From assembly GCA_965198675.1 (NCBI GenBank), contig OZ240666.1:2656666-2720665 (forward strand): a DNA stretch of 64,000 nucleotides, written 5' to 3'. The translations under genes and the position numbers were made by a program. How positions within the stretch are numbered: the stretch's first letter is position 1; every line of letters begins with the position of its first letter. Positions 1 to 64,000 of the stretch are shown here, in pieces. Origin of the DNA: Prochloron sp. Its GTDB lineage: Bacteria; Cyanobacteriota; Cyanobacteriia; Cyanobacteriales; Prochloraceae. The notes below the pieces were generated by a model. It saw nothing but the letters and a program-made list of their open reading frames with translations. It was not told where the DNA came from and did no database searches.

Positions 1-70
1 TCTAATTGCCTACTCTACGAACTGAATTGGGAAATTACGCACAACGTTGGCGCGCCGCAAATCTGTTGGT

Positions 71-278
71 CTATTGATTCAGCAACTTAAGGAAGTCTTC
101 TCTGCTCAGCTCGGTATCCCTTAATATTTTTCGTAACAGTCCTCTTCCCAGATTACGGCTTGAATGTATAGGGATAGAGACCGCTCTGCCATCAGGATGT
201 TTCATGCGCACATGACTTGCCCTTTGACGAGTGGTCTCAAAGCCAATTTTTGTAAGGACAGCAAGGTAGTCTAGGCAT
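71..278 (-). pseudogene. hicA-family toxin remnant, N-terminal region frameshifted/deleted
   Basis: The ATG at 278-276 overlaps the hicB stop (TAATG). That frame gives MPRLPCCPYKNWL*. A second frame gives ..LAVLTKIGFETTRQRASHVRMKHPDGRAVSIPIHSSRNLGRGLLRKILRDTELSREDFLKLLNQ*, the HicA core, with stop at 73-71. The span is 208 nt, not a multiple of 3. About 8 codons are missing relative to the intact copy at 8807-9034. Confidence 0.6.
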
Positions 279-496
279 TAAATAGTTACCTTTTGAACGC
301 CAACAAACTCCAAAGTCTCCTCTACCTCTTCCTCTTCTAGGCACATCTCAATTACTTCTCTAATATTATGATTAAGTTCATCAAGAGTGCGATCTTGACT
401 ATAGCAAGCTTTCAGTTGAGGAACTTCTCCAACAAAGAATCCATCCTCATCCCGCTCAACAATCATGTAGAATTCACGCTTTAACATAGTTGACAA
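278..496 (-). CDS. HicB-family antitoxin (UPF0150-like)
   Basis: 72-aa ORF. The segment FYMIVERDEDGFFVGEVPQLKACYSQDRTLDELNHNIREVIEMCLE matches the typical HicB N-terminal fold pattern. It sits immediately upstream of a hicA remnant. Confidence 0.7.
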   Translation of the reverse strand: MSTMLKREFYMIVERDEDGFFVGEVPQLKACYSQDRTLDELNHNIREVIEMCLEEEEVEETLEFVGVQKVTI

Positions 497-727
497 GGAT
501 AATTTGCAGTAAAATCATTATATCATTTAACCGCAGAGACGCAGAGGGCGCAGAGGAAAGAGAAGAGAGAAAAAAAGATGGTGTTCAGATAATAGGTACC
601 TAAAAAGTGTATCTGCGCGCGCAGAGGCGCTCCGGCACTCTGGATTGATAAACAAGCGTTAAAGCTGCATTCGTTTTAGCTAAATCCTCTCTGCGCCTCT
701 AGGGCTGCTGTGAGCTTCATTTGCAAT

Positions 728-2017
728 TTACCCAGAGTATAAAAATACATTATCCCAAACATAATCGATGACGGTTTTCGCCTCATCCAGGCATAATACT
801 TCACAATTACTCTCATTATCGTAACTCAGCAATGATAGTTCCTGCTCCCCCACTTTACCTCGGATTGTTTCCAAACTATTCAGGGTTCCATGGATATCAA
901 AATCTATGGTTGTACCAAATTTATCCTCTATCCATTTTTCTATCCGTTTATCTAACTCTGCTGGGGTGAGGGAAACTTCGCTGGTTAAGAGATGATAATA
1001 TACTAAGATAATTTCTTTGCATTCTTCCTTTTCTGCACTATCGATTAAAGACTTAAATACCCCGGCATTAGTAGCTAGGAGGCCATAAAAAAGATTTTCG
1101 GTCACATTTTTGTGAAATTTGATTTGCTTGTCTTGATATCTGCTATACTGCTGAAAAGCCAACCCAGCTAATGTTAAGATTAAAGATAACACAGCCACTA
1201 GCAAAGCCATGACATTATCTACATCTTCTTGCCTTACTTGCTCCAAAGCTTCAATGTTCAAGCCCATGACATAGAAAATAACACTAATCACCAGCAGCAA
1301 TCTTGGTAACACTCTAAATAGGATGGAAAAAGCAGCTACTAATGCAGGGATACCAAAGAGAAGGCGGTCTTTCTTCGTCATGCTAATCTTAATGTTCGGG
1401 AAGAGAAACTCTAGGTCAAGTTTCGGAATATCTTTATAAAGATAAAGATAAATATGACTAGAAGTAAATTTTTCCATCTGCTTTATTTTCTTAGCTGTTA
1501 AAGCAGCAGCTTTCTTGAATTTAATCAATAAAGCTACTCGTTCAAAGAACTGGACAGTCTGCTGCTCTTTCCAGAAAAACAATTTCTTCCTGGTAGTAAC
1601 TTGATCCATCTCCCCTCGACAGTAACAAACAATTTGGTCGAAATCATTTAAATCAACCCTAGTCTCTAATTCCAGCAAGGATTTTTCCCGCAATGCTCTT
1701 TGCAAGCTAGATTTAGATATGGGGAAATAATTAGCTCTTACTAATAGCTCTTCAAAAGCAGCTACCAGTTGAACTTTCATTGGTAGCAGTTCCTCAGGAG
1801 AAGGTTTAATGGTAATATTACCATCAGGATCAAAAGGAGCGTAGTTAGATTTTAAACTCTCTAGATGTTCATGGAACTGAAAGTGGTAATAAGCTGCGAG
1901 TATAGTGCAAAAATCTCGAAACTTTTGCCCCTGAGAAGTAGTTAAACTACCGTCTTGGAGGCAAAATTCGATGATTTCTTCACGACTATAGGGGATAAAT
2001 GGTTCCTTTTTCTTCAT
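728..2017 (-). CDS. conserved membrane protein, DUF3754/TMEM143-like
   Basis: 429-aa ORF with a soluble N-terminal half followed by hydrophobic helices (LFGIPALVAAFSILFRVL, LLLVISVIFYVMGL, LLVAVLSLILTLAGLAF). The family name is from memory. Its start shares 1 nt with the stop of the upstream gene (TGATG at 2019-2015). Confidence 0.5.
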   Translation of the reverse strand: MKKKEPFIPYSREEIIEFCLQDGSLTTSQGQKFRDFCTILAAYYHFQFHEHLESLKSNYAPFDPDGNITIKPSPEELLPMKVQLVAAFEELLVRANYFPISKSSLQRALREKSLLELETRVDLNDFDQIVCYCRGEMDQVTTRKKLFFWKEQQTVQFFERVALLIKFKKAAALTAKKIKQMEKFTSSHIYLYLYKDIPKLDLEFLFPNIKISMTKKDRLLFGIPALVAAFSILFRVLPRLLLVISVIFYVMGLNIEALEQVRQEDVDNVMALLVAVLSLILTLAGLAFQQYSRYQDKQIKFHKNVTENLFYGLLATNAGVFKSLIDSAEKEECKEIILVYYHLLTSEVSLTPAELDKRIEKWIEDKFGTTIDFDIHGTLNSLETIRGKVGEQELSLLSYDNESNCEVLCLDEAKTVIDYVWDNVFLYSG

Positions 2018-3294
2018 CAGTTATCAGTTTCCAACATTTTTGCCCTCAAACAATTAGCAATGCGAGCAGCAGCTCCCGCTCCACCCATTCTTCGCCTTCC
2101 ATTAGCAGCAATTAACTCCACAGCTGCTGTATCCTTAAGGGTAGATTGAATGACACCAGCCACTTCATCTGGGTGGGTCACTAAAATGAGAGACGGTCCC
2201 AAAAGACGAGTTTGTGCTTCCGCAAAAGCGGGGGTAAATTGAGGTCCATTGCCGGGAATGGCGATCGCCAGTTTCCCCAAACCAACAAATTGCTCTGTGG
2301 CAGTTCCAGCCATGGCTATTGCTAAGTCAGCGGTTTGCAAACAATCTGAGTATACACTAGTGGTAACAAGCAGAATAGCATTATTCTGGGTAAATACTAA
2401 ACCATCCTTAGGCATTAAGGGAAGGGGTTGGGGTTTTTTCGGTTCCAATTCCCAGCCGGTGGTGAGCAAATGGCTGGTAAAAGGTTCCAGACTCAAACCG
2501 GGAGCGATCGCCGCTAAAAACAAAACTTCTTTAAAAGCAGCAATAACTCCCCTTGTGGCTCTAATTATCTTCTTCCAGTTATCTTCAGCTTCCGATGTCC
2601 GACTACCCGGTAGGAGCAGGATTTTGAGCCTTTTCCATCCCTCACTGTCCTTATTTACCCTATCCCCTGGAGCCAAACCATCCATCATGGGATTGCCCAA
2701 ATCGAAAGCCGGAATCCCTCGCTGCTGTAATATTTCTGTGGTCAGCTTATCTCTGGGGAAAACAGCCTTGCAGCGGTTCTGACTCATCAACCAACGCTCC
2801 CAAGGCAGGTACACAGAACCCAGAGCAGGCTCTAGCCTAGTAGTTGTGGGCAACCATCCCTCTTCATCTCGCCAATAATATTCCGATTTCGCCGTGGCCA
2901 CAAAAGCATAATCAGCCCTGGTGAGGGATGCAAATAATAAGGGTACTATATCTCCCACTGCCAGAATCGCCCCTTGTTGGTTGCGGCTCCAATGTAGCAC
3001 TGCCCGTAATTGAGCTAAAGTCAGCCTTATTAAACCCCCCTGCAAATCTCGCCATAACTGTCCCCCGTCCATATAAATAAAGCCCCCTGAAGGCATTTGC
3101 TGCACTGGGCCAATGATAGGAATGTTCAAATGACTATAGGCTCGCCCTTCTCCCACTATGGGCAATGCTGCCAGTTCTGGTGCATAGGGCTGTTGCAACA
3201 ACTGCTCCAAAATTCGCGCGGCAATTACATCTTCTCCATGACCGTTGCTGAGACACAATAGTTTCCCCCTCGACCTGATATTAGGTGGTATCAT
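2017..3294 (-). CDS. lipid-A-disaccharide synthase-related protein (cyanobacterial LpxB-like glycosyltransferase)
   Basis: 425-aa ORF. The N-terminus LLCLSNGHGEDVIAARILEQL and overall GT-B-like layout are typical of the cyanobacterial LpxB-related family. It is translationally coupled to the downstream DUF3754-like gene. Confidence 0.55.
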   Translation of the reverse strand: MIPPNIRSRGKLLCLSNGHGEDVIAARILEQLLQQPYAPELAALPIVGEGRAYSHLNIPIIGPVQQMPSGGFIYMDGGQLWRDLQGGLIRLTLAQLRAVLHWSRNQQGAILAVGDIVPLLFASLTRADYAFVATAKSEYYWRDEEGWLPTTTRLEPALGSVYLPWERWLMSQNRCKAVFPRDKLTTEILQQRGIPAFDLGNPMMDGLAPGDRVNKDSEGWKRLKILLLPGSRTSEAEDNWKKIIRATRGVIAAFKEVLFLAAIAPGLSLEPFTSHLLTTGWELEPKKPQPLPLMPKDGLVFTQNNAILLVTTSVYSDCLQTADLAIAMAGTATEQFVGLGKLAIAIPGNGPQFTPAFAEAQTRLLGPSLILVTHPDEVAGVIQSTLKDTAAVELIAANGRRRMGGAGAAARIANCLRAKMLETDN

Positions 3295-3306
3295 CTCTTG
3301 AAAAGA

Positions 3307-3594
3307 ATGATTACATTGGTTGTTATTTTTAATCTACTCATAACCCTAGTCAATTTGTTTTTCGCTTGGCGCATTTGGCAATTGGGGCGTTGGTTGGCTA
3401 ATCTAGCAGACACATTAACTAAAGTGGAGCGCAGCACTCATTCGGTGCTTTGTTTCGCTCCGGAAGTTATTCTCAAAGCAGAGAGAGGTGCGGGTCATCT
3501 CAGGGGGTACTATCGCCGAGCTTACGTACAAATGCAAAGAGGAAAGCAAGTTTTAACTCTTTTTAATCTAGGAATGAAAATAGTGAGGGGGTAA
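3307..3594 (+). CDS. small membrane protein, unknown function
   Basis: ORF with one N-terminal hydrophobic helix (ITLVVIFNLLITLVNLFFAW). It lies co-directionally upstream of the YtxH and DUF948-like genes. Confidence 0.35.
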   Translation: MITLVVIFNLLITLVNLFFAWRIWQLGRWLANLADTLTKVERSTHSVLCFAPEVILKAERGAGHLRGYYRRAYVQMQRGKQVLTLFNLGMKIVRG

Positions 3595-3694
3595 CAAATC
3601 AATATTCATCTGCTCCCGCCAAAGGCGGTTGCTTGCGCTTTGCTTGCGCTTTGCTTCGCAAACATCAGCGTTTATCTGCGGTTCAACAAAAAAA

Positions 3695-4039
3695 ATGTCC
3701 AAAACAAACAAAAAAGCTATATGGGGCGGAATATTTCTCGGAAGTGCTGTAGGTACCATAATTGGTATGTTAATTACCCCTCGTTCCGGTGGAGAAACGC
3801 GACAGGTGCTGAAAAAATCCGCTCGCGCCCTACCAGAGTTGGGATCTGACTTATCAAAAGGCGTCCAGTTGCAAGCAGCTCATCTCTCAGAATCAACACT
3901 GCGTAACTGGGAAGGCACCCTAACGCGACTGAAAGAAGCCATCGCCGCCGGAATTGAAGCCAGCAAGAAGAGTGCCCGTGAAATAAATCAGAGTTACGAG
4001 AAAATGACCGATGATTCTGATTCTACCAACAATAATTGA
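3695..4039 (+). CDS. YtxH domain-containing protein
   Basis: MSKTNKKAIWGGIFLGSAVGTIIGMLITPRSGGETRQVLKKSA.. is the classic YtxH N-terminal helix plus the PxSGxETR motif. I chose the start at the in-frame ATG at 3695. Confidence 0.7.
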   Translation: MSKTNKKAIWGGIFLGSAVGTIIGMLITPRSGGETRQVLKKSARALPELGSDLSKGVQLQAAHLSESTLRNWEGTLTRLKEAIAAGIEASKKSAREINQSYEKMTDDSDSTNNN

Positions 4040-4046
4040 TAAAAGA

Positions 4047-4478
4047 ATGGGAAGCGCCATCGATCCTCTATTTTGGCTGGGACTATCAATTCTGCTGGTG
4101 GCAGTAAGCTTGACAGCTGTCTTAATTGCCGCCCTACCTGCTTTCCACGAATTAGCCCGAGCTGCTCGCAGTGCGGAAAAATTGTTCGATACTCTCCAGC
4201 GGGAGTTTCCCCCTACTCTGGAAGCAATTCGTCTGACTGGTATGGAAATTAACGAACTGACTGAGGATCTCAATGAGGGGGTGAAGAGTGCCACGGGAGC
4301 AATTGAACAAGTGGATCGCTCCCTGAGCAGTGCCAGACAACAGGTGAAAAAGGTTCAAGTTGGCACCAAAAGCTTAGCCGCTGGAGTAAAAGCAGCTTGG
4401 CAAACGTGGAAACGTCCTGCAAGCAAAAATCGCTCCTTACGGCGTTTTCCCCTGAGAAAATCCTATGAAGAAAAATAG
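4047..4478 (+). CDS. DUF948-like membrane-anchored coiled-coil protein
   Basis: MGSAIDPLFWLGLSILLVAVSLTAVLIAALPAFHELARAARSAEKLFDTLQRE.. shows an N-terminal TM helix followed by a helical region, as in DUF948 proteins. It follows the YtxH gene. Confidence 0.55.
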   Translation: MGSAIDPLFWLGLSILLVAVSLTAVLIAALPAFHELARAARSAEKLFDTLQREFPPTLEAIRLTGMEINELTEDLNEGVKSATGAIEQVDRSLSSARQQVKKVQVGTKSLAAGVKAAWQTWKRPASKNRSLRRFPLRKSYEEK

Positions 4479-4571
4479 CTATTTGGCTTGAATTATTGTA
4501 AAATGTAAACAATTGTAAACCAATCTCATAATTTTCCAAGTTTTTAGTTGAATTTTTTAGTTAGAGTCATC

Positions 4572-5372
4572 ATGCAGAATCGCTTTCAGCAACGACTCCT
4601 GGGAACCTTAGTAGCCTGTTGGATCGCTTTATTACCGTGGCACTGCCCAGCAGCCTTGGCTTTTGACAACCCAGAGTTATTGCCCGACATTCAAACCCCA
4701 GTAATCGATCTAGCCAATTTCTTGCCGGAGTTACAAGAAGATAACTTAATCAAAGAAATAGAAAGCTTTGAGCAAGATACGGGGTGGAAGTTGCGAGTGC
4801 TGACTCAATATGATCGCACTCCCGGGAGAGCAGTGAAAGGTTATTGGGGTTTGGACGATCGCAGCGTACTGCTGGTAGCAGACGGTAGAGGAGGAAATCT
4901 GCTAGCATTTAATGTAGGAGACGACTTATATCAATTTTTGCCTCGTACTTTTTGGGTGGAGTTACAAACTCGCTTCGGCAATCTCTACTTTGTCCGGGAA
5001 AATGGGGAAAATAACTCCATTGCTCGCTCTCTAGAGACAGTGAAAAATTGTCTGCTTCAGGAAGGGTGTGGTGTCGTACCAGGACTCCCGCGAGAACAGT
5101 GGATTCTTACTCTGATCACTTCCACCGTGGGAGGTGTTATTCTCGGAGTGGCTGCTGCTCCCCGAAAGGAAGGGCAAATTGTTGCTTGGCAGTGGGCTTT
5201 AATTATGTCCCCTCTGTGGGGAATTTTATTTATCGCTTTTGGTATCGGACCTGTTATCACTCGTACTTCAGACATACTACCTCTTTTCCGCAATATCATC
5301 GGCTTTGCCCTTGGTGCTTTAGTAGCATATCTATCCCCCTTGTTCAACCAGTCATCAACATTATCTAAATAA
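4572..5372 (+). CDS. TPM domain-containing membrane protein (Psb32/TLP18.3-like)
   Basis: It has a signal-like N-terminus and a TPM-type core (VIDLANFL..., GWKLRVLTQYDRTPG, LLVADGRGGNLLAFNVG). The C-terminal hydrophobic helices include LTLITSTVGGVILGVAA and LIMSPLWGILFIAFGIGPV. Confidence 0.55.
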   Translation: MQNRFQQRLLGTLVACWIALLPWHCPAALAFDNPELLPDIQTPVIDLANFLPELQEDNLIKEIESFEQDTGWKLRVLTQYDRTPGRAVKGYWGLDDRSVLLVADGRGGNLLAFNVGDDLYQFLPRTFWVELQTRFGNLYFVRENGENNSIARSLETVKNCLLQEGCGVVPGLPREQWILTLITSTVGGVILGVAAAPRKEGQIVAWQWALIMSPLWGILFIAFGIGPVITRTSDILPLFRNIIGFALGALVAYLSPLFNQSSTLSK

Positions 5373-5468
5373 ATTTATGTAATTTAATTACAGCTGTATA
5401 TACTTTGGTTAAGCAAAAAAAACTTTTTAAGTACTAACTGGTAACTGATAGCTGGTAACTGGTAACTG

Positions 5469-6104
5469 CTATAGTCGATTGCTAACTTGGTCAAAAATAT
5501 CCCGCCGCAGATAAGGATATTGTCCGATCCAAAGATTATGAGCAGGGATATAGGCATCCGTAATTTTGTCTACCCGATTCAAATCTGATTTTCTCGACAA
5601 AATTAATAACTCGGCAATTTGCCCAGGGGCAATTACTTTGTGAATGCGACGTAGAGGTGCTTGCACTTGGGCGGTGAATCCCGTTTTATCTCCCAGAACC
5701 AGATTAATCCATCGCTCTCGATTTTCGATAATTACTAATTCCCCCCGTTGGTTGACAGTTTTTTCTTTGCCAATTAATTCTTCTGTGAGAAAAACATCCA
5801 GCACTCTACCGCGCCAAAAACCGCTGTAAGCAAACTTGCGGCAAGTAGCATTGCGCCTACTCGCCCAGAAAACAGGTGCCCAAAGCCAGTAAAGTCCGAC
5901 GCTCGTCCCCAAGATTAATTTTAGTTCATTGGAACCCCCAGCTATAAGCTGCACCAATAATAAAACCGATACTAGGGCGACTACGGAAATTAACAGCCGC
6001 CTTAAGACATCTTTCGGTTTGCCCCAATAATAAGCGTATTGAGGACCAGTAGCAATTAAAGGAATTATTTGCTCGAATTTCGCTCGGGTGAGGGGAATTA
6101 ACAT
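5469..6104 (-). CDS. conserved cyanobacterial membrane protein, unknown function
   Basis: ORF with the probable start at MLIPLTRAKFEQIIPLIATGPQYAYYWGKP, followed by two TM helices and a soluble C-terminal domain. The 11-codon extension to 6137 runs into a GCAGAGGCGC-type repeat. Confidence 0.5.
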   Translation of the reverse strand: MLIPLTRAKFEQIIPLIATGPQYAYYWGKPKDVLRRLLISVVALVSVLLLVQLIAGGSNELKLILGTSVGLYWLWAPVFWASRRNATCRKFAYSGFWRGRVLDVFLTEELIGKEKTVNQRGELVIIENRERWINLVLGDKTGFTAQVQAPLRRIHKVIAPGQIAELLILSRKSDLNRVDKITDAYIPAHNLWIGQYPYLRRDIFDQVSNRL

Positions 6105-6467
6105 CGGTTTATTAGATAAAATCACGCAGAGGCGCAAAGACGCGGAGAGACGGTATCCAATGCTTTGGTAAATTCTCCGGGGGCAAAGTCCCCACTACTA
6201 GGACGTCTTTCTCGGTTATATCTTTCCTTACCTGTTTTCCTATCTATTTCCTCAAAACTTGTTGAGCGTTAACCTTCATAGAACCCTCCCTTTTCTCTTA
6301 CTCTGTGTCCTCTGCGTCTCTGCGGTTTATTATACCGGATGCGGGTTCGCCCTACACCTGGTTTGGTGGGCAATAGCAATTGACGATCTTAATTAGGGTA
6401 CTAAACGTTGAGCTGGTAACTGCTATAATATCACACAGAGGCGCAAAGGCGCAGAGAAGAGGAAACT

Positions 6468-7157
6468 ATGGAAGTCCAACTCAAACAAATAATTGTTCCC
6501 CCGGGTCAGCAACTCCTCATGACCGATGTCAGTTGGCCGATGTACGAACAACTACTTCTTGAGTTCGGGGAAAAACGGGGTTCGCGGATTAATTACAGTG
6601 GAGGAGTCTTAGAAATCATGGTACCCTTACCGGAACATGAAGATGATAAAGTGATAATTGCTGACTTGGTGAAAGTCCTCCTGGAAGAACTTGACATTGA
6701 ATTTAGGAGCTTGGGTTCAACAACCTTTAAAAGCGAAACCATGAAACAAGGGTTAGAAGCAGATGACTGTTTCTATATCGAAAACGAAGCAGCTATTCGG
6801 GGGAAAAAGCGCATTGATTTAACTGTAGACCCGCCGCCGGATTTAGCCCTGGAAATTGACATTACTTCCCGAACTCAGTTCGATAACTACGAAGCATTAG
6901 GGGTAGGGGAACTGTGGCGATTTAATGGTAAGATTTTAGAAATTAACCTGCTGCAAGAAGGTCAATATGTCCAGGGGAACGAAAGCCCTCATTTTCCAGG
7001 CTTTCCCCTGGGTGATGTCATACCCGAGTATCTAGAACAGAGTAAAATGGAGGGGCGAAATAAAACAATGAAAGCCTTTCGCGCTTGGGTTAAAGAGCGG
7101 AAAGGAAAGAGAAATAAATGGAAAGAAGTGGGAAAAAAAGCATCATGGAATCTGTAG
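6468..7157 (+). CDS. Uma2 family endonuclease (DUF820)
   Basis: The motifs LEIMVPLPEHEDDK, PDLALEIDITS and GVGELWRF match the PD-(D/E)XK Uma2 pattern. Confidence 0.75.
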   Translation: MEVQLKQIIVPPGQQLLMTDVSWPMYEQLLLEFGEKRGSRINYSGGVLEIMVPLPEHEDDKVIIADLVKVLLEELDIEFRSLGSTTFKSETMKQGLEADDCFYIENEAAIRGKKRIDLTVDPPPDLALEIDITSRTQFDNYEALGVGELWRFNGKILEINLLQEGQYVQGNESPHFPGFPLGDVIPEYLEQSKMEGRNKTMKAFRAWVKERKGKRNKWKEVGKKASWNL

Positions 7158-7609
7158 CAACGACCCCCCTAGCAGAATTTCTCTCTGAACCCAACATTGA
7201 AGCCTCCCCCCCATGGGAGTTTCTTAACGGACGCCCACTGCAAAAACCTATGACTCCCCTTTTTCACTCCAGGCTACAGCGCCACTTGGTTAACTATATC
7301 AATTATCATACCGAAGGATTTGAAGCGGTACAAGAACTGCGCTGTGTGGTTCCTCCCTACTCGCCGGTTCCCGATATTTCTGTTGTTGCCCTCTCTCGTC
7401 TTTCCCATGAGGATGGCCCCCTAGAGGGTACACCGGACTGGTTAATTGAAATTCTCTCCCCCGACCAAAGCACTCTAAACTTACAAAATAAAATTCTTCA
7501 CTGTCTGAGTAACGGAACCCAACTTGCTTGGTTAATAGATATGACTCGTCAGCAGGTTTGGGTGTGGCAAGGAACTGAAATTCTGACTGGGTTGTTGAGT
7601 TTTCCATAG
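7145..7609 (+). CDS. Uma2 family endonuclease, C-terminally short
   Basis: The motifs PPWEFLNGRPLQKPM, PDISVV, PDWLIEILSPDQS and QLAWLID match the Uma2 pattern. The protein ends about 25-30 aa earlier than usual, and its last 67 nt overlap the convergent hicA remnant. Confidence 0.6.
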   Translation: MESVATTPLAEFLSEPNIEASPPWEFLNGRPLQKPMTPLFHSRLQRHLVNYINYHTEGFEAVQELRCVVPPYSPVPDISVVALSRLSHEDGPLEGTPDWLIEILSPDQSTLNLQNKILHCLSNGTQLAWLIDMTRQQVWVWQGTEILTGLLSFP

Positions 7610-7695
7610 ATGTGATGACTGCCTTTGATTCGTAGACATTTCCAGCCATTTCGTTCTCGTACTTTAGCAAAGGCTTTTCCTGAAATGGACTTCAT
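7543..7695 (-). pseudogene. hicA-family toxin, C-terminally truncated (50 codons)
   Basis: My hand translation is MKSISGKAFAKVRERNGWKCLRIKGSHHIYGKLNNPVRISVPCHTQTC*. The HicA core (GSHH..., RISVP.H) is present, but the usual C-terminal roughly 20 aa are absent. The start overlaps the hicB stop (ATGA). Confidence 0.55.
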
Positions 7696-7892
7696 ACAAC
7701 AATCGACCATACCTGTGAAGATTCATCAAGTCCTAGATTTTCCTCCTCCACGAGTAAACAACCTTCTACCGCTTCATACAGATTTTGCAGTAGTTCTTCA
7801 AAGGTGTCACCCAGAGTCACACAACCTGGGATAGCTGGTACTTCTGCCCAGTAGCCATCATCTTCTTTATGGACAATTACGTTGACTTTCAC
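7692..7892 (-). CDS. HicB-family antitoxin
   Basis: MKVNVIVHKEDDGYWAEVPAIPGCVTLGDTFEELLQNLYEAVEGCL is the typical HicB/UPF0150 pattern. Confidence 0.7.
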   Translation of the reverse strand: MKVNVIVHKEDDGYWAEVPAIPGCVTLGDTFEELLQNLYEAVEGCLLVEEENLGLDESSQVWSIVV

Positions 7893-7975
7893 AATGGAAC
7901 AACTCCTTATATATCTGGGTTTATTTTAACAAAAACATTGGTAGGGTGGGGCGTACAGGTAATTTTTCCTTTGGT

Positions 7976-8755
7976 ATGAATAGCTATATTGAACTAGATA
8001 CAATTGATTTGGCCTTAGCTTTGGGCATTATGGGCATAGCGATCGCCCTTTCAAGCTGGCAGAAATTGGCAATATCAGGACAGCTACTTTTTGCTACTGG
8101 GCGATCGCTCCTTCAATTAATGATTGTGGGTTATATTCTGGAGTTTGTCTTTGCTTTAGATAATTCCTGGGGGGTGCTGGCTATCCTCCTGATAATGCTA
8201 ACTATAGCAGCTATAGTGGCGCGCAATCGCATTGGCAAGAAGATTAGGGGTTTATTCCCTGTAGTCTGGGGTTCCCTTTTCGCCAGCGCTGCCCTGACTT
8301 TAAGCTATACTATCGTTCTCATCATTCAACCTCCCCATTGGTACGAACCCCAGTATTTAATTCCTTTAGCGGGAATGATTCTTGGGAATGGACTCAATAG
8401 TGCTTCTCTGTCTGGGGAACGTCTTGTGAGTAGAATAAAAAGCAGTTCCTTGGAAATTGAGACTCATCTCTCTTTAGGAGCAACACCGAAACAAGCGATC
8501 GCAGCTTATCGTACTGAAGCAATTTCCACGGGATTAATTCCCACAATTAACAGTATGATGGTAGTGGGTATGGTCAGTTTACCGGGGATGTTTACCGGAC
8601 AGGTATTAGCTGGCAGCGAACCCCTCAATGCAGCATCTTACCAGATTTTAATTTTGTTTGCGATCGCTTTGACTAATTTAACCACCACCTTGCTAGTTAC
8701 TGAAGGGGTTTATCGACGGTTTTTTAATCAGGATAGTCAGTTGATATTATTTTAA
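7976..8755 (+). CDS. fetB: ABC-type iron export permease FetB/YbbM family (UPF0014)
   Basis: Polytopic membrane ORF with IPLAGMILGNGLNSASLSGERL and GLIPTINSMMVVGMVSLPGMFTGQ, which are characteristic of the YbbM/FetB family. Confidence 0.65.
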   Translation: MNSYIELDTIDLALALGIMGIAIALSSWQKLAISGQLLFATGRSLLQLMIVGYILEFVFALDNSWGVLAILLIMLTIAAIVARNRIGKKIRGLFPVVWGSLFASAALTLSYTIVLIIQPPHWYEPQYLIPLAGMILGNGLNSASLSGERLVSRIKSSSLEIETHLSLGATPKQAIAAYRTEAISTGLIPTINSMMVVGMVSLPGMFTGQVLAGSEPLNAASYQILILFAIALTNLTTTLLVTEGVYRRFFNQDSQLILF

Positions 8756-8806
8756 AGAATAGGTCATATATCCCAGTAAAATCTGTAACTATGGGAGCGC
8801 GAAGGG

Positions 8807-9034
8807 CTATAGGTTCTCGATAAACTCTTCAGGGGTAACTTGTGCAAGCTTTAGAATACCTCTCAATGTACCGACCTTCAGTTCCTGATGTATCGGGACA
8901 ACACAGCCAATTTCGGCGAACTCAGTTACTTTCTTCATCACAACATGACTCCCTTTTTTGCGAACCTGATGGAAACCTAATCGCTCAAGTGTACGGATTG
9001 CCTTTCTGCTTGAGATTCGTGGCAATCTAGGCAT
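8807..9034 (-). CDS. hicA: HicA-family toxin (intact)
   Basis: MPRLPRISSRKAIRTLERLGFHQVRKKGSHVVMKK...VPIHQELKVGTLRGILKLAQVTPEEF. The full-length HicA pattern is present. It overlaps the hicB stop by 8 nt. Confidence 0.75.
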   Translation of the reverse strand: MPRLPRISSRKAIRTLERLGFHQVRKKGSHVVMKKVTEFAEIGCVVPIHQELKVGTLRGILKLAQVTPEEFIENL

Positions 9035-9236
9035 AGTTAACCTCAATGTTAGTCACAAATCTAGGAGATGTTTCAGGTAGAGGGAACTCCTCCAAGTAAA
9101 GCTTGGTTGCCTCTCTTAGACCTGCGATCGCCTCCTCAATTGTCTCCCCTTGATCTACTGTGCCAACTTCTGGACATTCAGCTATGTACATATCTTCTTC
9201 CTTGTGGAGGATAGCCGTAAAATAACGAGTTGCCAT
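9027..9236 (-). CDS. hicB: HicB-family antitoxin
   Basis: MATRYFTAILHKEEDMYIAECPEVGTVDQGETIEEAIAGLREATKLYLEEF. The start is taken at the internal Met of the 9027-9293 ORF. Confidence 0.7.
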   Translation of the reverse strand: MATRYFTAILHKEEDMYIAECPEVGTVDQGETIEEAIAGLREATKLYLEEFPLPETSPRFVTNIEVNYA

Positions 9237-9555
9237 GATAAAGCGTTGTGTGTTGATATACAGTGTCATCTCTACAATACCAAGAGAAGACACTGATGAG
9301 TAAATGAGGTTTTATGAGAGTTTTAGATAACTCCGAAGAGATCGCCACCCACAATCGAAAGCTTTTCAACCATTCCCGGCAAAATACCTGCTTTATGGAC
9401 TCTTCCCCAGGCATCTGTTGTAGTTTAGCTGCAATTAAGATATTCAGGGGATGCAACTCAAGATCCATTGTCTTAATAGACTTGTGATTTATTTTCCTTA
9501 AATACCTTACTTATTAAATGCATATTAAAGTTAGTATTAAAGCTCAAACCAAGTG

Positions 9556-9732
9556 TCAGCCTCCAGTTTTTTTTGTGAGATATTTTGGTCCTGGATTCAG
9601 TACCGAACGCTTCGATTTTTGCTCACGTTCCCGAAGTGCCATAACTATCCGCTTAATATCGTGTCCATAAAAAGCTGCATGTTCCTCACGGTACTTGCGC
9701 ACCTCTGCAACAATTGGATCCTCAATCACCAT
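9556..9732 (-). CDS. small conserved hypothetical protein (58 aa)
   Basis: My hand translation is MVIEDPIVAEVRKYREEHAAFYGHDIKRIVMALREREQKSKRSVLNPGPKYLTKKTGG*. A GGAGG lies 6 nt upstream of the ATG. It falls below the ORF-track length cutoff. Confidence 0.4.
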   Translation of the reverse strand: MVIEDPIVAEVRKYREEHAAFYGHDIKRIVMALREREQKSKRSVLNPGPKYLTKKTGG

Positions 9733-9767
9733 TATCTCCTCCCAATTCTTCAGGTAAACACAGTTGC

Positions 9768-9800
9768 AAGCATACTAAATTTAGCGTAATTTGTATGCTT
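9768..9800 (-). promoter_or_regulatory. possible operator palindrome upstream of the 58-aa gene
   Basis: The arms AAGCATAC and GTATGCTT are 8 bp each, separated by 17 nt. The site lies between a TATAAT-like box (about 9856-9861 on the minus strand) and the ATG at 9732. Confidence 0.2.
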
Positions 9801-10044
9801 AAAATTCCACGGGGTGCTCACGATAAGACATCAACAACAGTTTTGTACTTTTCCATTATAATATAACAAGCTTATTCATTAGGCGATCGCCCTGATTTTG
9901 CCATAGCTAGTGAGCCAGAAAAGTTCATCCCGTAGGTTGGGTTGAAGAATGAAACCTAACACAAATCACCAAGGAAGGTGCGTTATTAACGCACCTACAA
10001 GACCAAATGATCGATATAACTTTTCTAACTAATGAACAATCGCT

Positions 10045-10890
10045 GGCGTTGGTAAATCGAGGGATGAAAGAACAAATGTGCGACCTAGCTAGGCAGGGAC
10101 AGGAACTTCCCAGAATTTGAGGTAATGAACCAGAAGCCGAATTGAATGGGACAGCATGTTCTGAGACTTAGAGTAGCACAAGGTTTTTCGGTGTAAGCGC
10201 GCTAGATAATGACGCAAACGAGTATTCTCTCCCTCAACCCTTGTCATGTACGTCTTGCTTACAATTTGGTCCCCAGGAGGAATAAATTTCGGATAGACAA
10301 CATAACCATCACTAACCCAAAAGTAGCACCTCCACCACTCAATCATTTGCCACAAAATATTGAAAGTCTCACTACTGCGATCTGTGGGAACAGATCTGGC
10401 ATCGCCAACAACCCAGGAGAGAATACCAGGTCGAAAGTGCTCCACGGAGGTCCAGAGCCACACTTTATTCTTCTTGTTTCCGACAAAGGTTTTTACCTCG
10501 TCCAGTTCTCCGACTTCAGGTAGTTCATCTGGATCATAGGCCATTGGTAATCCTTCACCCACTGCCTTAATCCACTGCAAAATGATGGTGTGAGATACTC
10601 CTGCTACTCTACTAATCCCCCTGATTCCCATGCCATTGACGTACATCTTCAAGCAGATCCTTTTAACATCGTCACTGTCTCCCCGCTTTGTGTACACATC
10701 AATAAACTGACGATCTCAGTTCACACAGATATGATTCTGCTTGTCTCGACGATGCCCGTTTTTATGGATATGCTGACTTCCACATTCTGGACACTTCATA
10801 TACTTTGACCAAAGAGCACTATCGCTTGCATTGTCTCACAGATTCTTTATCAATCTATTTCTCTTTTTCATCCCTCGATTTACCAACGCC
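10045..10890 (-). mobile_element. IS1-family insertion sequence, copy A (846 bp)
   Basis: It carries 25-bp terminal inverted repeats: GGCGTTGGTAAATCGAGGGATGAAA at 10045-10069 and its complement at 10866-10890. It is near-identical to copy B at 13457-14302 in the opposite orientation. Confidence 0.85.
10089..10799 (-). pseudogene. IS1-family transposase with in-frame TGA at codon 28
   Basis: The translation is MKCPECGSQHIHKNGHRRDKQNHICVN*DRQFIDVYTKRG..., where copy B has ..CVNCGRQF. The stop lies at 10718-10716. The rest of the frame stays open to 10089. Confidence 0.8.
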
Positions 10891-12572
10891 CCATTTCTGT
10901 TCCTCTTAAATATTTGGCTACACATTCGGTCACAAGTAAAAGACCCGACGCCGAATTTACGTGGGAATACAGAAACAGAGAAGAACTGCCATCGCGAGTA
11001 AATGTGACTTACCTGGATGTTAACCTAAATTACTCTCAAAATACCCAAGGATATAAAAGGCAGTTAGTTTCCCAAGAGAACAATAGGGAAGTAAAACTTC
11101 CCTTGGTTTTGACGGCAGGAGAAGCTAGAACTATAGCAGAAAGAACTCTTATTCTCCAGTGGGGAGAAGGGACTGAAACAGTGAAATTAGAGCTTCCACC
11201 CGCCTTGCTCTACGTGGAAGTTGGGGATATTTTGATTCTTCCTGGAAGTGATATTCCTTTGGAGATTATCCAACTCAACATAGGAGCTAATTTTCGGATT
11301 TCTGTTGAGTGTCGCCCTTTTGACAAGCAAGTATTGAACTTCACGAGGTCCTTGACGCAGTTGAACCCAATTGATTTTACTCCTCTCTCGCGGGGAATTC
11401 CCTATAGCGTTAGAACTAGCGCCAGGGGATCCTCTGGCGTTGTTGTGACCAGAAAAGCGCAAGCTAATATCGTTTATCGGGAGGGAATTGATTATAATTA
11501 CGTCTCAGAAAACAGTACCATAACTATATTGCCAAGGGGAAATATAGAACCTGGAGAAAAGTTGAGCATTATAGGAGAGGAAGAACCAGAAACTACTCCT
11601 TTAGGAGCGAGTTTTCCTAGTCATACTTCTTTTTAAATTTTCGATATACCATTGATTGATGCTAATTCCAAAGAGGGGCTGTATTACTTGGCTAATGGGG
11701 ATGATGGCTGGAGAGGAGGAACTCTTTATGCAAGTTTAGACGACTCTAGATACACTTTACAGGGGAGAATTGAAGACCGAGGAGTCTTTGGAGTTTGCAA
11801 TAATATTCTCGGTTATGTATTAGACTACTCAATAGTAGATAGAATCAATACTATAACCGTGGTGCTTACAGGAGATTTAGTAGCGATGGAAAGTGTTACC
11901 GATGTAGACCTTAACAATGGTTTAAACAAAGCTCTTGTGGGAAACGAAATCATCCAGTTTCAAAACGCGATAGAGAATGCAGATGGGTCGTGGACCTTGA
12001 GTACTTTGAGAAGAGGAATCAGAGGGACAGAGAAAGCTATTGCAGGACATGAGGAATCGGAAAGATTCGTATTGCTTTCTGGAGATGATGCTGTGATTGA
12101 GGTATTACCTAGCATTGTACCGAGAGTAGGGACCACTATCTATTTCAAGATGGTTAGTCCAGGACAAGAACTGTCAAGAATACCGGCTATATCTATGGAG
12201 ATAGAAGGAAAGGCTTTTCGTCCTTATGCTCCCACCAACCTAGTTGCTAGTATCAAGACAACCGGAGATATAGCTATCACCTGGACTCGTCGCGATAGGC
12301 GAGCGGGGGACTAGAAACGTTCCTATCCGTTTCTCCCCCTCTCAGAGGGAAGCGAAAGTTACGAAGTAAAAATTACCACTAGAAATGGGAGAAGACTTAG
12401 AGCAATTGCTACCACCTCCCCTTCTGCTGTTTATTCGGCGCAAGACCAGGTCACGGATTTTGGAACTACTGCTACAACTATCACAATCGCTGTTTCCCAA
12501 AAATCAAGAACAGTAGGGAATGGAGAGAGCATAGAAACCACCATTAGGGTTCCTGCCAAACCGCCTAATTGA
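10891..12572 (+). pseudogene. phage/GTA tail host-specificity protein (gp15/J-like, Phage-tail_3 type), C-terminal half only
   Basis: A single frame is open right from the IS1 boundary and is interrupted by TAA at 11634-11636 and TAG at 12312-12314. The tail ..ITWTRRDRRAGD*KRSYPFLPLSEGSESYEVKITT..RLRAI..SPSAVYSAQDQVTDFGTTATTITIAVSQKSRTVGNG matches the conserved C-terminus of GTA ORFg15-like proteins (from memory). Confidence 0.55.
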
Positions 12573-12709
12573 GAACTATTCAATTGAGTAGCTATTTATA
12601 CTTTTATTATTATTTTAGTATCTATGTATACTTTTATTACTATTTTACAAAATAGGTGCTGGTAAATCAAATCCATGTTATATTTGCTAAATACCTTATG
12701 ATTTTGCCA

Positions 12710-13216
12710 ATGAACAACATCATGATTCCTCAAGTGTCAAAAAAAATTTGCTCCATTTTTATTACCCTACTCGTCTGTTTAACAGTCACATTCTCCACTC
12801 TTCTTACACCTGTTTTTATTTCTCCTCTTTCAGAGGCATCAGCACAAACCGTTACAGAACGACCATTTAGCGAGCAGGGTGGTTGTAAATCTCCACCAAC
12901 GACATGGGATCAAAAACGTCGTTCTTGCAACGACTTTTTTACATGGCCCGACACCGAGCAAGAGCGTCCAAACGGTAATTACAGTATTATTAAGAGTTCC
13001 GTAGTGGTAGAGCAACTAGATCGACGTGGTACTGGTGGAGGTTGCGAGCCTTCGTATATTGAAGAAGAAATTGTAATCGATCTTCCTGAAATCGGTCCAA
13101 CAATTGTTTCTTTAGTAAAAGGGGTTAAAATTTCGTTCAACGCAAGAGGAAGTAAGAACCCTAATACAACAGGAAGAATCGAATGTAAAGTATCTGGAAG
13201 ATATTCTTCACAATAG
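12710..13216 (+). CDS. secreted hypothetical protein
   Basis: It has a signal-peptide-like N-terminus (KKICSIFITLLVCLTVTFSTLLTPVFISPLSEASA) and a Cys-containing mature part. The surrounding context is AT-rich. Confidence 0.4.
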   Translation: MNNIMIPQVSKKICSIFITLLVCLTVTFSTLLTPVFISPLSEASAQTVTERPFSEQGGCKSPPTTWDQKRRSCNDFFTWPDTEQERPNGNYSIIKSSVVVEQLDRRGTGGGCEPSYIEEEIVIDLPEIGPTIVSLVKGVKISFNARGSKNPNTTGRIECKVSGRYSSQ

Positions 13217-13241
13217 TTTTATCTGGCCCGATGTTGTTGAA

Positions 13242-13456
13242 CTAAGCCAGACAGTCGCCCGTCTGACTTAGTTCAACAGGTTTCCCCTGTAATACGAAAA
13301 GGATATATTTAAAAGCAGATATTTTGATTATATCAATTAAAAAGATTAGTCTATCCCTATTTAACTGGTGCTCTGCTTTATGGTAGAGTCTTGGAGACTC
13401 CCAAACCTCACCATTGTTATCAGCAAAGAAGTACTTTAGGCCCAAGTCCAAGCCTA
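13242..13456 (-). pseudogene. TnpB (IS200/IS605 OrfB) fragment interrupted by IS1 copy B
   Basis: ..(V)GLDLGLKYFFADNNGEVWESPRLYHKAEHQLNR contains the RuvC-I Asp motif region. The frame continues in phase across the IS1 into 14303-14372 (..YIGFDHGSQPIIPFEPK|VGLDLG). Homology is lost after ..QLNR. Confidence 0.55.
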
Positions 13457-14302
13457 GGCGTTGGTAAATCGAGGGATGAAAAAGAGAAATAGATTGATAA
13501 AGAATCTGTGAGACAATGCAAGCGATAGTGCTCTTTGGTCAAAGTATATGAAGTGTCCAGAATGTGGAAGTCAGCATGTCCATAAAAACGGGCATCGTCG
13601 AGACAAGCAGAATCATATCTGTGTGAACTGTGGTCGTCAGTTTATTGATGTGTACACAAAGCAGGGATACAGTGACGATGTTAAACGGATCTGCTTGAGG
13701 ATGTACGTCAATGGCATAGGACTCAGGGGGATTAGCAGAGTAGCAGGAGTATCTCACACCATCATTTTGCAGTGGATTAAGGCAGTGGGTGAACGATTAC
13801 CAATGGCCTATGATCCAGATGAACTACCTGAAGTCGGAGAATTGGACGAGGTAGAAACCTAAGTCGGGAACAAGAAGAATAAAGTGTGGCTCTGGACCGC
13901 AGTGGATCACTTTCGACCTGGGATTCTCTCCTGGGTTGTTGGCGATGCCAGATCTGTTCCCACAGATCGCAGTAGTGAGACTTTCAATATTTTGTGGCAA
14001 ATGATTGAGTGGTGGAGGTGCTACTTTTGGGTTAGTGATGGTTATGTTGTCTATCGGAAATTTATCTCTCCAGGGGACCAAATTGTAAGCAAGACGTACA
14101 TGACAAGGGTTGAGGGAGAGAATACTCGTTTGCGTCATTATCTAGCGCGCTTACACCGAAAAACCTTGTGCTACTCTAAGTCTCAGAACATGCTGTCCCA
14201 TTCAATTCGGCTTCTGGTTCATTACCTCAAATTCTGGGAAGTTCCTGTCCCTGCCTAGCTAGGTCGCACATTTGTTCTTTCATCCCTCGATTTACCAACG
14301 CC
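13457..14302 (+). mobile_element. IS1-family insertion sequence, copy B (846 bp)
   Basis: It has the same 25-bp terminal inverted repeats as copy A (13457-13481 and 14278-14302). Confidence 0.85.
13548..14258 (+). pseudogene. IS1-family transposase with in-frame TAA at codon 105
   Basis: ORFs 13548-13862 and 13884-14258 are in the same frame. The sequence ..DEVET*VGNKKNKVWLW corresponds to ..DEVKTFVGNKKNKVWLW in copy A. Confidence 0.8.
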
Positions 14303-14722
14303 CTTTTGGCTCGAAAGGAATGATTGGTTGGCTGCCATGGTCAAATCCTATATATAGTCTGTGGTTCAGGTATCAATACTGCTTATCAGCAACCCTGACA
14401 AAATTTTATACTTCTCCATTATAACAGATTTAATTATTAATGTCAAGTCTTTTTTGGAAAATTTTTGAAATCTCTGAGGGCGATCGCAGAGTTCTGTAAT
14501 CAACCCCAGTTCTGTAATCAACCTCAAAAGCGACTTAAGAATATTTTAACATTTTATTACTTTATAAGTAAAAAACTTAGTTAAGCCAAATAAGTTAACT
14601 TAGTTATCTATAAATTTAGATATTACTTATGAAAATTTAAATTATCAAATACAACTTTTAACAAGCGTAAATAGCCTAGCTCATAGGGTTGATGCCTTTA
14701 AGATTCTCTTCACAGATACCCT

Positions 14723-15994
14723 CTAAGGATAAGTTACCAGTAAAGAGCCATCCGAACTATAAACTTCCAGAGGAATGCCAGTATTCTGACTAATATTAGC
14801 TATAGCATTTTCTACGCTGGAGATATGTTTCCTCAGTTCCTTTTGTATATCCCTATTGCCGTCAACTCTGGCTTGAAGTTCTATTTGCCACACTTCCATC
14901 ATATAATGAGAAGAAAGCATGACTTTTATCCTATTATCTTCAATCTTATAATCACAAATCTTTGTTTCCTGAGCACAAATTTGCTCTAAATAAAATTTAC
15001 CTTGCTCTTGTTTGAGAGCGAGTTGCAATCTAGCTTTTGCCTCTGCCAGTTGCCTGGTGAAATTTTCTTTTTGGGATAGAGTACGATTGTATTGAATACT
15101 CTGAACCGGAACCGAAGCCAAAGAGTTTAAAGCATTGTTCCAGCCCGAGACCGCTTTTGACCATTGATTCTTGGCAGCAGCATTTTGCGCTCGTTCAGCC
15201 CAACGAATAGCTTGTTCGTAAGCACCAAGAGCCAGTTGCTCCTGCTGTTTCCGTGAGCGAACCTCAGCTAACTTCTCAGCGAGGAGCGGTTTCAGTTCCT
15301 TTCCTTGCTCTTTGGCAGTAGTATTGGGGGGAATCTCTTCTAAGCGTTTAATGGCAGTTTCCCAGGTAGATTGAACTAATTGCCAGTTGTCTGGAGACTG
15401 AGCCACACTCTGACGCACTTGGGCAATACTAGCAGCTTGGAGGGCGGCTGCCAGTATTTCATTAGCCAAGCTCTCTTGCTGATAGAGGGCGATTTTCTCT
15501 TTTGCTTGAGGATACCACTGGCTATGGTTGGGCAATTGTTCTAAAAGAGCGATCGCCTCTTGCCACAGTTGCTGCATTTGGGTAGTAAGTTCAGGAGTCA
15601 AGGGCTGATTTTCAGCTAGAGCAACTGCTTGAGCAGCCCTAAGGTCAGACTTTAACACTAACTCTAATATAGCTCTACGCGCTTCATAGGTTTGGAGCAG
15701 TTTTTCTGCCCTCTTACCATGTCTGGATATTGGAGCAATATTGTGCAAAATCTCAATAGAAGAATTTAACTCCTCTAAACTTGCTAAAATTGCTCTTTCA
15801 GAGTCATTTTTTCCCTCTACTATTTCTTCCCAAGACTGGGCTAACTGTTGCGCCCGATTTAAAGCAGAACAACCACCAATAACGCAATGCTTCCAGAGCA
15901 GATAAATGGTACTGGAGAGCGTTACCAAACTGATACTGGCGAAGATTATTAACTTATAGCGCTTTGGGCGGTTTTGTCTGGTGGGTAACCTCAT
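14723..15994 (-). CDS. membrane-anchored coiled-coil protein, unknown function
   Basis: 423-aa ORF with one N-terminal TM helix (LIIFASISLVTLSSTIYLLW), followed by a long Ala/Gln/Glu-rich helical region. Confidence 0.5.
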   Translation of the reverse strand: MRLPTRQNRPKRYKLIIFASISLVTLSSTIYLLWKHCVIGGCSALNRAQQLAQSWEEIVEGKNDSERAILASLEELNSSIEILHNIAPISRHGKRAEKLLQTYEARRAILELVLKSDLRAAQAVALAENQPLTPELTTQMQQLWQEAIALLEQLPNHSQWYPQAKEKIALYQQESLANEILAAALQAASIAQVRQSVAQSPDNWQLVQSTWETAIKRLEEIPPNTTAKEQGKELKPLLAEKLAEVRSRKQQEQLALGAYEQAIRWAERAQNAAAKNQWSKAVSGWNNALNSLASVPVQSIQYNRTLSQKENFTRQLAEAKARLQLALKQEQGKFYLEQICAQETKICDYKIEDNRIKVMLSSHYMMEVWQIELQARVDGNRDIQKELRKHISSVENAIANISQNTGIPLEVYSSDGSLLVTYP

Positions 15995-16219
15995 AGGGGA
16001 GATGGGGGTATGGGGTTCGGGGTATGGGATCGTCCGAACGGGCGACTGCTATACTATTATATGAGATAGGAACAACGCCCTTCGCCCATGCAGCGGCTTT
16101 GCGCGAACCCAACCTCAAGGATTATTTGGCGATCGCCCGTAGCCCCCCTCCTGGGAGGGGGGTTGGGGGGGTGGGTACAACCCCCCATCATACGCCCAAC
16201 TGTCATGGTACAAGGTCAC

Positions 16220-16514
16220 CTTTCAATTACCAGTGACCAGTAATCACGTACCATGGTAGCAGCTCAACCTTGGGTTTGAGGCCCCCACCTTTCAGTTACC
16301 AGTGACCAGTAATCACGTACCATGGTAGCAGCTCAACCTTGGGTTTGAGGCCCCCACCTTTCAGTTACCAGTGACCAGTAATCACGTATCATGGTAGCAG
16401 CTCAACCTTGGGTTTGAGGCCCCCACCTTTCAGTTACCAGTGACCTTGTACCATGACAGTGACCAGTAATCACGTACCATGGTAGCAGCTCAACCTTGGG
16501 TTTGAGGCCCCCAC
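16220..16514. repeat. 69-bp tandem repeat, four units (the fourth carries a 19-nt insertion)
   Basis: The unit is CTTTCAGTTACCAGTGACCAGTAATCACGTACCATGGTAGCAGCTCAACCTTGGGTTTGAGGCCCCCAC. Units lie at 16220, 16289, 16358 and 16427 (88 nt). A single copy occurs at 31339-31407. Confidence 0.9.
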
Positions 16515-16592
16515 CACTTATTTGGTGGCAAGCCACTTATTGGTGGAAGGTAACTGGTAACTGCCTGACTGCCCCGGTTGGCATGAGCAGGA

Positions 16593-16763
16593 CTGGTAAC
16601 TGGTAACTGGTAACTGGTAACTGGTAACTGGTAACTGGTAACTGGTAACTGGTAACTGGTAACTGGTAACTGGTAACTGGTAACTGGTAACTGGTAACTG
16701 GTAACTGGTAACTGGTAACTGGTAACTGGTAACTGGTAACTGGTAACTGGTAACTGGTAACTG
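16593..16763. repeat. heptamer array (CTGGTAA)n, about 24 units, STRR-like
   Basis: A perfect 7-nt periodicity is visible directly. The ORFs reading YQLPVTS here are translation artefacts. Confidence 0.95.
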
Positions 16764-16800
16764 TCATGGTACAAGGTCACTGTTTTACTGATTGAGTGTG

Positions 16801-17985
16801 CTATGGTGATGTAGAGAGACGTTGAACTGATTCTCCTCCTAAAAGGCGATCTGCATCAGCCAATAAGGCGGGTATTTTATCTTTATGAGGACTATTAGCA
16901 AGACATTGACTCAGATCCAGAGTAGAAACTACCTCTGCTTTTGCACCGGGAAACCAGTGACCAGCATTGCCCAATAAATTATAGCGCATTTTCCCATAAT
17001 CCAGCATATCGTAGGCTAGTGCCAGGTTTCTGAGCCAGAGAATCACTGGTATATTAATATTACTGGGAGTTTCTTCCACTGAGGGTAAACCAACGTGCCA
17101 AGTGCGATACCAATCTTCCCCCAAACAGGCGATCGCCTCATTTTCCAAACGGGCTAAAATGGGTGGTAAAATTTCCTCCGCCCTATCTAATAAGGGCAAT
17201 ACTCCCAAATGTTCTTCAAAATCCGTCGGTCGCGCTGCTCCCAAACTGAGAGTATGAACTTGACTATGACTGAGACAAAATAAGTCATTGAAAACCATAG
17301 GAGTCAAAGGCTGACACAAATCCACCAACTTCGGTGACGGTTGGTACAGTTTTCCCCCCTTATCGGAAGGACTGATAATAAAAACCCCTACATCGTGTTT
17401 TTGGGCAGCTTCAATTGCAGCCCAATTAAACTGATTAATCCAGTACCAATGAAGGTTGACATAGTCAAACTGTTTCGTAGTAATGGTTTTGACAATTATA
17501 TCTGTAGGTCCATGGGTGGAGAAACCGATAAAGCGAACTTTTCCTTCTGCTTGAAGTTTTCTCGCCTCATCCAGACAACCTCCGGGTCTAATACTCCAGT
17601 CTAATATTTCTTGGTTATTAATGCCATGGAGTCCTAGCAAGTCAACGTAGTCCAACTTCAGGAAAGAGAGAGACTGGTTAAATTTCCGTCGAAAATCTTT
17701 TGGCTCTGATGTGGGAGAAACTTTAGTTTGGATAATCAGTTTTTCACGAGTAAAAGTGGGGATAATTTCACCCAATTGCATCTCAGAAGTACCATAACCC
17801 CGTGCCGTTTCAATGTGGTTAATGCCCAGATCCAGAGCACGATGAATAGTCTGGGACAAATTGCGCTGATTTTCCTCAGGAATTTCTGAAGACGGTACGT
17901 CCTGCCACTTGTATTGGTATCTCATTCCCCCGCAGGAGAAAATAGGGATCTGTAATTCTGTGCGACCAAACCGTCGATATTTCAT
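16801..17985 (-). CDS. aldo/keto reductase
   Basis: MKYRRFGRTELQIPIFSCGGMRY.., LGINHIETARGYGTSE and GKVRFIGFSTHG are the typical AKR motifs. Confidence 0.75.
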   Translation of the reverse strand: MKYRRFGRTELQIPIFSCGGMRYQYKWQDVPSSEIPEENQRNLSQTIHRALDLGINHIETARGYGTSEMQLGEIIPTFTREKLIIQTKVSPTSEPKDFRRKFNQSLSFLKLDYVDLLGLHGINNQEILDWSIRPGGCLDEARKLQAEGKVRFIGFSTHGPTDIIVKTITTKQFDYVNLHWYWINQFNWAAIEAAQKHDVGVFIISPSDKGGKLYQPSPKLVDLCQPLTPMVFNDLFCLSHSQVHTLSLGAARPTDFEEHLGVLPLLDRAEEILPPILARLENEAIACLGEDWYRTWHVGLPSVEETPSNINIPVILWLRNLALAYDMLDYGKMRYNLLGNAGHWFPGAKAEVVSTLDLSQCLANSPHKDKIPALLADADRLLGGESVQRLSTSP

Positions 17986-18308
17986 ATCTTATCAGTTAGA
18001 ATTTTCTACATTGTATTAATAATTGTAAAACTGTCTTGACAGAGAGAGGGATATTGAATCTAATAGGACAAAACTTTCCTGGGATCGGTTTCAATCGTCA
18101 GAGTTGCCGAGTAATCTACTTTCTACCACATCTACCCTAGATTTGTCCAGCAGCCATTGAGCAATTGTTATCTTACGCTGCTCCTCGCTCTCCTCTCAAT
18201 CAGTGACCTTGTACCATGACAGTTGACAGTTTTTAGTATTCAGTTATCGTTAATTTGGTGGGGGCTCAGACAGGGTAAGCGCAAGAAAAAAAAGGACGAA
18301 ATAAGCAT

Positions 18309-18798
18309 CTAGGGAGAAGCGGAAGCAAGAACAGGTCGAAGATAGTCAGAACTCATAGAAGCGAGTCTCCCCTTCTGACGAAGACTATACCGAGAGGAAG
18401 TTTCCTGATTCAAAATGCCAATGGCAAGTCGTCGGAGCAAAGAGAAATTCTCTGGGCCATGACCAAGTCTCTTCCGAGAACGGTCTTCAGAAAAAGTCAC
18501 ATCAAGAACCCAAACTTGACGACGCTCTCGTCGATAATGACCAGCCTCAACCCGAATATCATGGTCAACATTTAGACCTTCAAAGTCTGTCGGCCTGCGG
18601 GATCGCTTGAGAAAAAAGGTCTATCCGGGCAAATACTCTTCTGTAGCAGTCTGCGTGCGGTATTCCATGGGGCAGGTCTAGAAATGTTTCTAGCCATTGC
18701 TGATTCGCTTTTGCATACAACTCTATATCCTCCCATCCTTGGGCTCTATCATCACTACACAACCCACCCCTTCCAACGCATCTGTACTTCTTCGGCAT
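18309..18798 (-). pseudogene. ISAs1-family transposase remnant with large internal deletions
   Basis: The N-terminal piece is ..AQGWEDIELYAKANQQWLETFLDLPHGIPHADCYRRVFARID. The C-terminal piece is ..VWVLDVTFSEDRSRKRLGHGPENFSLLRRLAIGILNQE. Both match conserved ISAs1 blocks, and most of the DDE core is absent. Confidence 0.6.
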
Positions 18799-18896
18799 CT
18801 ACCGCTTTTTTCAGGACTGGCGTCTTTTTTTGCTGCTGGCTTTGGGTTGAAGCAAATCCTTGGGGCATTTGGCTTTCTTTTTTTAGTGTTTTTCCC

Positions 18897-19411
18897 TTAC
18901 CATTTTATATATCCCTTTTTCTTGCGCTTACCCTGATTATCACCCGTCTTAATTACATTACTCTGATCGCCCTGTATTACCGTTGTATTAGTTTGTAATT
19001 TGCCCATATTAATTTCCGAAATCATCTTCTTTATAGTATCAGCAAAACCTTCATCGTCATCCATTTCTACCTCAAGATAAGATAGAATCTTGTTCAATGC
19101 TTCGGGAGAACCTGCTTGTAATTGAGCGATTCCGAGCGGTGCGCCTCTTTAGCTTTCGGTTTCCCTTGTAATCGAGTTATAATAAACTGACGGAGTGAAG
19201 CAATTTTAGCGATCGCTACTTCTGTAAACCGTTTACCTAAATCCATGATACTCCCTGTGAGTACCAACTCGAAAAATTTTGTAATAATTGGTTCCATCTG
19301 TAAAAACAGGGCAATCGCACTTAAATTTAGGAATACCGATGGTGCCATCATCTCACAACAATATAAATATTTATACTTAGCAATGAGAACTTTACCCAGC
19401 AAGGGTTTCAA
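18897..19411 (-). pseudogene. fragment of a hypothetical gene, apparently frameshifted
   Basis: Two adjacent ORFs lie in different frames (19094-19411 and 18897-19097). The second frame is already open from about 19150 (..RGAPLGIAQLQAGSPEALNKILSYLEVEMDDDEGFADTIKK). There is no recognisable catalytic domain. Confidence 0.25.
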
Positions 19412-19808
19412 AATAGCTGCGATTGCCCTGTCTGTAAAAACAATCCTCTATAGACATCTCCTAAAACTAGGGGTGCAATCTTGATCTATAAGAGTTTCAC
19501 AACCTTTTATGGAGATGTCTTATATCTAAAAAAATCTGCGTTCATCTGCTCCCGCCAAAGGCGCTTTGCTTGCGCTTTGCTTCGCAATCATCTGCGGTTC
19601 CTTAAACAAAAATTAACATTTGTTCACAATCAATGTGGTGCTTGGTGGGCAATAGTTCTAAAAGATACCCGGTTACCATAAACTGCTTTGAGATTGCCCA
19701 CCCTACATTGCACCGGAAGGACAAAACTTATTGAAAAATTATCTATCTTATCCGTTATAATAATAATCTAACGCAAAAATCGGCAATTCCTCAACCAATT
19801 AATAGATA

Positions 19809-20909
19809 ATGGGAAATACATTCGGACATTTATTTCGGATAACCACATTTGGAGAATCCCACGGTGGTGGAGTGGGGGTAGTAATAGACGGGTGTCCCCC
19901 CCAACTAGAAATTAGCGAGGCAGAAATTCAAAGAGAATTAGATCGCAGAAAACCAGGACAAAGTAAAATAACCACCCCCAGGAAAGAAACCGATACCTGC
20001 GAAATCATCTCCGGGGTATTTGAAGGGAAAACCTTAGGAACTCCCATAGCCATTTTGGTGCGGAATAAAGATACCCGTTCCCAAGACTATAATGAAATAG
20101 CCCAAGCATATCGCCCTTCCCACGCAGACGCCACCTACGAGGCAAAATATGGCTTCCGCAACTGGCAGGGAGGGGGACGAGCATCGGCTCGAGAAACCAT
20201 AGGGAGAGTAGCAGCAGGAGCGATCGCCAAAAAAATCCTCCAACAAGTTGCCCAAGTAGAAGTTATCGGCTACGTCCAGCAGATAAAAGACCTCCAGGCC
20301 AAAGTAGACCCCAACACGGTTACCCTAGCAGAAGTAGAAAATAATATCGTCCGCTGTCCCGACGGGGAATGTGCCCAACAAATGATTCAACTAATCGACC
20401 AAACCCGACAAAACCAAGATTCTATCGGTGGGGTAGTCCAGTGCGTTGCTCGCAACGTACCCAAAGGTTTAGGAGAACCAGTCTTCGACAAACTAGAAGC
20501 AGACCTAGCCAAAGGAGTCATGTCTCTCCCAGCCAGTAAAGGCTTTGAAATTGGTTCCGGTTTTGGCGGCACCCTCCTAACAGGCAAAGAGCATAACGAC
20601 GAATTTTACCGAGACGAAAAAGGGGAAATCCGCACCACTACCAATCGTTCTGGTGGCATTCAGGGAGGTATAGCCAACGGGGAAAACATTATTTTACGAG
20701 TAGCCTTCAAACCTACTGCCACCATAGGTAAAGAACAGCGGACAGTCACCAGAAGCGGTGTCCAGACCATCCTAGCAGCGAAAGGGCGCCACGACCCTTG
20801 CGTTCTGCCAAGAGCAGTACCCATGGTAGAAGCAATGGTTGCCCTGGTACTCTGCGATCATCTCTTACGGCATCAGGGTCAATGTACCATTCTCAACAGT
20901 AACCAGTGA
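19809..20909 (+). CDS. aroC: chorismate synthase
   Basis: [31 protein letters not shown].., [12 protein letters not shown]-like [14 protein letters not shown] and GRHDPCV are the canonical AroC motifs. Confidence 0.95.
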
Positions 20910-21155
20910 CCACGTACCATGGTACCAGTGAAGTAATCCGTCTTTGGATCATGAGAGCACACTAAATTAACGACCACTGGTTACTGACAACTCTCCAGAA
21001 ACTTATAGTGCTCCTTTTGGGGAAGGGTAAAGGGTAAAGGGTTGCAAGCTTGCGGAAAATGTAAAAGAAGGCTTTTAGCAATTCTTTGATCTCATGTAAA
21101 CCTCACGGGAGTTTGGAAACCACCATTTTCAAATGGTGTCCGAAAAACGACACGA

Positions 21156-21776
21156 GCGCGCGCCATTAATCAATGCCGCGCGCAGTCCCCCGGCATTGAT
21201 TAATGGCGGGGGAGAGGGAAATTGTTATCTCCCTCAAAACTCCCATTGCTGGGGTAAAGTTAGCCGAGCTAACCCACCCCTACCCCCTCCCGGGAGGGGG
21301 AAAGGGGGTGGGTACTATCCCAAAAGCACTGTCTTACCCCGAGTAAAACTATTTAACCTTTGAGTTCTAGAGCTTGGAACTACCCACCCCCCGAGCAAGT
21401 CTCCTGGGAGGGGGGTTGGGGGGTGGGTAGGAACTTTAACTCTTGCCAATAACGTAGTCAGTTAAGTAGGATGCGTTAGCACACGTCTGGAGAAGTGTTT
21501 AAAGCTGACAGCTATGGCGTAACGCATCCTACAGCTGGTCAGCTAACTGAAGAGGAGGCACGAGAGCAACGCTACAAAGCGTGCGGGGTGCTGACCTCAA
21601 GACAGTCCCTTTGATCCACTCCCCCGGTTAAAACACGGGGGATTCGGGATTTAAGCAGCAACCCTTCGGGAAACCCCGTCTTACATTGCCTAGCCCACCC
21701 ACCCCCCGAGCCAAGCTCCCAGGAGGGGGGTTGGGGGGTGGGTTGCTCCCCTCCCAGGAGGGGATGGGGGTGGGTC
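21156..21776. repeat. cluster of at least seven miniature palindromic elements from three families
   Basis: CCATTAATCAATG-centred palindromes lie at 21156-21183 and 21187-21212. GGGTGGG...CCCGGG/CCAGG...CCCACCC palindromes lie at 21272-21313, 21382-21430, 21694-21743 and 21747-21776. A GTAGGATGCGTTAGC...GCGTAACGCATCCTAC hairpin lies at 21469-21535. Confidence 0.85.
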
Positions 21777-22055
21777 CAACCTTTTTGATTATACTACGGC
21801 TGAATAAATTCAGCTTGCGCTTATATCCCCCGATTAAAATACGGTTGCTCTATCGCTTTGCACCTCGTAAAAAACCACCCCACCCCCTACACCCCACCCA
21901 GTTTTTCATCTTTATTTTGGGGGCGTTCGCGTCCCTCGGGAGCTGGTAACTGATTCAAGGGAACCAATAAATTCGCTTAGGAGAATTATGAGAGAAGTAG
22001 CCCACTTTCTGCTAAAATCTTATAGAAACTTTAAAAAACGTTACCAAATTAATAA

Positions 22056-23033
22056 ATGGATTTATTGATTGTGGGTGCCACGGGCACCTTGGGGAGACAA
22101 GTGGCTCGTCGCGCACTGGATGAAGGCTATGGAGTTCGCTGTTTGGTGCGCAACTCTGCAAAAGCAGCTTTTTTAAAAGAATGGGGTGCAGAGTTAGTGA
22201 AAGGAGACCTTTGCGACCCGAAAACCCTCCCCCCAGCCCTCACTAACATTGATGCTGTCATCGATGCAGCAACAGCAAGAATTACAGATTCCCTAACAAT
22301 TAAACAGGTAGACTGGTTTGGGAAAGTCAATCTCATCCAAGCAGTAAAAGCAGCAGGGATCGAACGGTATATTTTTTGTTCCATTCTCAATGCCTCCCAA
22401 CAGAGAGAAATTCCCTTAATGGACATAAAATATTGTACAGAACTATTCCTAGCAGAAGCAAGCTTAAAATATACAACTCTACAATTAGTGGGCTTTATGC
22501 AAGGGCTTATCGGTCAGTATGCCATACCAATTTTAGACAACCAGGCAGTATGGGTGACCGGGGAGAGTGGAGCAATCGCCTATATGAATACCCAAGATAT
22601 TGCTAAATTTGCCATTCGCGCCTTATCTGTGCCAGAAACAGAGAAACGAGCTTTCCCCATGGTAGGTACTCGTGCTTGGAGTGGGTGGGAAATTATTAGC
22701 CTGTGCGAAGAATTATCGGGTATTGATGCTAAAATATCCAGACTGCCCCTAGGTTTACTCCGTTTTATGGGTCGGATCGCCCGTTTCTTTCAATGGGGTC
22801 AGAATACAGCGGATCGCTTAGCCTTTGCTGAAGTTTTGGCAAGGGGTGAATCTCTTAATGCTCCCATGGAAGAGGTTTATCAGGTCTTCGGACTGGATCC
22901 GAAAGACACTACTACATTAGAAGCCTACCTCAAAGAATATTTTAGTCGCATATTACAAAAACTCCGGGAAATTGATTACGAAAAAACAAAAACACAAAAA
23001 AGAAAAAAACTCATGAAGAAATCTCAATTTTAA
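22056..23033 (+). CDS. ycf39: Ycf39-like NAD(P)-binding atypical SDR (NmrA-like, PSII assembly factor family)
   Basis: MDLLIVGATGTLGRQVARRALDEGYGVRCLVRNSAKAAFLKEWGAELVKGDLCDPKTL..IDAATARITDSLTIKQVDW closely resembles Ycf39/Slr0399. Confidence 0.75.
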   Translation: MDLLIVGATGTLGRQVARRALDEGYGVRCLVRNSAKAAFLKEWGAELVKGDLCDPKTLPPALTNIDAVIDAATARITDSLTIKQVDWFGKVNLIQAVKAAGIERYIFCSILNASQQREIPLMDIKYCTELFLAEASLKYTTLQLVGFMQGLIGQYAIPILDNQAVWVTGESGAIAYMNTQDIAKFAIRALSVPETEKRAFPMVGTRAWSGWEIISLCEELSGIDAKISRLPLGLLRFMGRIARFFQWGQNTADRLAFAEVLARGESLNAPMEEVYQVFGLDPKDTTTLEAYLKEYFSRILQKLREIDYEKTKTQKRKKLMKKSQF

Positions 23034-23100
23034 GTCTAGGTTATGGGCGATGGATCATGGGTGATAGGAACCAATGACCAAATTTAAAGGATAATTAGTT

Positions 23101-24018
23101 GTGCCAAAAGCAGGCATTATCTACAACGATATCAAACCAGTAGCATGTAAAGTGGCATCATCACTGCTGGAGCAGTTAGCCAATAGAGGATGGGAAGTTT
23201 GCATAACGACAAGTTTCGGGGGTATTCTCGGATACTCTACCCCGGGTAGTCCCGTTTGTCATACCCCCATAGAACAGTTAATTCCTAGGGATTTTGACGA
23301 AAATGTAGCCTTTGCCATAGTCCTGGGAGGAGATGGCACAGTTTTGTCAGCTTGCCGTCAACTAGCCCCCTGTGGTATTCCCCTACTAACCGTAAATACT
23401 GGACACATGGGGTTTCTGACGGAAACCTACGTCAATCAACTGCCCCAAGCAGTGGAGAAGCTATTAAAGGGAGAATATGAAATTGAAGAGCGATCTATGC
23501 TGACAGTGCAGGTGTTTCGAGACCAGACTCTGCTTTGGGAAGCACTTTGCCTGAATGAAATGGTCATCCATAGGGAACCTTTAACCAGTATGTGCCATTT
23601 TGAAATTAAAATCGGCAGCCACGCACCAGTGGATATTGCTGCTGACGGGGTAATTGTCTCCACCCCTACAGGTTCCACCGCTTACGGACTCAGTGCAGGT
23701 GGTCCGGTATTGACACCAGATATTCCGGTGTTGCAATTAACCCCCATTTGTCCTCATTCTCTCGCTTCTAGGGCTTTAGTGTTTTCCGATACCTTCCATG
23801 TCCAAGTCATTCCCGCTACTGCTAACAGAATGGTAATGGTAGTAGATGGCAATGGAGGGTGTTACGTTGTGCCAGAAGATCGAGTACATATAGAGCGATC
23901 GCTTTATCCCGCTCGTTTTATCCGCTTGCAACAGCCAGAATTTTTCCGTATTCTGCGGGAAAAATTGGGCTGGGGACTTCCCCACATCGCTAAACCCACC
24001 GAGGTAGAACTTCCGTAG
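23101..24018 (+). CDS. nadK: NAD(+) kinase
   Basis: It has a GTG start, the GGDGTVLSA motif, [12 protein letters not shown] and [16 protein letters not shown]. Confidence 0.9.
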
Positions 24019-24164
24019 GAGCGATTGAGACATAGGGAGATAGGGAGATGGGGGGATGGGGGGATAGGGAGATGGGAGCGGGAGTAGGTTTTGTACCACC
24101 TGTGTGCAACCCCTGTGGCGATTTTTCAACGGAACGGCGCGGGAGTCCCCACCCGTAGGATGCG

Positions 24165-24755
24165 TTAGCTGTCGTAGGATGCGTTACTAGCCGTAAGTAG
24201 CAACAATACAAACTTTGTTGGCGTAACGCATCGTACGTAGCAGCATCCTAAATTAAATGGGTTAGCGTAACGCATCCTACGCGAAGCGGGATGGGGATGA
24301 ATAGCGCGGGAACTTCCTGGGTGATGCCCCCTAAGTTCCCAACTACGCTTTCGGGGCGTGCAAGAGATAGCTAAATACTGCCGTAGTTTCTCTATTGGTG
24401 CACCGCCAGTAGATGCTACGTAGTAGGAACCTGACCAAAACGAAACGCCGGAACGGTAAAACTCTTTGAGTTCTTTTTTATATTCCCGCTTCATGGTTCT
24501 GCTTGTGGCAGCTTTCAGAGAGCCAACGACCGCTGAGATTGAGTTCCTGGGGTGAAAGTCTACCAACAGGTGGACATGGTCAGACTCGCCGGAAAACTCA
24601 ACTAGCTTACACCCCATTTTCTTGCAGACCTGATTACACATGGATTCTATGCGGGTAAGCATTGAGGCATTGATGGCTTTTCTTCGATAATGTGTTACAA
24701 ATACAAAGTGCAGTAGCACACTAAAAACGCTGTGAGAACCTTTTCTGGGTTTCAT
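24165..24755 (-). CDS. tnpA: IS200/IS605 family transposase TnpA (Y1/HUH)
   Basis: The HUH motif (SDHVHLLVDF) and the catalytic Tyr region (WSGSYYVASTGGAPIEKLRQY) are both present. The core ends near aa 135. The remaining roughly 60 codons read through the element's left-end hairpins, so the true stop is uncertain. Confidence 0.7.
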   Translation of the reverse strand: MKPRKGSHSVFSVLLHFVFVTHYRRKAINASMLTRIESMCNQVCKKMGCKLVEFSGESDHVHLLVDFHPRNSISAVVGSLKAATSRTMKREYKKELKEFYRSGVSFWSGSYYVASTGGAPIEKLRQYLAISCTPRKRSWELRGHHPGSSRAIHPHPASRRMRYANPFNLGCCYVRCVTPTKFVLLLLTASNASYDS

Positions 24756-24784
24756 CTTGACAACCTACACTTCAACTGTTATAG

Positions 24785-26061
24785 TTGGATTATCCAACCC
24801 AAGAGGTCGTGATGCCAACCCGCAGAATAACCTACCGCCTATATCCAAGTGCTTCGGAGATTAAGCAGTTGCACATAGCCCGCAAGATGCATTGCGACCT
24901 ATATAATGCTGCCGTGGCTAATCGTAGGACTCAATATAAACGCTTTGGACATTCGGTAGATTATTTTGAGCAGCAAAACTCCCTACCCGCGTTTAAGGAG
25001 GTCTGGCCAGAATATAAAGAGTTAGGCTCTATGGCCCTTCAGGCGACTCTGAAGCGGGTTGATTTTGCTTATCAGCGGTTTTTTAAAGGCTTAGGAAAAT
25101 ACCCAAAATTCAAAGCCAAACGCCGTTATAGAGGATGGACTTACCCCAATAGTGCTGGTTGGAAAGTTAACCCCCGCCATTAATCAATGCCGGGGGTTAA
25201 CGGTCAGCTTGAGTTGAGGCATTTTAAGTTCGGCCCTATCTTTATTCCAATGCGGAGAAAGGCCCGAACTTGGGGCAAACCAACAACTTGTACGATAATT
25301 TGGAATAATAATAAATGGTACGCATCTATAACAGTTAATTGTGTTCCCGAAAGAGAAACCCACCCCCCTTCGCCCCCCTCCTGGGAGGGGGGTTGGGGGG
25401 TGGGTTGGTTTAGATTTTGGTTGTAAAGTAGCTATAGCTACATCAGATGGAGAGTTTATAGAAGCTCCAAAGTTTCAGGCAAAAGCAGCCCTGAAGGTCA
25501 AACAACTTTCTAAACAGTTGAGGCGAAAACGCCGACCAGAAAAGAGAAAAACTAGGGCTTCCCGGAGGTGGCGGAAGACTCAAACCCTAATTAGTAAAGT
25601 CCGACGTGATGTAGCCAATCAACGCCACGATTGGTCCCATAAGGTAGCAGCACAAATTGTACGCCGTAATAGCTTGGTTGCTACTGAGAAATTAACACCG
25701 AAGGTGCCGCCTTTGGCGTCCCTTAAGGGCATGACTCGTAAAGGAAAAGGAAAGAGAAAGCGCCCCTATTGCTGGGCTTAATCGGTCTTTATTAGATGTC
25801 GCAATTGGCATGACAAAAAATGTCATAAAGTACAAAGTACTCGAGGCAAAAGGTGTTTATTTAGAGGCACCGACACAAAAGTTAAAACCCACTCAACGAT
25901 GTGCTAAATGTTGGGACACTACCAAGAAAACATCTCGTTTACGTGTTCATGTTTGCCAACATTGTGGACATCAAGAAGATAGGGATGTAAATGCAGCTCA
26001 AGTGATGTTGGCTTGGGCTAGGGGTCAGGAACTGGCCTATGCCAGATGGGTCGCGGCGTAG
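24785..26061 (+). pseudogene. tnpB: TnpB (IS605 OrfB) RNA-guided nuclease family, disrupted at three or more points
   Basis: The pieces lie in frames 2, 2, 0 and 1. They include ..YRLYPSASEIKQLHIARKM.., ..VGLDFGCKVAIATSDGEFIEAPKF.. (RuvC-I) and ..CAKCWDTTKKTSRLRVHVCQHCGHQEDRDVNAAQ (zinc finger plus RuvC-III). Breaks coincide with small repeats at 25171-25196, 25359-25406 and about 25700-25790. Confidence 0.75.
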
Positions 26062-26262
26062 GATGCGTTAGCTGCCGTTAGGATGCGGTAGCTGCCGTTA
26101 GGATTAGCGTAACGCATCCTACCAATTGCGGAAGCATGAGGCAACTAGGGGCTATGAAGCGTCAGAAACGGCGTGTTCAGCGTAGCGACACGCCGTAGTT
26201 CATTTGTTATCGATTAATGTTAAGGTAAAATAGTGAGTATTAATACTTAAAATTATCCCGCT

Positions 26263-26955
26263 ATGCTCCCTGTTACTTCCGGCACTAAAGAGTGCGTTTT
26301 GTTGGTTAAGACTAACGAAGCCTTTACTCAAAAGGCAAGTCTGGCTTTAAGAGAAACAGGTTATCTCCCTCTAGCCATACCGGATGTCCAAGAGGCTTTG
26401 GCGCAAGTTGAGCAAATTAAACCAGCAATGATCGCCATTGACAGCACTAAGGCTTGCGAAATGGGGTTCACGTTTTGCTTCCAGCTCAGAAGTGCAGGAA
26501 ATCGCGTCCCAATGGTCATGCTGTTAGAGCAAGAAACCGTGGCGAAGCGAGCCAAAGTCCTGGAAGCAGGAGCAGATGATTATTTACTCAAACCTTATTT
26601 GTGCTCAGATTTTTTACAGCTAGTAAGGCAATATTTGCCACCGCAAAAAAGCATTAAAGAACAATTGTGTTTTGGTGAACTGGTATTGGACTTGACCGCA
26701 CGTAGAGTACTCCTGAAAGGAAAAGAAATTAACCTGACCATGAAAGAGTTTGAACTACTCAAATATCTCATGTCCCATCCACAGCAAGTATTGACCAGAG
26801 AAAAAATTATCGCCAATGTTTGGGGCTATGATTTTCCGGTCCAGTCAAACGTGATTGAAGTCTATATCCGTTATTTACGTCTCAAAATTGATCTAGGTAG
26901 GAAGCGTCTGATCCAAACTGTCAGAGGGGTGGGTTACGTTTTACGGTCCTCATAA
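26263..26955 (+). CDS. OmpR/PhoB-type response regulator with atypical receiver domain
   Basis: A winged-helix output domain is present (LTMKEFELLKYLMSHPQQVLTREKI..VWGYDF..NVIEVYIRYLRLKI..IQTVRGVGYVL). In the receiver, VLLVKTNE replaces the usual acidic DD(D/E) pocket, although an Asp is present in MIAIDS. Confidence 0.65.
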   Translation: MLPVTSGTKECVLLVKTNEAFTQKASLALRETGYLPLAIPDVQEALAQVEQIKPAMIAIDSTKACEMGFTFCFQLRSAGNRVPMVMLLEQETVAKRAKVLEAGADDYLLKPYLCSDFLQLVRQYLPPQKSIKEQLCFGELVLDLTARRVLLKGKEINLTMKEFELLKYLMSHPQQVLTREKIIANVWGYDFPVQSNVIEVYIRYLRLKIDLGRKRLIQTVRGVGYVLRSS

Positions 26956-27179
26956 ATCTTAACCCAATTCGCCCTCTATCTATGGCAGAATAATGATCCA
27001 TCAAAAATAGAATCCAATTTTAAGTAAAAGAACTGATTATCAATTCCTGCTGTTGGTGTGAGGTCGATCTGCTCAAGGCGATGGAAATCACTGCTAGATT
27101 GAGATCTGGAACACAAACACTTGGGAATCTAACTGAGACAATAATCAGGATAAGAAAATCAAGGAGATGCATTCAGATT

Positions 27180-27371
27180 ATGCTACCCGTCAGTTATTGT
27201 CGCTTAATTCGCTTTCTGCAAGAAGAATTATCTCTCTCTCAGGATTCAATTGCAATCGCAGAACGCTCACTCAAGCAAAATCCCGGTCCCCTGCCAATGA
27301 TTCTCTGGCAGTACGGTTTGGTAACTCTGGAGGAACTAAACCGGATCTTTGATTGGCTGGAAACTGCATAA
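27180..27371 (+). CDS. DUF2949 domain-containing protein
   Basis: LIRFLQEELSLSQDSIAIAERSLKQNPGPLPMILWQYGLVTLEELNRIFDWLE is the typical DUF2949 sequence. The start is set at the internal Met. Confidence 0.6.
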   Translation: MLPVSYCRLIRFLQEELSLSQDSIAIAERSLKQNPGPLPMILWQYGLVTLEELNRIFDWLETA

Positions 27372-27410
27372 AGAATTTATGCTAAGGTTTAAGAAAAGGT
27401 TGACTTTTGA

Positions 27411-28184
27411 TTAAAACAAGTCTTTCATCCCTCGCAAACGCCCAAAAACCCTCGCAGGCTCCTTACTTTTGGTCGCTAATTGCAACGAGTTCGTATCCCA
27501 GCGCAGAAAGGGATTGGTCCGCTTTTCAATCCCCAAAAGGGATGGTACCGTAGCCAGTCCTTGACTGCGGGCACGGGCAACGACAGCGTATCTGCTTTGC
27601 AAATCGGTATTTTCCGGATCTACCGTCAGGGCAAATTGAAGATTTTTGAGGGTATATTCGTGAGCGCACCAAACTCGAGTATTATCAGGTAAGGCCCTCA
27701 GTTTGCTCAAGGAATTGACCATTTGGGTCGGAGTACCTTCAAACAACCTACCGCACCCCCCAGCAAATAAAGTATCGCCGCAAAACAAATCCCCCATATT
27801 TTCGACCGAGACTGGGGGAAAATAGTAAGCAATATGAGCGCGGGTATGTCCCGGAACGAAGAAAACTTCTGCCCTCAGACCCCCAAATTTAACTTGATCG
27901 CCATCAGTCAAAAACACCTGCTGTCCAGGAATTCTCCCTCTATCCTCAGCTCCCCCATAAACGCAAAGGTTGGGAAAATGTGACCTTAGTTTTTCATTAC
28001 CCCCCACGTGGTCAAAATGATGGTGAGTATTAAAAATTGCAACCAAAGTAGCACCCAGCTTGTCTAAGCAAGACAGTACTGGCTTCGCTGTTGCCGGATC
28101 CACAACTGCGGCAATGTTAATTCGCCGAGCGTGCAGCAGAAATATATAGTTGTCAGAAAAAGCTGGCAGTCTGATAACGTCCAT
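27411..28184 (-). CDS. gloB: hydroxyacylglutathione hydrolase (glyoxalase II)
   Basis: It has the metallo-beta-lactamase motif [24 protein letters not shown] and C-terminal NPFLR. Confidence 0.9.
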
Positions 28185-28258
28185 GGATTAATTTCTCCTC
28201 TTCGGTGAAGATTGTAATCTGTTAAGATGGATAGTGGTTCCCGCTATTTAATTAGTTA

Positions 28259-29085
28259 GTGGTCAAGAAAATTTCTCTTCTAGCTCCCGATCTGTCTGGA
28301 GGTGGAGGAACGCGAGTCTATCTTTTGGCAAAGGTTTTGCAAAAGTTGTCCTACGACGTGACGGTCTTCGGCTTTCTAGGAGGCGAAAATCTCTATCCCC
28401 TTCCACCTCCCAATCTAACCGTTAAATGGGTACCAGGCTGCAATTATCCTGAATTGATAACTTCAGTTAGGCAATTGCTGCGGGAGATTGACGGCGATAT
28501 CCTCTATGCCGTAAAACCCCGACTTACCAGCTTAGGAGTGGCTTTATTGGCACGCTTGAGGTCAGGTTCGCCCATTCTCTTAGATATAGATGACTGGGAA
28601 TTAAGTTGGTTTGGGGGTGACAATTGGCATTATCGTCCTGGTATCAAGCAATTGGCAAGGGACTTGCTCAAAAAAGATGGCGCTTTGAGAGATCCCTCTC
28701 ATCCCCTTTATTTGCAGTGGATGGAAAAATTAATGGATCGGGTCGATGGAGTTACGGTAGATACGAGATTCCTCCAACATCGCTATGGAGGCACCTATCT
28801 CCCCCAGGGCAGAGATATAACCTTGTTTGACCCTGCCAAATTCGACCCAGAACTCTGTCGCCTATAGCCACCCGGGTGGGGGATATTACCGAAATTTTAG
28901 GATCGGCTGGTTTTCTCGTCGATCCTAGGGAGCCTGCCCAAATTGCTACGGCAATTGAGTCTATTTTTGCTGATGAAGCTGCCGCTCTTGAGTTAGGGAA
29001 AAAAGCCAGAGAAAAGTGCGTCAGCCACTACAGTCTGGAGCCCATGGCGGATATTTTAGCTGGGGTGATAAAACTTTTAAATTGA
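28259..29085 (+). pseudogene. GT4-type glycosyltransferase with an internal deletion and frameshift
   Basis: The N-terminal domain (KISLLAPDLSGGGGTRVYLLAKVLQKL..) lies in one frame. The extreme C-terminus (GDITEILGSAGFLVDPREPAQIATAIESIFADE..) lies in another. The nucleotide-sugar-binding Rossmann core between them is missing, and the junction lies at the palindrome CCACCCGGGTGG (28868-28879). Confidence 0.6.
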
Positions 29086-29106
29086 ACAGAGATCGGGCAA
29101 GTTATA

Positions 29107-29847
29107 TTAAACTGCTGCTAAATTATCTACTTGCAACTGCTCCCTACTGGGCAACTCCAGGCAATAACCAGCACCATAAATTGTCTTGATATAGCGCGGG
29201 TGGCGGGAATCTGGCTCTAATTTGGTTCTCAAATGGCGGATATGTACCCGGATTGTCTCGATATCATCATCGGGATCGTAGCCCCAAACTTCTTTGAGAA
29301 TTTCGCTGGGAGAAACCGTTTGTCCGTGACGTTGAAGCAAACAGTGGAGCAGTTCAAATTCTAGATGAGTGAGCTTGACTGTTTTATCGAACCAAATCGC
29401 CTCAAACCTTTCCGGAATGAGGGTCAAGGGGCCGTAATTCAGGATTTCCGAGTGCTTTGCTGTTATAAGACTCCGATCTGTTCGCCGCAGTAGAGCGCGC
29501 ACCCTCGCCAACATCTCCTCAATCTCGAAGGGTTTAGTCAGATAATCGTCAGCTCCGGCATTGAAACCTTCCACCTTGTCTTGAGTTTGACCCAAAGCGG
29601 TTAACATCAGGATAGGAATGTCGGCGGTGCGATCGTCTCTCCGCAACCGCTGACAGACCGTAAAGCCATCGACTTTAGGGAGCATCAAGTCTAGAACGAT
29701 TAGGTCTGGTTGCAATTGCACCGCCAAAGCTTGACCTTTGATACCGTCTTCAGCTGGATTGACGTCATAACCAGCCATCTCCAGATTAATGGAGACTAAT
29801 TCTGAGATTGCAGAGTCATCGTCAATTACGAGTATTCGGGACATCAT
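29107..29847 (-). CDS. rpaA: OmpR-family response regulator RpaA (circadian/global output regulator)
   Basis: Near-identical blocks to S. elongatus RpaA as I remember it include [92 protein letters not shown] and [23 protein letters not shown]. Confidence 0.8.
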
Positions 29848-30203
29848 TAGATATTTATAACTATAGTCGTTTATAACGGTTCTTGCTAAGAGGTGAAAAG
29901 GAAAATGAAGAATCCTATCCTAATTATAAGCATTAATGCTGAATTCTTTCTTTTTTGCTTTAGTTTTCTCGTAATTATTTAATTTTTTGTCAAAAATATT
30001 GAATTGAGTAATTTACGTGATACAATGTTTATAATTTGGCAATAGTGGCGCACTCTTCGCGCTCACCTTCGGTGAGCGTCTTGTTTAGAGTGGGTCCGGT
30101 TGGCAGCGATTATAGCGCTACCGGCGGGTGTAGGGTAGGGGGTGAGGGGGTAAATGGTAAAACTGGTCTTTCCTCCTGAGGACTGCCTCCTTAAGGTGAA
30201 GGG

Positions 30204-31127
30204 TTAAACTCTTTGAGCAAATCTGAGTTTAGCAGAACGAGAGCGGGTATTTTTTCCTCGTTCGTCAATAACAGGGGTAATTGGCTTTTTGGTCAATACC
30301 TGGAGGATATCTGCTTCTCTGAAGCGATGTTTGACAATTCGGTCTTCGAGACTGTGAAAGCTAATAATGCCAATTATTCCTCTTGGTTTTAACCAGTAAG
30401 GAGCTTGAGTGAGAAAGCGTTCGAGAGACTGAAGTTCAAGATTGACCGCAATGCGCAAGGCTTGAAAAACGCGGGTGGCTGGGTGGATTTTGCCATGGCG
30501 ATATTTGGGGGGAATGGTAGCGGCGATCGCCTGGGCTAGATCGGTGGTAGTTTGAAAGGGACGCTGTCGGACAATCCGTTTGGCAAAACGAAGAGAAAAT
30601 CTTTCTTCCCCATACTTAGAGAATATATCTACTAATTCTATGAAGGAGAAATGATTGATAATTGTTGCGGCTGTGAGGGATTGACTGCGATCCATCCGCA
30701 TGTCTAAACTCCCTGTATGTTTAAAACTAAAACCTCGGCTGGGATTGTCCAATTGAGCAGAACTCACCCCTAAATCGGCAATAATGCCATCGAACTGTCC
30801 AGATACCGGCTTAAAGTCGGCAAAATTACCTTGCCAAAAGGAAACCCTGCTCCCATAAGGGGCTAATTTTTCGGTCGCTGCTGCGATCGCCCATTCATCT
30901 CTATCGATTGCCGTAACTTTCACCCCAGCATTTGCTGCTAAAATCAAACTACTGTGTCCCCCACCCCCTGCGGTAGCATCTAAATAATGACCATCGCTGA
31001 CAATTTTCAATCCCTCAATTAACTCTTTACTCAATACCGATAGGTGAAAATAGGTTATTGGTTGTTTGTTCTTGGTTGTTTGTTCTTGGTTATGTAGCAT
31101 TGTTAGAGCTAATTTCTTGTTAGTCAT
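30204..31127 (-). CDS. rsmH: 16S rRNA (cytosine1402-N4)-methyltransferase
   Basis: The motifs [35 protein letters not shown] and [11 protein letters not shown] are present. Confidence 0.9.
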
Positions 31128-31338
31128 GAATCATCCGTATTTTTTTATAAATCCAGTTGCTCCCGCTCTGATTTGCCAATTCGATTTGATAAAGATTTAA
31201 CTATAGCAATATTAGGTCTCAAATTGACAAGACAAGTGAGGCGCGATCTAGGGCTATTTCATTCAATATGAAAGGGAGATAGGAAGATAACGTGATTGGC
31301 TGATTTGGGGATTATTTTACAGAACTTCCCCCCATCAC

Positions 31339-31500
31339 CTTTCAGTTACCAGTGACCAGTAATCACGTACCATGGTAGCAGCTCAACCTTGGGTTTGAGG
31401 CCCCCACCACTTATTTGGTGGCAAGCCACTTATTGGTGGAAGGTAACTGGTAACTGGTAACTGGTAACTGGTAACTGGTAACTGGTAACTGGTAACTGGT
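31339..31500. repeat. composite repeat module: one 69-bp unit, a CCACCA..TGGTGG hairpin segment and about 8 GGTAACT heptamers
   Basis: It is identical in order and almost in sequence to 16446-16560 plus the start of the heptamer array at the first locus. Confidence 0.9.
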
Positions 31501-31842
31501 ATTGCGAAGCAAAGCGCAAGCTTTGCGAAGCAACCGCCCTTGGCGTCCCGCCCTTGGCGTCCCGCCCTTGGCGTCCTGGTCACTGTTTTACCCCATCACC
31601 CCATCACCCCATCACACTCAGTCTCAACCGAGAATGAAACAGCCCTGAGTTATATCACGTCCGGTTGAATGCCTATAATAAAAAATAAACAACTGTAGGT
31701 TGGGTTTCGCTCGTCAAACTTTTTGCTGCTAAATATATATACAGTTAACATATAATATCAGAAAGTGCTTGGGTATTGTTACCAACCAGCTACAATACCT
31801 GCACCGATCTGATTCTTGCAATTTGGGAAACATTGCTACTAT

Positions 31843-33027
31843 ATGCCAAAACTTGAAACTAGAACAGAACCCATGACCCTGAACATGGGTCCGCACCATC
31901 CCTCGATGCACGGCGTTCTCCGCTTGATCGTCACTCTCGATGGGGAAGATGTGCTCGATTGCGAACCTGTAATCGGCTATCTGCACCGGGGAATGGAAAA
32001 GATTGCTGAGAACCGCACTAACGTCATGTATGTCCCCTATGTCAGTCGCTGGGACTACGCTGCGGGGATGTTCAACGAAGCAATTACCGTCAATGCACCG
32101 GAAAAACTAGCAAATATTGAAGTACCGAAACGGGCCCAATACATCCGGGTCATCATGCTAGAACTAAACCGCATTGCCAATCACCTGTTGTGGTTGGGAC
32201 CATTTTTAGCGGACGTGGGCGCCCAGACACCCTTTTTCTATATCTTCCGGGAACGGGAGATGATTTACGACCTCTGGGAAGCTGCCTCTGGAATGCGCTT
32301 AATTAATAATAACTACTTTCGCATTGGCGGTGTAGCGGTGGATCTGCCCTATGGTTGGGTGGATAAGTGTGAGGACTTCTGCGATTACTTCGACCCCAAG
32401 GTAGACGAATACGAAAAGTTAATTACCAATAATCCTATTTTCCGCCGTCGCGTCGAAGGTATTGGCATAATTAGCAGAGAAGAAGCGATTAACTGGAGTC
32501 TTTCCGGTCCCATGTTAAGAGCTTCTGGGGTGAAGTGGGACTTGCGCAAAGTTGACAGCTACGAGTGTTACGATGATTTCGATTTTCGAGTACATTGGGA
32601 AACTGCTGGGGATTGTTTTGCTCGCTATTTAGTGCGCATTCGGGAAATGCGGGAGTCGGTTAAGATTATCCGGCAAGCACTCAAGGGACTTCCCGGTGGT
32701 CCTTACGAGAATTTAGAAGCAAAACGAATGAGTGAGGGGAAAAAATCCAAGTGGAATGACTTTGATTACCAGTACATCGCCAAAAAAGTGGCCCCAACCT
32801 TCAAAATTCCTGCTGGAGAGCATTACGTCCGCTTAGAAAGCGGTAAAGGAGAGTTGGGTATTTTTATTGTTGGCAATGATAATGTTTTCCCCTGGCGTTG
32901 GAAAATTCGCGCTCCTGATTTCAACAACCTGCAAATTCTACCTCACCTACTCAAAGGGGTCAAAGTTGCGGATATTGTAGCGATTTTGGGTAGTATTGAC
33001 GTGATTATGGGTTCTGTTGACCGCTAA
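31843..33027 (+). CDS. ndhH: NAD(P)H-quinone oxidoreductase subunit H
   Basis: [59 protein letters not shown] is canonical NdhH. The protein ends ..[12 protein letters not shown]. Confidence 0.95.
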
Positions 33028-33048
33028 TATCTGTTCCTGCCCTACCCC

Positions 33049-34449
33049 TCACTTGTCAAACTGTTCTGGAATAGGTTCTAGGGGTATGCCCAAAGCCTCT
33101 TGTTCTATTGGTGCTTCTCTAGGAGACTGTTCTGGAATAGGTTCTAGGGGTATACCCAAAGCTTCTTCTGGTTCTTGAGTTTCTTGGGCTTCTGTTGATA
33201 ATGGTGGAGATTCTGGGGGCGTTCCTGTTTCAGGTAAGGCTGCCCCTTCTTCTAATCCCGGAAGGGTCAAAGAGGGACAAATTTGCTGATTATAGGCAAA
33301 ATTAACACTTACCCGATAAGCTTTGGACTGATTCTTGTCATAATCGAATCTTCGAGTTAAAATGTCTTCCCTTGCCTGTTGATTAAAAATTCCATAACCT
33401 CCACTTCTGATTAAATCTAATTCTCTAATTTGTCCTTTTTCATCGACTAAAACTCCGTAAACAGTAGTACCTTCTAACTTGAGGGGACAAGCATCTTGAG
33501 GATAATTCCCCTCAATACTCAGATCAACAGAATCTACAATTTCAATCTTTGCCAACCAATTGGTGTAATTTTCCTGTTCTTCAGACGAAGTAGTATTGGT
33601 GAGGTCTAGAGTGAGATTGTTTGCCCTTGCTAAAATGTCGGCCCACAATTTTGACCTGTGAGATGGAAGATCGGCATTGTCAGATGAAGTCGAAGGTAGG
33701 GGCACGGCATTGCCGTGCCCATACAGGGTTGGAGTTGGTAGAACCACAATTTCTGGCTCGGTGGTCCTCTCTTGCGGTAATTGACTGGGGAGAAAATCTT
33801 CCGGCTTAATCGTTTCCCCTGTAATTGAAGGGGGTGGGTAGTTGTTGATATCCTCCGGACTCTGGCGCTCAGCTCTGATGCGAGGATCAATTATCACACC
33901 TTCCGATGAGCTGCTCTGTATTGCCAATTTCTTCTTTCTTTCCTCTTGCTCTGATCCTTCCGGGGCAATGGGAGGATTTGCGCCAGTTGGGATTTTTCTC
34001 GACTGTTGGGCGTAGGGGCACGGCATTGCCGTGCCCGTACAGGGCGATGGTTGAGGAGTAATGGCGGTCGGTGATTTTTTCTGGTTGGGAGGCAGAGATA
34101 AAATCTGCTGTACGCTCGCGTTCGTGGGAGTTGGCGGGACGACAGCCGATGACACCCTATTGAAGGAAGTTGGTCGGCGGACCGTATCAAACAAGAAAAT
34201 TCCAGTCTCTTGTGTTTTGGGAACAGCGGGAACCTTGGGGTAGGATTGAGAGAGGTTGGGGAGACGGTTTTGCTCAATGGATATCAGACGCACCGTTCTC
34301 TGAAGTCTTCTTTTTTCTGGTGACCGTATAAGGGGAACATCTGGAAAAGCAATTGCTACCAGACCGTGAATGCCCATGGACGCTAGCACTGCTATAGTTG
34401 TTGGTCTCATTTGTAGGCCTCGTTGGGTTAGGGTTTTCAGCCTGGACAT
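33049..34449 (-). CDS. proline-rich membrane-anchored protein with TonB-C-like domain
   Basis: It has an N-terminal TM helix (TTIAVLASMGIHGLVAIAF), a long Pro/Ser/Thr-rich linker, and a C-terminal compact domain (..GTTVYGVLVDEKGQIRELDLIRSGGYGIFNQQAREDI..YRVSVNF). The functional assignment is tentative. Confidence 0.4.
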   Translation of the reverse strand: MSRLKTLTQRGLQMRPTTIAVLASMGIHGLVAIAFPDVPLIRSPEKRRLQRTVRLISIEQNRLPNLSQSYPKVPAVPKTQETGIFLFDTVRRPTSFNRVSSAVVPPTPTNASVQQILSLPPNQKKSPTAITPQPSPCTGTAMPCPYAQQSRKIPTGANPPIAPEGSEQEERKKKLAIQSSSSEGVIIDPRIRAERQSPEDINNYPPPSITGETIKPEDFLPSQLPQERTTEPEIVVLPTPTLYGHGNAVPLPSTSSDNADLPSHRSKLWADILARANNLTLDLTNTTSSEEQENYTNWLAKIEIVDSVDLSIEGNYPQDACPLKLEGTTVYGVLVDEKGQIRELDLIRSGGYGIFNQQAREDILTRRFDYDKNQSKAYRVSVNFAYNQQICPSLTLPGLEEGAALPETGTPPESPPLSTEAQETQEPEEALGIPLEPIPEQSPREAPIEQEALGIPLEPIPEQFDK

Positions 34450-34465
34450 TAGTATCTATTTCATT

Positions 34466-35689
34466 TTAATTCCTCATTTGGACGGGCATTACCAAATAAG
34501 TCATCTTGATACTGCTTTCGGGCGTGAAAATCACTGGTCGATCGCCTTCATTTAGTTGCATTTTAATTTCATTAGCCCTGAGGGCTTTCAATCCATCCAT
34601 CAAGTATTTGATATTAAAGGCAATTTCTATACTTTCCCCAACGATCTGTGCTGACATTGACTGTTTTGCACTGCCCACGTCTTGAGTCTCTACAGAAAGG
34701 TCAAGTTCCTGCTTATCGCTATGGAGAGAAAATTTAACCGTATTATTCTTTTGATCTGCCAGCACTGCTACTAATTCTAAACCTCTGAGCAATTCCTTGC
34801 GCTCTAGGGTTATCTGGCGAGAAAATTGCTGGGGAATCAAGCGGCGATAATCGGGATATTGTCCTTCTAATTTTTGACTTCTCAAGTGGCGAGTGTCTAA
34901 GTCAAATACTACTTGACCCTCGTCTACTTTCAATTGAATGCACGCGCCTTCTTTCAGACTACCCAGCATTTGTTTGAGTTCTCGCAGCGCTCTTGCTGGA
35001 ATCGTCACTTCAAAGTCTTCCCTCCCGACCGACCCACCCCCTCGGTCCCCCTCCCGGGAGGGGGAAGGGGGTGGGTCACTCTCAGTCTCGACTGACCTTT
35101 CTTCAACTTCGGACGCTGCGGTTTGCACTACCGCCAAGCGATGAGAATCAGTTGCGGCAAATTCCAGTCCTGCTTCAGTTCTAGTTAAATGTACCCCTGT
35201 CAAAACTTGCTTAGTTTCGTCAGTGCTAGCAGCAAATAAAACCCCTCTCAGTCCATCAGTTAAAGCAGAAACCGGCAAGACAAGGGATTGACCGGCTTCA
35301 ACTGGGGGGAATTCCGGGTATTCCTCTACGTTTTTCTCTTGATTAATCTTAAACCGCCCCGCTCCAGTTGTCAAAGTTGCCCGTTCGTCTTCCAGTGCTT
35401 CTGGATCCGGTTCGTCCGAGATGGTAATTTCGGATTCTGGCAGCCGAGAAACAATGTCATTGAGGAGTTTAGCTGGCAGGGCGAGGGTACCGCTTTCTAT
35501 AACTGTCGCACTAAAGCTGGTGCGAATACCGAGGCTGAGATCGAAAGCAGTTAAGTCTAGCCGTCCCTTTTCTTCATCGGCTACTAACAAGACATTGCCC
35601 AGGACTGGATGAGTCGGACGAGAAGGAACTGCCCGACTAACTAAAGATAGATTGGTATTCAGTGTACTTTGAGTGCAAACTATTTTCAT
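34466..35689 (-). CDS. dnaN: DNA polymerase III subunit beta (sliding clamp), carrying a 16-codon repeat-derived insert
   Basis: MKIVCTQSTLNTNLSLVSRAVPSRPTHPVLGNVLL.., FEVTIPARALREL and the C-terminal YLVMPVQMRN are present. At 407 aa it is longer than usual because of DPPPSPSREGDRGGGS, encoded by the palindrome at 35031-35077. Confidence 0.92.
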   Translation of the reverse strand: MKIVCTQSTLNTNLSLVSRAVPSRPTHPVLGNVLLVADEEKGRLDLTAFDLSLGIRTSFSATVIESGTLALPAKLLNDIVSRLPESEITISDEPDPEALEDERATLTTGAGRFKINQEKNVEEYPEFPPVEAGQSLVLPVSALTDGLRGVLFAASTDETKQVLTGVHLTRTEAGLEFAATDSHRLAVVQTAASEVEERSVETESDPPPSPSREGDRGGGSVGREDFEVTIPARALRELKQMLGSLKEGACIQLKVDEGQVVFDLDTRHLRSQKLEGQYPDYRRLIPQQFSRQITLERKELLRGLELVAVLADQKNNTVKFSLHSDKQELDLSVETQDVGSAKQSMSAQIVGESIEIAFNIKYLMDGLKALRANEIKMQLNEGDRPVIFTPESSIKMTYLVMPVQMRN

Positions 35690-35773
35690 CTAAAAATGCA
35701 AAAGGTGCCAAAATCAATTAGATTATATTATAACAGAGATATTGCCCAAAAACAAATAACCAATAACAAACAA

Positions 35774-35886
35774 CTAACAACTAACAACCAAATTGCTCAA
35801 TTGACGCAATCTCTGATTCAAGGGTCTTTCTGCTGCATTTGAGCAATCTTTTCGCAGCTATACATGACTGTAGTGTGGTCTTTACC
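35774..35886 (-). pseudogene. dnaA: dnaA 3'-terminal stub (domain IV end only)
   Basis: My hand translation is GKDHTTVMYSCEKIAQMQQKDP* (35886-18). After a 1-nt shift it reads PLNQRLRQLSNLVVSC* (to 35774). GxDHTTV...C.KI is the hallmark of the DnaA C-terminus. The stub ends 85 nt upstream of dnaN. Confidence 0.6.
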
Positions 35887-36160
35887 ATCGTCTAGAAAAC
35901 TCGCGAGTGAGGTATAGCTTTCTTCAGTTTCAACAAACTCTATCCCATAGAGTTATGAATCCTAGCTTTCAGTTTGGCAGTAGGAATTTGAACGAAGTTT
36001 TGATTGTTTTTGGCGCCAATATTAACCCCATCTTTTTGTTTTTGATTCCAACCAAAAACGAGTCTCCCAATAGAATTATCTATACAGTGATTAATTACCA
36101 GTTTTACTGCTTTATTTATTGCATCTCGCATTTGGCGATTGCGCTTTTCGGTTATGCTTG
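35887..36160 (-). pseudogene. TnpB (IS605 OrfB family) internal fragment, frameshifted
   Basis: The fragment reads ..KLSSITEKRNRQMRDAINKAVKLVINHCIDNSIGRLVFGWNQKQKDGVNIGAKNNQNFVQIPTAKLKARI.. It then shifts frame to YGIEFVETEESYTSLASFLDD. Both the N- and C-terminal parts are absent. Confidence 0.65.
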
Positions 36161-36310
36161 ATAGCTTTTTCGACCAAAATCCTTAGTTGATGAGTTTATT
36201 TGCCGTGGAGCAAAGGTAGTCAAGAAACGAGAGAATCTTAGAATCTTTAATCAAATTTTGTTGACATCCATACAATCTTCATCACCTCCTGATTTGATAT
36301 TATCATATAT

Positions 36311-36470
36311 AGCAACCGCCAGAGCGATTGATACACCCAAGTGACCCACCCCTCTGCTCCCCTCCCGGGAGGGGATGGGGGTGGGTAGGCTCGAAATGTT
36401 ATAACCCGCTTTCTGACTGCAATTCATTTACATATTACCTGGGAAACTCATAACTGGTAACTGCCTGACT
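36311..36470. repeat. about 165-bp dispersed MITE-like element, copy 1
   Basis: AGCAACCGCCAGAGCGATTGATACACCC..GTGACCCACCCCTCTGCTCCCCTCCCGGGAGGGGATGGGGGTGGGTAGGCTCGAAATGTTA...ACTCATAACTGGTAACTG is collinear with 52428-52597. Confidence 0.75.
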
Positions 36471-36602
36471 GCCCCGGTTGGCATGAGCAGGACTGGTAAC
36501 TGGTAACTGGTAACTGGTAACTGGTAACTGGTAACTGGTCACTGCTATAATGACGGACTTAGACGGCTGAATAAATTCAGCTATTCGCTTAATTGCATTA
36601 TA

Positions 36603-37589
36603 ATGACTTCCTTACCAGAAGTAATTGCCATAGACTTAGGGGGAACCGCCATCAAACTGGGACGGTTTTTGCAAGATGGCACTTGCTTATCCTCCTTCAC
36701 TGTACCCACTCCCCAACCATCTACTCCGGCAGCAGTCACCGAGGCGATCGCCCGAGAGGTAGGTCAACTGAATGCTGCCCAACGTTGTCTTGCCATCGGT
36801 ATCGGCACTCCCGGACCTGCTGATGCTGCTGGTAGAATTGCTAAAGTAGCTATTAACCTGGCAACCCCCCCCCTTAATCCCCCCCCTAGGGGGGATGACA
36901 AGGGGGGCAAGGGGGGATCATCCGCTTGGCATGAAGTTCCCCTAGCAGACTGGTTAGAATCTTTAACAGGACTCCCTACTATTATAGCTAACGATGCTAA
37001 TTGTGCTGGGTTGGGGGAAGCTTGGTTGGGAGCAGGACGCAAGTTTAAAAATCTTATTTTATTAACCCTGGGTACTGGTGTTGGCGGCGCGATTATTCTC
37101 GATGGCAAGTTATTTAGGGGTCATCTCGGTGCTGCTGGGGAATTGGGTTTGATTACTTTAAACCCCTCCGGACCCCCTTGTAATAGTGGCAATCAAGGTT
37201 CTTTAGAACAATATCTCTCTATTGGCGCTATTCGCCGCGCTACGGGCAAAGAACCAGCAGCATTGGGACAAATGGCAGCAGATGGATCGGTGGAAGCGTT
37301 GGCTTTTTGGCAGGACTATGGTAGGCTATTAGGTACTGGATTGGCCAGTCTGATTTACGTGCTGACACCAGAAGCAGTAATTATTGGCGGTGGTGTGAGT
37401 GCTAGCGCTGAGTTTTTTTTCCCTTCAACCAAAGCAGAAATAGAGCGACGAGTTTTACCTAGTTCTCGCCTTGATTTACAATTATTAAGAGCAGGGTTGG
37501 GCAATAGAGCGGGAATGGTAGGAGCTGCTAAATTAGCTTGGGCTTTGAGTTCTGGGAAGATAAAATATGATAGCTATTTACCCAGGTAG
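36603..37589 (+). CDS. ROK family sugar kinase (glucokinase-like) with a repeat-derived insert
   Basis: [16 protein letters not shown].., [17 protein letters not shown] and [15 protein letters not shown] are ROK motifs. The extra segment [20 protein letters not shown] is encoded by a GC-rich palindrome at about 36864-36917. Confidence 0.8.
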
Positions 37590-38055
37590 TTTTGATCCCA
37601 TTACTTTAGGTCATCTCGATATTATCCAACGAGGTGGTAAGCTTTTTGAGCGGGTAATTGTGGTCGTACTCTGTAACCCCAATAAGCAACCGTTGTTTCC
37701 CATATCTAAAAGAGTAGCACAAATTCGCGAGTGTACGAGCCATCTAACCAATATTGAGGTGGATAGTTTTAGCGGTCTGACTGTGGAATACGCCAAATTA
37801 AAACAGGCTGATGTTTTGCTTCGTGGTCTGCGAGTACTTTCTGATTTTGAGGGAGAACTGCAAATGGCTCATACTAATAAAATGCTCTGGGATGGTATGG
37901 AAACTGTTTTTTTGGCTACTTCTAACGAATATAGTTTTTTAAGTAGTAGTGCAGTTAAAGAAATTGCTATGTTTGGAGGTTCTGTGGAGCGTTTCGTTCC
38001 CGAAAATGTGGCAGTAGATATTTACGCCTATATTAATAAATCCTTAAAAAGATAG
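37567..38055 (+). CDS. coaD: pantetheine-phosphate adenylyltransferase
   Basis: [23 protein letters not shown].., [19 protein letters not shown] and [13 protein letters not shown] are present. Confidence 0.92.
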
Positions 38056-38421
38056 GGTAAACCGCCAAGGTCGTAAACTCATTTCTAGTATTGCTTTTCG
38101 ACCAAATAATTGCGAATTCTTTTTACCTTCTATGCCCTTAGTTTATCATAGCAATCAATTTCAAAGTATAAGCTATTTACCCTATGCCAGAGTAAAGATT
38201 GTGTAAAGTCTAGGAATTTTCCCAAAGCCAGCAAAATTCAGATATCTTAAATGGAAGCGCGCTCTACGCCGACGCCAAGGTTCCAGGATTGAACTGTATC
38301 CCTTTGCGGCTTAGCGCCTTGGCGCGAGATGAAAAATCCTTGACATATATTTTAGATATAAGATATAATTAAGCTTGTCTATTCCTCCAAAAAACATGCC
38401 TTTTCCCCACACCCTATTTCC

Positions 38422-40329
38422 ATGACTAACCCAGAATGGCAAGACCACTTTGATGTTATTATAATTGGCGCCGGTCATGCAGGCTGTGAAGCAGCCTTAG
38501 CTAGCGCACGGTTAGGTTGTCGTACCCTTATGGTCACCCTCAACCTAGACAAAATCGCTTGGCAACCCTGTAACCCAGCCGTAGGAGGTCCAGCTAAGTC
38601 CCAGCTTGCCATGGAAGTGGACGCTTTAGGGGGAGAAATTGCCAAAATGGCGGACCGTACCTACCTGCAAAAACGGGTGCTGAATAGCTCCCGAGGTCCA
38701 GCAGTGAAAGCTCTGCGTGCCCAAACAGATAAGCGAGAATACGCTGCTGTTATGAAAAATATAGTCGAAAACCAACCCAACCTCACCCTCAGAGAAGCTA
38801 TGGTGACGGACTTGGTTTTGGGAGCAAACGACGAAGTCCAGGGAGTCCAAACCTATTTCGGCAGTGAGTTCCGTGCTCAAGCAGTTATCCTCACTACAGG
38901 CACCTTCCTGGGAGGACGGATCTGGGTTGGCAATAAGTCTATGGCAGCAGGAAGAGCAGGAGAGTTTGCTGCTGTGGGGTTGACGGAAACTCTAAACCGC
39001 TTCGGGTTTGAAACAGGAAGATTAAAAACCGGCACTCCAGCCCGAGTAGACTCCCGTTCCGTAGACTATAGGAAAATGACTCCTCAGCCTCCGGACCAGG
39101 AGTTACGGTGGTTTAGCTTCGACCCGGAGGTGTGGGTAGAACGGGAGCAAATGAACTGTTATCTTACCCGTACCACCCCAGCAACCCACCAACTCATTAA
39201 AGATAACCTGCACCTCACTCCCGTTTATGGGGGTTGGGTGGAGGCAAAGGGACCTCGGTATTGTCCTAGTATAGAAGATAAAATTGTCCGCTTTGCCGAT
39301 AAGGAAAGCCACCAAATCTTTATTGAACCAGAAGGACGGTCTCTGCCAGAATTATACATCCAAGGTTTCTCCACCGGACTGCCAGAGCAATTACAATTAG
39401 AGCTACTCCATACCCTCCCAGGACTGGAAAATTGTACTATGGTTCGTCCTGCCTATGCGGTAGAATATGACTATCTCCCAGCTACCCAATGCTACCCCAC
39501 CTTAATGACCAAGAAAATCCAGGGGCTGTTTACAGCAGGACAAATTAATGGTACCACAGGCTATGAAGAAGCAGCTGCCCAGGGTATTGTAGCGGGAATA
39601 AACGCTGCCAAGTACGTCCGGGGAGAAACTATGGAAGTGTTTCCCCGAGAAAGTAGTTACTTGGGTACCTTAATTGATGATTTGTGTACCAAAGACCTGC
39701 GAGAACCCTACCGTATGCTCACCAGTCGTTCTGAGTATCGCCTATTATTACGTTCAGATAATGCAGACCGACGGTTGACTCCCTTGGGAAGGAAACTGGG
39801 ATTAATAGATACCCGACGTTGGGAGTTATTCTGCCACAAACAGGAGCAAATAGCCCAGGAAAAAACCAGATTGGACCAAACTAAGATAAAAGAAAGGGAC
39901 GAAGTGGCCCAGGCTATTATGGCAGCCACAGGACAAAAAATCAAAAATTCCCTTAGCCTTTCAGACTTGCTCCGTCGTCCTGGCTTCCACTATCTTAACC
40001 TAGAGCAGTACGGTTTAGGCAATGATTCCTTAGCCGAACCCGAGAAAGAAGGAGCAGAAATAGATATTAAGTATTCTGGGTATATTCAGCGTCAACAAAA
40101 GCAAATCGACCTTCAGACTCGTCAAAGTAACCGTAAATTACCTACAGATATAGACTACATGAATATTCAGACCTTGTCCATGGAAGCTCGGGAGAAATTA
40201 AATAAGGTACGTCCCCTAACCATAGGACAAGCGGCTCGGTGTGGAGGGGTTAACCCAGCAGATGTGAATGCTTTGTTGGTATATTTGGAGGTTTCACGCC
40301 GAGGCGCAGAGGCGCAAAGGGGAGGATGA
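38422..40329 (+). CDS. mnmG: tRNA uridine-5-carboxymethylaminomethyl(34) synthesis enzyme MnmG (GidA)
   Basis: [22 protein letters not shown].., [11 protein letters not shown] and [15 protein letters not shown] are present. The last roughly 10 codons ([11 protein letters not shown]) come from a GAGGCGCAGAGGCGCAAAGG dispersed repeat. Confidence 0.95.
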
Positions 40330-41333
40330 AGATGACTCGGATTTTGGTTACGGGAGGAGCAGGATATATCGGTTCCCATGGGGTGTTAGCTTTAAAGGAA
40401 AGGGGCTATGATGTCATCGTTCTGGATAATCTGGTTTATGGACATCGGCATATAGTGGAGGATGTGTTAGAAGTGGAACTGGTTGTAGGGGATACTAAGG
40501 ATGCAAGATTGCTAGATAACCTCTTTGCTACCCGAGATATTGCCGCAGTAATGCATTTCGCTGCTTACGCTTATGTGGGAGAATCAGTAACAGATCCAGG
40601 GAAATACTACCGCAATAACGTCGTCGGTACCCTTACCCTCTTAGAAGCCATGGTAGCTGCCGGAGTCCAAAACCTGGTCTTCTCCTCCACCTGCGCCACC
40701 TATGGTGTTCCCCAGGAAATACCTATGACCGAGTCTCATCCCCAAAACCCCATTAATCCCTACGGAACCAGTAAGTTAATGGTAGAATGGATGCTCAAGG
40801 ATTTCGATAGGGCGTATGGTTTGAAATCAGTGATATTTCGTTACTTTAATGCTTCCGGAGCTGCTCCCAATGGTTTAATAGGGGAGGACCATACCCCGGA
40901 AACCCATTTAATTCCCTTAATTCTCTATACTGCTTTAGGGAAGCGTCCCCACCTTTCTATCTTCGGTACCGATTACCCCACTCCTGACGGTACCTGTATC
41001 CGAGATTATATTCACGTCAGCGACTTAGCGATCGCCCACATTTTGGGTTTGGAATACCTATTTAAATCAGGAAAGACAGAGGTGTTTAATTTAGGTAATG
41101 GTAACGGCTTTTCCGTCAGAGAGGCGATCGCCAAAGCTAGAGAGGTAACCCAGAAAGAAATCCCCGTAATAGAGAGGGATCATCGTCCGGGGGATCCACC
41201 TATATTAGTAGGAAGTAGCGAGAAAGCGAAGAAGATCCTCCGTTGGCAGCCCCAATATTCGGATTTAAGAGATATAATAGCCCATGCTTGGCAATGGCAT
41301 CAAAACCAGTTACCAGTTACCAGTGACCAGTGA
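40326..41333 (+). CDS. galE: UDP-glucose 4-epimerase
   Basis: [23 protein letters not shown] and [15 protein letters not shown] are present. The likely true start is the ATG at 40332. The last 8 codons and the TGA lie inside the heptamer array. Confidence 0.92.
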
Positions 41334-41613
41334 CCAGTGACCAGTGACCAGTGACCAGTGACCAGTGACCAGTGACCAGTTACCAGTTACCAGTGACCAG
41401 TGACCAGTGACCAGTGACCAGTTACCAGTGACCAGTGACCAGTGACCAGTGACCAGTGACCAGTTACCAGTGACCAGTGACCAGTGACCAGTGACCAGTT
41501 ACCAGTGACCAGTTACCAGTGACCAGTTACCAGTGACCAGTGACCAGTTACCAGTGACCAGTTACCAGTGACCAGTTACCAGTTACCAGTTACCAGTTAC
41601 CAGTTACCAGTTA
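41306..41613. repeat. heptamer array, 44 units of two variants (CCAGTTA = A, CCAGTGA = B)
   Basis: By hand parsing the order is AABBBBBBBBAABBBBABBBBBABBBBABABABBABABAAAAAA. Variant A is the reverse complement of the unit at 16593-16763. Confidence 0.95.
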
Positions 41614-41691
41614 GGGGCAGGGCAATGCCGTGGCTGTATAACATAACACAACTTGTTTTATATAAACTAATTTATTTTTATTTATGTATAT

Positions 41692-42006
41692 TTAATTAAT
41701 AGCATAGTCTGTAAACTGGCCCATGAAGGGGGAGTGCATTCCTAAAACAATATCTTGCTTGCTCACACCCTGTTGAACCCAGATTTTACCTTTTTTAATC
41801 TGTACATGAATTGCACAACCCCTGCTCATGCCAAGCCTGGCCTGAGCAGGCCTTATTTTACCTCTCCAACCAATAGGTCGCAATTGATAATGATTACGTT
41901 CTTTATCTACAATCAGATGCACTTCAATGTCATCATTGGATTGATATTGAGTATATTTAGATAAAATTTCTTGAAGGTATTGACGATATTGTTCTACCTT
42001 TTCCAT
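41692..42006 (-). CDS. xisI: XisI-like protein (probably degenerate: one insertion, one deletion)
   Basis: MEKVEQYRQYLQEILSKY..DIEVHLIVDKERNHYQL..IGW and ..GCAIHVQIKKGKIWVQQ match XisI. The segment GKIRPAQARLGMSR is encoded by the palindrome CCTGCTCATGCC..CCTGAGCAGG (41821-41850). About 14 aa normally found after IW.Q are missing. Confidence 0.55.
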   Translation of the reverse strand: MEKVEQYRQYLQEILSKYTQYQSNDDIEVHLIVDKERNHYQLRPIGWRGKIRPAQARLGMSRGCAIHVQIKKGKIWVQQGVSKQDIVLGMHSPFMGQFTDYAIN

Positions 42007-42391
42007 TTGTTTATCACCTCGTTGTCTGGAGCGACAATCATGCAGGCTAATCTGTTGTTGTTGAATTAGCTTTTGATTAAATGGTAAAGAAAGAAATGTA
42101 TAATAGGTTTCTACTGGACAAGCTAAATAAAGTTTGCGCTCCGGTTCTACTTCAGTAAATAAACTGTCTCCGAGCTGGATAGAAATCAGTAATACTTGAT
42201 TCGTTTAAAAAACTTTTGACTTCAACTGCAATTTTCTCCTGGTCTTTGTTCGCTGTAATAATTCGTTCTGCACCCAGATCGACATCCATCTGAATTGTAC
42301 CGATTTTGATTGGCATTTGGTCATGGGTAATAGTTTATCCCTCTTTTTCGAGGGCGTGTTTCACAACAGTGTGGAATAAGTCTTTAGCTGC
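41994..42391 (-). pseudogene. xisH: xisH remnant with a stop and multiple frameshifts
   Basis: The pieces are AAKDLFHTVVKHALEKEG*TITHDQMPIKIGTIQMDVDLGAERIITANKDQEKIAVEVKSFLNESSITDF.., ..TEVEPERKLYLACPVETYYTFLSLPFNQKLIQQQQISL.. and ..MIVAPDNEVINKWKR*. They lie in three frames. A TAA replaces the Trp of the conserved GWTITHD. Confidence 0.65.
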
Positions 42392-42538
42392 CACATCATC
42401 AGGTTTTGAACTAACTTCTTGCCATACTCCAGCAGGAACCAAGATTTCCTCAAAAAGTTGGGGCAGAAAATAAGCTTGTTGGCTCTTAAATAATACAATG
42501 AGGGGAGAAGCATTAATGATTATCTGCCGAATTAACAT
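42392..42538 (-). pseudogene. PIN-domain (DUF3368-like) toxin N-terminal fragment fused in frame to the xisH remnant
   Basis: LIRQIIINASPLIVLFKSQQAYFLPQLFEEILVPAGVWQEV is the typical start of DUF3368 PIN proteins. It breaks off after about 48 aa. Confidence 0.5.
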
Positions 42539-42704
42539 GGTCTAGCTCTTCTTGTAATTCTTGGGGAATATATTGCATAAAATCGACTCGATAGTAAGCC
42601 AAGGATGCTAGTAGTTGACTTCTGGTGACTCCGGCAATTTCAGCAGCTTTACTTTGAGAGATTTCTCCAAGTTCGTACCACTTAATTGCAGCAGCAAGAC
42701 GCAT
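42513..42704 (-). CDS. UPF0175-family antitoxin-like protein (5' part possibly disrupted)
   Basis: MRLAAAIKWYELGEISQSKAAEIAGVTRSQLLASLAYYRVDFMQY matches UPF0175. The same frame is open upstream to ..FELPETVFSSRRKSPDEFIQE, but it is cut by a TAA inside a dispersed repeat at about 42775-42825. Confidence 0.5.
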   Translation of the reverse strand: MRLAAAIKWYELGEISQSKAAEIAGVTRSQLLASLAYYRVDFMQYIPQELQEELDHVNSADNH

Positions 42705-42979
42705 CTCTTGAATAAATTCATCGGGAGATTTGCGCCGAGATGAAAAGACTGTTTCTGGGAGTTCAAAGTTCGGGGGACGCCAAGAGCGGGACGCTTACGC
42801 AAAGCTTCGCAATCGGGGAAAAAGAAAGCCTTATAGAACAAGGCTTTTATGATTTGTTCGTCATCTGAACTTGTCTCAATCGCCCAGGCGGTTGCTATAA
42901 TACTAACAGATTTCAGCTTTTGGGGCAATATTGCCCACCATATTCTATCTTTTTTTCGCTCCTGTTCGATAAAACTGTT

Positions 42980-45319
42980 TTAACCGAAGACGCGACTCCC
43001 GAACACTACATAGGTCTCTCCTGCATAACGATTGCCGTTGAGGTCAGCATGATAAGCGCCGATAATTAGGTCGTCGATACCATCCCCGTTGATGTCCCCA
43101 GCTCCGCTCACTGACCTGCCTGAAAAGTCAAGGCTATCAATACCATTCAGGACGAAGCCGTTGTTACCATCTAGGTCCGATAGTTCTAAGCTAGCATTAA
43201 ATCCTTCATTACTCCCGAAGATTACATAGGTCTCTCCTGCATCCCGATTGCCGTTGGGGTCAGCATCACGAGCGCCGATAATGAGGTCATCGATACTATC
43301 CCCGTTAATGTCCCCAGCACCGCTTACTGACCAGCCTGAAAAGTCACCGATATCAATACCATTCAGGACGAAGCCGTTGCTACCATTTAGGTTCGATAGT
43401 TCTAAGCTAGCATCAAATTCTTCATCGCTCCCGAACACTACATAGGTCTCTCCTGCACTATCATTGCCGTTGGGGTCAGCATGATAAGCGCCGATAATTA
43501 GGTCGTCGATACCATCCCCGTTGATGTCTCCCGCTCCACTTACTGACCTGCCTGAACGGTCAAAGCTATCAATACCATTCAGGACGAAGCCGTTGCTACC
43601 ATTTAGGTTAGATAGGTCTAAGCTGGCTGTAAATCCTGAGGTACTCCCGAAGACTACATAGGTCTCTCCTGCTCCCTCAATGTCGTTGGGGTCAGCACCA
43701 AAAGCGCCGATAATGAGATCATGGATACCATCCCCGTTGATGTCCCCTGCTCCACTCACAGACCTGCCTGAACGGTCAGAGTTATCAATACCATTGAGGA
43801 CGAAGCCGTTGCTACCATCTAGGCTAGATAGGTCTAAGCTAGGGTCAAATCCTTCATCACTCCCGAAGACTACATAGGTCTCTCCTGCACTACCATTACC
43901 GTTGGGGTCAGCCAAAAATGCGCCGATAATCAGGTCATCGATACCATCCCCGTTGATGTCCCCAGCACCACTGACTGAAAAGCCTGATTCGTCATGGCTA
44001 TCAATACCATTGATAACAAAACCGTTGCTACCATTTAGGCTAGATAAGTCAAAGCTAGCATTAAATCCTGAATCACTCCCGAAGACTACATAGGTCTCTC
44101 CTGCTAAAGTATCGCGCTTGGGGTCAGCACCATGAGCGCCGATAATGAGGTCATCGAAACCATCCCCGTTGATGTCCCCTGCACCGCTTACAGAAAAGCC
44201 TGATTTGTCACTCCTATCAATACCATTGAGAACAAAACCGTTGCTACCATTTAGGTCGGATAGTTCTAAGCTAGGGTCAAATCCCTCATTACTACCGAAG
44301 ACTACATAGGTCTCTCCTGCACTACGATTGCCGTTGGGGTTAGCCTCCCAAGCGCCGATAATGAGGTCATGGATACCATCCCCGTTGATGTCTCCTGCTC
44401 CACTCACAGACTCCCCTGAAGTGTCACGGCTATCAATACCATTGAGAACAAAGCCATTGCTACCATCTAAGTCTGAGAGGTTAAACTCTACCAGTTGATT
44501 CACAGTAAAGGAGGTGACCATATCTTCAGAACCCAAAAGATTGCCTGCTCGGTCCGTCACTTGGGCGCTTTTAATGACAATACTGTATTCTCCCACTTCC
44601 AAGGCTGAGTAGGTGAGTTGAACCGTTCTGTCTCCAGAGCGCAACTGGATATTTTCTGGTGTAATAGCGTCTCCTTCAGCGTTCAGTAACTGGAAGTTTT
44701 CAGCTGTCACGGTTGCTTCAGCTAATGCTTCGTTAAACTGAATTTCCACCCGACGAGTATTAAAGGGTGCAGTTTCTCCATCCGCTGGAGTGATACTCTC
44801 AATTACAGGACCAAAGGTATCCGGTACCAGGTTAAAACTAAGTTTATTAGAAAGAGCTGTATTACCTCCTGTATCCGTGGCTCGCGCTTGTACTTCTACT
44901 ATGGCAGCATCTGGGTCGTTACTCAGGGCAATAGCTGCTAACTCAAAGGGGAAGGAAACGTCATTACTCACCACTTCTCCATTGACTAACAATTCTACAT
45001 GACCCACCTGCACGTCATCGGTAACAGTTGCTATGATGGGAATGTCCCTTCCTTCGGTAACTTGAACCCCTTCTGTATCCGGGTCTACATCTGTTACTCC
45101 ACTACTAATAGTAATGGTTGGAGCTTCACCTTGGGCATCAAAGGGCAGATAGTTAATTACCTGCAAATCTCCGTTATCATCAGCCACATAGGCAATACCT
45201 CCTGCTATGGCAATATCTCGGGTAAACCCTGGGGTATCGAATCGAGTTAAAAAAGTATTTGTATTTTTCGGGTCAGATATATCGTACACTGATAAACCCA
45301 GACGTTCTGAGGCTACCAA
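42980..45319 (-). CDS. C-terminal part of a giant surface protein: LVIVD repeat, Ig-like domains, about nine FG-GAP/integrin-alpha-type repeats
   Basis: The unit ..L(D/N)GSNGFVLNGID..D.SG.SVSGAGDINGDGI.DLIIGA..ADPNGN..AGETYVVFGS recurs about 9 times. The frame is open upstream to 45372 and continues the LVIVD repeats of the preceding ORF. Confidence 0.75.
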   Translation of the reverse strand: MVASERLGLSVYDISDPKNTNTFLTRFDTPGFTRDIAIAGGIAYVADDNGDLQVINYLPFDAQGEAPTITISSGVTDVDPDTEGVQVTEGRDIPIIATVTDDVQVGHVELLVNGEVVSNDVSFPFELAAIALSNDPDAAIVEVQARATDTGGNTALSNKLSFNLVPDTFGPVIESITPADGETAPFNTRRVEIQFNEALAEATVTAENFQLLNAEGDAITPENIQLRSGDRTVQLTYSALEVGEYSIVIKSAQVTDRAGNLLGSEDMVTSFTVNQLVEFNLSDLDGSNGFVLNGIDSRDTSGESVSGAGDINGDGIHDLIIGAWEANPNGNRSAGETYVVFGSNEGFDPSLELSDLNGSNGFVLNGIDRSDKSGFSVSGAGDINGDGFDDLIIGAHGADPKRDTLAGETYVVFGSDSGFNASFDLSSLNGSNGFVINGIDSHDESGFSVSGAGDINGDGIDDLIIGAFLADPNGNGSAGETYVVFGSDEGFDPSLDLSSLDGSNGFVLNGIDNSDRSGRSVSGAGDINGDGIHDLIIGAFGADPNDIEGAGETYVVFGSTSGFTASLDLSNLNGSNGFVLNGIDSFDRSGRSVSGAGDINGDGIDDLIIGAYHADPNGNDSAGETYVVFGSDEEFDASLELSNLNGSNGFVLNGIDIGDFSGWSVSGAGDINGDSIDDLIIGARDADPNGNRDAGETYVIFGSNEGFNASLELSDLDGNNGFVLNGIDSLDFSGRSVSGAGDINGDGIDDLIIGAYHADLNGNRYAGETYVVFGSRVFG

Positions 45320-45342
45320 AGCTAAACCGGAACCATTTCCAG

Positions 45343-48300
45343 TTACATTCCGAGCGGTAAAAAAGAGATATGCATACTAATTAAAGTAGGTTGATTAGGG
45401 TCGGAAATGTCAATGGTGTGCATACCGCTCCCTGCTAAGTAAGCTACCCCGTTAGCTGCAAATACTCCCACTTCAGAGGAAGCGATTCTTACATTAAGTT
45501 GTCCCAAGATGGTGCTCTCTGTTGGGTCGGTAATATCAATTATGGAGAAGGTATCGGAACCGCTAGTATAACTATAGAGCTTGGTTCCTTCCCGAGCTAG
45601 CCCGGTGACGGTTCCGGAGCCTGGTAGGGTAGCATTGTCCAATTCTGCTCCTGTTAAAAGGTCTATCGCCCTTAAGGAAGTACCAGCGGTGGCATAGACT
45701 ATACCATCGAAGATTTCTACTTGGTTGGCATTGAAGTTGATGGTTCGTCTTAAGGTGGGTACCATGGGGTCGGAGATGTCTACTATTTGTAGTCCGCCGC
45801 TATTGGTAGCTACTGCTGCAATCTTTAACTTGGTATCCACAGCCACGTCTGTTGCGTCTCCTGGTAAGGAGAGTTGACCTTGGATAATGGGGTTATTGAA
45901 TTTTGAGGCATCTATAATGGCTAAACCATGACTTCCTGTAGCCACATAGGCAGTTTGTCCGGATTCTGAGCCAGTGTCTCCTTCTACTACTACTGCTTTG
46001 GCTTCTCCTTGGAGGGGTAAACTGGCAATAATGCCTGTGGGAAACCCCACATCGGTGAGGGGATCCAGCCCTTGTTGGATTTCCTGGAAGTCGTCTATGC
46101 CGTCTTTATCCGTATCTGATGAGTTGGGGGAGCTACCTATGGCAAATTCTACATCATCTGGTAACCCATCACCATCACTATCTTCCTCGTAGCTGCCATG
46201 AAATACCATAGTGCCCGTAAAACTAACCCGACCCCCACTAGGAGGTAAATTACCTCCGTGAGAACCTACAAGACCAGTGACAGGGTCAAAGATGACGACG
46301 TAGTAACGAGTTTCCGCAGGTAAGAAAAATTTGTAGATGCCAGCATCGTCACTAACTGTACGAAGTTCAAAGGGATTGGGTAATTCGGGGAATTCTACAG
46401 CTATGAAGTCGTTGCGCCACTCAGGATAGACAACTTCGTCTAAACTAGTGCCCACGAGGCTAAAACGGGGGTTATGGGGGGCGTTGGTGAGAATTTCCAC
46501 GATGGCCCGATCTAATCCCACGGTGTTGGGGTCGAATTTAAAGTCTCCAAAGGTGAAGCTTTCCCCGAAGTTGAGGCTGACGGGATTATCCAGGGAGCTG
46601 GTCATGGTAAAGGCGTCTTCACCTTCTAGAATCCGGAAACCAGTAATGGTTAGGGGCTGGGCACCATGATTGGTAATGGTGACCACTTCGCTTATATGGG
46701 CGGTTTCGCCCTCTACGGGTACTCCACCGAAATTGTTGTTTGAGTTTTCGGATATACTCACCTCAGGGGAAGGTGTGGGGGAAATCCCAATTCCATTGAG
46801 CTTGATTTCATAGATAGGGTCAAGTTCGTCATTGCTAGAGATAATGAGGGTATCTGTGAAGGTACCCACCTTTGTGGGGTCGAACTGGATCCGAAGGGTG
46901 GTCTTTTCTCTTGGAGCTAGGTTTTTGTCAATGGTTTCGGGAGCTAGAATAGAGAATCCTTGAGCACCGTCTGCCAAAGTAATTGAGTTAATGATTAGGG
47001 GAACAATGTTACCACTATTGGTTAGCACTAAATCTATTGTATGGTTAGCTCCACCAAGCCCGTCGGCAGCAATTGGACCAGTGGAAACTTTTCGGGGGAA
47101 GAGAGAGTGATTCCCAAATTTAACTCTTATTCTAGGATAACGGCGATTTGGATCGGGTACGGGAATAAGCCCCACCTGACTATTAGGCAAATTCAAGTTC
47201 TTTTTATACAACTGGAGAGCTTCGGTGAGAGGTTTATCTCCATTGGAATGCATACCTAATGCCGCCCGAAGTAGATCTATATGACTGTCCTCAAAGGCAG
47301 TGGGAGTATCATCATATTTACCTAAGAATCCCATAATGTCATTGGGTTTCACATTGCTAGGAACTTCTTGTGCATCAACAAAATAAGCATTACTTAGGCA
47401 AAAAGTATGAGCAAGTTCATGGCTAACGGCTTGGGCAACCAACTGAGCAAATGTTGCTTGAGAAGTCCAGTCAACGTTTACTCCAACAGAAAGATTAGCT
47501 TTGTTAATTTGACGTTGATTGAGTGATTCAGCCAAAACCCATTGTTTTGCTGCATTGCTGATAGGCACCGTGCTGGGTAGCAGCCTTTCTAGTCTTAATT
47601 TGTCTGCATCAGACTCTGCAAAACCACCAATTATTCGACCCATTCCCGTCGTGTTAAGCCCAATGGTAGGATCAGAGAAAGAATCCTCCCAAGTTATCTT
47701 GATGTCTGACTCAGAGAACTTGCCAATTTTGTAGCCAGTTACTCCAGTCCCTTGATTAACTGCACTATAGGTACTATCGACAGCCTCGAATAATGCATTG
47801 GCTTCTTCCGTTAACTTGCGATTAAGTTGCTCATCCGTATAGTCATCCCCAGGGAGGAAGCCAGCAAAATGGGTCTTGAACTGATTCGAAGTCTCTAGGA
47901 TACTACCGTTGACAAACCTGTATTTAAAGACATCATCTGCTGTCAATATCTCCTCATCAGGGCCCTCCAGCCTCTCTAGAGTCAGGAGAACTACTTTGAG
48001 TTCGGCCTTATAGCCCTCAAGATTAAGATCAATCTTCGTTGGTGCCGTACTTGTAGCTTGAGTAACAATTTCTCCAACTTCTATATCCGAGGAGCTATCA
48101 GGAGTATCAACCTCAATATTAATTGTGCCCGCATATGTAACACTTGAGGATGGATCGAACTTCCAGACAGCTTCACCACGGCCAGAAATAGGCTTACCAA
48201 GGTCAAAAACTGATAAACGCACATCAAAAGTTGTCTTTTCACTTTCCGGCAAATCGTAGTTAACATTCTTAGTGCGCTCAAACCCATCCGTTAAAGTTCG

Positions 48301-51300
48301 GTGGAACGCCGCAGTCCTACCCGCTTTCTGTGCAGCCTCTTCGGCGTAAATAACATTTACCCAGCGATATTGGTAGTAGGTGAAAATATCCATAGTACTA
48401 TCTCCATTAGCTTTTTGTTCTTCTACAGTAATCTTGATTTTCGCGCCATAGAGTTCATCTCGCGTCAAATTGACAAACCCACCGGGACCAAACAGCTCAT
48501 CGTAGGTTTTCGTCTGGAAACCAAATTTCTCAGTTTTTCCTGAACCTGCTTCCAGGGTATATGTCTTAGTTTGAAGTTTTACCCCATCAATAACAGGTTT
48601 CGCGAACTTATCCAGGGGACCATCTATTTCAATAGAAACCTTGATAAATGGCTCCGTATCATTCTTACAACGAGACGAGGAACTAGAACCAGAAGGAGCA
48701 CTCCAGGACATGGTTGAAAAATTAGTAGCACTTTCCCCGGCGATGAAATTAAGAGCTACGGGGTCATGTACAGTCGGAGGCTGTCGGTTAGGTGTTCCTG
48801 AATTATCACATGGTGGAGGAGGTGGGTCACCACCACCATCTCCTGCTTCATTAACAAAATGCCAACCAGGAGCCAAAATCCCCGTCCCCGGATCCGACAC
48901 AATACTCAAACCATCCTCACTCACTGTACCAGTTCCCACAACCTCCCACTCCCCACTATCATGATTAAAGGAGAACAGCAAACACTTCGCTCCCGGAGCC
49001 AACCCCTCCAAGTTCGGGAAAGTCACCGGAGCAGGTACGTCAAAATTAGTCGCCCCTGGAGCCTGGATGGAAATCACCAACCGAGGGTTCAAATGGGGTG
49101 GTAAAGGAGCAGGTAACCTCTCCGGATTCACCGGAATAATCGTCGCCGTCGTCGCCACATTCCCCGCCTCATCCTGAGCCGAACCCGCAGGGAACGTCAC
49201 CTCCAAAAGTTCCCAAGTACTCCCTTCCACCTCCGGGAACATCGCCTGTAACTGCGCCACACCAGCAGTGCCAAACCCTACCTCCGTATCCTCCGTCGCC
49301 GACAACTCCTGAATATCCCCGTCAGCCATAGTAGGGAGGAAGATATCAAATATCTCCCCATGGTGATTCAGTTGAACTTCCTGACCCGGCACACTTTCAA
49401 ATATCTTACCTACCGTAGCATAACTTGTCCCGGAAGGAGCATTAGTTGTCGTGCCCCCATCAATATGTACAGCAAACAAAGGTGCAGGTACATTCTCCAA
49501 CCGGAAGAACCCCTCAGAATCCGTCACTGCAACCACTTTTGGCAAAGCATCCACCCGCACCGTAGCCCCTACTATCGGAACATTGTTCCCTTCCTCATCC
49601 AAATTCAAGAAATCATAAACATAACCTGTAACATTAGTATCCTCAATTTGAGTCAGGGGCAGAGTACTAAAATCAGCCGTCAGAGTTCCCCCAGGAGTCC
49701 CATCCCCATCAGCATCTAGAGCTACCCCATCCAGCCCCATAATCTCATCCCCCAATACTGTTACCCTTACTGATGTGGAAGCAGGTAGGGCTGTATCAGA
49801 GAAGAAAGTAGCAAACTCTCTCGTACTAGAAACCGCAATTCTTCCTGCTACCGGTTCCCCATTCGCAATAATTTCAAAAGTATTCTCATTAACCGTAGTA
49901 GGGTCCACCTTTTTCCCAAACCGCACCACAGGGTTTTGGTTCAAACTAACCATTTCGGACCCTGAAGTGGGAGATATTTCTACAGAGGCACCGATAACTG
50001 TAAAATCTAAAACAACCGTATCATTTATTACATTCCCAGCCAAGTCAGAAACCCCAGTTATACTTAGCTGGTAGTTCCCTGCATTTAAACGAGTACCTAA
50101 ATTGAGCTGTCGTAAACTGGAATTAATTTCCTCCACACTCTCCACAGGAATAACTTCTTCCCCCAAAGTGAGGGTATAATTCCCCACTTCCAACCCAGAA
50201 ACTGCCTCACTATAACTCACCTCAATAACCGTAGAAGTAGTGTCCAGGGAATTAGCTATAATTGCTGTGGGAGCTGTGGTATCTAGGGTAAAGGATACAG
50301 AAATCTGACTCAAATTCCCCGCACCATCCGTCGCCACCAAAATCAAGGAATATTCTCCATCGGACAACGTTCCCCCATTTAGTTGTCCTAACCGTTGCTG
50401 CTCCAAGACAAAACTGCCATCAACTTGCAACAGATCCGAGACATCAACCAGTCCTTCAGTACCATTCAAACTAGCCTGAAGACTCACTACCTTCGTATCA
50501 TCACTCACCTGACCCCCAATCCTGACATCCATTGTCATGCCATCGGCGACCTTGCTTCCCGTATCATTCAATAACGCTGCCGTAATTTGGGGTGGGGACC
50601 AAAAATTGAGGATTTGTTGTCCTAAAGTTGTATTTTCCCAAGCCCTATGGGGCACAATGAGCTGACTGTGCAGAGTTGCACTCCCACTGATGCCCTGAAT
50701 TTGAAAGATTAAGTCATTGAAGTCTCGATCCGACCCAAAGTCTCTTCTCAAATCCTCAAACCCAAAAGTTAATCTGTTCTCCCGCAGTTGACCAAACTGC
50801 TCTGCACCCCTTGGATTAGCTGCGGCTATGGAAAACAAGGGTCGCTTATCTCCTTCAATAGTGGGATTATCAAAAACTTCTTGTATCGTGCCATTGGGTA
50901 CTAACATCACGACCACTTCATCTGACGGGGTTAGGGCAAAGGTCCTAATTCCCTTATAATTCAGCTCAGCTTCTCCTAACCTACCACTGAATCGAGCACC
51001 TTCTGTAAAGTCAGAAAACACCAGGTAGCCCAATTCAGAATTACTCAGAGCACGACGAGCCGCTTCCTGGATAAAGTTAGAAGAGCCTCTTTCCAAATCT
51101 TCCATTCCAGTCAAACTAACGATGGCTAATTCTCCCCGATAACCCCCTGAATCTGCCAGCAGATCGAACCTCAATTGCCCATCTTCCCCTACTGTAAAAA
51201 CCCCTGGTTCATTGCTAGCCTTTTCTATGAGGATATTCTGAGATGGTGCCACCACCACCATACCATGGTCATTTTCCCCTTTCAGAGCAGTTAACTCTCC

Positions 51301-51840
51301 ATCCTCCATAAGCTCACCCTGCACCAGCTTGGCCAAAATCGCCCCTTCATCTCCCGGTGCATCACCATGGGGATTGAACCAAGCATCCAAATAATGCCCC
51401 ATTTCTTCGAGAACCACAGCAACAGCTTTCTCAAAATTGGCTGGGTTAGGATTCAGCAAGTCATCCCGTAAATAAATGGTGTTGACCTCCACTCCAAACC
51501 CACCTAGAGGAGCGAATTTCTCCGCTGGAAGAACCTCAATCCTGGGCCATGAAACACCAGTGAGCACGTCTTTTACTAATGCTTGAGCAACTCCCACATC
51601 AATCCTCGACCCAAACGCTAGCTCCATCCCCTCCTGGAATTGAGGGGACTGACTAAATTGCCCGAGCCGAATCTTTGCGGACTCAATAACTAAAGCCAGC
51701 TGTGATTCCTCGTCCCAGAAGCTAGACGGTGAGTGTATCCCTGACAATCTTCCCAAATTTAGCACTGGATCAAGAGTAATTAAAGGGTTTACTGGTAAAG
51801 GGCTATCAATTTCGTTGGGGTCTGTATTGAGGTCAAACAT
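45343..51840 (-). CDS. N-terminal 2,165 aa of a giant multidomain surface protein
   Basis: From N- to C-terminus it contains a DUF4114-like region (..FGFEDLRRDFGSDRDFNDLIFQIQG), Ig-like domains, and a CarboxypepD_reg-like segment (TGYVYD..VGATVRVD..TDSEGFFRLENVP). These are followed by an HELAH metalloprotease-like motif and two choice-of-anchor-D/HYDIN-like modules. The protein ends with TSP3-type Asp-rich repeats (DSDGDGLPDD..DTDKDGIDD) and LVIVD repeats (..GLAIIDAS.., LQIVDISDP, HTIDISDP). Confidence 0.7.
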   Translation of the reverse strand: MFDLNTDPNEIDSPLPVNPLITLDPVLNLGRLSGIHSPSSFWDEESQLALVIESAKIRLGQFSQSPQFQEGMELAFGSRIDVGVAQALVKDVLTGVSWPRIEVLPAEKFAPLGGFGVEVNTIYLRDDLLNPNPANFEKAVAVVLEEMGHYLDAWFNPHGDAPGDEGAILAKLVQGELMEDGELTALKGENDHGMVVVAPSQNILIEKASNEPGVFTVGEDGQLRFDLLADSGGYRGELAIVSLTGMEDLERGSSNFIQEAARRALSNSELGYLVFSDFTEGARFSGRLGEAELNYKGIRTFALTPSDEVVVMLVPNGTIQEVFDNPTIEGDKRPLFSIAAANPRGAEQFGQLRENRLTFGFEDLRRDFGSDRDFNDLIFQIQGISGSATLHSQLIVPHRAWENTTLGQQILNFWSPPQITAALLNDTGSKVADGMTMDVRIGGQVSDDTKVVSLQASLNGTEGLVDVSDLLQVDGSFVLEQQRLGQLNGGTLSDGEYSLILVATDGAGNLSQISVSFTLDTTAPTAIIANSLDTTSTVIEVSYSEAVSGLEVGNYTLTLGEEVIPVESVEEINSSLRQLNLGTRLNAGNYQLSITGVSDLAGNVINDTVVLDFTVIGASVEISPTSGSEMVSLNQNPVVRFGKKVDPTTVNENTFEIIANGEPVAGRIAVSSTREFATFFSDTALPASTSVRVTVLGDEIMGLDGVALDADGDGTPGGTLTADFSTLPLTQIEDTNVTGYVYDFLNLDEEGNNVPIVGATVRVDALPKVVAVTDSEGFFRLENVPAPLFAVHIDGGTTTNAPSGTSYATVGKIFESVPGQEVQLNHHGEIFDIFLPTMADGDIQELSATEDTEVGFGTAGVAQLQAMFPEVEGSTWELLEVTFPAGSAQDEAGNVATTATIIPVNPERLPAPLPPHLNPRLVISIQAPGATNFDVPAPVTFPNLEGLAPGAKCLLFSFNHDSGEWEVVGTGTVSEDGLSIVSDPGTGILAPGWHFVNEAGDGGGDPPPPPCDNSGTPNRQPPTVHDPVALNFIAGESATNFSTMSWSAPSGSSSSSRCKNDTEPFIKVSIEIDGPLDKFAKPVIDGVKLQTKTYTLEAGSGKTEKFGFQTKTYDELFGPGGFVNLTRDELYGAKIKITVEEQKANGDSTMDIFTYYQYRWVNVIYAEEAAQKAGRTAAFHRTLTDGFERTKNVNYDLPESEKTTFDVRLSVFDLGKPISGRGEAVWKFDPSSSVTYAGTINIEVDTPDSSSDIEVGEIVTQATSTAPTKIDLNLEGYKAELKVVLLTLERLEGPDEEILTADDVFKYRFVNGSILETSNQFKTHFAGFLPGDDYTDEQLNRKLTEEANALFEAVDSTYSAVNQGTGVTGYKIGKFSESDIKITWEDSFSDPTIGLNTTGMGRIIGGFAESDADKLRLERLLPSTVPISNAAKQWVLAESLNQRQINKANLSVGVNVDWTSQATFAQLVAQAVSHELAHTFCLSNAYFVDAQEVPSNVKPNDIMGFLGKYDDTPTAFEDSHIDLLRAALGMHSNGDKPLTEALQLYKKNLNLPNSQVGLIPVPDPNRRYPRIRVKFGNHSLFPRKVSTGPIAADGLGGANHTIDLVLTNSGNIVPLIINSITLADGAQGFSILAPETIDKNLAPREKTTLRIQFDPTKVGTFTDTLIISSNDELDPIYEIKLNGIGISPTPSPEVSISENSNNNFGGVPVEGETAHISEVVTITNHGAQPLTITGFRILEGEDAFTMTSSLDNPVSLNFGESFTFGDFKFDPNTVGLDRAIVEILTNAPHNPRFSLVGTSLDEVVYPEWRNDFIAVEFPELPNPFELRTVSDDAGIYKFFLPAETRYYVVIFDPVTGLVGSHGGNLPPSGGRVSFTGTMVFHGSYEEDSDGDGLPDDVEFAIGSSPNSSDTDKDGIDDFQEIQQGLDPLTDVGFPTGIIASLPLQGEAKAVVVEGDTGSESGQTAYVATGSHGLAIIDASKFNNPIIQGQLSLPGDATDVAVDTKLKIAAVATNSGGLQIVDISDPMVPTLRRTINFNANQVEIFDGIVYATAGTSLRAIDLLTGAELDNATLPGSGTVTGLAREGTKLYSYTSGSDTFSIIDITDPTESTILGQLNVRIASSEVGVFAANGVAYLAGSGMHTIDISDPNQPTLISMHISFLPLGM

Positions 51841-51923
51841 CCCATAGGTTTAGTAAACTTGGCTTCAACTATATTGACCTGATGCCCTGAGTGTCAATGG
51901 TTTTGTTACAAATCTTAACAATA

Positions 51924-52409
51924 CTAACATTGTGTTACCCCAAGTACAGCCCCCAAAACTGCTCCCACCATTGCTCCCACCACAGCTCTCTCAATAAAAT
52001 CTCCTCCACCTCCCCCCAAAGCAACGATTACAACTCCCCCAAAGCTACCTCCCGCAGCCCCTCCAACAATAGTAGCTGGTATCCACCAACGAATTCGGAT
52101 AATCTGCCTTCTGAGTACTAACCATTGTGCAAACCCAAGTATAGCGCCTCCAAAAGCGCCTCCAAAAGCGCCTCCTATAGCATAGCGTACAGTTTGGCTC
52201 AAAGCATTACGTACAGGTTCTGTCAAAGCATTGCGCACAAAATCGTTCGTAACATAGCGCTCAGGATCGTTGACAGCATAGCGCAAATTATCGTTTACAC
52301 AATCCCCCACCGCTAATAACACCAATAATCCCATAATTACCCCTACGGCATTAGCAAGTACCCACTGCTGCCAAAATCGGAGTCTCACAACCCTTTGCCT
52401 CTTAGTCAT
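51924..52409 (-). CDS. glycine-zipper membrane protein, unknown function
   Basis: MTKRQRVVRLRFWQQWVLANAVGVIMGLLVLLAVG is followed by short degenerate repeats (LRYAVND, ERYVTND, VRNALTE, VRNALSQ, VRYAIGG) and Gly-rich helices (GGAFGGAFGGAILG, GGAAGGSFGGVVIVALGGGGG). Confidence 0.45.
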   Translation of the reverse strand: MTKRQRVVRLRFWQQWVLANAVGVIMGLLVLLAVGDCVNDNLRYAVNDPERYVTNDFVRNALTEPVRNALSQTVRYAIGGAFGGAFGGAILGFAQWLVLRRQIIRIRWWIPATIVGGAAGGSFGGVVIVALGGGGGDFIERAVVGAMVGAVLGAVLGVTQC

Positions 52410-52427
52410 TGTTTTCGCTCCTTTTTC

Positions 52428-52597
52428 ATTATATAGCAGTCGCCAAGGCGATTGATACACCCAGGGTGACCCACCCCTCTGCTCTCCTCCCAGGAGGGGA
52501 TGGGGGTGGGTTAGCTCGAAACGTTAGAACCCTTACCTGTCAGCAATTTTCCAAGCATCCTACCTGTCAAACTCATAACTGGTAACTGGTCACTGGT
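52428..52597. repeat. about 165-bp dispersed MITE-like element, copy 2
   Basis: It is collinear with 36311-36470, including the internal GGGTGGG palindrome at 52468-52511 and the terminal ACTCATAACTGGTAACTGG. Confidence 0.75.
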
Positions 52598-52658
52598 ATG
52601 GTACGTGCTATATGTATTCTAGCAAATTAGAGCAACTCGTGCTTGGAGGATTTTTATC

Positions 52659-53537
52659 ATGGGATTTGTTATTAGTACAGTGAATATGAAAGGTGGTGTG
52701 GGGAAAACCACTCTCACGGTCAACTTAGCAACAAGTCTTGCCAAAAATCACGGTAAACGAGTCCTAGTCATAGATTTAGACTCCCAAATTAACGGGACTC
52801 TCAGTTTAATGTCCCCCCATGAATTTGCCAAAATGAGAAAAGCAAAATCTACTCTCAGTTATCTCATGGACTCTTTGATTAAATCAAGTGTTCCAACAGA
52901 CAAGGAACTAGAGCAATTTATTTGTCAGAATGTCTGTGAAGTGAAAGGAATGGATGTGTTACCGGGAGACCTGGAACTGTACGATGAGTATTTAGTGTCG
53001 GAAATGCTCCACAAACAGGCTATTTCCCAACCTGATACTAATTTTAACGCAATTTGGCAGCAACTTGAAGGGGGATTGATATCCACCCTCCTCAAACCAT
53101 TGCGTCTCCTGTACGATTTTATCATCATGGATTGCCCTCCGGGTTACAATTTGTTAACTCGTAGTGGTATTGCTGCCAGCGATTTTTACTTACTTCCAGC
53201 TCGTCCTGAACCTTTATCCATTGTCGGTATTCAATTACTGGAAAGACGTATTAAGAAACTGAAACAAAATCATGAAAATACAAACCTCAAATTATTGGGA
53301 ATAGTTTTCATTCTCTCAGGTAGTACTCTCTTCAATCGTTATTATAAACAAGTAATGAAGCGAATAACTGAAGATTTTACCCCGGAGGTACTCTTCCAAA
53401 ACTCCATTCCTATGGATGTGAATGTTGCTAAAGCGGTGGATAGTTTTCGGCCAGTAGTGCTATCTAAACCTAATTCATCGGGGGCAAAAGCTTTTACTAT
53501 GTTAACTCAAGAGTTGTTAACTAAGTTAGCTAATTAG
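52659..53537 (+). CDS. ParA/MinD-family P-loop ATPase (orphan)
   Basis: The deviant Walker A NMKGGVGKTTLTVNLA, VLVIDLDSQ and Walker B-like FIIMDCPPG are present. No partner parB-like ORF lies downstream. Confidence 0.7.
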   Translation: MGFVISTVNMKGGVGKTTLTVNLATSLAKNHGKRVLVIDLDSQINGTLSLMSPHEFAKMRKAKSTLSYLMDSLIKSSVPTDKELEQFICQNVCEVKGMDVLPGDLELYDEYLVSEMLHKQAISQPDTNFNAIWQQLEGGLISTLLKPLRLLYDFIIMDCPPGYNLLTRSGIAASDFYLLPARPEPLSIVGIQLLERRIKKLKQNHENTNLKLLGIVFILSGSTLFNRYYKQVMKRITEDFTPEVLFQNSIPMDVNVAKAVDSFRPVVLSKPNSSGAKAFTMLTQELLTKLAN

Positions 53538-53651
53538 TTATTATAGCAATGTATGTGGGCTCGGTATTTACATTCGTAGGTTGGGTTGAGGCACTCTCCC
53601 CAACAGCGCCAACCCGTGTTGGGTAACGCTGGCGCTCTACCCAACCTACAC

Positions 53652-54023
53652 CTAGAAGAAATCTAAATCTAATGCTTTTGAGCCACCTTTTTGGAACTCT
53701 ACTAACAGTTTACCTAGTTGAGTCCAAATGAGAGCCGCAATGAAAATAGTCGTTATCAAGGATACTCCATAGGAAAACCAGGGAGTAATGCTAAAAATCT
53801 CTAAACCAGTGGCTAAAAAGATCCAAATACCAAGGCAAGTACCCAGGAATGGTAACTTAAATTCTATCCCCTGCATTTCATCCAAGATTGATAGGGAAGG
53901 TGTTTGAAGACCTTTACGTACTTTTTGCTCTAGAATGGCTTTAAAGGCTAAGCCACAGGTGAGAGAGATAAATAAACCGACAAGAATTAACAAGTAGGGT
54001 GGTTGTGGTAAATAGTAATACAT
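53652..54023 (-). CDS. small membrane protein, unknown function
   Basis: 123-aa ORF with three or four hydrophobic helices. Confidence 0.4.
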   Translation of the reverse strand: MYYYLPQPPYLLILVGLFISLTCGLAFKAILEQKVRKGLQTPSLSILDEMQGIEFKLPFLGTCLGIWIFLATGLEIFSITPWFSYGVSLITTIFIAALIWTQLGKLLVEFQKGGSKALDLDFF

Positions 54024-54071
54024 GGTTGTTTTAACCGCAGATGAACACAGATGAACGCTGATAAATACAGA

Positions 54072-55739
54072 TTATACCTGTAAGGCACTCAGAGCAACAT
54101 TAAATAAGTGTTGAGGTCTGAAGTCGTCTTTTACTAAGGTCCAAAGACGTTGCACTTCCTCTGTATGCAGTCTATCATCTTCAATTAATGCTAGGATTAC
54201 TTGACGGCGCAAATACTCACCTTCTTTAGAGAGGAGGTATTGGAAACCGAGCTGGGCAGTAGGTAAGATATTGAAGCCGGACTCAGAACGGGCGATGGCC
54301 ATCATGTTTTCTAAGCGCTGCCATTGGAATTTGCCGTCCTTAAATAACACCTCTAGCAAACGACGTCGCATTTGTTCCGACTCTCCGGTTAACAGACGAC
54401 GGGATACATAAGGATAGGCAATTTCGACGATTTTGAAATTGGGATTGAGACTTAAGGCTAATCCTTCTTGGGTGACTAAAGAACGGATAATCAGGGCAAA
54501 TTTAGCGGGTACCCGGAAAGGATATTCATACATTAACCCGGAAAAGCGCTCGGTAATAGTTTTGAAGTTGAAGTCCCCGACCTTTTCGCTGATAGCATTG
54601 CCCAATACTTCTTCTAAAGCGGGAATAATGGGTTTAATATCTGTATCGGGGGTTAAAAAGCCCAGTTTGACGAAATCATCCCCTAAAGCTGAATAGTCCT
54701 GATTAATGAGCTGGACTACGGAACTGACTAGAGTTTCTTTCGTATCTTCCTCTAGTTGATCCATCATGCCAAAGTCAATATAAGCCATACGACCGTCAGG
54801 AGTGGCGAAGAGGTTCCCAGGGTGGGGATCGGCGTGGAAAAACCCGTGTTCTAAGAGTTGGCGCAATCCTGAGGTGACCCCGATCCTGACAATTGCATCC
54901 GGATCTACCCCTGCGGCTTTGATATTTTCTGTATCCGTCAGTTTGAAACCGTTAATCCACTCTAAAGTGAGGACGCGATGACTGGTGTATTCCCAGTAAA
55001 TGCGGGGAACTTTAACTTCAGGGTCGTTTTGGAAGTTAGCAGCAAATCTTTGGGCGTTTTCTCCTTCGTGGAGATAGTCGATTTCTTCAAATAACTTAGT
55101 TCCGAACTCGTCCACAATGAGGGTGAGGTCGTGACCTAAGTTTAGGGGGAGCCAGGGGGCGAACAATTTAGCACCCCAGCGCATTAAATAGAGGTCCAGG
55201 GTGAGAATAGGGCGCAAGTTAGGACGCTGTACTTTTACCGCTACTTCTTCTCCCGTATGGAGCACAGCGCGGTAGACTTGACCGAGACTGGCGGCAGCTA
55301 CTGGTTGAGGGTAAATTTGCTTATAAATCCAGTCGGTGGGACAGTTTAAGTCTGTTTCCAGAATAGCAAAGGCCGTGACTGTATCGAAGGGGGGTAACTG
55401 GTCTTGGAGTTTAATCAGTTCGTTCAGAAAGTCCTGGGGAATTAGATCTGGTCTGGTGGAGAGAGCCTGTCCTACTTTGATAAAGGTAGGTCCAAGACGA
55501 GTGAGGATTTCTCGCAATTCCCTGGCTCGTTGAAATTTATTGGCTTCGCTTTGAGAGAGCCATTTGTCCCACTGGAGGTGGAGGATAAAGGTGGTAAAGT
55601 ACCAGAGGATGGTCAAGGTTCGCCAGATTACTTGCCAAGGTCGTCTGCGGCTGTAACGGGCGATAGCTTCTGGATCGTAGCGTCTGAAACCCATTGGGTT
55701 GGGGTACTGGTCTGAATACACCGTTGAATGTTGACTCAC
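54072..55739 (-). CDS. ABC1/AarF/UbiB atypical kinase family protein
   Basis: LGPTFIKVGQALSTRPDLIPQDFLNELIKLQDQLPPF, AAASLGQVYRA, EVAVKVQRP, FFHADPHPGNL and YIDFGMM are present. Confidence 0.88.
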   Translation of the reverse strand: MSQHSTVYSDQYPNPMGFRRYDPEAIARYSRRRPWQVIWRTLTILWYFTTFILHLQWDKWLSQSEANKFQRARELREILTRLGPTFIKVGQALSTRPDLIPQDFLNELIKLQDQLPPFDTVTAFAILETDLNCPTDWIYKQIYPQPVAAASLGQVYRAVLHTGEEVAVKVQRPNLRPILTLDLYLMRWGAKLFAPWLPLNLGHDLTLIVDEFGTKLFEEIDYLHEGENAQRFAANFQNDPEVKVPRIYWEYTSHRVLTLEWINGFKLTDTENIKAAGVDPDAIVRIGVTSGLRQLLEHGFFHADPHPGNLFATPDGRMAYIDFGMMDQLEEDTKETLVSSVVQLINQDYSALGDDFVKLGFLTPDTDIKPIIPALEEVLGNAISEKVGDFNFKTITERFSGLMYEYPFRVPAKFALIIRSLVTQEGLALSLNPNFKIVEIAYPYVSRRLLTGESEQMRRRLLEVLFKDGKFQWQRLENMMAIARSESGFNILPTAQLGFQYLLSKEGEYLRRQVILALIEDDRLHTEEVQRLWTLVKDDFRPQHLFNVALSALQV

Positions 55740-56304
55740 TCTTTTTTGCTGCTTTTAAATTAAGCGCTGCATTTGACACTCCCACGGCTTCGCTATTGCG
55801 GTCATCTGTGGGATTCTCTAACTATCTAGCTGTGAGCTGTGCAACCTAGCGGGCACCATATCCCCAAGCGTATTTTTACCCTGTTTCCGAGTGCCCCTCG
55901 GTACAGCATTTGAAACCTAAAAATCAATGGTCGCTGGTAGTTCGGTACCCCCCCCCGTAGCCCCCTCCCGGTCTCCCCCTGGGGGGAGTAGAGGGGGGTT
56001 GGGGGGAGTAGAGGGGGGTTTCTCTCACGCCAAATCAAAGATTATGGCGTTCCGCTCCTGCCGCTTTAGCTAAAAGACCGCCCACCCTGGGGATTCAAGC
56101 CAGATATACGTTAGCATGAATGTTGAAATTGTGTCAAGATTTTTTTGACGGAGCAGCTCTAGCCGCACTGCGCTACATCCCACCCGCCCCGCTTGCGGCG
56201 CCCTTGGCACCAAAGAGGTGGGTTTTGCGCCCGATTCTATAAAAATATACATTGCTGAATGTTATACTCCCCAATAGGGAAATGGCAAACCCCTGTTGGG
56301 AGTC

Positions 56305-56661
56305 TTATTCTTCGTAGAGCATGCTTTCTAGGCACTCAAAGCCCACTTCCAGAAAATTATCCACTACTTCTGGTTCGTTTTCGTCCGCTTGTTGGCGGAG
56401 TTGGACAAACTCGTCCACGGTATATTGAGCTTGAAACTTAGCGATGGTGCAGCTACATAATTCTGGTGCCATTTCTGGGGGTAAACCTCTGGTGGCTGCC
56501 TTTTTCGTACAGCTATTCATGTAGTCGGCGACGAATTCTTGGGGGTAATCGGAGGCATTGCCTAAGGTTGCCGATTGCTTTGGTTCTGTTTCAGCCCATG
56601 TTGGGGTAAGTCCTAAGATGGTGGATAATAAGAGGGTTGTTAAGAGGAATGTTGTTTTCAT
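56305..56661 (-). CDS. secreted Cys-containing small protein, unknown function
   Basis: It has a signal peptide (MKTTFLLTTLLLSTILGLTPTWA), four Cys residues and an acidic C-terminus. Confidence 0.45.
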   Translation of the reverse strand: MKTTFLLTTLLLSTILGLTPTWAETEPKQSATLGNASDYPQEFVADYMNSCTKKAATRGLPPEMAPELCSCTIAKFQAQYTVDEFVQLRQQADENEPEVVDNFLEVGFECLESMLYEE

Positions 56662-56740
56662 TTGGTTACTTTACCATGTCGATTATTCTTGACTCCCTGT
56701 TAGGGGGAAAAGTTCCAATCAAGCGTCCCAGCTGACATTA

Positions 56741-59369
56741 ATTAGAGTCGAGGGAGGTGTTACCACCTCGCCCCTCTCCTACGAACTGTACGTGAGACTT
56801 TCACCTCATACAGCTCAGGTATCTCTATGCCTTTACGGCGCGCTTTACGAGTCCGTCTTTAATTCTCTTCCGATGAATCGTCTGAGCTTGGTGACATTCC
56901 CTATGAAGAGCAACTAGATTTTTCATATCCCAGTTGTTGTGGTCCCCGTCTTTGTGGTGCAACTCCACCGGACCATCTATCTCCATGAACAATCGGTTGC
57001 AATGCGTACATTTCCCTTTCTGTCGCTTAATAGCTTTAGCGGTTGGTCCCTCATAAAGTTCAGAGTTCCGACCAACCCAATAGGCTATATTCCCATTGAA
57101 GGGTGAGGCACTACCTTTGACCATTACGTGACTATTCACTTCCCAGGAAACTTTAGGAAATGCTTTATCCACCTGCTCTTTCGTGAGCTGGCGCTTTGCT
57201 GCTCCCTTCTTCGCCTTCTTACCTTCAATGGCTTGACGACGCGCTTTTTCGGCCTCCTTTTGGTCTTGCCTGCGTTTATCTGCCCTTAGTTTGCGCCATA
57301 ACCATTGGCGCAGTGACCATAGAGCGTGTTTTGACATATCGCAGAATTTATGGTAATTCCTCCAGCCACGGACCTGTGTTCCTATTTTCTTTAGCCGAGC
57401 TTCTGTGCTCAACTCTTTGTTCTTCCAGGTTGCTTTAACTTTGGCCTTTATTTCCGCATAATTCTTTTGGCTCGGTGCGGATTTAAATGTTCCTCGTGAG
57501 TTGACGCGAAAACGCCATCCCAGAAAGTCAAATCCATCCGTAGCTCTCCTCATCTCAGTCTTATCTTCGTTTATTCTTAGCCCTCTGGACTTGAGAAATT
57601 CGTCTATATCTCGCCTCAGCTTTTTGGTATCAGCTTTTGATTTACAGATAAAGACCGCGTCATCCGCGTAACGTATACCCCTTATACTTTCAGATTTTGT
57701 AAACCCATTCTTTTTACCTTTGTGGTATTTTTGGGTTCTCGTAATTTGGTCTGACCCTAGGTTCTCGAATCCATCTAGGGCTATATTTGCCAGTAATGGG
57801 GATATCACTCCACCTTGCGGCGTGCCCTTCACACTAGAGGGGTATTCACCACGGACACCAGCTTTAACCGCAATTTTCAAACCTAGTTTGGCTTCAGTTG
57901 GTAAGATAACGCCTTTGAGTATGACTTTGTGGTCAATCTCGTCGAAGCATTTACTGATATCCGTCTCCAGAACCAGCTTATCCTTACCCTTAGCCTTGCT
58001 TTTTAGGTTGTCAAATATTAGCTTCTGTGCGTCCGCAGTACAGCGACCGGGTCTGAAGCCGTAGCTTCTTTCCCCGGCTATAGCTTCGTAAGCTGGCTCT
58101 GCTGCTAATTTAAGCAGCGCTTGCCATGCTCTGTCTGCTATTGTTGGTATGCCTAATCCTCGTGTTTTGCCGTTAGGCTTGGGGATGTTTACCCTTCTTA
58201 GTTGTTGGTGTCTCCAGTGGTACCAGTGCTTATTTAGCCTCTGACACAACACCAGACGCTCTCGTGTAGAGAGTGCAGTTTTTCCATCAACTCCGGGGGT
58301 CTTCTTCCCTTGATTCAGCTGTGTTACTTGTTTGACGGCCAAAGCTTGAGCTGCACGACTTCTCAATAGAAGCCGTTGTAAGAGTTTGACCTTAACTTTC
58401 TGATTGTATGCAAGCGCTTTGAAGATACTCCTCTGTAATCGAAAGACCTGACCCCGGAATCGCTTCCACGGCAAATCTTTCCAGACATCGTCAGCCTTCA
58501 GACTTATCTTTCTACCCCGCAGGAATACTGCAAGGTGAAGTTTTAAATCCTCTATGCTGCGGTATTCGATTGGGGCTACCTTAGTGCTTTGCACAGCTTA
58601 AGCTCCTTAATTCGCTCTGATAATTACATTGTGTGTCTTCTCTTTAGAAACCCTCGGGCAGTTACGCCCTCTCTTACCCTCGCTCTTCCGTTAGGCTGTT
58701 AATCAAGCAGCCCCACCACCTCACATGTTGGGCTTGGAATCCCCTGTTTTAGTCGAAGTCGAGCGAGTTTTTACTCGTTCCGAATGAACTATTGTTACGA
58801 ACCCTTGGGGACTCACCCTTTGACCCACTACCAACTCAGGAATGTAAGTGGCAAACACTTACCCTTACGAGTCTTTATTCGGTGTCTCTTCTGTCGTATA
58901 TAACGGCCTTCCGACAGTGTCGGAACTTAGGTCTTTTCTCAGATGATTCACGTTAAGTTATCCCTGTGTTCTCCCTATTAGCGGAAGTATCTCTACCTAA
59001 CCGTTCGGTCGCACTTTACCGCCCTGTTGCCAGCTTCAGCCTGGTGATTAACCTCTCTGTGGCCAGATAAGGATTCACGCGATTCCCACGCGGGAGAGAC
59101 TTGGTTTCACGATTCCTGACCGTGTCCTCACTCTCATAATTCATTCAGTTGTCATGGTTCGGTAATCACTGCCTTAGAGTTTCGGAGTTCCACTTTAGTT
59201 CTCCTAATTTCCCTCGCATTTCCCTTGCGGGTCTAGCGCTCAGGTAGTGACTCAGAGTTCTGTTTTTCAGCCCCTTTCGGTGGCTTAGATTAACAGTCCC
59301 GATGTCCCAAAACCAAGCCCCTGCTTATGTTTGGCTTACGCCTCAGCTTTCACAGGGAACGAGCCGCAC
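56741..59369 (-). mobile_element. group II intron (about 2.63 kb) with RT/maturase/HNH ORF in domain IV
   Basis: The 5' end GTGCGG lies at 59369. Domain V, GAGCTGTATGAGGTGAAAGTCTCACGTACAGTTC, lies at 56816-56783, 9 nt after the ORF stop. A domain VI-like hairpin with a bulged A follows, and the putative 3' end ..CTCTAAT lies at about 56741 (plus or minus a few nt). Confidence 0.8.
56825..58594 (-). CDS. group II intron reverse transcriptase/maturase with C-terminal HNH endonuclease domain
   Basis: It has RT motifs (..TPQGGVISPLLANIALD.., RGIRYADDAVFIC), a maturase X region and an HNH domain (C.HCN..ELHHKDGDHNNWDMKNLVALHRECH). It starts with GTG. Confidence 0.9.
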   Translation of the reverse strand: MQSTKVAPIEYRSIEDLKLHLAVFLRGRKISLKADDVWKDLPWKRFRGQVFRLQRSIFKALAYNQKVKVKLLQRLLLRSRAAQALAVKQVTQLNQGKKTPGVDGKTALSTRERLVLCQRLNKHWYHWRHQQLRRVNIPKPNGKTRGLGIPTIADRAWQALLKLAAEPAYEAIAGERSYGFRPGRCTADAQKLIFDNLKSKAKGKDKLVLETDISKCFDEIDHKVILKGVILPTEAKLGLKIAVKAGVRGEYPSSVKGTPQGGVISPLLANIALDGFENLGSDQITRTQKYHKGKKNGFTKSESIRGIRYADDAVFICKSKADTKKLRRDIDEFLKSRGLRINEDKTEMRRATDGFDFLGWRFRVNSRGTFKSAPSQKNYAEIKAKVKATWKNKELSTEARLKKIGTQVRGWRNYHKFCDMSKHALWSLRQWLWRKLRADKRRQDQKEAEKARRQAIEGKKAKKGAAKRQLTKEQVDKAFPKVSWEVNSHVMVKGSASPFNGNIAYWVGRNSELYEGPTAKAIKRQKGKCTHCNRLFMEIDGPVELHHKDGDHNNWDMKNLVALHRECHQAQTIHRKRIKDGLVKRAVKA

Positions 59370-60599
59370 AGATTTAGTTACTGTTAAAATCGTCACAGGG
59401 TTCAGAGGTGTAAAACGAGTCAAATCCGCCACTGGCACCGAACGAGAAACATTCACTTGGGAGATGCGATAATGCCACCCCCTGTTTTTAAACCAACTCA
59501 AAGCCGTACATAAATGCTCCACAGTAGCCAAAGCCAAAACCATCACCCCTCCAGGCAAAAGTTTCACGGCGCAACTAGGCACAATTTCCGCCATATTCCC
59601 CCCACTGCCGCCAATAAAAATCCGCTCTGGTGGGGGTAAGGTAAATAATATTCCTGGGGCAGTACCCCTAACCGCCACCACATTCGGAAGCTGGAAGCGC
59701 CGAGCATTCCCCTGAATCAAATGAATCCCCATGGCGGTTTTCTCAATGGCATATACCCTGGATCCAGGACACAAACGGGCAATTTCAATGGAGACAGAAC
59801 CAGTCCCCGCTCCCACATCCCAAACCACCTGATCCTCCTGTAAAGCTAAGTCCCCCAGCACCTGCAAACGTACCTCCCGCTTGGTCATCAATCCCGGGCG
59901 ATCTTCAAAACTCAAAAAGAGACGATCTGGCAATCCCAACAAGGGCAAACCATTCAAGTCCAGTTTCGCAACTTTGTCCGAAGGCAACACAATCAATACA
60001 TTTAAAGGGGAAAACTCCTGGTCGAGCAATTCTTCGATTTCCTCACCACTAAAACGAGAAACTCGTTCCGTCTTGCTCCCCAAATTTTCGCAGACCCAAA
60101 AATCGTAGGGAGTGGGTAAATCTAAAGCCAAACAATGAAGGGCAATCATCCCCGGTGTATAGGTAGTATCGGTCAACATAGCAATCTTGGACGCCCCCCG
60201 TAGCAACAAAGGGGTCAACGCTTCCATTCCCCGTCCGTGGAGGCTAACTACCTCTGCATCCTGCCAAGGTACCTTCACCCGACTAAAAGCCAATTGCACC
60301 GAACTGAGATGGGGATGAAAGCGCAATTTTTCCTCTGACAATTGCTTGAGCAGCAACCTTCCCCAACCGAAAAAGAGAGGGTCGCCGCTAACCAAAACCA
60401 CAACATTTTCATCCATGCGGCGGCCTATAATATCCATTGCTTGCTGCAAATCCCCCAACACCAGGCGGTCGCCCCGAAGACGAAAATAACTGAGGTGGCG
60501 CTTGATCCCTACCACAAGATTCGCCCCCTCCACTAACTGCCGTACTTTCGTCGTCAGCCCCGCCGCTCCATCTAAACCGATACCGACAACTTCAATCAT
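59343..60599 (-). CDS. cobL: precorrin-6Y C5,15-methyltransferase (decarboxylating), CbiE/CbiT fusion
   Basis: MIEVVGIGLDG.., the SAM motif VWDVGAGTGSVSIE and the C-terminal ..NPVTILTVTK are present. The last 8 codons (VRLVPCES) and the stop are intron sequence, and the exon ends at 59370. Confidence 0.85.
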   Translation of the reverse strand: MIEVVGIGLDGAAGLTTKVRQLVEGANLVVGIKRHLSYFRLRGDRLVLGDLQQAMDIIGRRMDENVVVLVSGDPLFFGWGRLLLKQLSEEKLRFHPHLSSVQLAFSRVKVPWQDAEVVSLHGRGMEALTPLLLRGASKIAMLTDTTYTPGMIALHCLALDLPTPYDFWVCENLGSKTERVSRFSGEEIEELLDQEFSPLNVLIVLPSDKVAKLDLNGLPLLGLPDRLFLSFEDRPGLMTKREVRLQVLGDLALQEDQVVWDVGAGTGSVSIEIARLCPGSRVYAIEKTAMGIHLIQGNARRFQLPNVVAVRGTAPGILFTLPPPERIFIGGSGGNMAEIVPSCAVKLLPGGVMVLALATVEHLCTALSWFKNRGWHYRISQVNVSRSVPVADLTRFTPLNPVTILTVTKSVRLVPCES

Positions 60600-60652
60600 T
60601 CATTAGACTATTAATCTGGACATGATATTATAAAAGGTAAAAAGGAAAGTAA

Positions 60653-61426
60653 ATGGATGTAATTCCAGCGATCGACTTACTGGCGAGGAAATGCGTGCGG
60701 TTGTACCAAGGAGACTATGAGCAATCCCAGGTATTTAGCGACAATCCGGTTACTATAGCAAGACAATGGGAAGAACAGGGAGCAACCAGACTCCACCTAA
60801 TTGATTTAGATGGAGCAAAAGAAGGAAAGCCAGTTAACTTAGAAGCAATAGAGGCCATTGTACGGGCAGTCTCTATCCCAGTGCAAGTGGGAGGAGGATT
60901 GCGCCATCGCCCCAGTATCGCCCAGCTCCTCCATCTCGGGGTCCACAAAGCCATTGTAGGTACAGTAGCTGTAGAACAACCGGAACTGGTAGGAGAACTC
61001 TGTCAAGAGTTTCCTGGACAAATTCTGGTGGGTATCGACGCTCGCAATGGGAAGGTAGCAACGAGGGGTTGGTTGGAAACATCTCAAGTAACTGCCGGGA
61101 GACTAGCTCAACAGATGGCAGCACTGGGAACAGCAGGGATTATCTACACCGACATTCATCGAGATGGCACTCTCAGCGGACCCAACCTAGACGCACTCCG
61201 GGAAATAGCGACACAGATTGAAATTCCTGTGATTGCTTCCGGTGGTGTTAGTTCCCTGACAGACTTGTTGAGTCTGCTAGCGTTAGAACCTATGGGGGTA
61301 GAGGGGGTAATTATCGGTCGCGCTATTTATACAGGAGATGTTGACTTATCAGAAGCGATCCAAGCCATAGGTGCGGGTCGTCTCCAAGATATTCCACCGA
61401 ATTTAGGTTCCTCTACCTTTGCGTGA
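60653..61426 (+). CDS. hisA: ProFAR isomerase (histidine biosynthesis)
   Basis: [22 protein letters not shown].., [20 protein letters not shown] and [11 protein letters not shown] are present. Confidence 0.92.
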
Positions 61427-61496
61427 CATCCTCCCGAGGCTTACCCTAAGATTAGATATTCCTGTCCCACGCCATATCCTATTTCTTATCTAATTT

Positions 61497-62219
61497 ATGG
61501 AAAAGAATCTATCCGAGAAATTGCATGTTGACACGTCAATCTTAATTCACATAGAGATACAAAGCCAAATACAATCAGATTTTCCCAAGCGTATCTATGT
61601 TTATAATAGCCGTTTGCGAGACAAATATGACCTACAAGTAATTAGTTTAGCCGTCTTAGGAGACAACAACCAAAATTGGCGTCCCACAACTTACCAATAC
61701 AGTCGCTGGGGATTTACCATTACCTTGCAGTTTCCCATCGTGAAACTATTAGACTATCAACAGAACTGAGAGACTTTAGAACAAAGCAGTAATCCGTTTG
61801 CAGTTATTGTAATGGCTCATCTTTCAACTCAAGCAACTTCAGATAATCCCCAGCAACGGTTACAATCGAAATTGAGTTTAGTGCGGGGATTGTACCAACG
61901 AGGTTATAATAGGAATGAGATTCTGGAACTATTCCGGTTAATTGAGTGGATGATGGTTCTACCCAAAGGACTCGATAGTGAATTTAGAACTGAATTAAAG
62001 CGTGTAAGGGAGGAAAATAGGATGCCATATATTACAGGTTTTGAGCGAGATGGAATGGTACAAAATGCTCGGGAGTCGGCGATCGCTGTTTTAGAAACAC
62101 GATTTGAAGTAGTACCAAAACGGTTGCTGGATATGGTGAATACCTTTGAAAATCTCCAAAAGTTAAAAGAATTACTGCGACAGGCTGTTACAGTCCCCTC
62201 TTTGGAAGAATTTGAGTAA
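61497..62219 (+). pseudogene. PD-(D/E)XK putative transposase/Rpn-like protein with DUF4351-type C-terminus; 5'-truncated with an in-frame TGA
   Basis: ..ILIHIEIQSQIQSDFPKRIYVYNSRLRDKYDLQVISLAVLGDNNQNWRP.. is followed by an in-frame stop at 61767-61769 (..LLDYQQN*ETLEQSSNPFAVIVMAHL..). The DUF4351-like tail is ..RMPYITGFERDGMVQNARESAIAVLETRF. The usual roughly 50 N-terminal aa are absent. Confidence 0.55.
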
Positions 62220-62273
62220 ATTTTAGTCCAAAGTAAATCGGATTAAAACCTAAATTTTAGCGGTTAAACCCCC

Positions 62274-62813
62274 ATGAACAAAATAATTCTCTTCTCTGGA
62301 TATTTAATCCTCGCTGGTTTTCTCTCTGTTGGCTCTACCCTACCCCATAATACCGCCACTGTGCAAGAATTAGCTCAATCAAATCCGTCTCCAATGACCA
62401 TTAGGAGGTTAGAAAGAATACTTAAAGAAGTCGCTGGGGAGGTTCACTCTGAAAACGGTCAATTTTGGTTTGAGTTTCAAGGAAATTCCATCCTAGTGCT
62501 AACCAGTGCAAGTCAAGATCGTATGCGCATTATCACTCCAATTACTGATACTCCCAATCTTAGTACAGAGCAGTTGCATAAAATGATGATTGCTAATTTC
62601 CACACGGCTTTAGATGCTCGTTATGCTATTAGTGATGGGGTAGTTTATGCAGCCTTTATTCATCCTCTCTCTTCCCTAGCAGAAAGAGATTTACGCAGTG
62701 CTATTTCTCAAGTAGCTAACTTAGCTGCAACCTTTGGTACTAGCTATTCTAGCGGTGAATTGTTATTCAATCCAGGAAGTCCGCCAAGAAGGGTTAAACC
62801 ACCCAATTCATAA
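62274..62813 (+). CDS. secreted hypothetical protein
   Basis: 179-aa ORF with a signal-like N-terminus (IILFSGYLILAGFLSVGS). I recognise no motif with confidence. Confidence 0.4.
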   Translation: MNKIILFSGYLILAGFLSVGSTLPHNTATVQELAQSNPSPMTIRRLERILKEVAGEVHSENGQFWFEFQGNSILVLTSASQDRMRIITPITDTPNLSTEQLHKMMIANFHTALDARYAISDGVVYAAFIHPLSSLAERDLRSAISQVANLAATFGTSYSSGELLFNPGSPPRRVKPPNS

Positions 62814-62940
62814 CGCATTTAAATTGACCTAAACTATTTAAGCATTACCTTACTAATTTTGTCATAGGGTTTTGTGCGGTAATTATTAACCCCCAATACC
62901 GCACTCTGAACCCTCGAAAAGCGCTATATTAGATTTTATT

Positions 62941-64000
62941 TTAGGTTAACTGCCAAGAGTCGTCATCTGATATTTCTAAGACCGTTGTGTGATATTTTTT
63001 GAGACTAGGACGATGACCCACACTAATGAAAGTTGTGGACCTTTGTTGCAAGTGACCATAAAGACCTTCCTCGTTCTTCACGTCCAAGGCACTGGTAGCC
63101 TCGTCGAGAATAGCATAGTTGGGTTGCGATATCAAAATCCGGGCAAAAGCTACCCGCTGTTGTTCCCCTAAAGACAGTACACCAGCCCAATCTTTTTCTA
63201 CATCTAGACCCCCGAACCTATGGGCTAAATCAGGGAGATTAACTTGTTGCAATACTGCTTCCAGTTCTTCATCCCTAAGATTTAGATTACCATTGGGGTA
63301 GAGTAGCTGACTGCGGAGATTACCCAAAATCATATAGGGACGCTGGGGTAAAAAGAGCATTTCTGCTAATTTGGGACGGTAGATCGCCCCAGTGCCAGAA
63401 TCCCATAAACCAGCGATCGCCCTCAAGAGGGAACTTTTCCCACAACCACTCGCTCCCATAATGAGCAGTCCTTGTCCTGGTTGTAGTTCCAGGGAAATAT
63501 CCCGAAATAAAGTTCTTTGATAATTAGGAGTCTGTAAAGTTAGCCTAGAGCAAGCTAAACGTCCGTTTTCGACAGTATCAATCTTCTCCCGTTCCCCTAA
63601 TACCCCAGGAACTTGCTCGCGAATGGGTTCCAGATATTCGTGGAAGTCGTATAAGCGATTAATTCCCGCAGCAAAATTAGCCAGAGATTGGAAGCGATCC
63701 ACAATAATATTCAGAGAGCGAAAGATAGTAAAAAAGGCACCACTAGCTTCCGTTACTATCCCTACTTCCAACTCTCCATTAAAAATTCTCCCAGCAAGAA
63801 CTACTTGGGGAATGATATAAATAATAAACTCATAACCATTGGCGAACAAGCCCAAATATAGCTCTTGCCACAGTATCAGGAGATTAAAATTGTCGTATGC
63901 TTTGTCAAATTGTTGCTTTACTTGATCATATTCTCGTTCTTCCCCACGATAAAAGGCAATGGACTCAGCATTTTCCCGAATGCGCACGAGAGCGAAACGG
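62941..64000 (-). CDS. ABC transporter, fused permease/ATP-binding protein (ABCD/SbmA-BacA-like); 5' end outside the window
   Basis: Walker A GASGCGKSSLLRAIAGLW, signature LSLGEQQRVAFARIL and Walker B AILDEATSALD are present. The preceding TMD end is ..ESIAFYRGEEREY... The ORF runs off the window edge. Confidence 0.85.
   Translation of the reverse strand, partial: RFALVRIRENAESIAFYRGEEREYDQVKQQFDKAYDNFNLLILWQELYLGLFANGYEFIIYIIPQVVLAGRIFNGELEVGIVTEASGAFFTIFRSLNIIVDRFQSLANFAAGINRLYDFHEYLEPIREQVPGVLGEREKIDTVENGRLACSRLTLQTPNYQRTLFRDISLELQPGQGLLIMGASGCGKSSLLRAIAGLWDSGTGAIYRPKLAEMLFLPQRPYMILGNLRSQLLYPNGNLNLRDEELEAVLQQVNLPDLAHRFGGLDVEKDWAGVLSLGEQQRVAFARILISQPNYAILDEATSALDVKNEEGLYGHLQQRSTTFISVGHRPSLKKYHTTVLEISDDDSWQLT

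Follow-up and report, generated by a model that had tools for sequence, protein, structure and literature searches.

A miniature palindromic repeat read in frame inside the sliding-clamp gene dnaN of a Paraprochloron relative

A GC-rich imperfect palindrome of 47 nt was found at positions 35031-35077 inside dnaN, the gene of the DNA polymerase III beta sliding clamp, in a window of 64,000 nucleotides (the whole stretch of DNA that was analysed) from a genome that is a relative of the sponge symbiont Candidatus Paraprochloron terpiosi. This segment very probably represents a miniature palindromic repeat, REP/RPE-like and non-autonomous, that entered the gene once and has been carried since then as a tolerated passenger. 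The 47-nt string was confirmed at the place given by the first-pass annotation of this DNA, and the host gene was verified by Pfam and TIGR00663. The exact string occurs only once, and dinucleotide shuffles returned no matches to it. Its G+C content is 79%, compared to 45% across the window, and its architecture consists of ACCCACCCC(C), a short bulge, CCCCTCC-YRG-GGAGGGG, 2-4 nt and then GGGGGTGGGT, the family orientation being the plus strand as judged by the asymmetric bulge. As DNA, the element was predicted to fold into a two-tier hairpin of 20 bp (-22.9 kcal/mol, z=-4.6), and as mRNA the fold reached -48.8 kcal/mol (z=-3.7), while its G-rich arm (GGGAGGGGnnGGGGGTGGG) matches the G-quadruplex consensus. 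The search of the window with the Rfam covariance models gave nothing at this site at the gathering threshold. The gene is translated from the minus strand, where codons 35030-35077 encode DnaN residues 205-220 with the predicted translation DPPPSPSREGDRGGGS, flanked by ..VETES and VGREDFEV; the DnaN peptide spanning the insert is VETESDPPPSPSREGDRGGGSVGR. Judging from the sequence, this peptide is presumably made. The reading as 16 codons with no stop was right, but stop codons are lacking in all six frames of the element, so that its openness carries no evidential weight on its own.

The membership of the segment in a dispersed family was assessed with a profile HMM constructed from 14 metagenome copies only, none of them from the window, which was run on the window with nhmmer. 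Model positions 1-44 matched 35032-35076 (27.7 bits, E=1.7e-7), a full-length match that bears out the alignment to the intergenic family claimed at first, and a resemblance by chance between the dnaN segment and the dispersed repeats is contradicted. Moreover, the 14-nt core CCCTCCCGGGAGGG was observed eight times in the window with up to two mismatches, compared to 0.3 expected. Eight further copies, all on the plus strand, were detected with the metagenome-only model: an intergenic copy with the variant left arm CCCGTAGCCCCCC (16136-16176), two more intergenic copies (21272-21313, in the repeat-swollen aroC-NmrA spacer, and 21382-21428), a full copy (21697-21743) with an adjoining single-arm copy (21743-21775), a 48-nt copy in a degraded tnpB (25358-25405), a copy in the spacer between dnaN and the ROK gene (36344-36386) and an intergenic copy upstream of a ParA-like gene (52469-52511). 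Most of the intergenic sites listed by the first-pass annotation were thus recovered independently, while the locus at 55948 proved to be only a distant relative (E=0.05); among these repeats, CGTAGCC appeared only in the variants at 16136 and 55948. The similarity from copy to copy was limited to the element of 42-48 nt, with the exception of the pair at 36344 and 52469, which have a 160-nt repeat in common. Heptamer arrays adjoin some of the copies in the window.

Two of these sites were compared with relatives. At the 16136 site, the relative L209 presented 53 unrelated nt between conserved flanks, that is, a replacement, and the aroC-NmrA spacer measured 30 nt in LD05, 395 nt in L209 and 1146 nt in the window, being too nested for filled and empty junctions to be defined. 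As for tnpB, the copy does sit at a change from frame 2 to frame 3, as had been noted, but its role as the sole cause of the frameshift was rejected: its 48 nt are divisible by three, and other lesions are present in the gene. In particular, this already degraded tnpB contains another palindrome and another change of frame, and therefore the shift is not attributable to the copy at 25358-25405.

The host gene (34466-35689, minus strand, 407 aa) is intact. Its product matched the three beta-clamp domains (PF00712, PF02767 and PF02768), scored 346.7 bits with the equivalog-level model TIGR00663 (cut-off 137.65) and matched PDB clamps at E=1e-43, with residues about 194-223 having no counterpart in them. 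The dN/dS ratio was 0.14 in the comparison with Prochloron and 0.26-0.31 among members of the clade, which indicates a working gene under purifying selection. The insert is accommodated by a domain II loop that spans residues 190-225 (encoded by 35015-35122 on the minus strand), as had been proposed when it was placed in a probable surface loop before a conserved block. In the AlphaFold (AF2) model, these residues form a coil with pLDDT <50 between strands 184-189 and 226-231, and the loop varied from 14 to 52 residues (median 28) among 114 cyanobacterial DnaN homologues. The insert position is permissive by this model and census, lying in a predicted disordered and length-variable loop.

Orthologous dnaN genes were then compared, taking LD05 (L002/L007), the SP5CPC1 lineage (L006/L206), L001, L003, Prochloron didemni and L004, the latter being an outgroup at 93%. 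The presence/absence polymorphism that had been suggested as a check was observed: the same 47-nt element is present in the SP5CPC1 lineage, a copy without the central 30 nt is present in L001, and the element is absent from LD05, L003, L004 and Prochloron didemni. On the coding strand, the filled allele (window and L006/L206) reads GAGAGT, the 47-nt element and GG, the L001 allele reads GAGAGT GACCCACCCC^GTGGGTC, and the empty allele (LD05/L003) reads GAGAGT AATAATGGGGATACC GGGGGG. Since LD05 and the outgroup L004 have the empty-allele sequence in common, the empty state is ancestral. In the filled allele, 48 nt occupy the site of 15 nt of the empty one, which adds 33 nt (11 codons) overall; the segment is accordingly a replacement and not the plain 48-nt insertion initially described. 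No target duplication was seen at the dnaN element in this comparison and, together with the 15 missing nt, this means that a simple transposition event is not demonstrated.

All the changes in loop length were multiples of three (+33 in the filled allele, -30 in L001 and 33 in L004), the last one being an unrelated expansion at the same loop position. Such an indel-prone loop would suit an ordinary lineage-specific expansion resembling the repeats by chance, and an assembly artefact or a dnaN pseudogene might also be considered. Nevertheless, the independent HMM match opposes the first of these, the identical sequence in separate assemblies (window, SP5CPC1 and AGAR17-1) opposes the second, and the intact reading frame, purifying selection and equivalog score oppose the third, which leaves this whole group of explanations barely credible.

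The history of the filled allele is less simple than its structure. Outside the loop, the dnaN genes of L006, L001 and LD05 show 98.0-99.2% mutual identity. Between the window and L006, all 47 nt of the element are the same, against a divergence of about 6-7% in its flanks (P about 0.05 under neutrality). Such identity may reflect either constraint on the element or a transfer later than suggested by the gene tree. It is quite possible, although not the favoured course of events, that homologous recombination brought an already filled loop allele into the window lineage from a different Paraprochloron lineage, a reading that concerns only the history of the segment. An element 100% identical to that of L006/L206 within flanking dnaN of about 93% identity would be expected from it, and L001 is a mosaic whose window-like 3' end indicates recombination within the gene. 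Furthermore, the dnaN identity of 98.7-99.2% between LD05 and SP5CPC1, despite their published ANI of 93.18% (PMC9298193), indicates that the dnaN locus was exchanged between lineages. However, the flanks of the element in the window bear window-type SNPs, with four differences in the 70 nt upstream, so the conversion tract would have been scarcely longer than the element, and an ancestral polymorphism fits the data equally well.

A co-opted insert was also weighed, either as a structure in mRNA or DNA by which replication or the expression of dnaN is adjusted, or as a new protein loop for binding partners in a genome devoid of dnaA. The very stable mRNA hairpin, the G-quadruplex match and the perfect conservation of the element across lineages 7% apart are in line with such a role. 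The loop begins about six residues past the conserved HRL motif, which lines the partner-binding cleft in the E. coli clamp structure. In addition, dnaA is absent from the clade, in agreement with PMC9298193. Against this, LD05 and L003 are 99% identical and lack the element, the centre of the element is gone in L001, the loop is by nature highly variable, and the same family occurs in unrelated loops of unrelated proteins and with nine copies per 64 kb, mostly intergenic, as a generic repeat does. Co-option is accordingly regarded as improbable, and the insert would be neutral. Even more improbable is that the segment goes untranslated, through ribosome skipping like that of the 'byp' elements, which derive from GC clusters in the mitochondria of some yeasts, or through removal from the mRNA. 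Ribosomes might plausibly be hindered by a GC hairpin of 20 bp within a coding region, but the 30-nt loss in L001 kept the frame, neither a take-off/landing codon pair nor intron-like features were seen, and the net 33 nt of stop-free sequence make a bypass unnecessary.

Relatives of the family were widespread in metagenomes, where three forms were found: single hairpin-plus-tail units, inverted doublets with two inner hairpins and a length of about 85 nt (63 of about 140 hits) and a collapsed 44-nt form such as that in dnaN. The tail of the hairpin unit is ACCCACCCCC, followed by CCCCTCC-YRG-GGAGGGG. No inverted doublets were present in the window. The family was found in frame within Pfam-supported genes on at least 18 metagenome contigs, one of these host genes being a verrucomicrobial DnaE2 whose homologues do not have the segment. 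Among 41 distinct copies, the stems were nearly invariant and the variation was confined to the loop and bulge, for which reason covariation is uninformative on selection for structure. With ten metagenome loci, the Rfam search yielded nothing but miRNA-hairpin noise below threshold, and full-text literature searches with the encoded peptides, and with GGGGTGGGT plus cyanobacteria, returned nothing relevant.

Regarding the mobilisation of the family, the only Y1 transposase in the window, which covers 64 kb of a 4.7-Mb genome, was of the IS200/IS605 type (24165-24755), scoring 126.9 bits with NF033573 and 21.9 bits with the RAYT model NF047646 (cut-off 80). The 653 kb of metagenome loci did not reveal a cognate transposase near the copies, and a phmmer search with the window IS200 TnpA gave no match among all the ORFs of 120 metagenome loci, a search by which RAYTs could be missed. 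A longer element bounded by the arms was not found either; the only arm pair at an IS-like distance (1457 nt, locus L141) was rejected as an autonomous parent, enclosing an ABC-2 permease gene and no transposase. Target duplications were lacking in all three filled/empty comparisons, in which 15 nt (dnaN), 5 nt (ROK gene, a different family) and 53 nt (16136 vs. L209) were replaced. The best guess is single-strand hairpin transposition or repair-templated copying, in either case with an enzyme that would act in trans.

The reading of the segment as a tolerated repeat copy has its closest analogy in the Rickettsia palindromic elements (RPE), a likeness already drawn by the first-pass annotation and supported here by the presence/absence pattern, the permissive loop and the family match. 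RPEs are likewise dispersed palindromes of a host-associated bacterium, occurring between genes and in frame within unrelated housekeeping genes, with orthologues that lack them and at sites where the fold tolerates insertion. They measure about 100-150 bp and form Rickettsia-specific families, each with a conserved peptide module (Ogata et al. 2000, as reviewed in PMC10969869 and PMC3184786). The dnaN element behaves as an RPE does, being in frame in an intact ORF, absent from LD05 (98.7-99.2% identity) and at a permissive site, but the family presents 42-48 nt, an unrelated architecture, a cyanobacterial host and six open frames, and its 47 nt set it apart by length from RPE-1 to RPE-10.

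Another comparison is with the REPs of the GTAG and CGTC super-families, which are 20-40 nt long and mostly extragenic, with some lying entirely within ORFs, where they are read in frame (Di Nocera et al. 2013, PMC3733652). In that work, intragenic REPs were enriched in genes of DNA synthesis and repair (DnaE, DnaE2, UvrA/B/D, PolA and RecBCD) and inverted doublets were described, while dnaN was not among the decorated genes. The dnaN element carries neither tag; its ends are GACCCAC.../...GTGGGTC, with the conserved end ACCCACCCC / GGGGTGGGT, no RAYT was found for it, and its peptide differs from the O. terrae REP peptides of the same study (PMC3733652). The adjacent ROK-kinase and TonB-like genes carry in-frame palindromes of other families, and the TonB-like gene contains a GTAG-type REP reading GTAMPCPY, close to the GTASPCPY of PMC3733652. 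On the other hand, the singlet, doublet and collapsed forms in metagenomes match the logic of REP singlets and REPIN doublets in the REPIN-RAYT system (Bertels and Rainey 2011, PMC3116915); inverted doublets, common there, are common in the metagenome hits and lacking in the window, and no flanking or cognate RAYT was identified in the window or the metagenome loci. The cyanobacterial MITEs (Nezha, Microcystis and Anabaena) are also small, non-autonomous, hairpin-forming, abundant and sometimes fused with ORFs, but they exceed 100 bp and have target-site duplications and terminal inverted repeats that match a parent IS (PMC3184786). Neither a target-site duplication nor a parent IS was found for the present family.

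Two more distant analogies can be mentioned. The small dispersed repeats (SDR) of Nostoc (Nostocales), described by Elhai et al. in 2008, are reportedly hairpin-forming mobile repeats of 21-27 nt, often nested and in heptamer arrays; they are similar in their tiny hairpins and nearby heptamer arrays, and differ in size and probably in sequence. The GC clusters of yeast mitochondrial genomes are short palindromes of high GC content that have spread through a genome with more AT, and they can lie in frame in coding sequence; being organellar, eukaryotic and unrelated in sequence, they serve as an analogy only. These clusters are mentioned in PMC8811140.

Overall, the favoured scenario is a single entry of the repeat into dnaN in an ancestor within the Paraprochloron clade, in which the entering element would have displaced 15 nt of the loop-coding stretch, its sequence being read from then on as a 16-residue coil rich in Pro, Gly, Ser and Arg. 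The element may have survived there because the net length change was a multiple of three, because the GC-rich sequence is stop-free in every frame and because the landing site was a disordered, length-variable link between the halves of domain II. The insert would be no functional module. The derived allele probably reached lineages 7% apart in dnaN via homologous recombination between co-occurring lineages, and the palindrome is unstable, its central 30 nt having been lost in one relative, again in frame. More tentatively, and with the chances rather against it, the family may represent a candidate cross-phylum hairpin-repeat super-family, a third 'tag' class in addition to the REPs tagged GTAG and CGTC. 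Such a super-family would have a mobilising enzyme of its own, replacement-type integration without target duplication and an unusual propensity for in-frame fixation that includes replisome proteins (DnaN, and DnaE2 of Verrucomicrobiota).

What is new is the in-frame palindrome in dnaN, this kind of event being already known from Rickettsia and other bacteria, with precedents in PMC3733652 and PMC10969869. The initial remark that such insertions are rarely documented is fair for dnaN and for cyanobacteria, but too broad for replication and repair genes, where they have been reported (PMC3733652). The Rickettsia-style colonisation of proteins by repeats is thereby extended to a cyanobacterium living in symbiosis with a sponge; such repeats are not mentioned in its genome paper. 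For annotation, odd Pro/Gly-rich loops such as those of DnaN, the ROK kinase and the TonB-like protein are to be seen as repeat-derived and not as functional motifs, and the wide occurrence of the hairpin in metagenomes, with numerous copies in frame, points to a repeat family not described so far. Finally, a natural series of insertion, partial deletion and empty alleles is available in a sliding clamp, which is generally considered a highly constrained protein; these three states, in genomes 98-99% identical at the locus, mark a permissive site of the clamp and provide a ready-made test of how far a replisome ring tolerates a foreign peptide encoded by a hairpin.

The 47-nt imperfect palindrome GACCCACCCCCTCGGTCCCCCTCCCGGGAGGGGGAAGGGGGTGGGTC was found at positions 35031-35077, exactly where the first-pass annotation had placed it, and occurred only once. 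No match to the exact string was found in dinucleotide shuffles, and its 14-nt core, allowing up to two mismatches, appeared 8 times against 0.3 expected. Its GC content was 79% (45% in the window), and it was predicted to form as DNA a two-tier hairpin of 20 bp (-22.9 kcal/mol, z=-4.6) and to fold within the dnaN mRNA at -48.8 kcal/mol (z=-3.7). The surrounding ORF (34466-35689, minus strand, 407 aa) presented three Pfam beta-clamp domains, scored 346.7 bits on TIGR00663 (cut-off 137.65) and matched solved clamps with E-values down to 2e-43, so the palindrome does lie in dnaN, where it is read in frame as the annotation had proposed. The element-derived codons (35030-35077, minus strand) encode DPPPSPSREGDRGGGS, residues 205-220 of DnaN. 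These 16 codons had been correctly described as free of stops, but this is uninformative: the element has no stop in any of the six frames, so an open reading is expected and only the net length matters. With a dN/dS of 0.26-0.31 between lineages of Paraprochloron and of 0.14 in the comparison with Prochloron, dnaN is under purifying selection.

The dnaN copy belongs to a dispersed hairpin family with the architecture ACCCACCCC(C), a short bulge, CCCCTCC-YRG-GGAGGGG, 2-4 nt and GGGGGTGGGT. Other copies appeared at 16136-16176, 21272-21313, 21382-21428, 21697-21743, 21743-21775 (one arm), 25358-25405 (in a tnpB remnant), 36344-36386 and 52469-52511. The loci 16141, 21272, 21382, 21694, 36343 and 52468, previously listed as members, were thereby recovered, but 55948 was only a distant relative (E=0.05). 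To avoid circularity, the family HMM was constructed from 14 copies of metagenome contigs only, excluding those of the window. Its positions 1-44 aligned with the dnaN copy (E=1.7e-7), which ties this segment to the intergenic family. Similarity between copies ended at the element borders, except for the pair 36344/52469, with 160 nt in common. The intergenic copies were 33-48 nt long, with no preference for multiples of three, and all window copies were intergenic apart from those in dnaN and in the dead tnpB. Since the genome of the related strain LD05 has been reported to be 82% coding (PMC9298193), this distribution implies either that copies in genes are selected against or that the element prefers certain targets. 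The aroC-NmrA spacer (20910-22055) measured 30 nt in LD05 and 395 nt in the relative L209, but 1146 nt in the window, where it was enlarged by nested repeats, namely four or five family copies, a CGCCATTAATCAATGCCG palindrome (found in tnpB as well) and an internal direct repeat CTCAAGACAGTCCCT. Two arrays adjoin the 16136 copy, one of 69-nt units in tandem (3.3 copies, 16217-16445) and one of perfect ACTGGTA heptamers (24.6 copies, 16592-16763), and these repeats (16217-16763) are entirely missing from the syntenic L209 spacer.

The presence/absence polymorphism anticipated among DnaN orthologues was observed. The full element was carried on the coding strand (GAGAGT [GACCCACCCCCTTCCCCCTCCCGGGAGGGGGACCGAGGGGGTGGGTC] GG..) by the window and by SP5CPC1 and AGAR17-1, the last two having identical dnaN genes. 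The ENA assembly ERZ22157276 (L001) had this element without the 30 nt at its centre (GAGAGT GACCCACCCC^GTGGGTC GG..), a later in-frame decay in this lineage. The element was absent from LD05 and L003 (GAGAGT AATAATGGGGATACC GGGGGG..), from L004, which had empty-type ends and an unrelated 33-nt expansion, and from Prochloron, with a short loop. Outside the loop, SP5CPC1, L001 and LD05 were mutually 98.0-99.2% identical, the window and L004 were each about 93% identical to these three, and Prochloron didemni served as the outgroup (76%). As AATAAT...GGATACC is common to LD05 and the outgroup-like L004, the empty loop is ancestral and the filled one derived, and the same junctions in every filled allele show that there was a single event. 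The insert of 48 nt that had been proposed was not a clean insertion: the 48 nt of the element are present, but they replaced 15 nt of the empty allele without any target-site duplication between filled and empty alleles, for a net gain of 33 nt or 11 codons (407 vs. 396 aa). All three loop length differences seen (+33, -30 and 33) were divisible by three, which a functional gene demands.

The 47 nt were identical in the window and SP5CPC1, in a gene differing by about 7%, and the flanks adjoining them carried lineage-specific SNPs. The L001 dnaN (3001-4194) was mostly LD05-like, with a window-like 3′ end (ESSIKMTYL vs. LGGIKMTYL) and a window-like stretch directly downstream of the element (GGTCGGG), a mosaic that indicates recombination inside the gene. 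Together with a dnaN identity of about 99% between LD05 and SP5CPC1, despite a published ANI of 93.18% (PMC9298193), this indicates that parts of dnaN are exchanged among these lineages by recombination. The window's lineage may have inherited its filled allele or may have received it by recombination.

Replacement rather than clean insertion was also observed in two further filled/empty comparisons. In the ROK-family kinase gene adjacent to dnaN (36603-37589, plus strand), an imperfect C-run/G-run palindrome of another family (36862-36926), translated in frame to 21 residues and absent from the L001, L003 and Prochloron orthologues, had 65 nt replacing 5 nt (CTGAT), net 60 nt. At 16136-16176, flanked on both sides by conserved sequence (GGCGATCGCCCGT ... 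ACCCCCCATCATACG), 39 nt of the element corresponded to 53 unrelated nt in L209 (4005-4256). The last part of these 53 nt, CACCCACCCCCC, itself resembles an element arm, and the change at this site may have gone in either direction. These replacement-type junctions, and the lack of a target duplication in dnaN, argue against DDE-type MITE transposition. Compatible with them would be transposition as a single-strand hairpin (HUH/Y1) and a subsequent deletion, or else an ectopic repeat copied into a repaired break. The only Y1 transposase in the window (24165-24755, minus strand) was of the IS200/IS605 type, not RAYT, and nothing linked it to the hairpin family. It lies in an IS200/IS605-type element (24165-26010) with an intact tnpA and a divergent, degraded tnpB; L209 and LD05 lack this element in the syntenic region. 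The tnpB remnant pieces lie in frames 2, 3 and 1. The frameshift attributed to the repeat at 25359 was only partly borne out: the 25358-25405 copy marks the first frame change, adjoining a different palindrome that the remnant also holds (25166-25201), but its 48 nt alone cannot explain the shift.

In-frame palindromes are not confined to dnaN. On its other side, the TonB-like gene (33049-34449, minus strand) harboured two in-frame GTAG-type REPs (GTAGGGGCACGGCAxTGCCGTGCCCxTAC; 33696-33724 and 34012-34040), whose translations are GTAMPCPY and LYGHGNAVP; L003 and L004 have neither copy. One L001 copy keeps an in-frame TAG that splits the gene; the same codon is TAT in the window, which gives the impression of a repaired stop. 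Directly upstream of dnaN, a 21-aa DnaA C-terminal remnant (35824-35886, minus strand) was 86% identical to residues 408-428 of Prochloron DnaA, which fits the published dnaA loss in Paraprochloron (PMC9298193). The same position held a full dnaA in Prochloron and a 99-aa C-terminal fragment in L004. A group II intron was also present (56741-58594, minus strand), with a domain V/VI matching Rfam RF00029 (56741-56818) and a 589-aa reverse transcriptase/maturase ORF (56825-58594), in line with the 50 RT genes that LD05 is reported to carry.

Mapped on an AlphaFold2 model of DnaN (mean pLDDT 77.5), the insert fell within residues 190-225, a coil with pLDDT below 50 flanked by strands 184-189 and 226-231, which connects the two beta-alpha-beta-beta-beta halves of clamp domain II. 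Residues about 194-223 had no counterpart in solved clamps. The segment that separates the conserved motifs RLA and TIPARA, usually acidic, was 14-52 residues long (median 28) across 114 DnaN proteins of cyanobacteria, a range that includes the 42 residues of the window. Being disordered, without structural counterpart and length-variable, this loop is a naturally permissive site. The longest loop of the census (52 aa, Xenococcaceae) contains ..RPFQNSDFRILNS.., which resembles a translation of cyanobacterial heptamer repeats; elsewhere, other kinds of repeat may have been taken up by this DnaN loop.

Scanning JGI metagenomes for CTCCYRGGAGGGG-N(1-6)-GGGGGTGGGT returned at least 120 contigs. 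Among the matches listed, these came from soils, sediments, mats and sludge (34-66% GC), and comprised three forms: short elements of 40-48 nt like those of the window, doublets in inverted orientation (about 85 nt, two inner hairpins) and lone units of one hairpin plus tail, echoing the REP singlet/REPIN doublet pattern. No Rfam family matched the element, either in the window or in ten metagenome loci. Among the matches listed, a copy was traversed by 33 open frames 250 codons or longer, with Pfam support in 20 of the 30 tested. The supported genes include MetH, several TnpB, an RND pump, COX15, a type IIG restriction-modification enzyme and a group II intron reverse transcriptase, as well as GT4 glycosyltransferases, of which two diverged orthologues share the position of the element. 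Also among them, an error-prone polymerase DnaE2 (L106, WNFU01030325.1, 1-3456), with verrucomicrobial closest named homologues, had an 85-nt doublet in frame in a variable loop after the PHP domain, its segment NPPTPDPSQEGSRRSCAPQQFPSWEGSGVGS being absent from those homologues; a second repeat-like Pro/Gly/Glu-rich insertion lies near residue 950. Five low-GC contigs (L096, L117, L143, L188 and L197) showed otherwise intact TnpB genes with a short element in frame. It separates the OrfB_IS605 (RuvC) domain from the zinc-finger TNB domain (..NHNPPPSPPGRGARGVGAD..), and such copies suggest that the repeat may hitch-hike on IS200/IS605-family elements.

In-frame palindromic repeats inside genes are already established, as in the RPEs of Rickettsia (PMC10969869; PMC3184786). 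The Paraprochloron genome paper (PMC9298193) makes no mention of palindromic repeats, and full-text literature searches on the peptides that the repeat encodes and on its arm sequence yielded nothing relevant. The hairpin repeat family itself may be undescribed. Its dnaN segment is very probably a selfish REP/RPE-like repeat, translated and tolerated.
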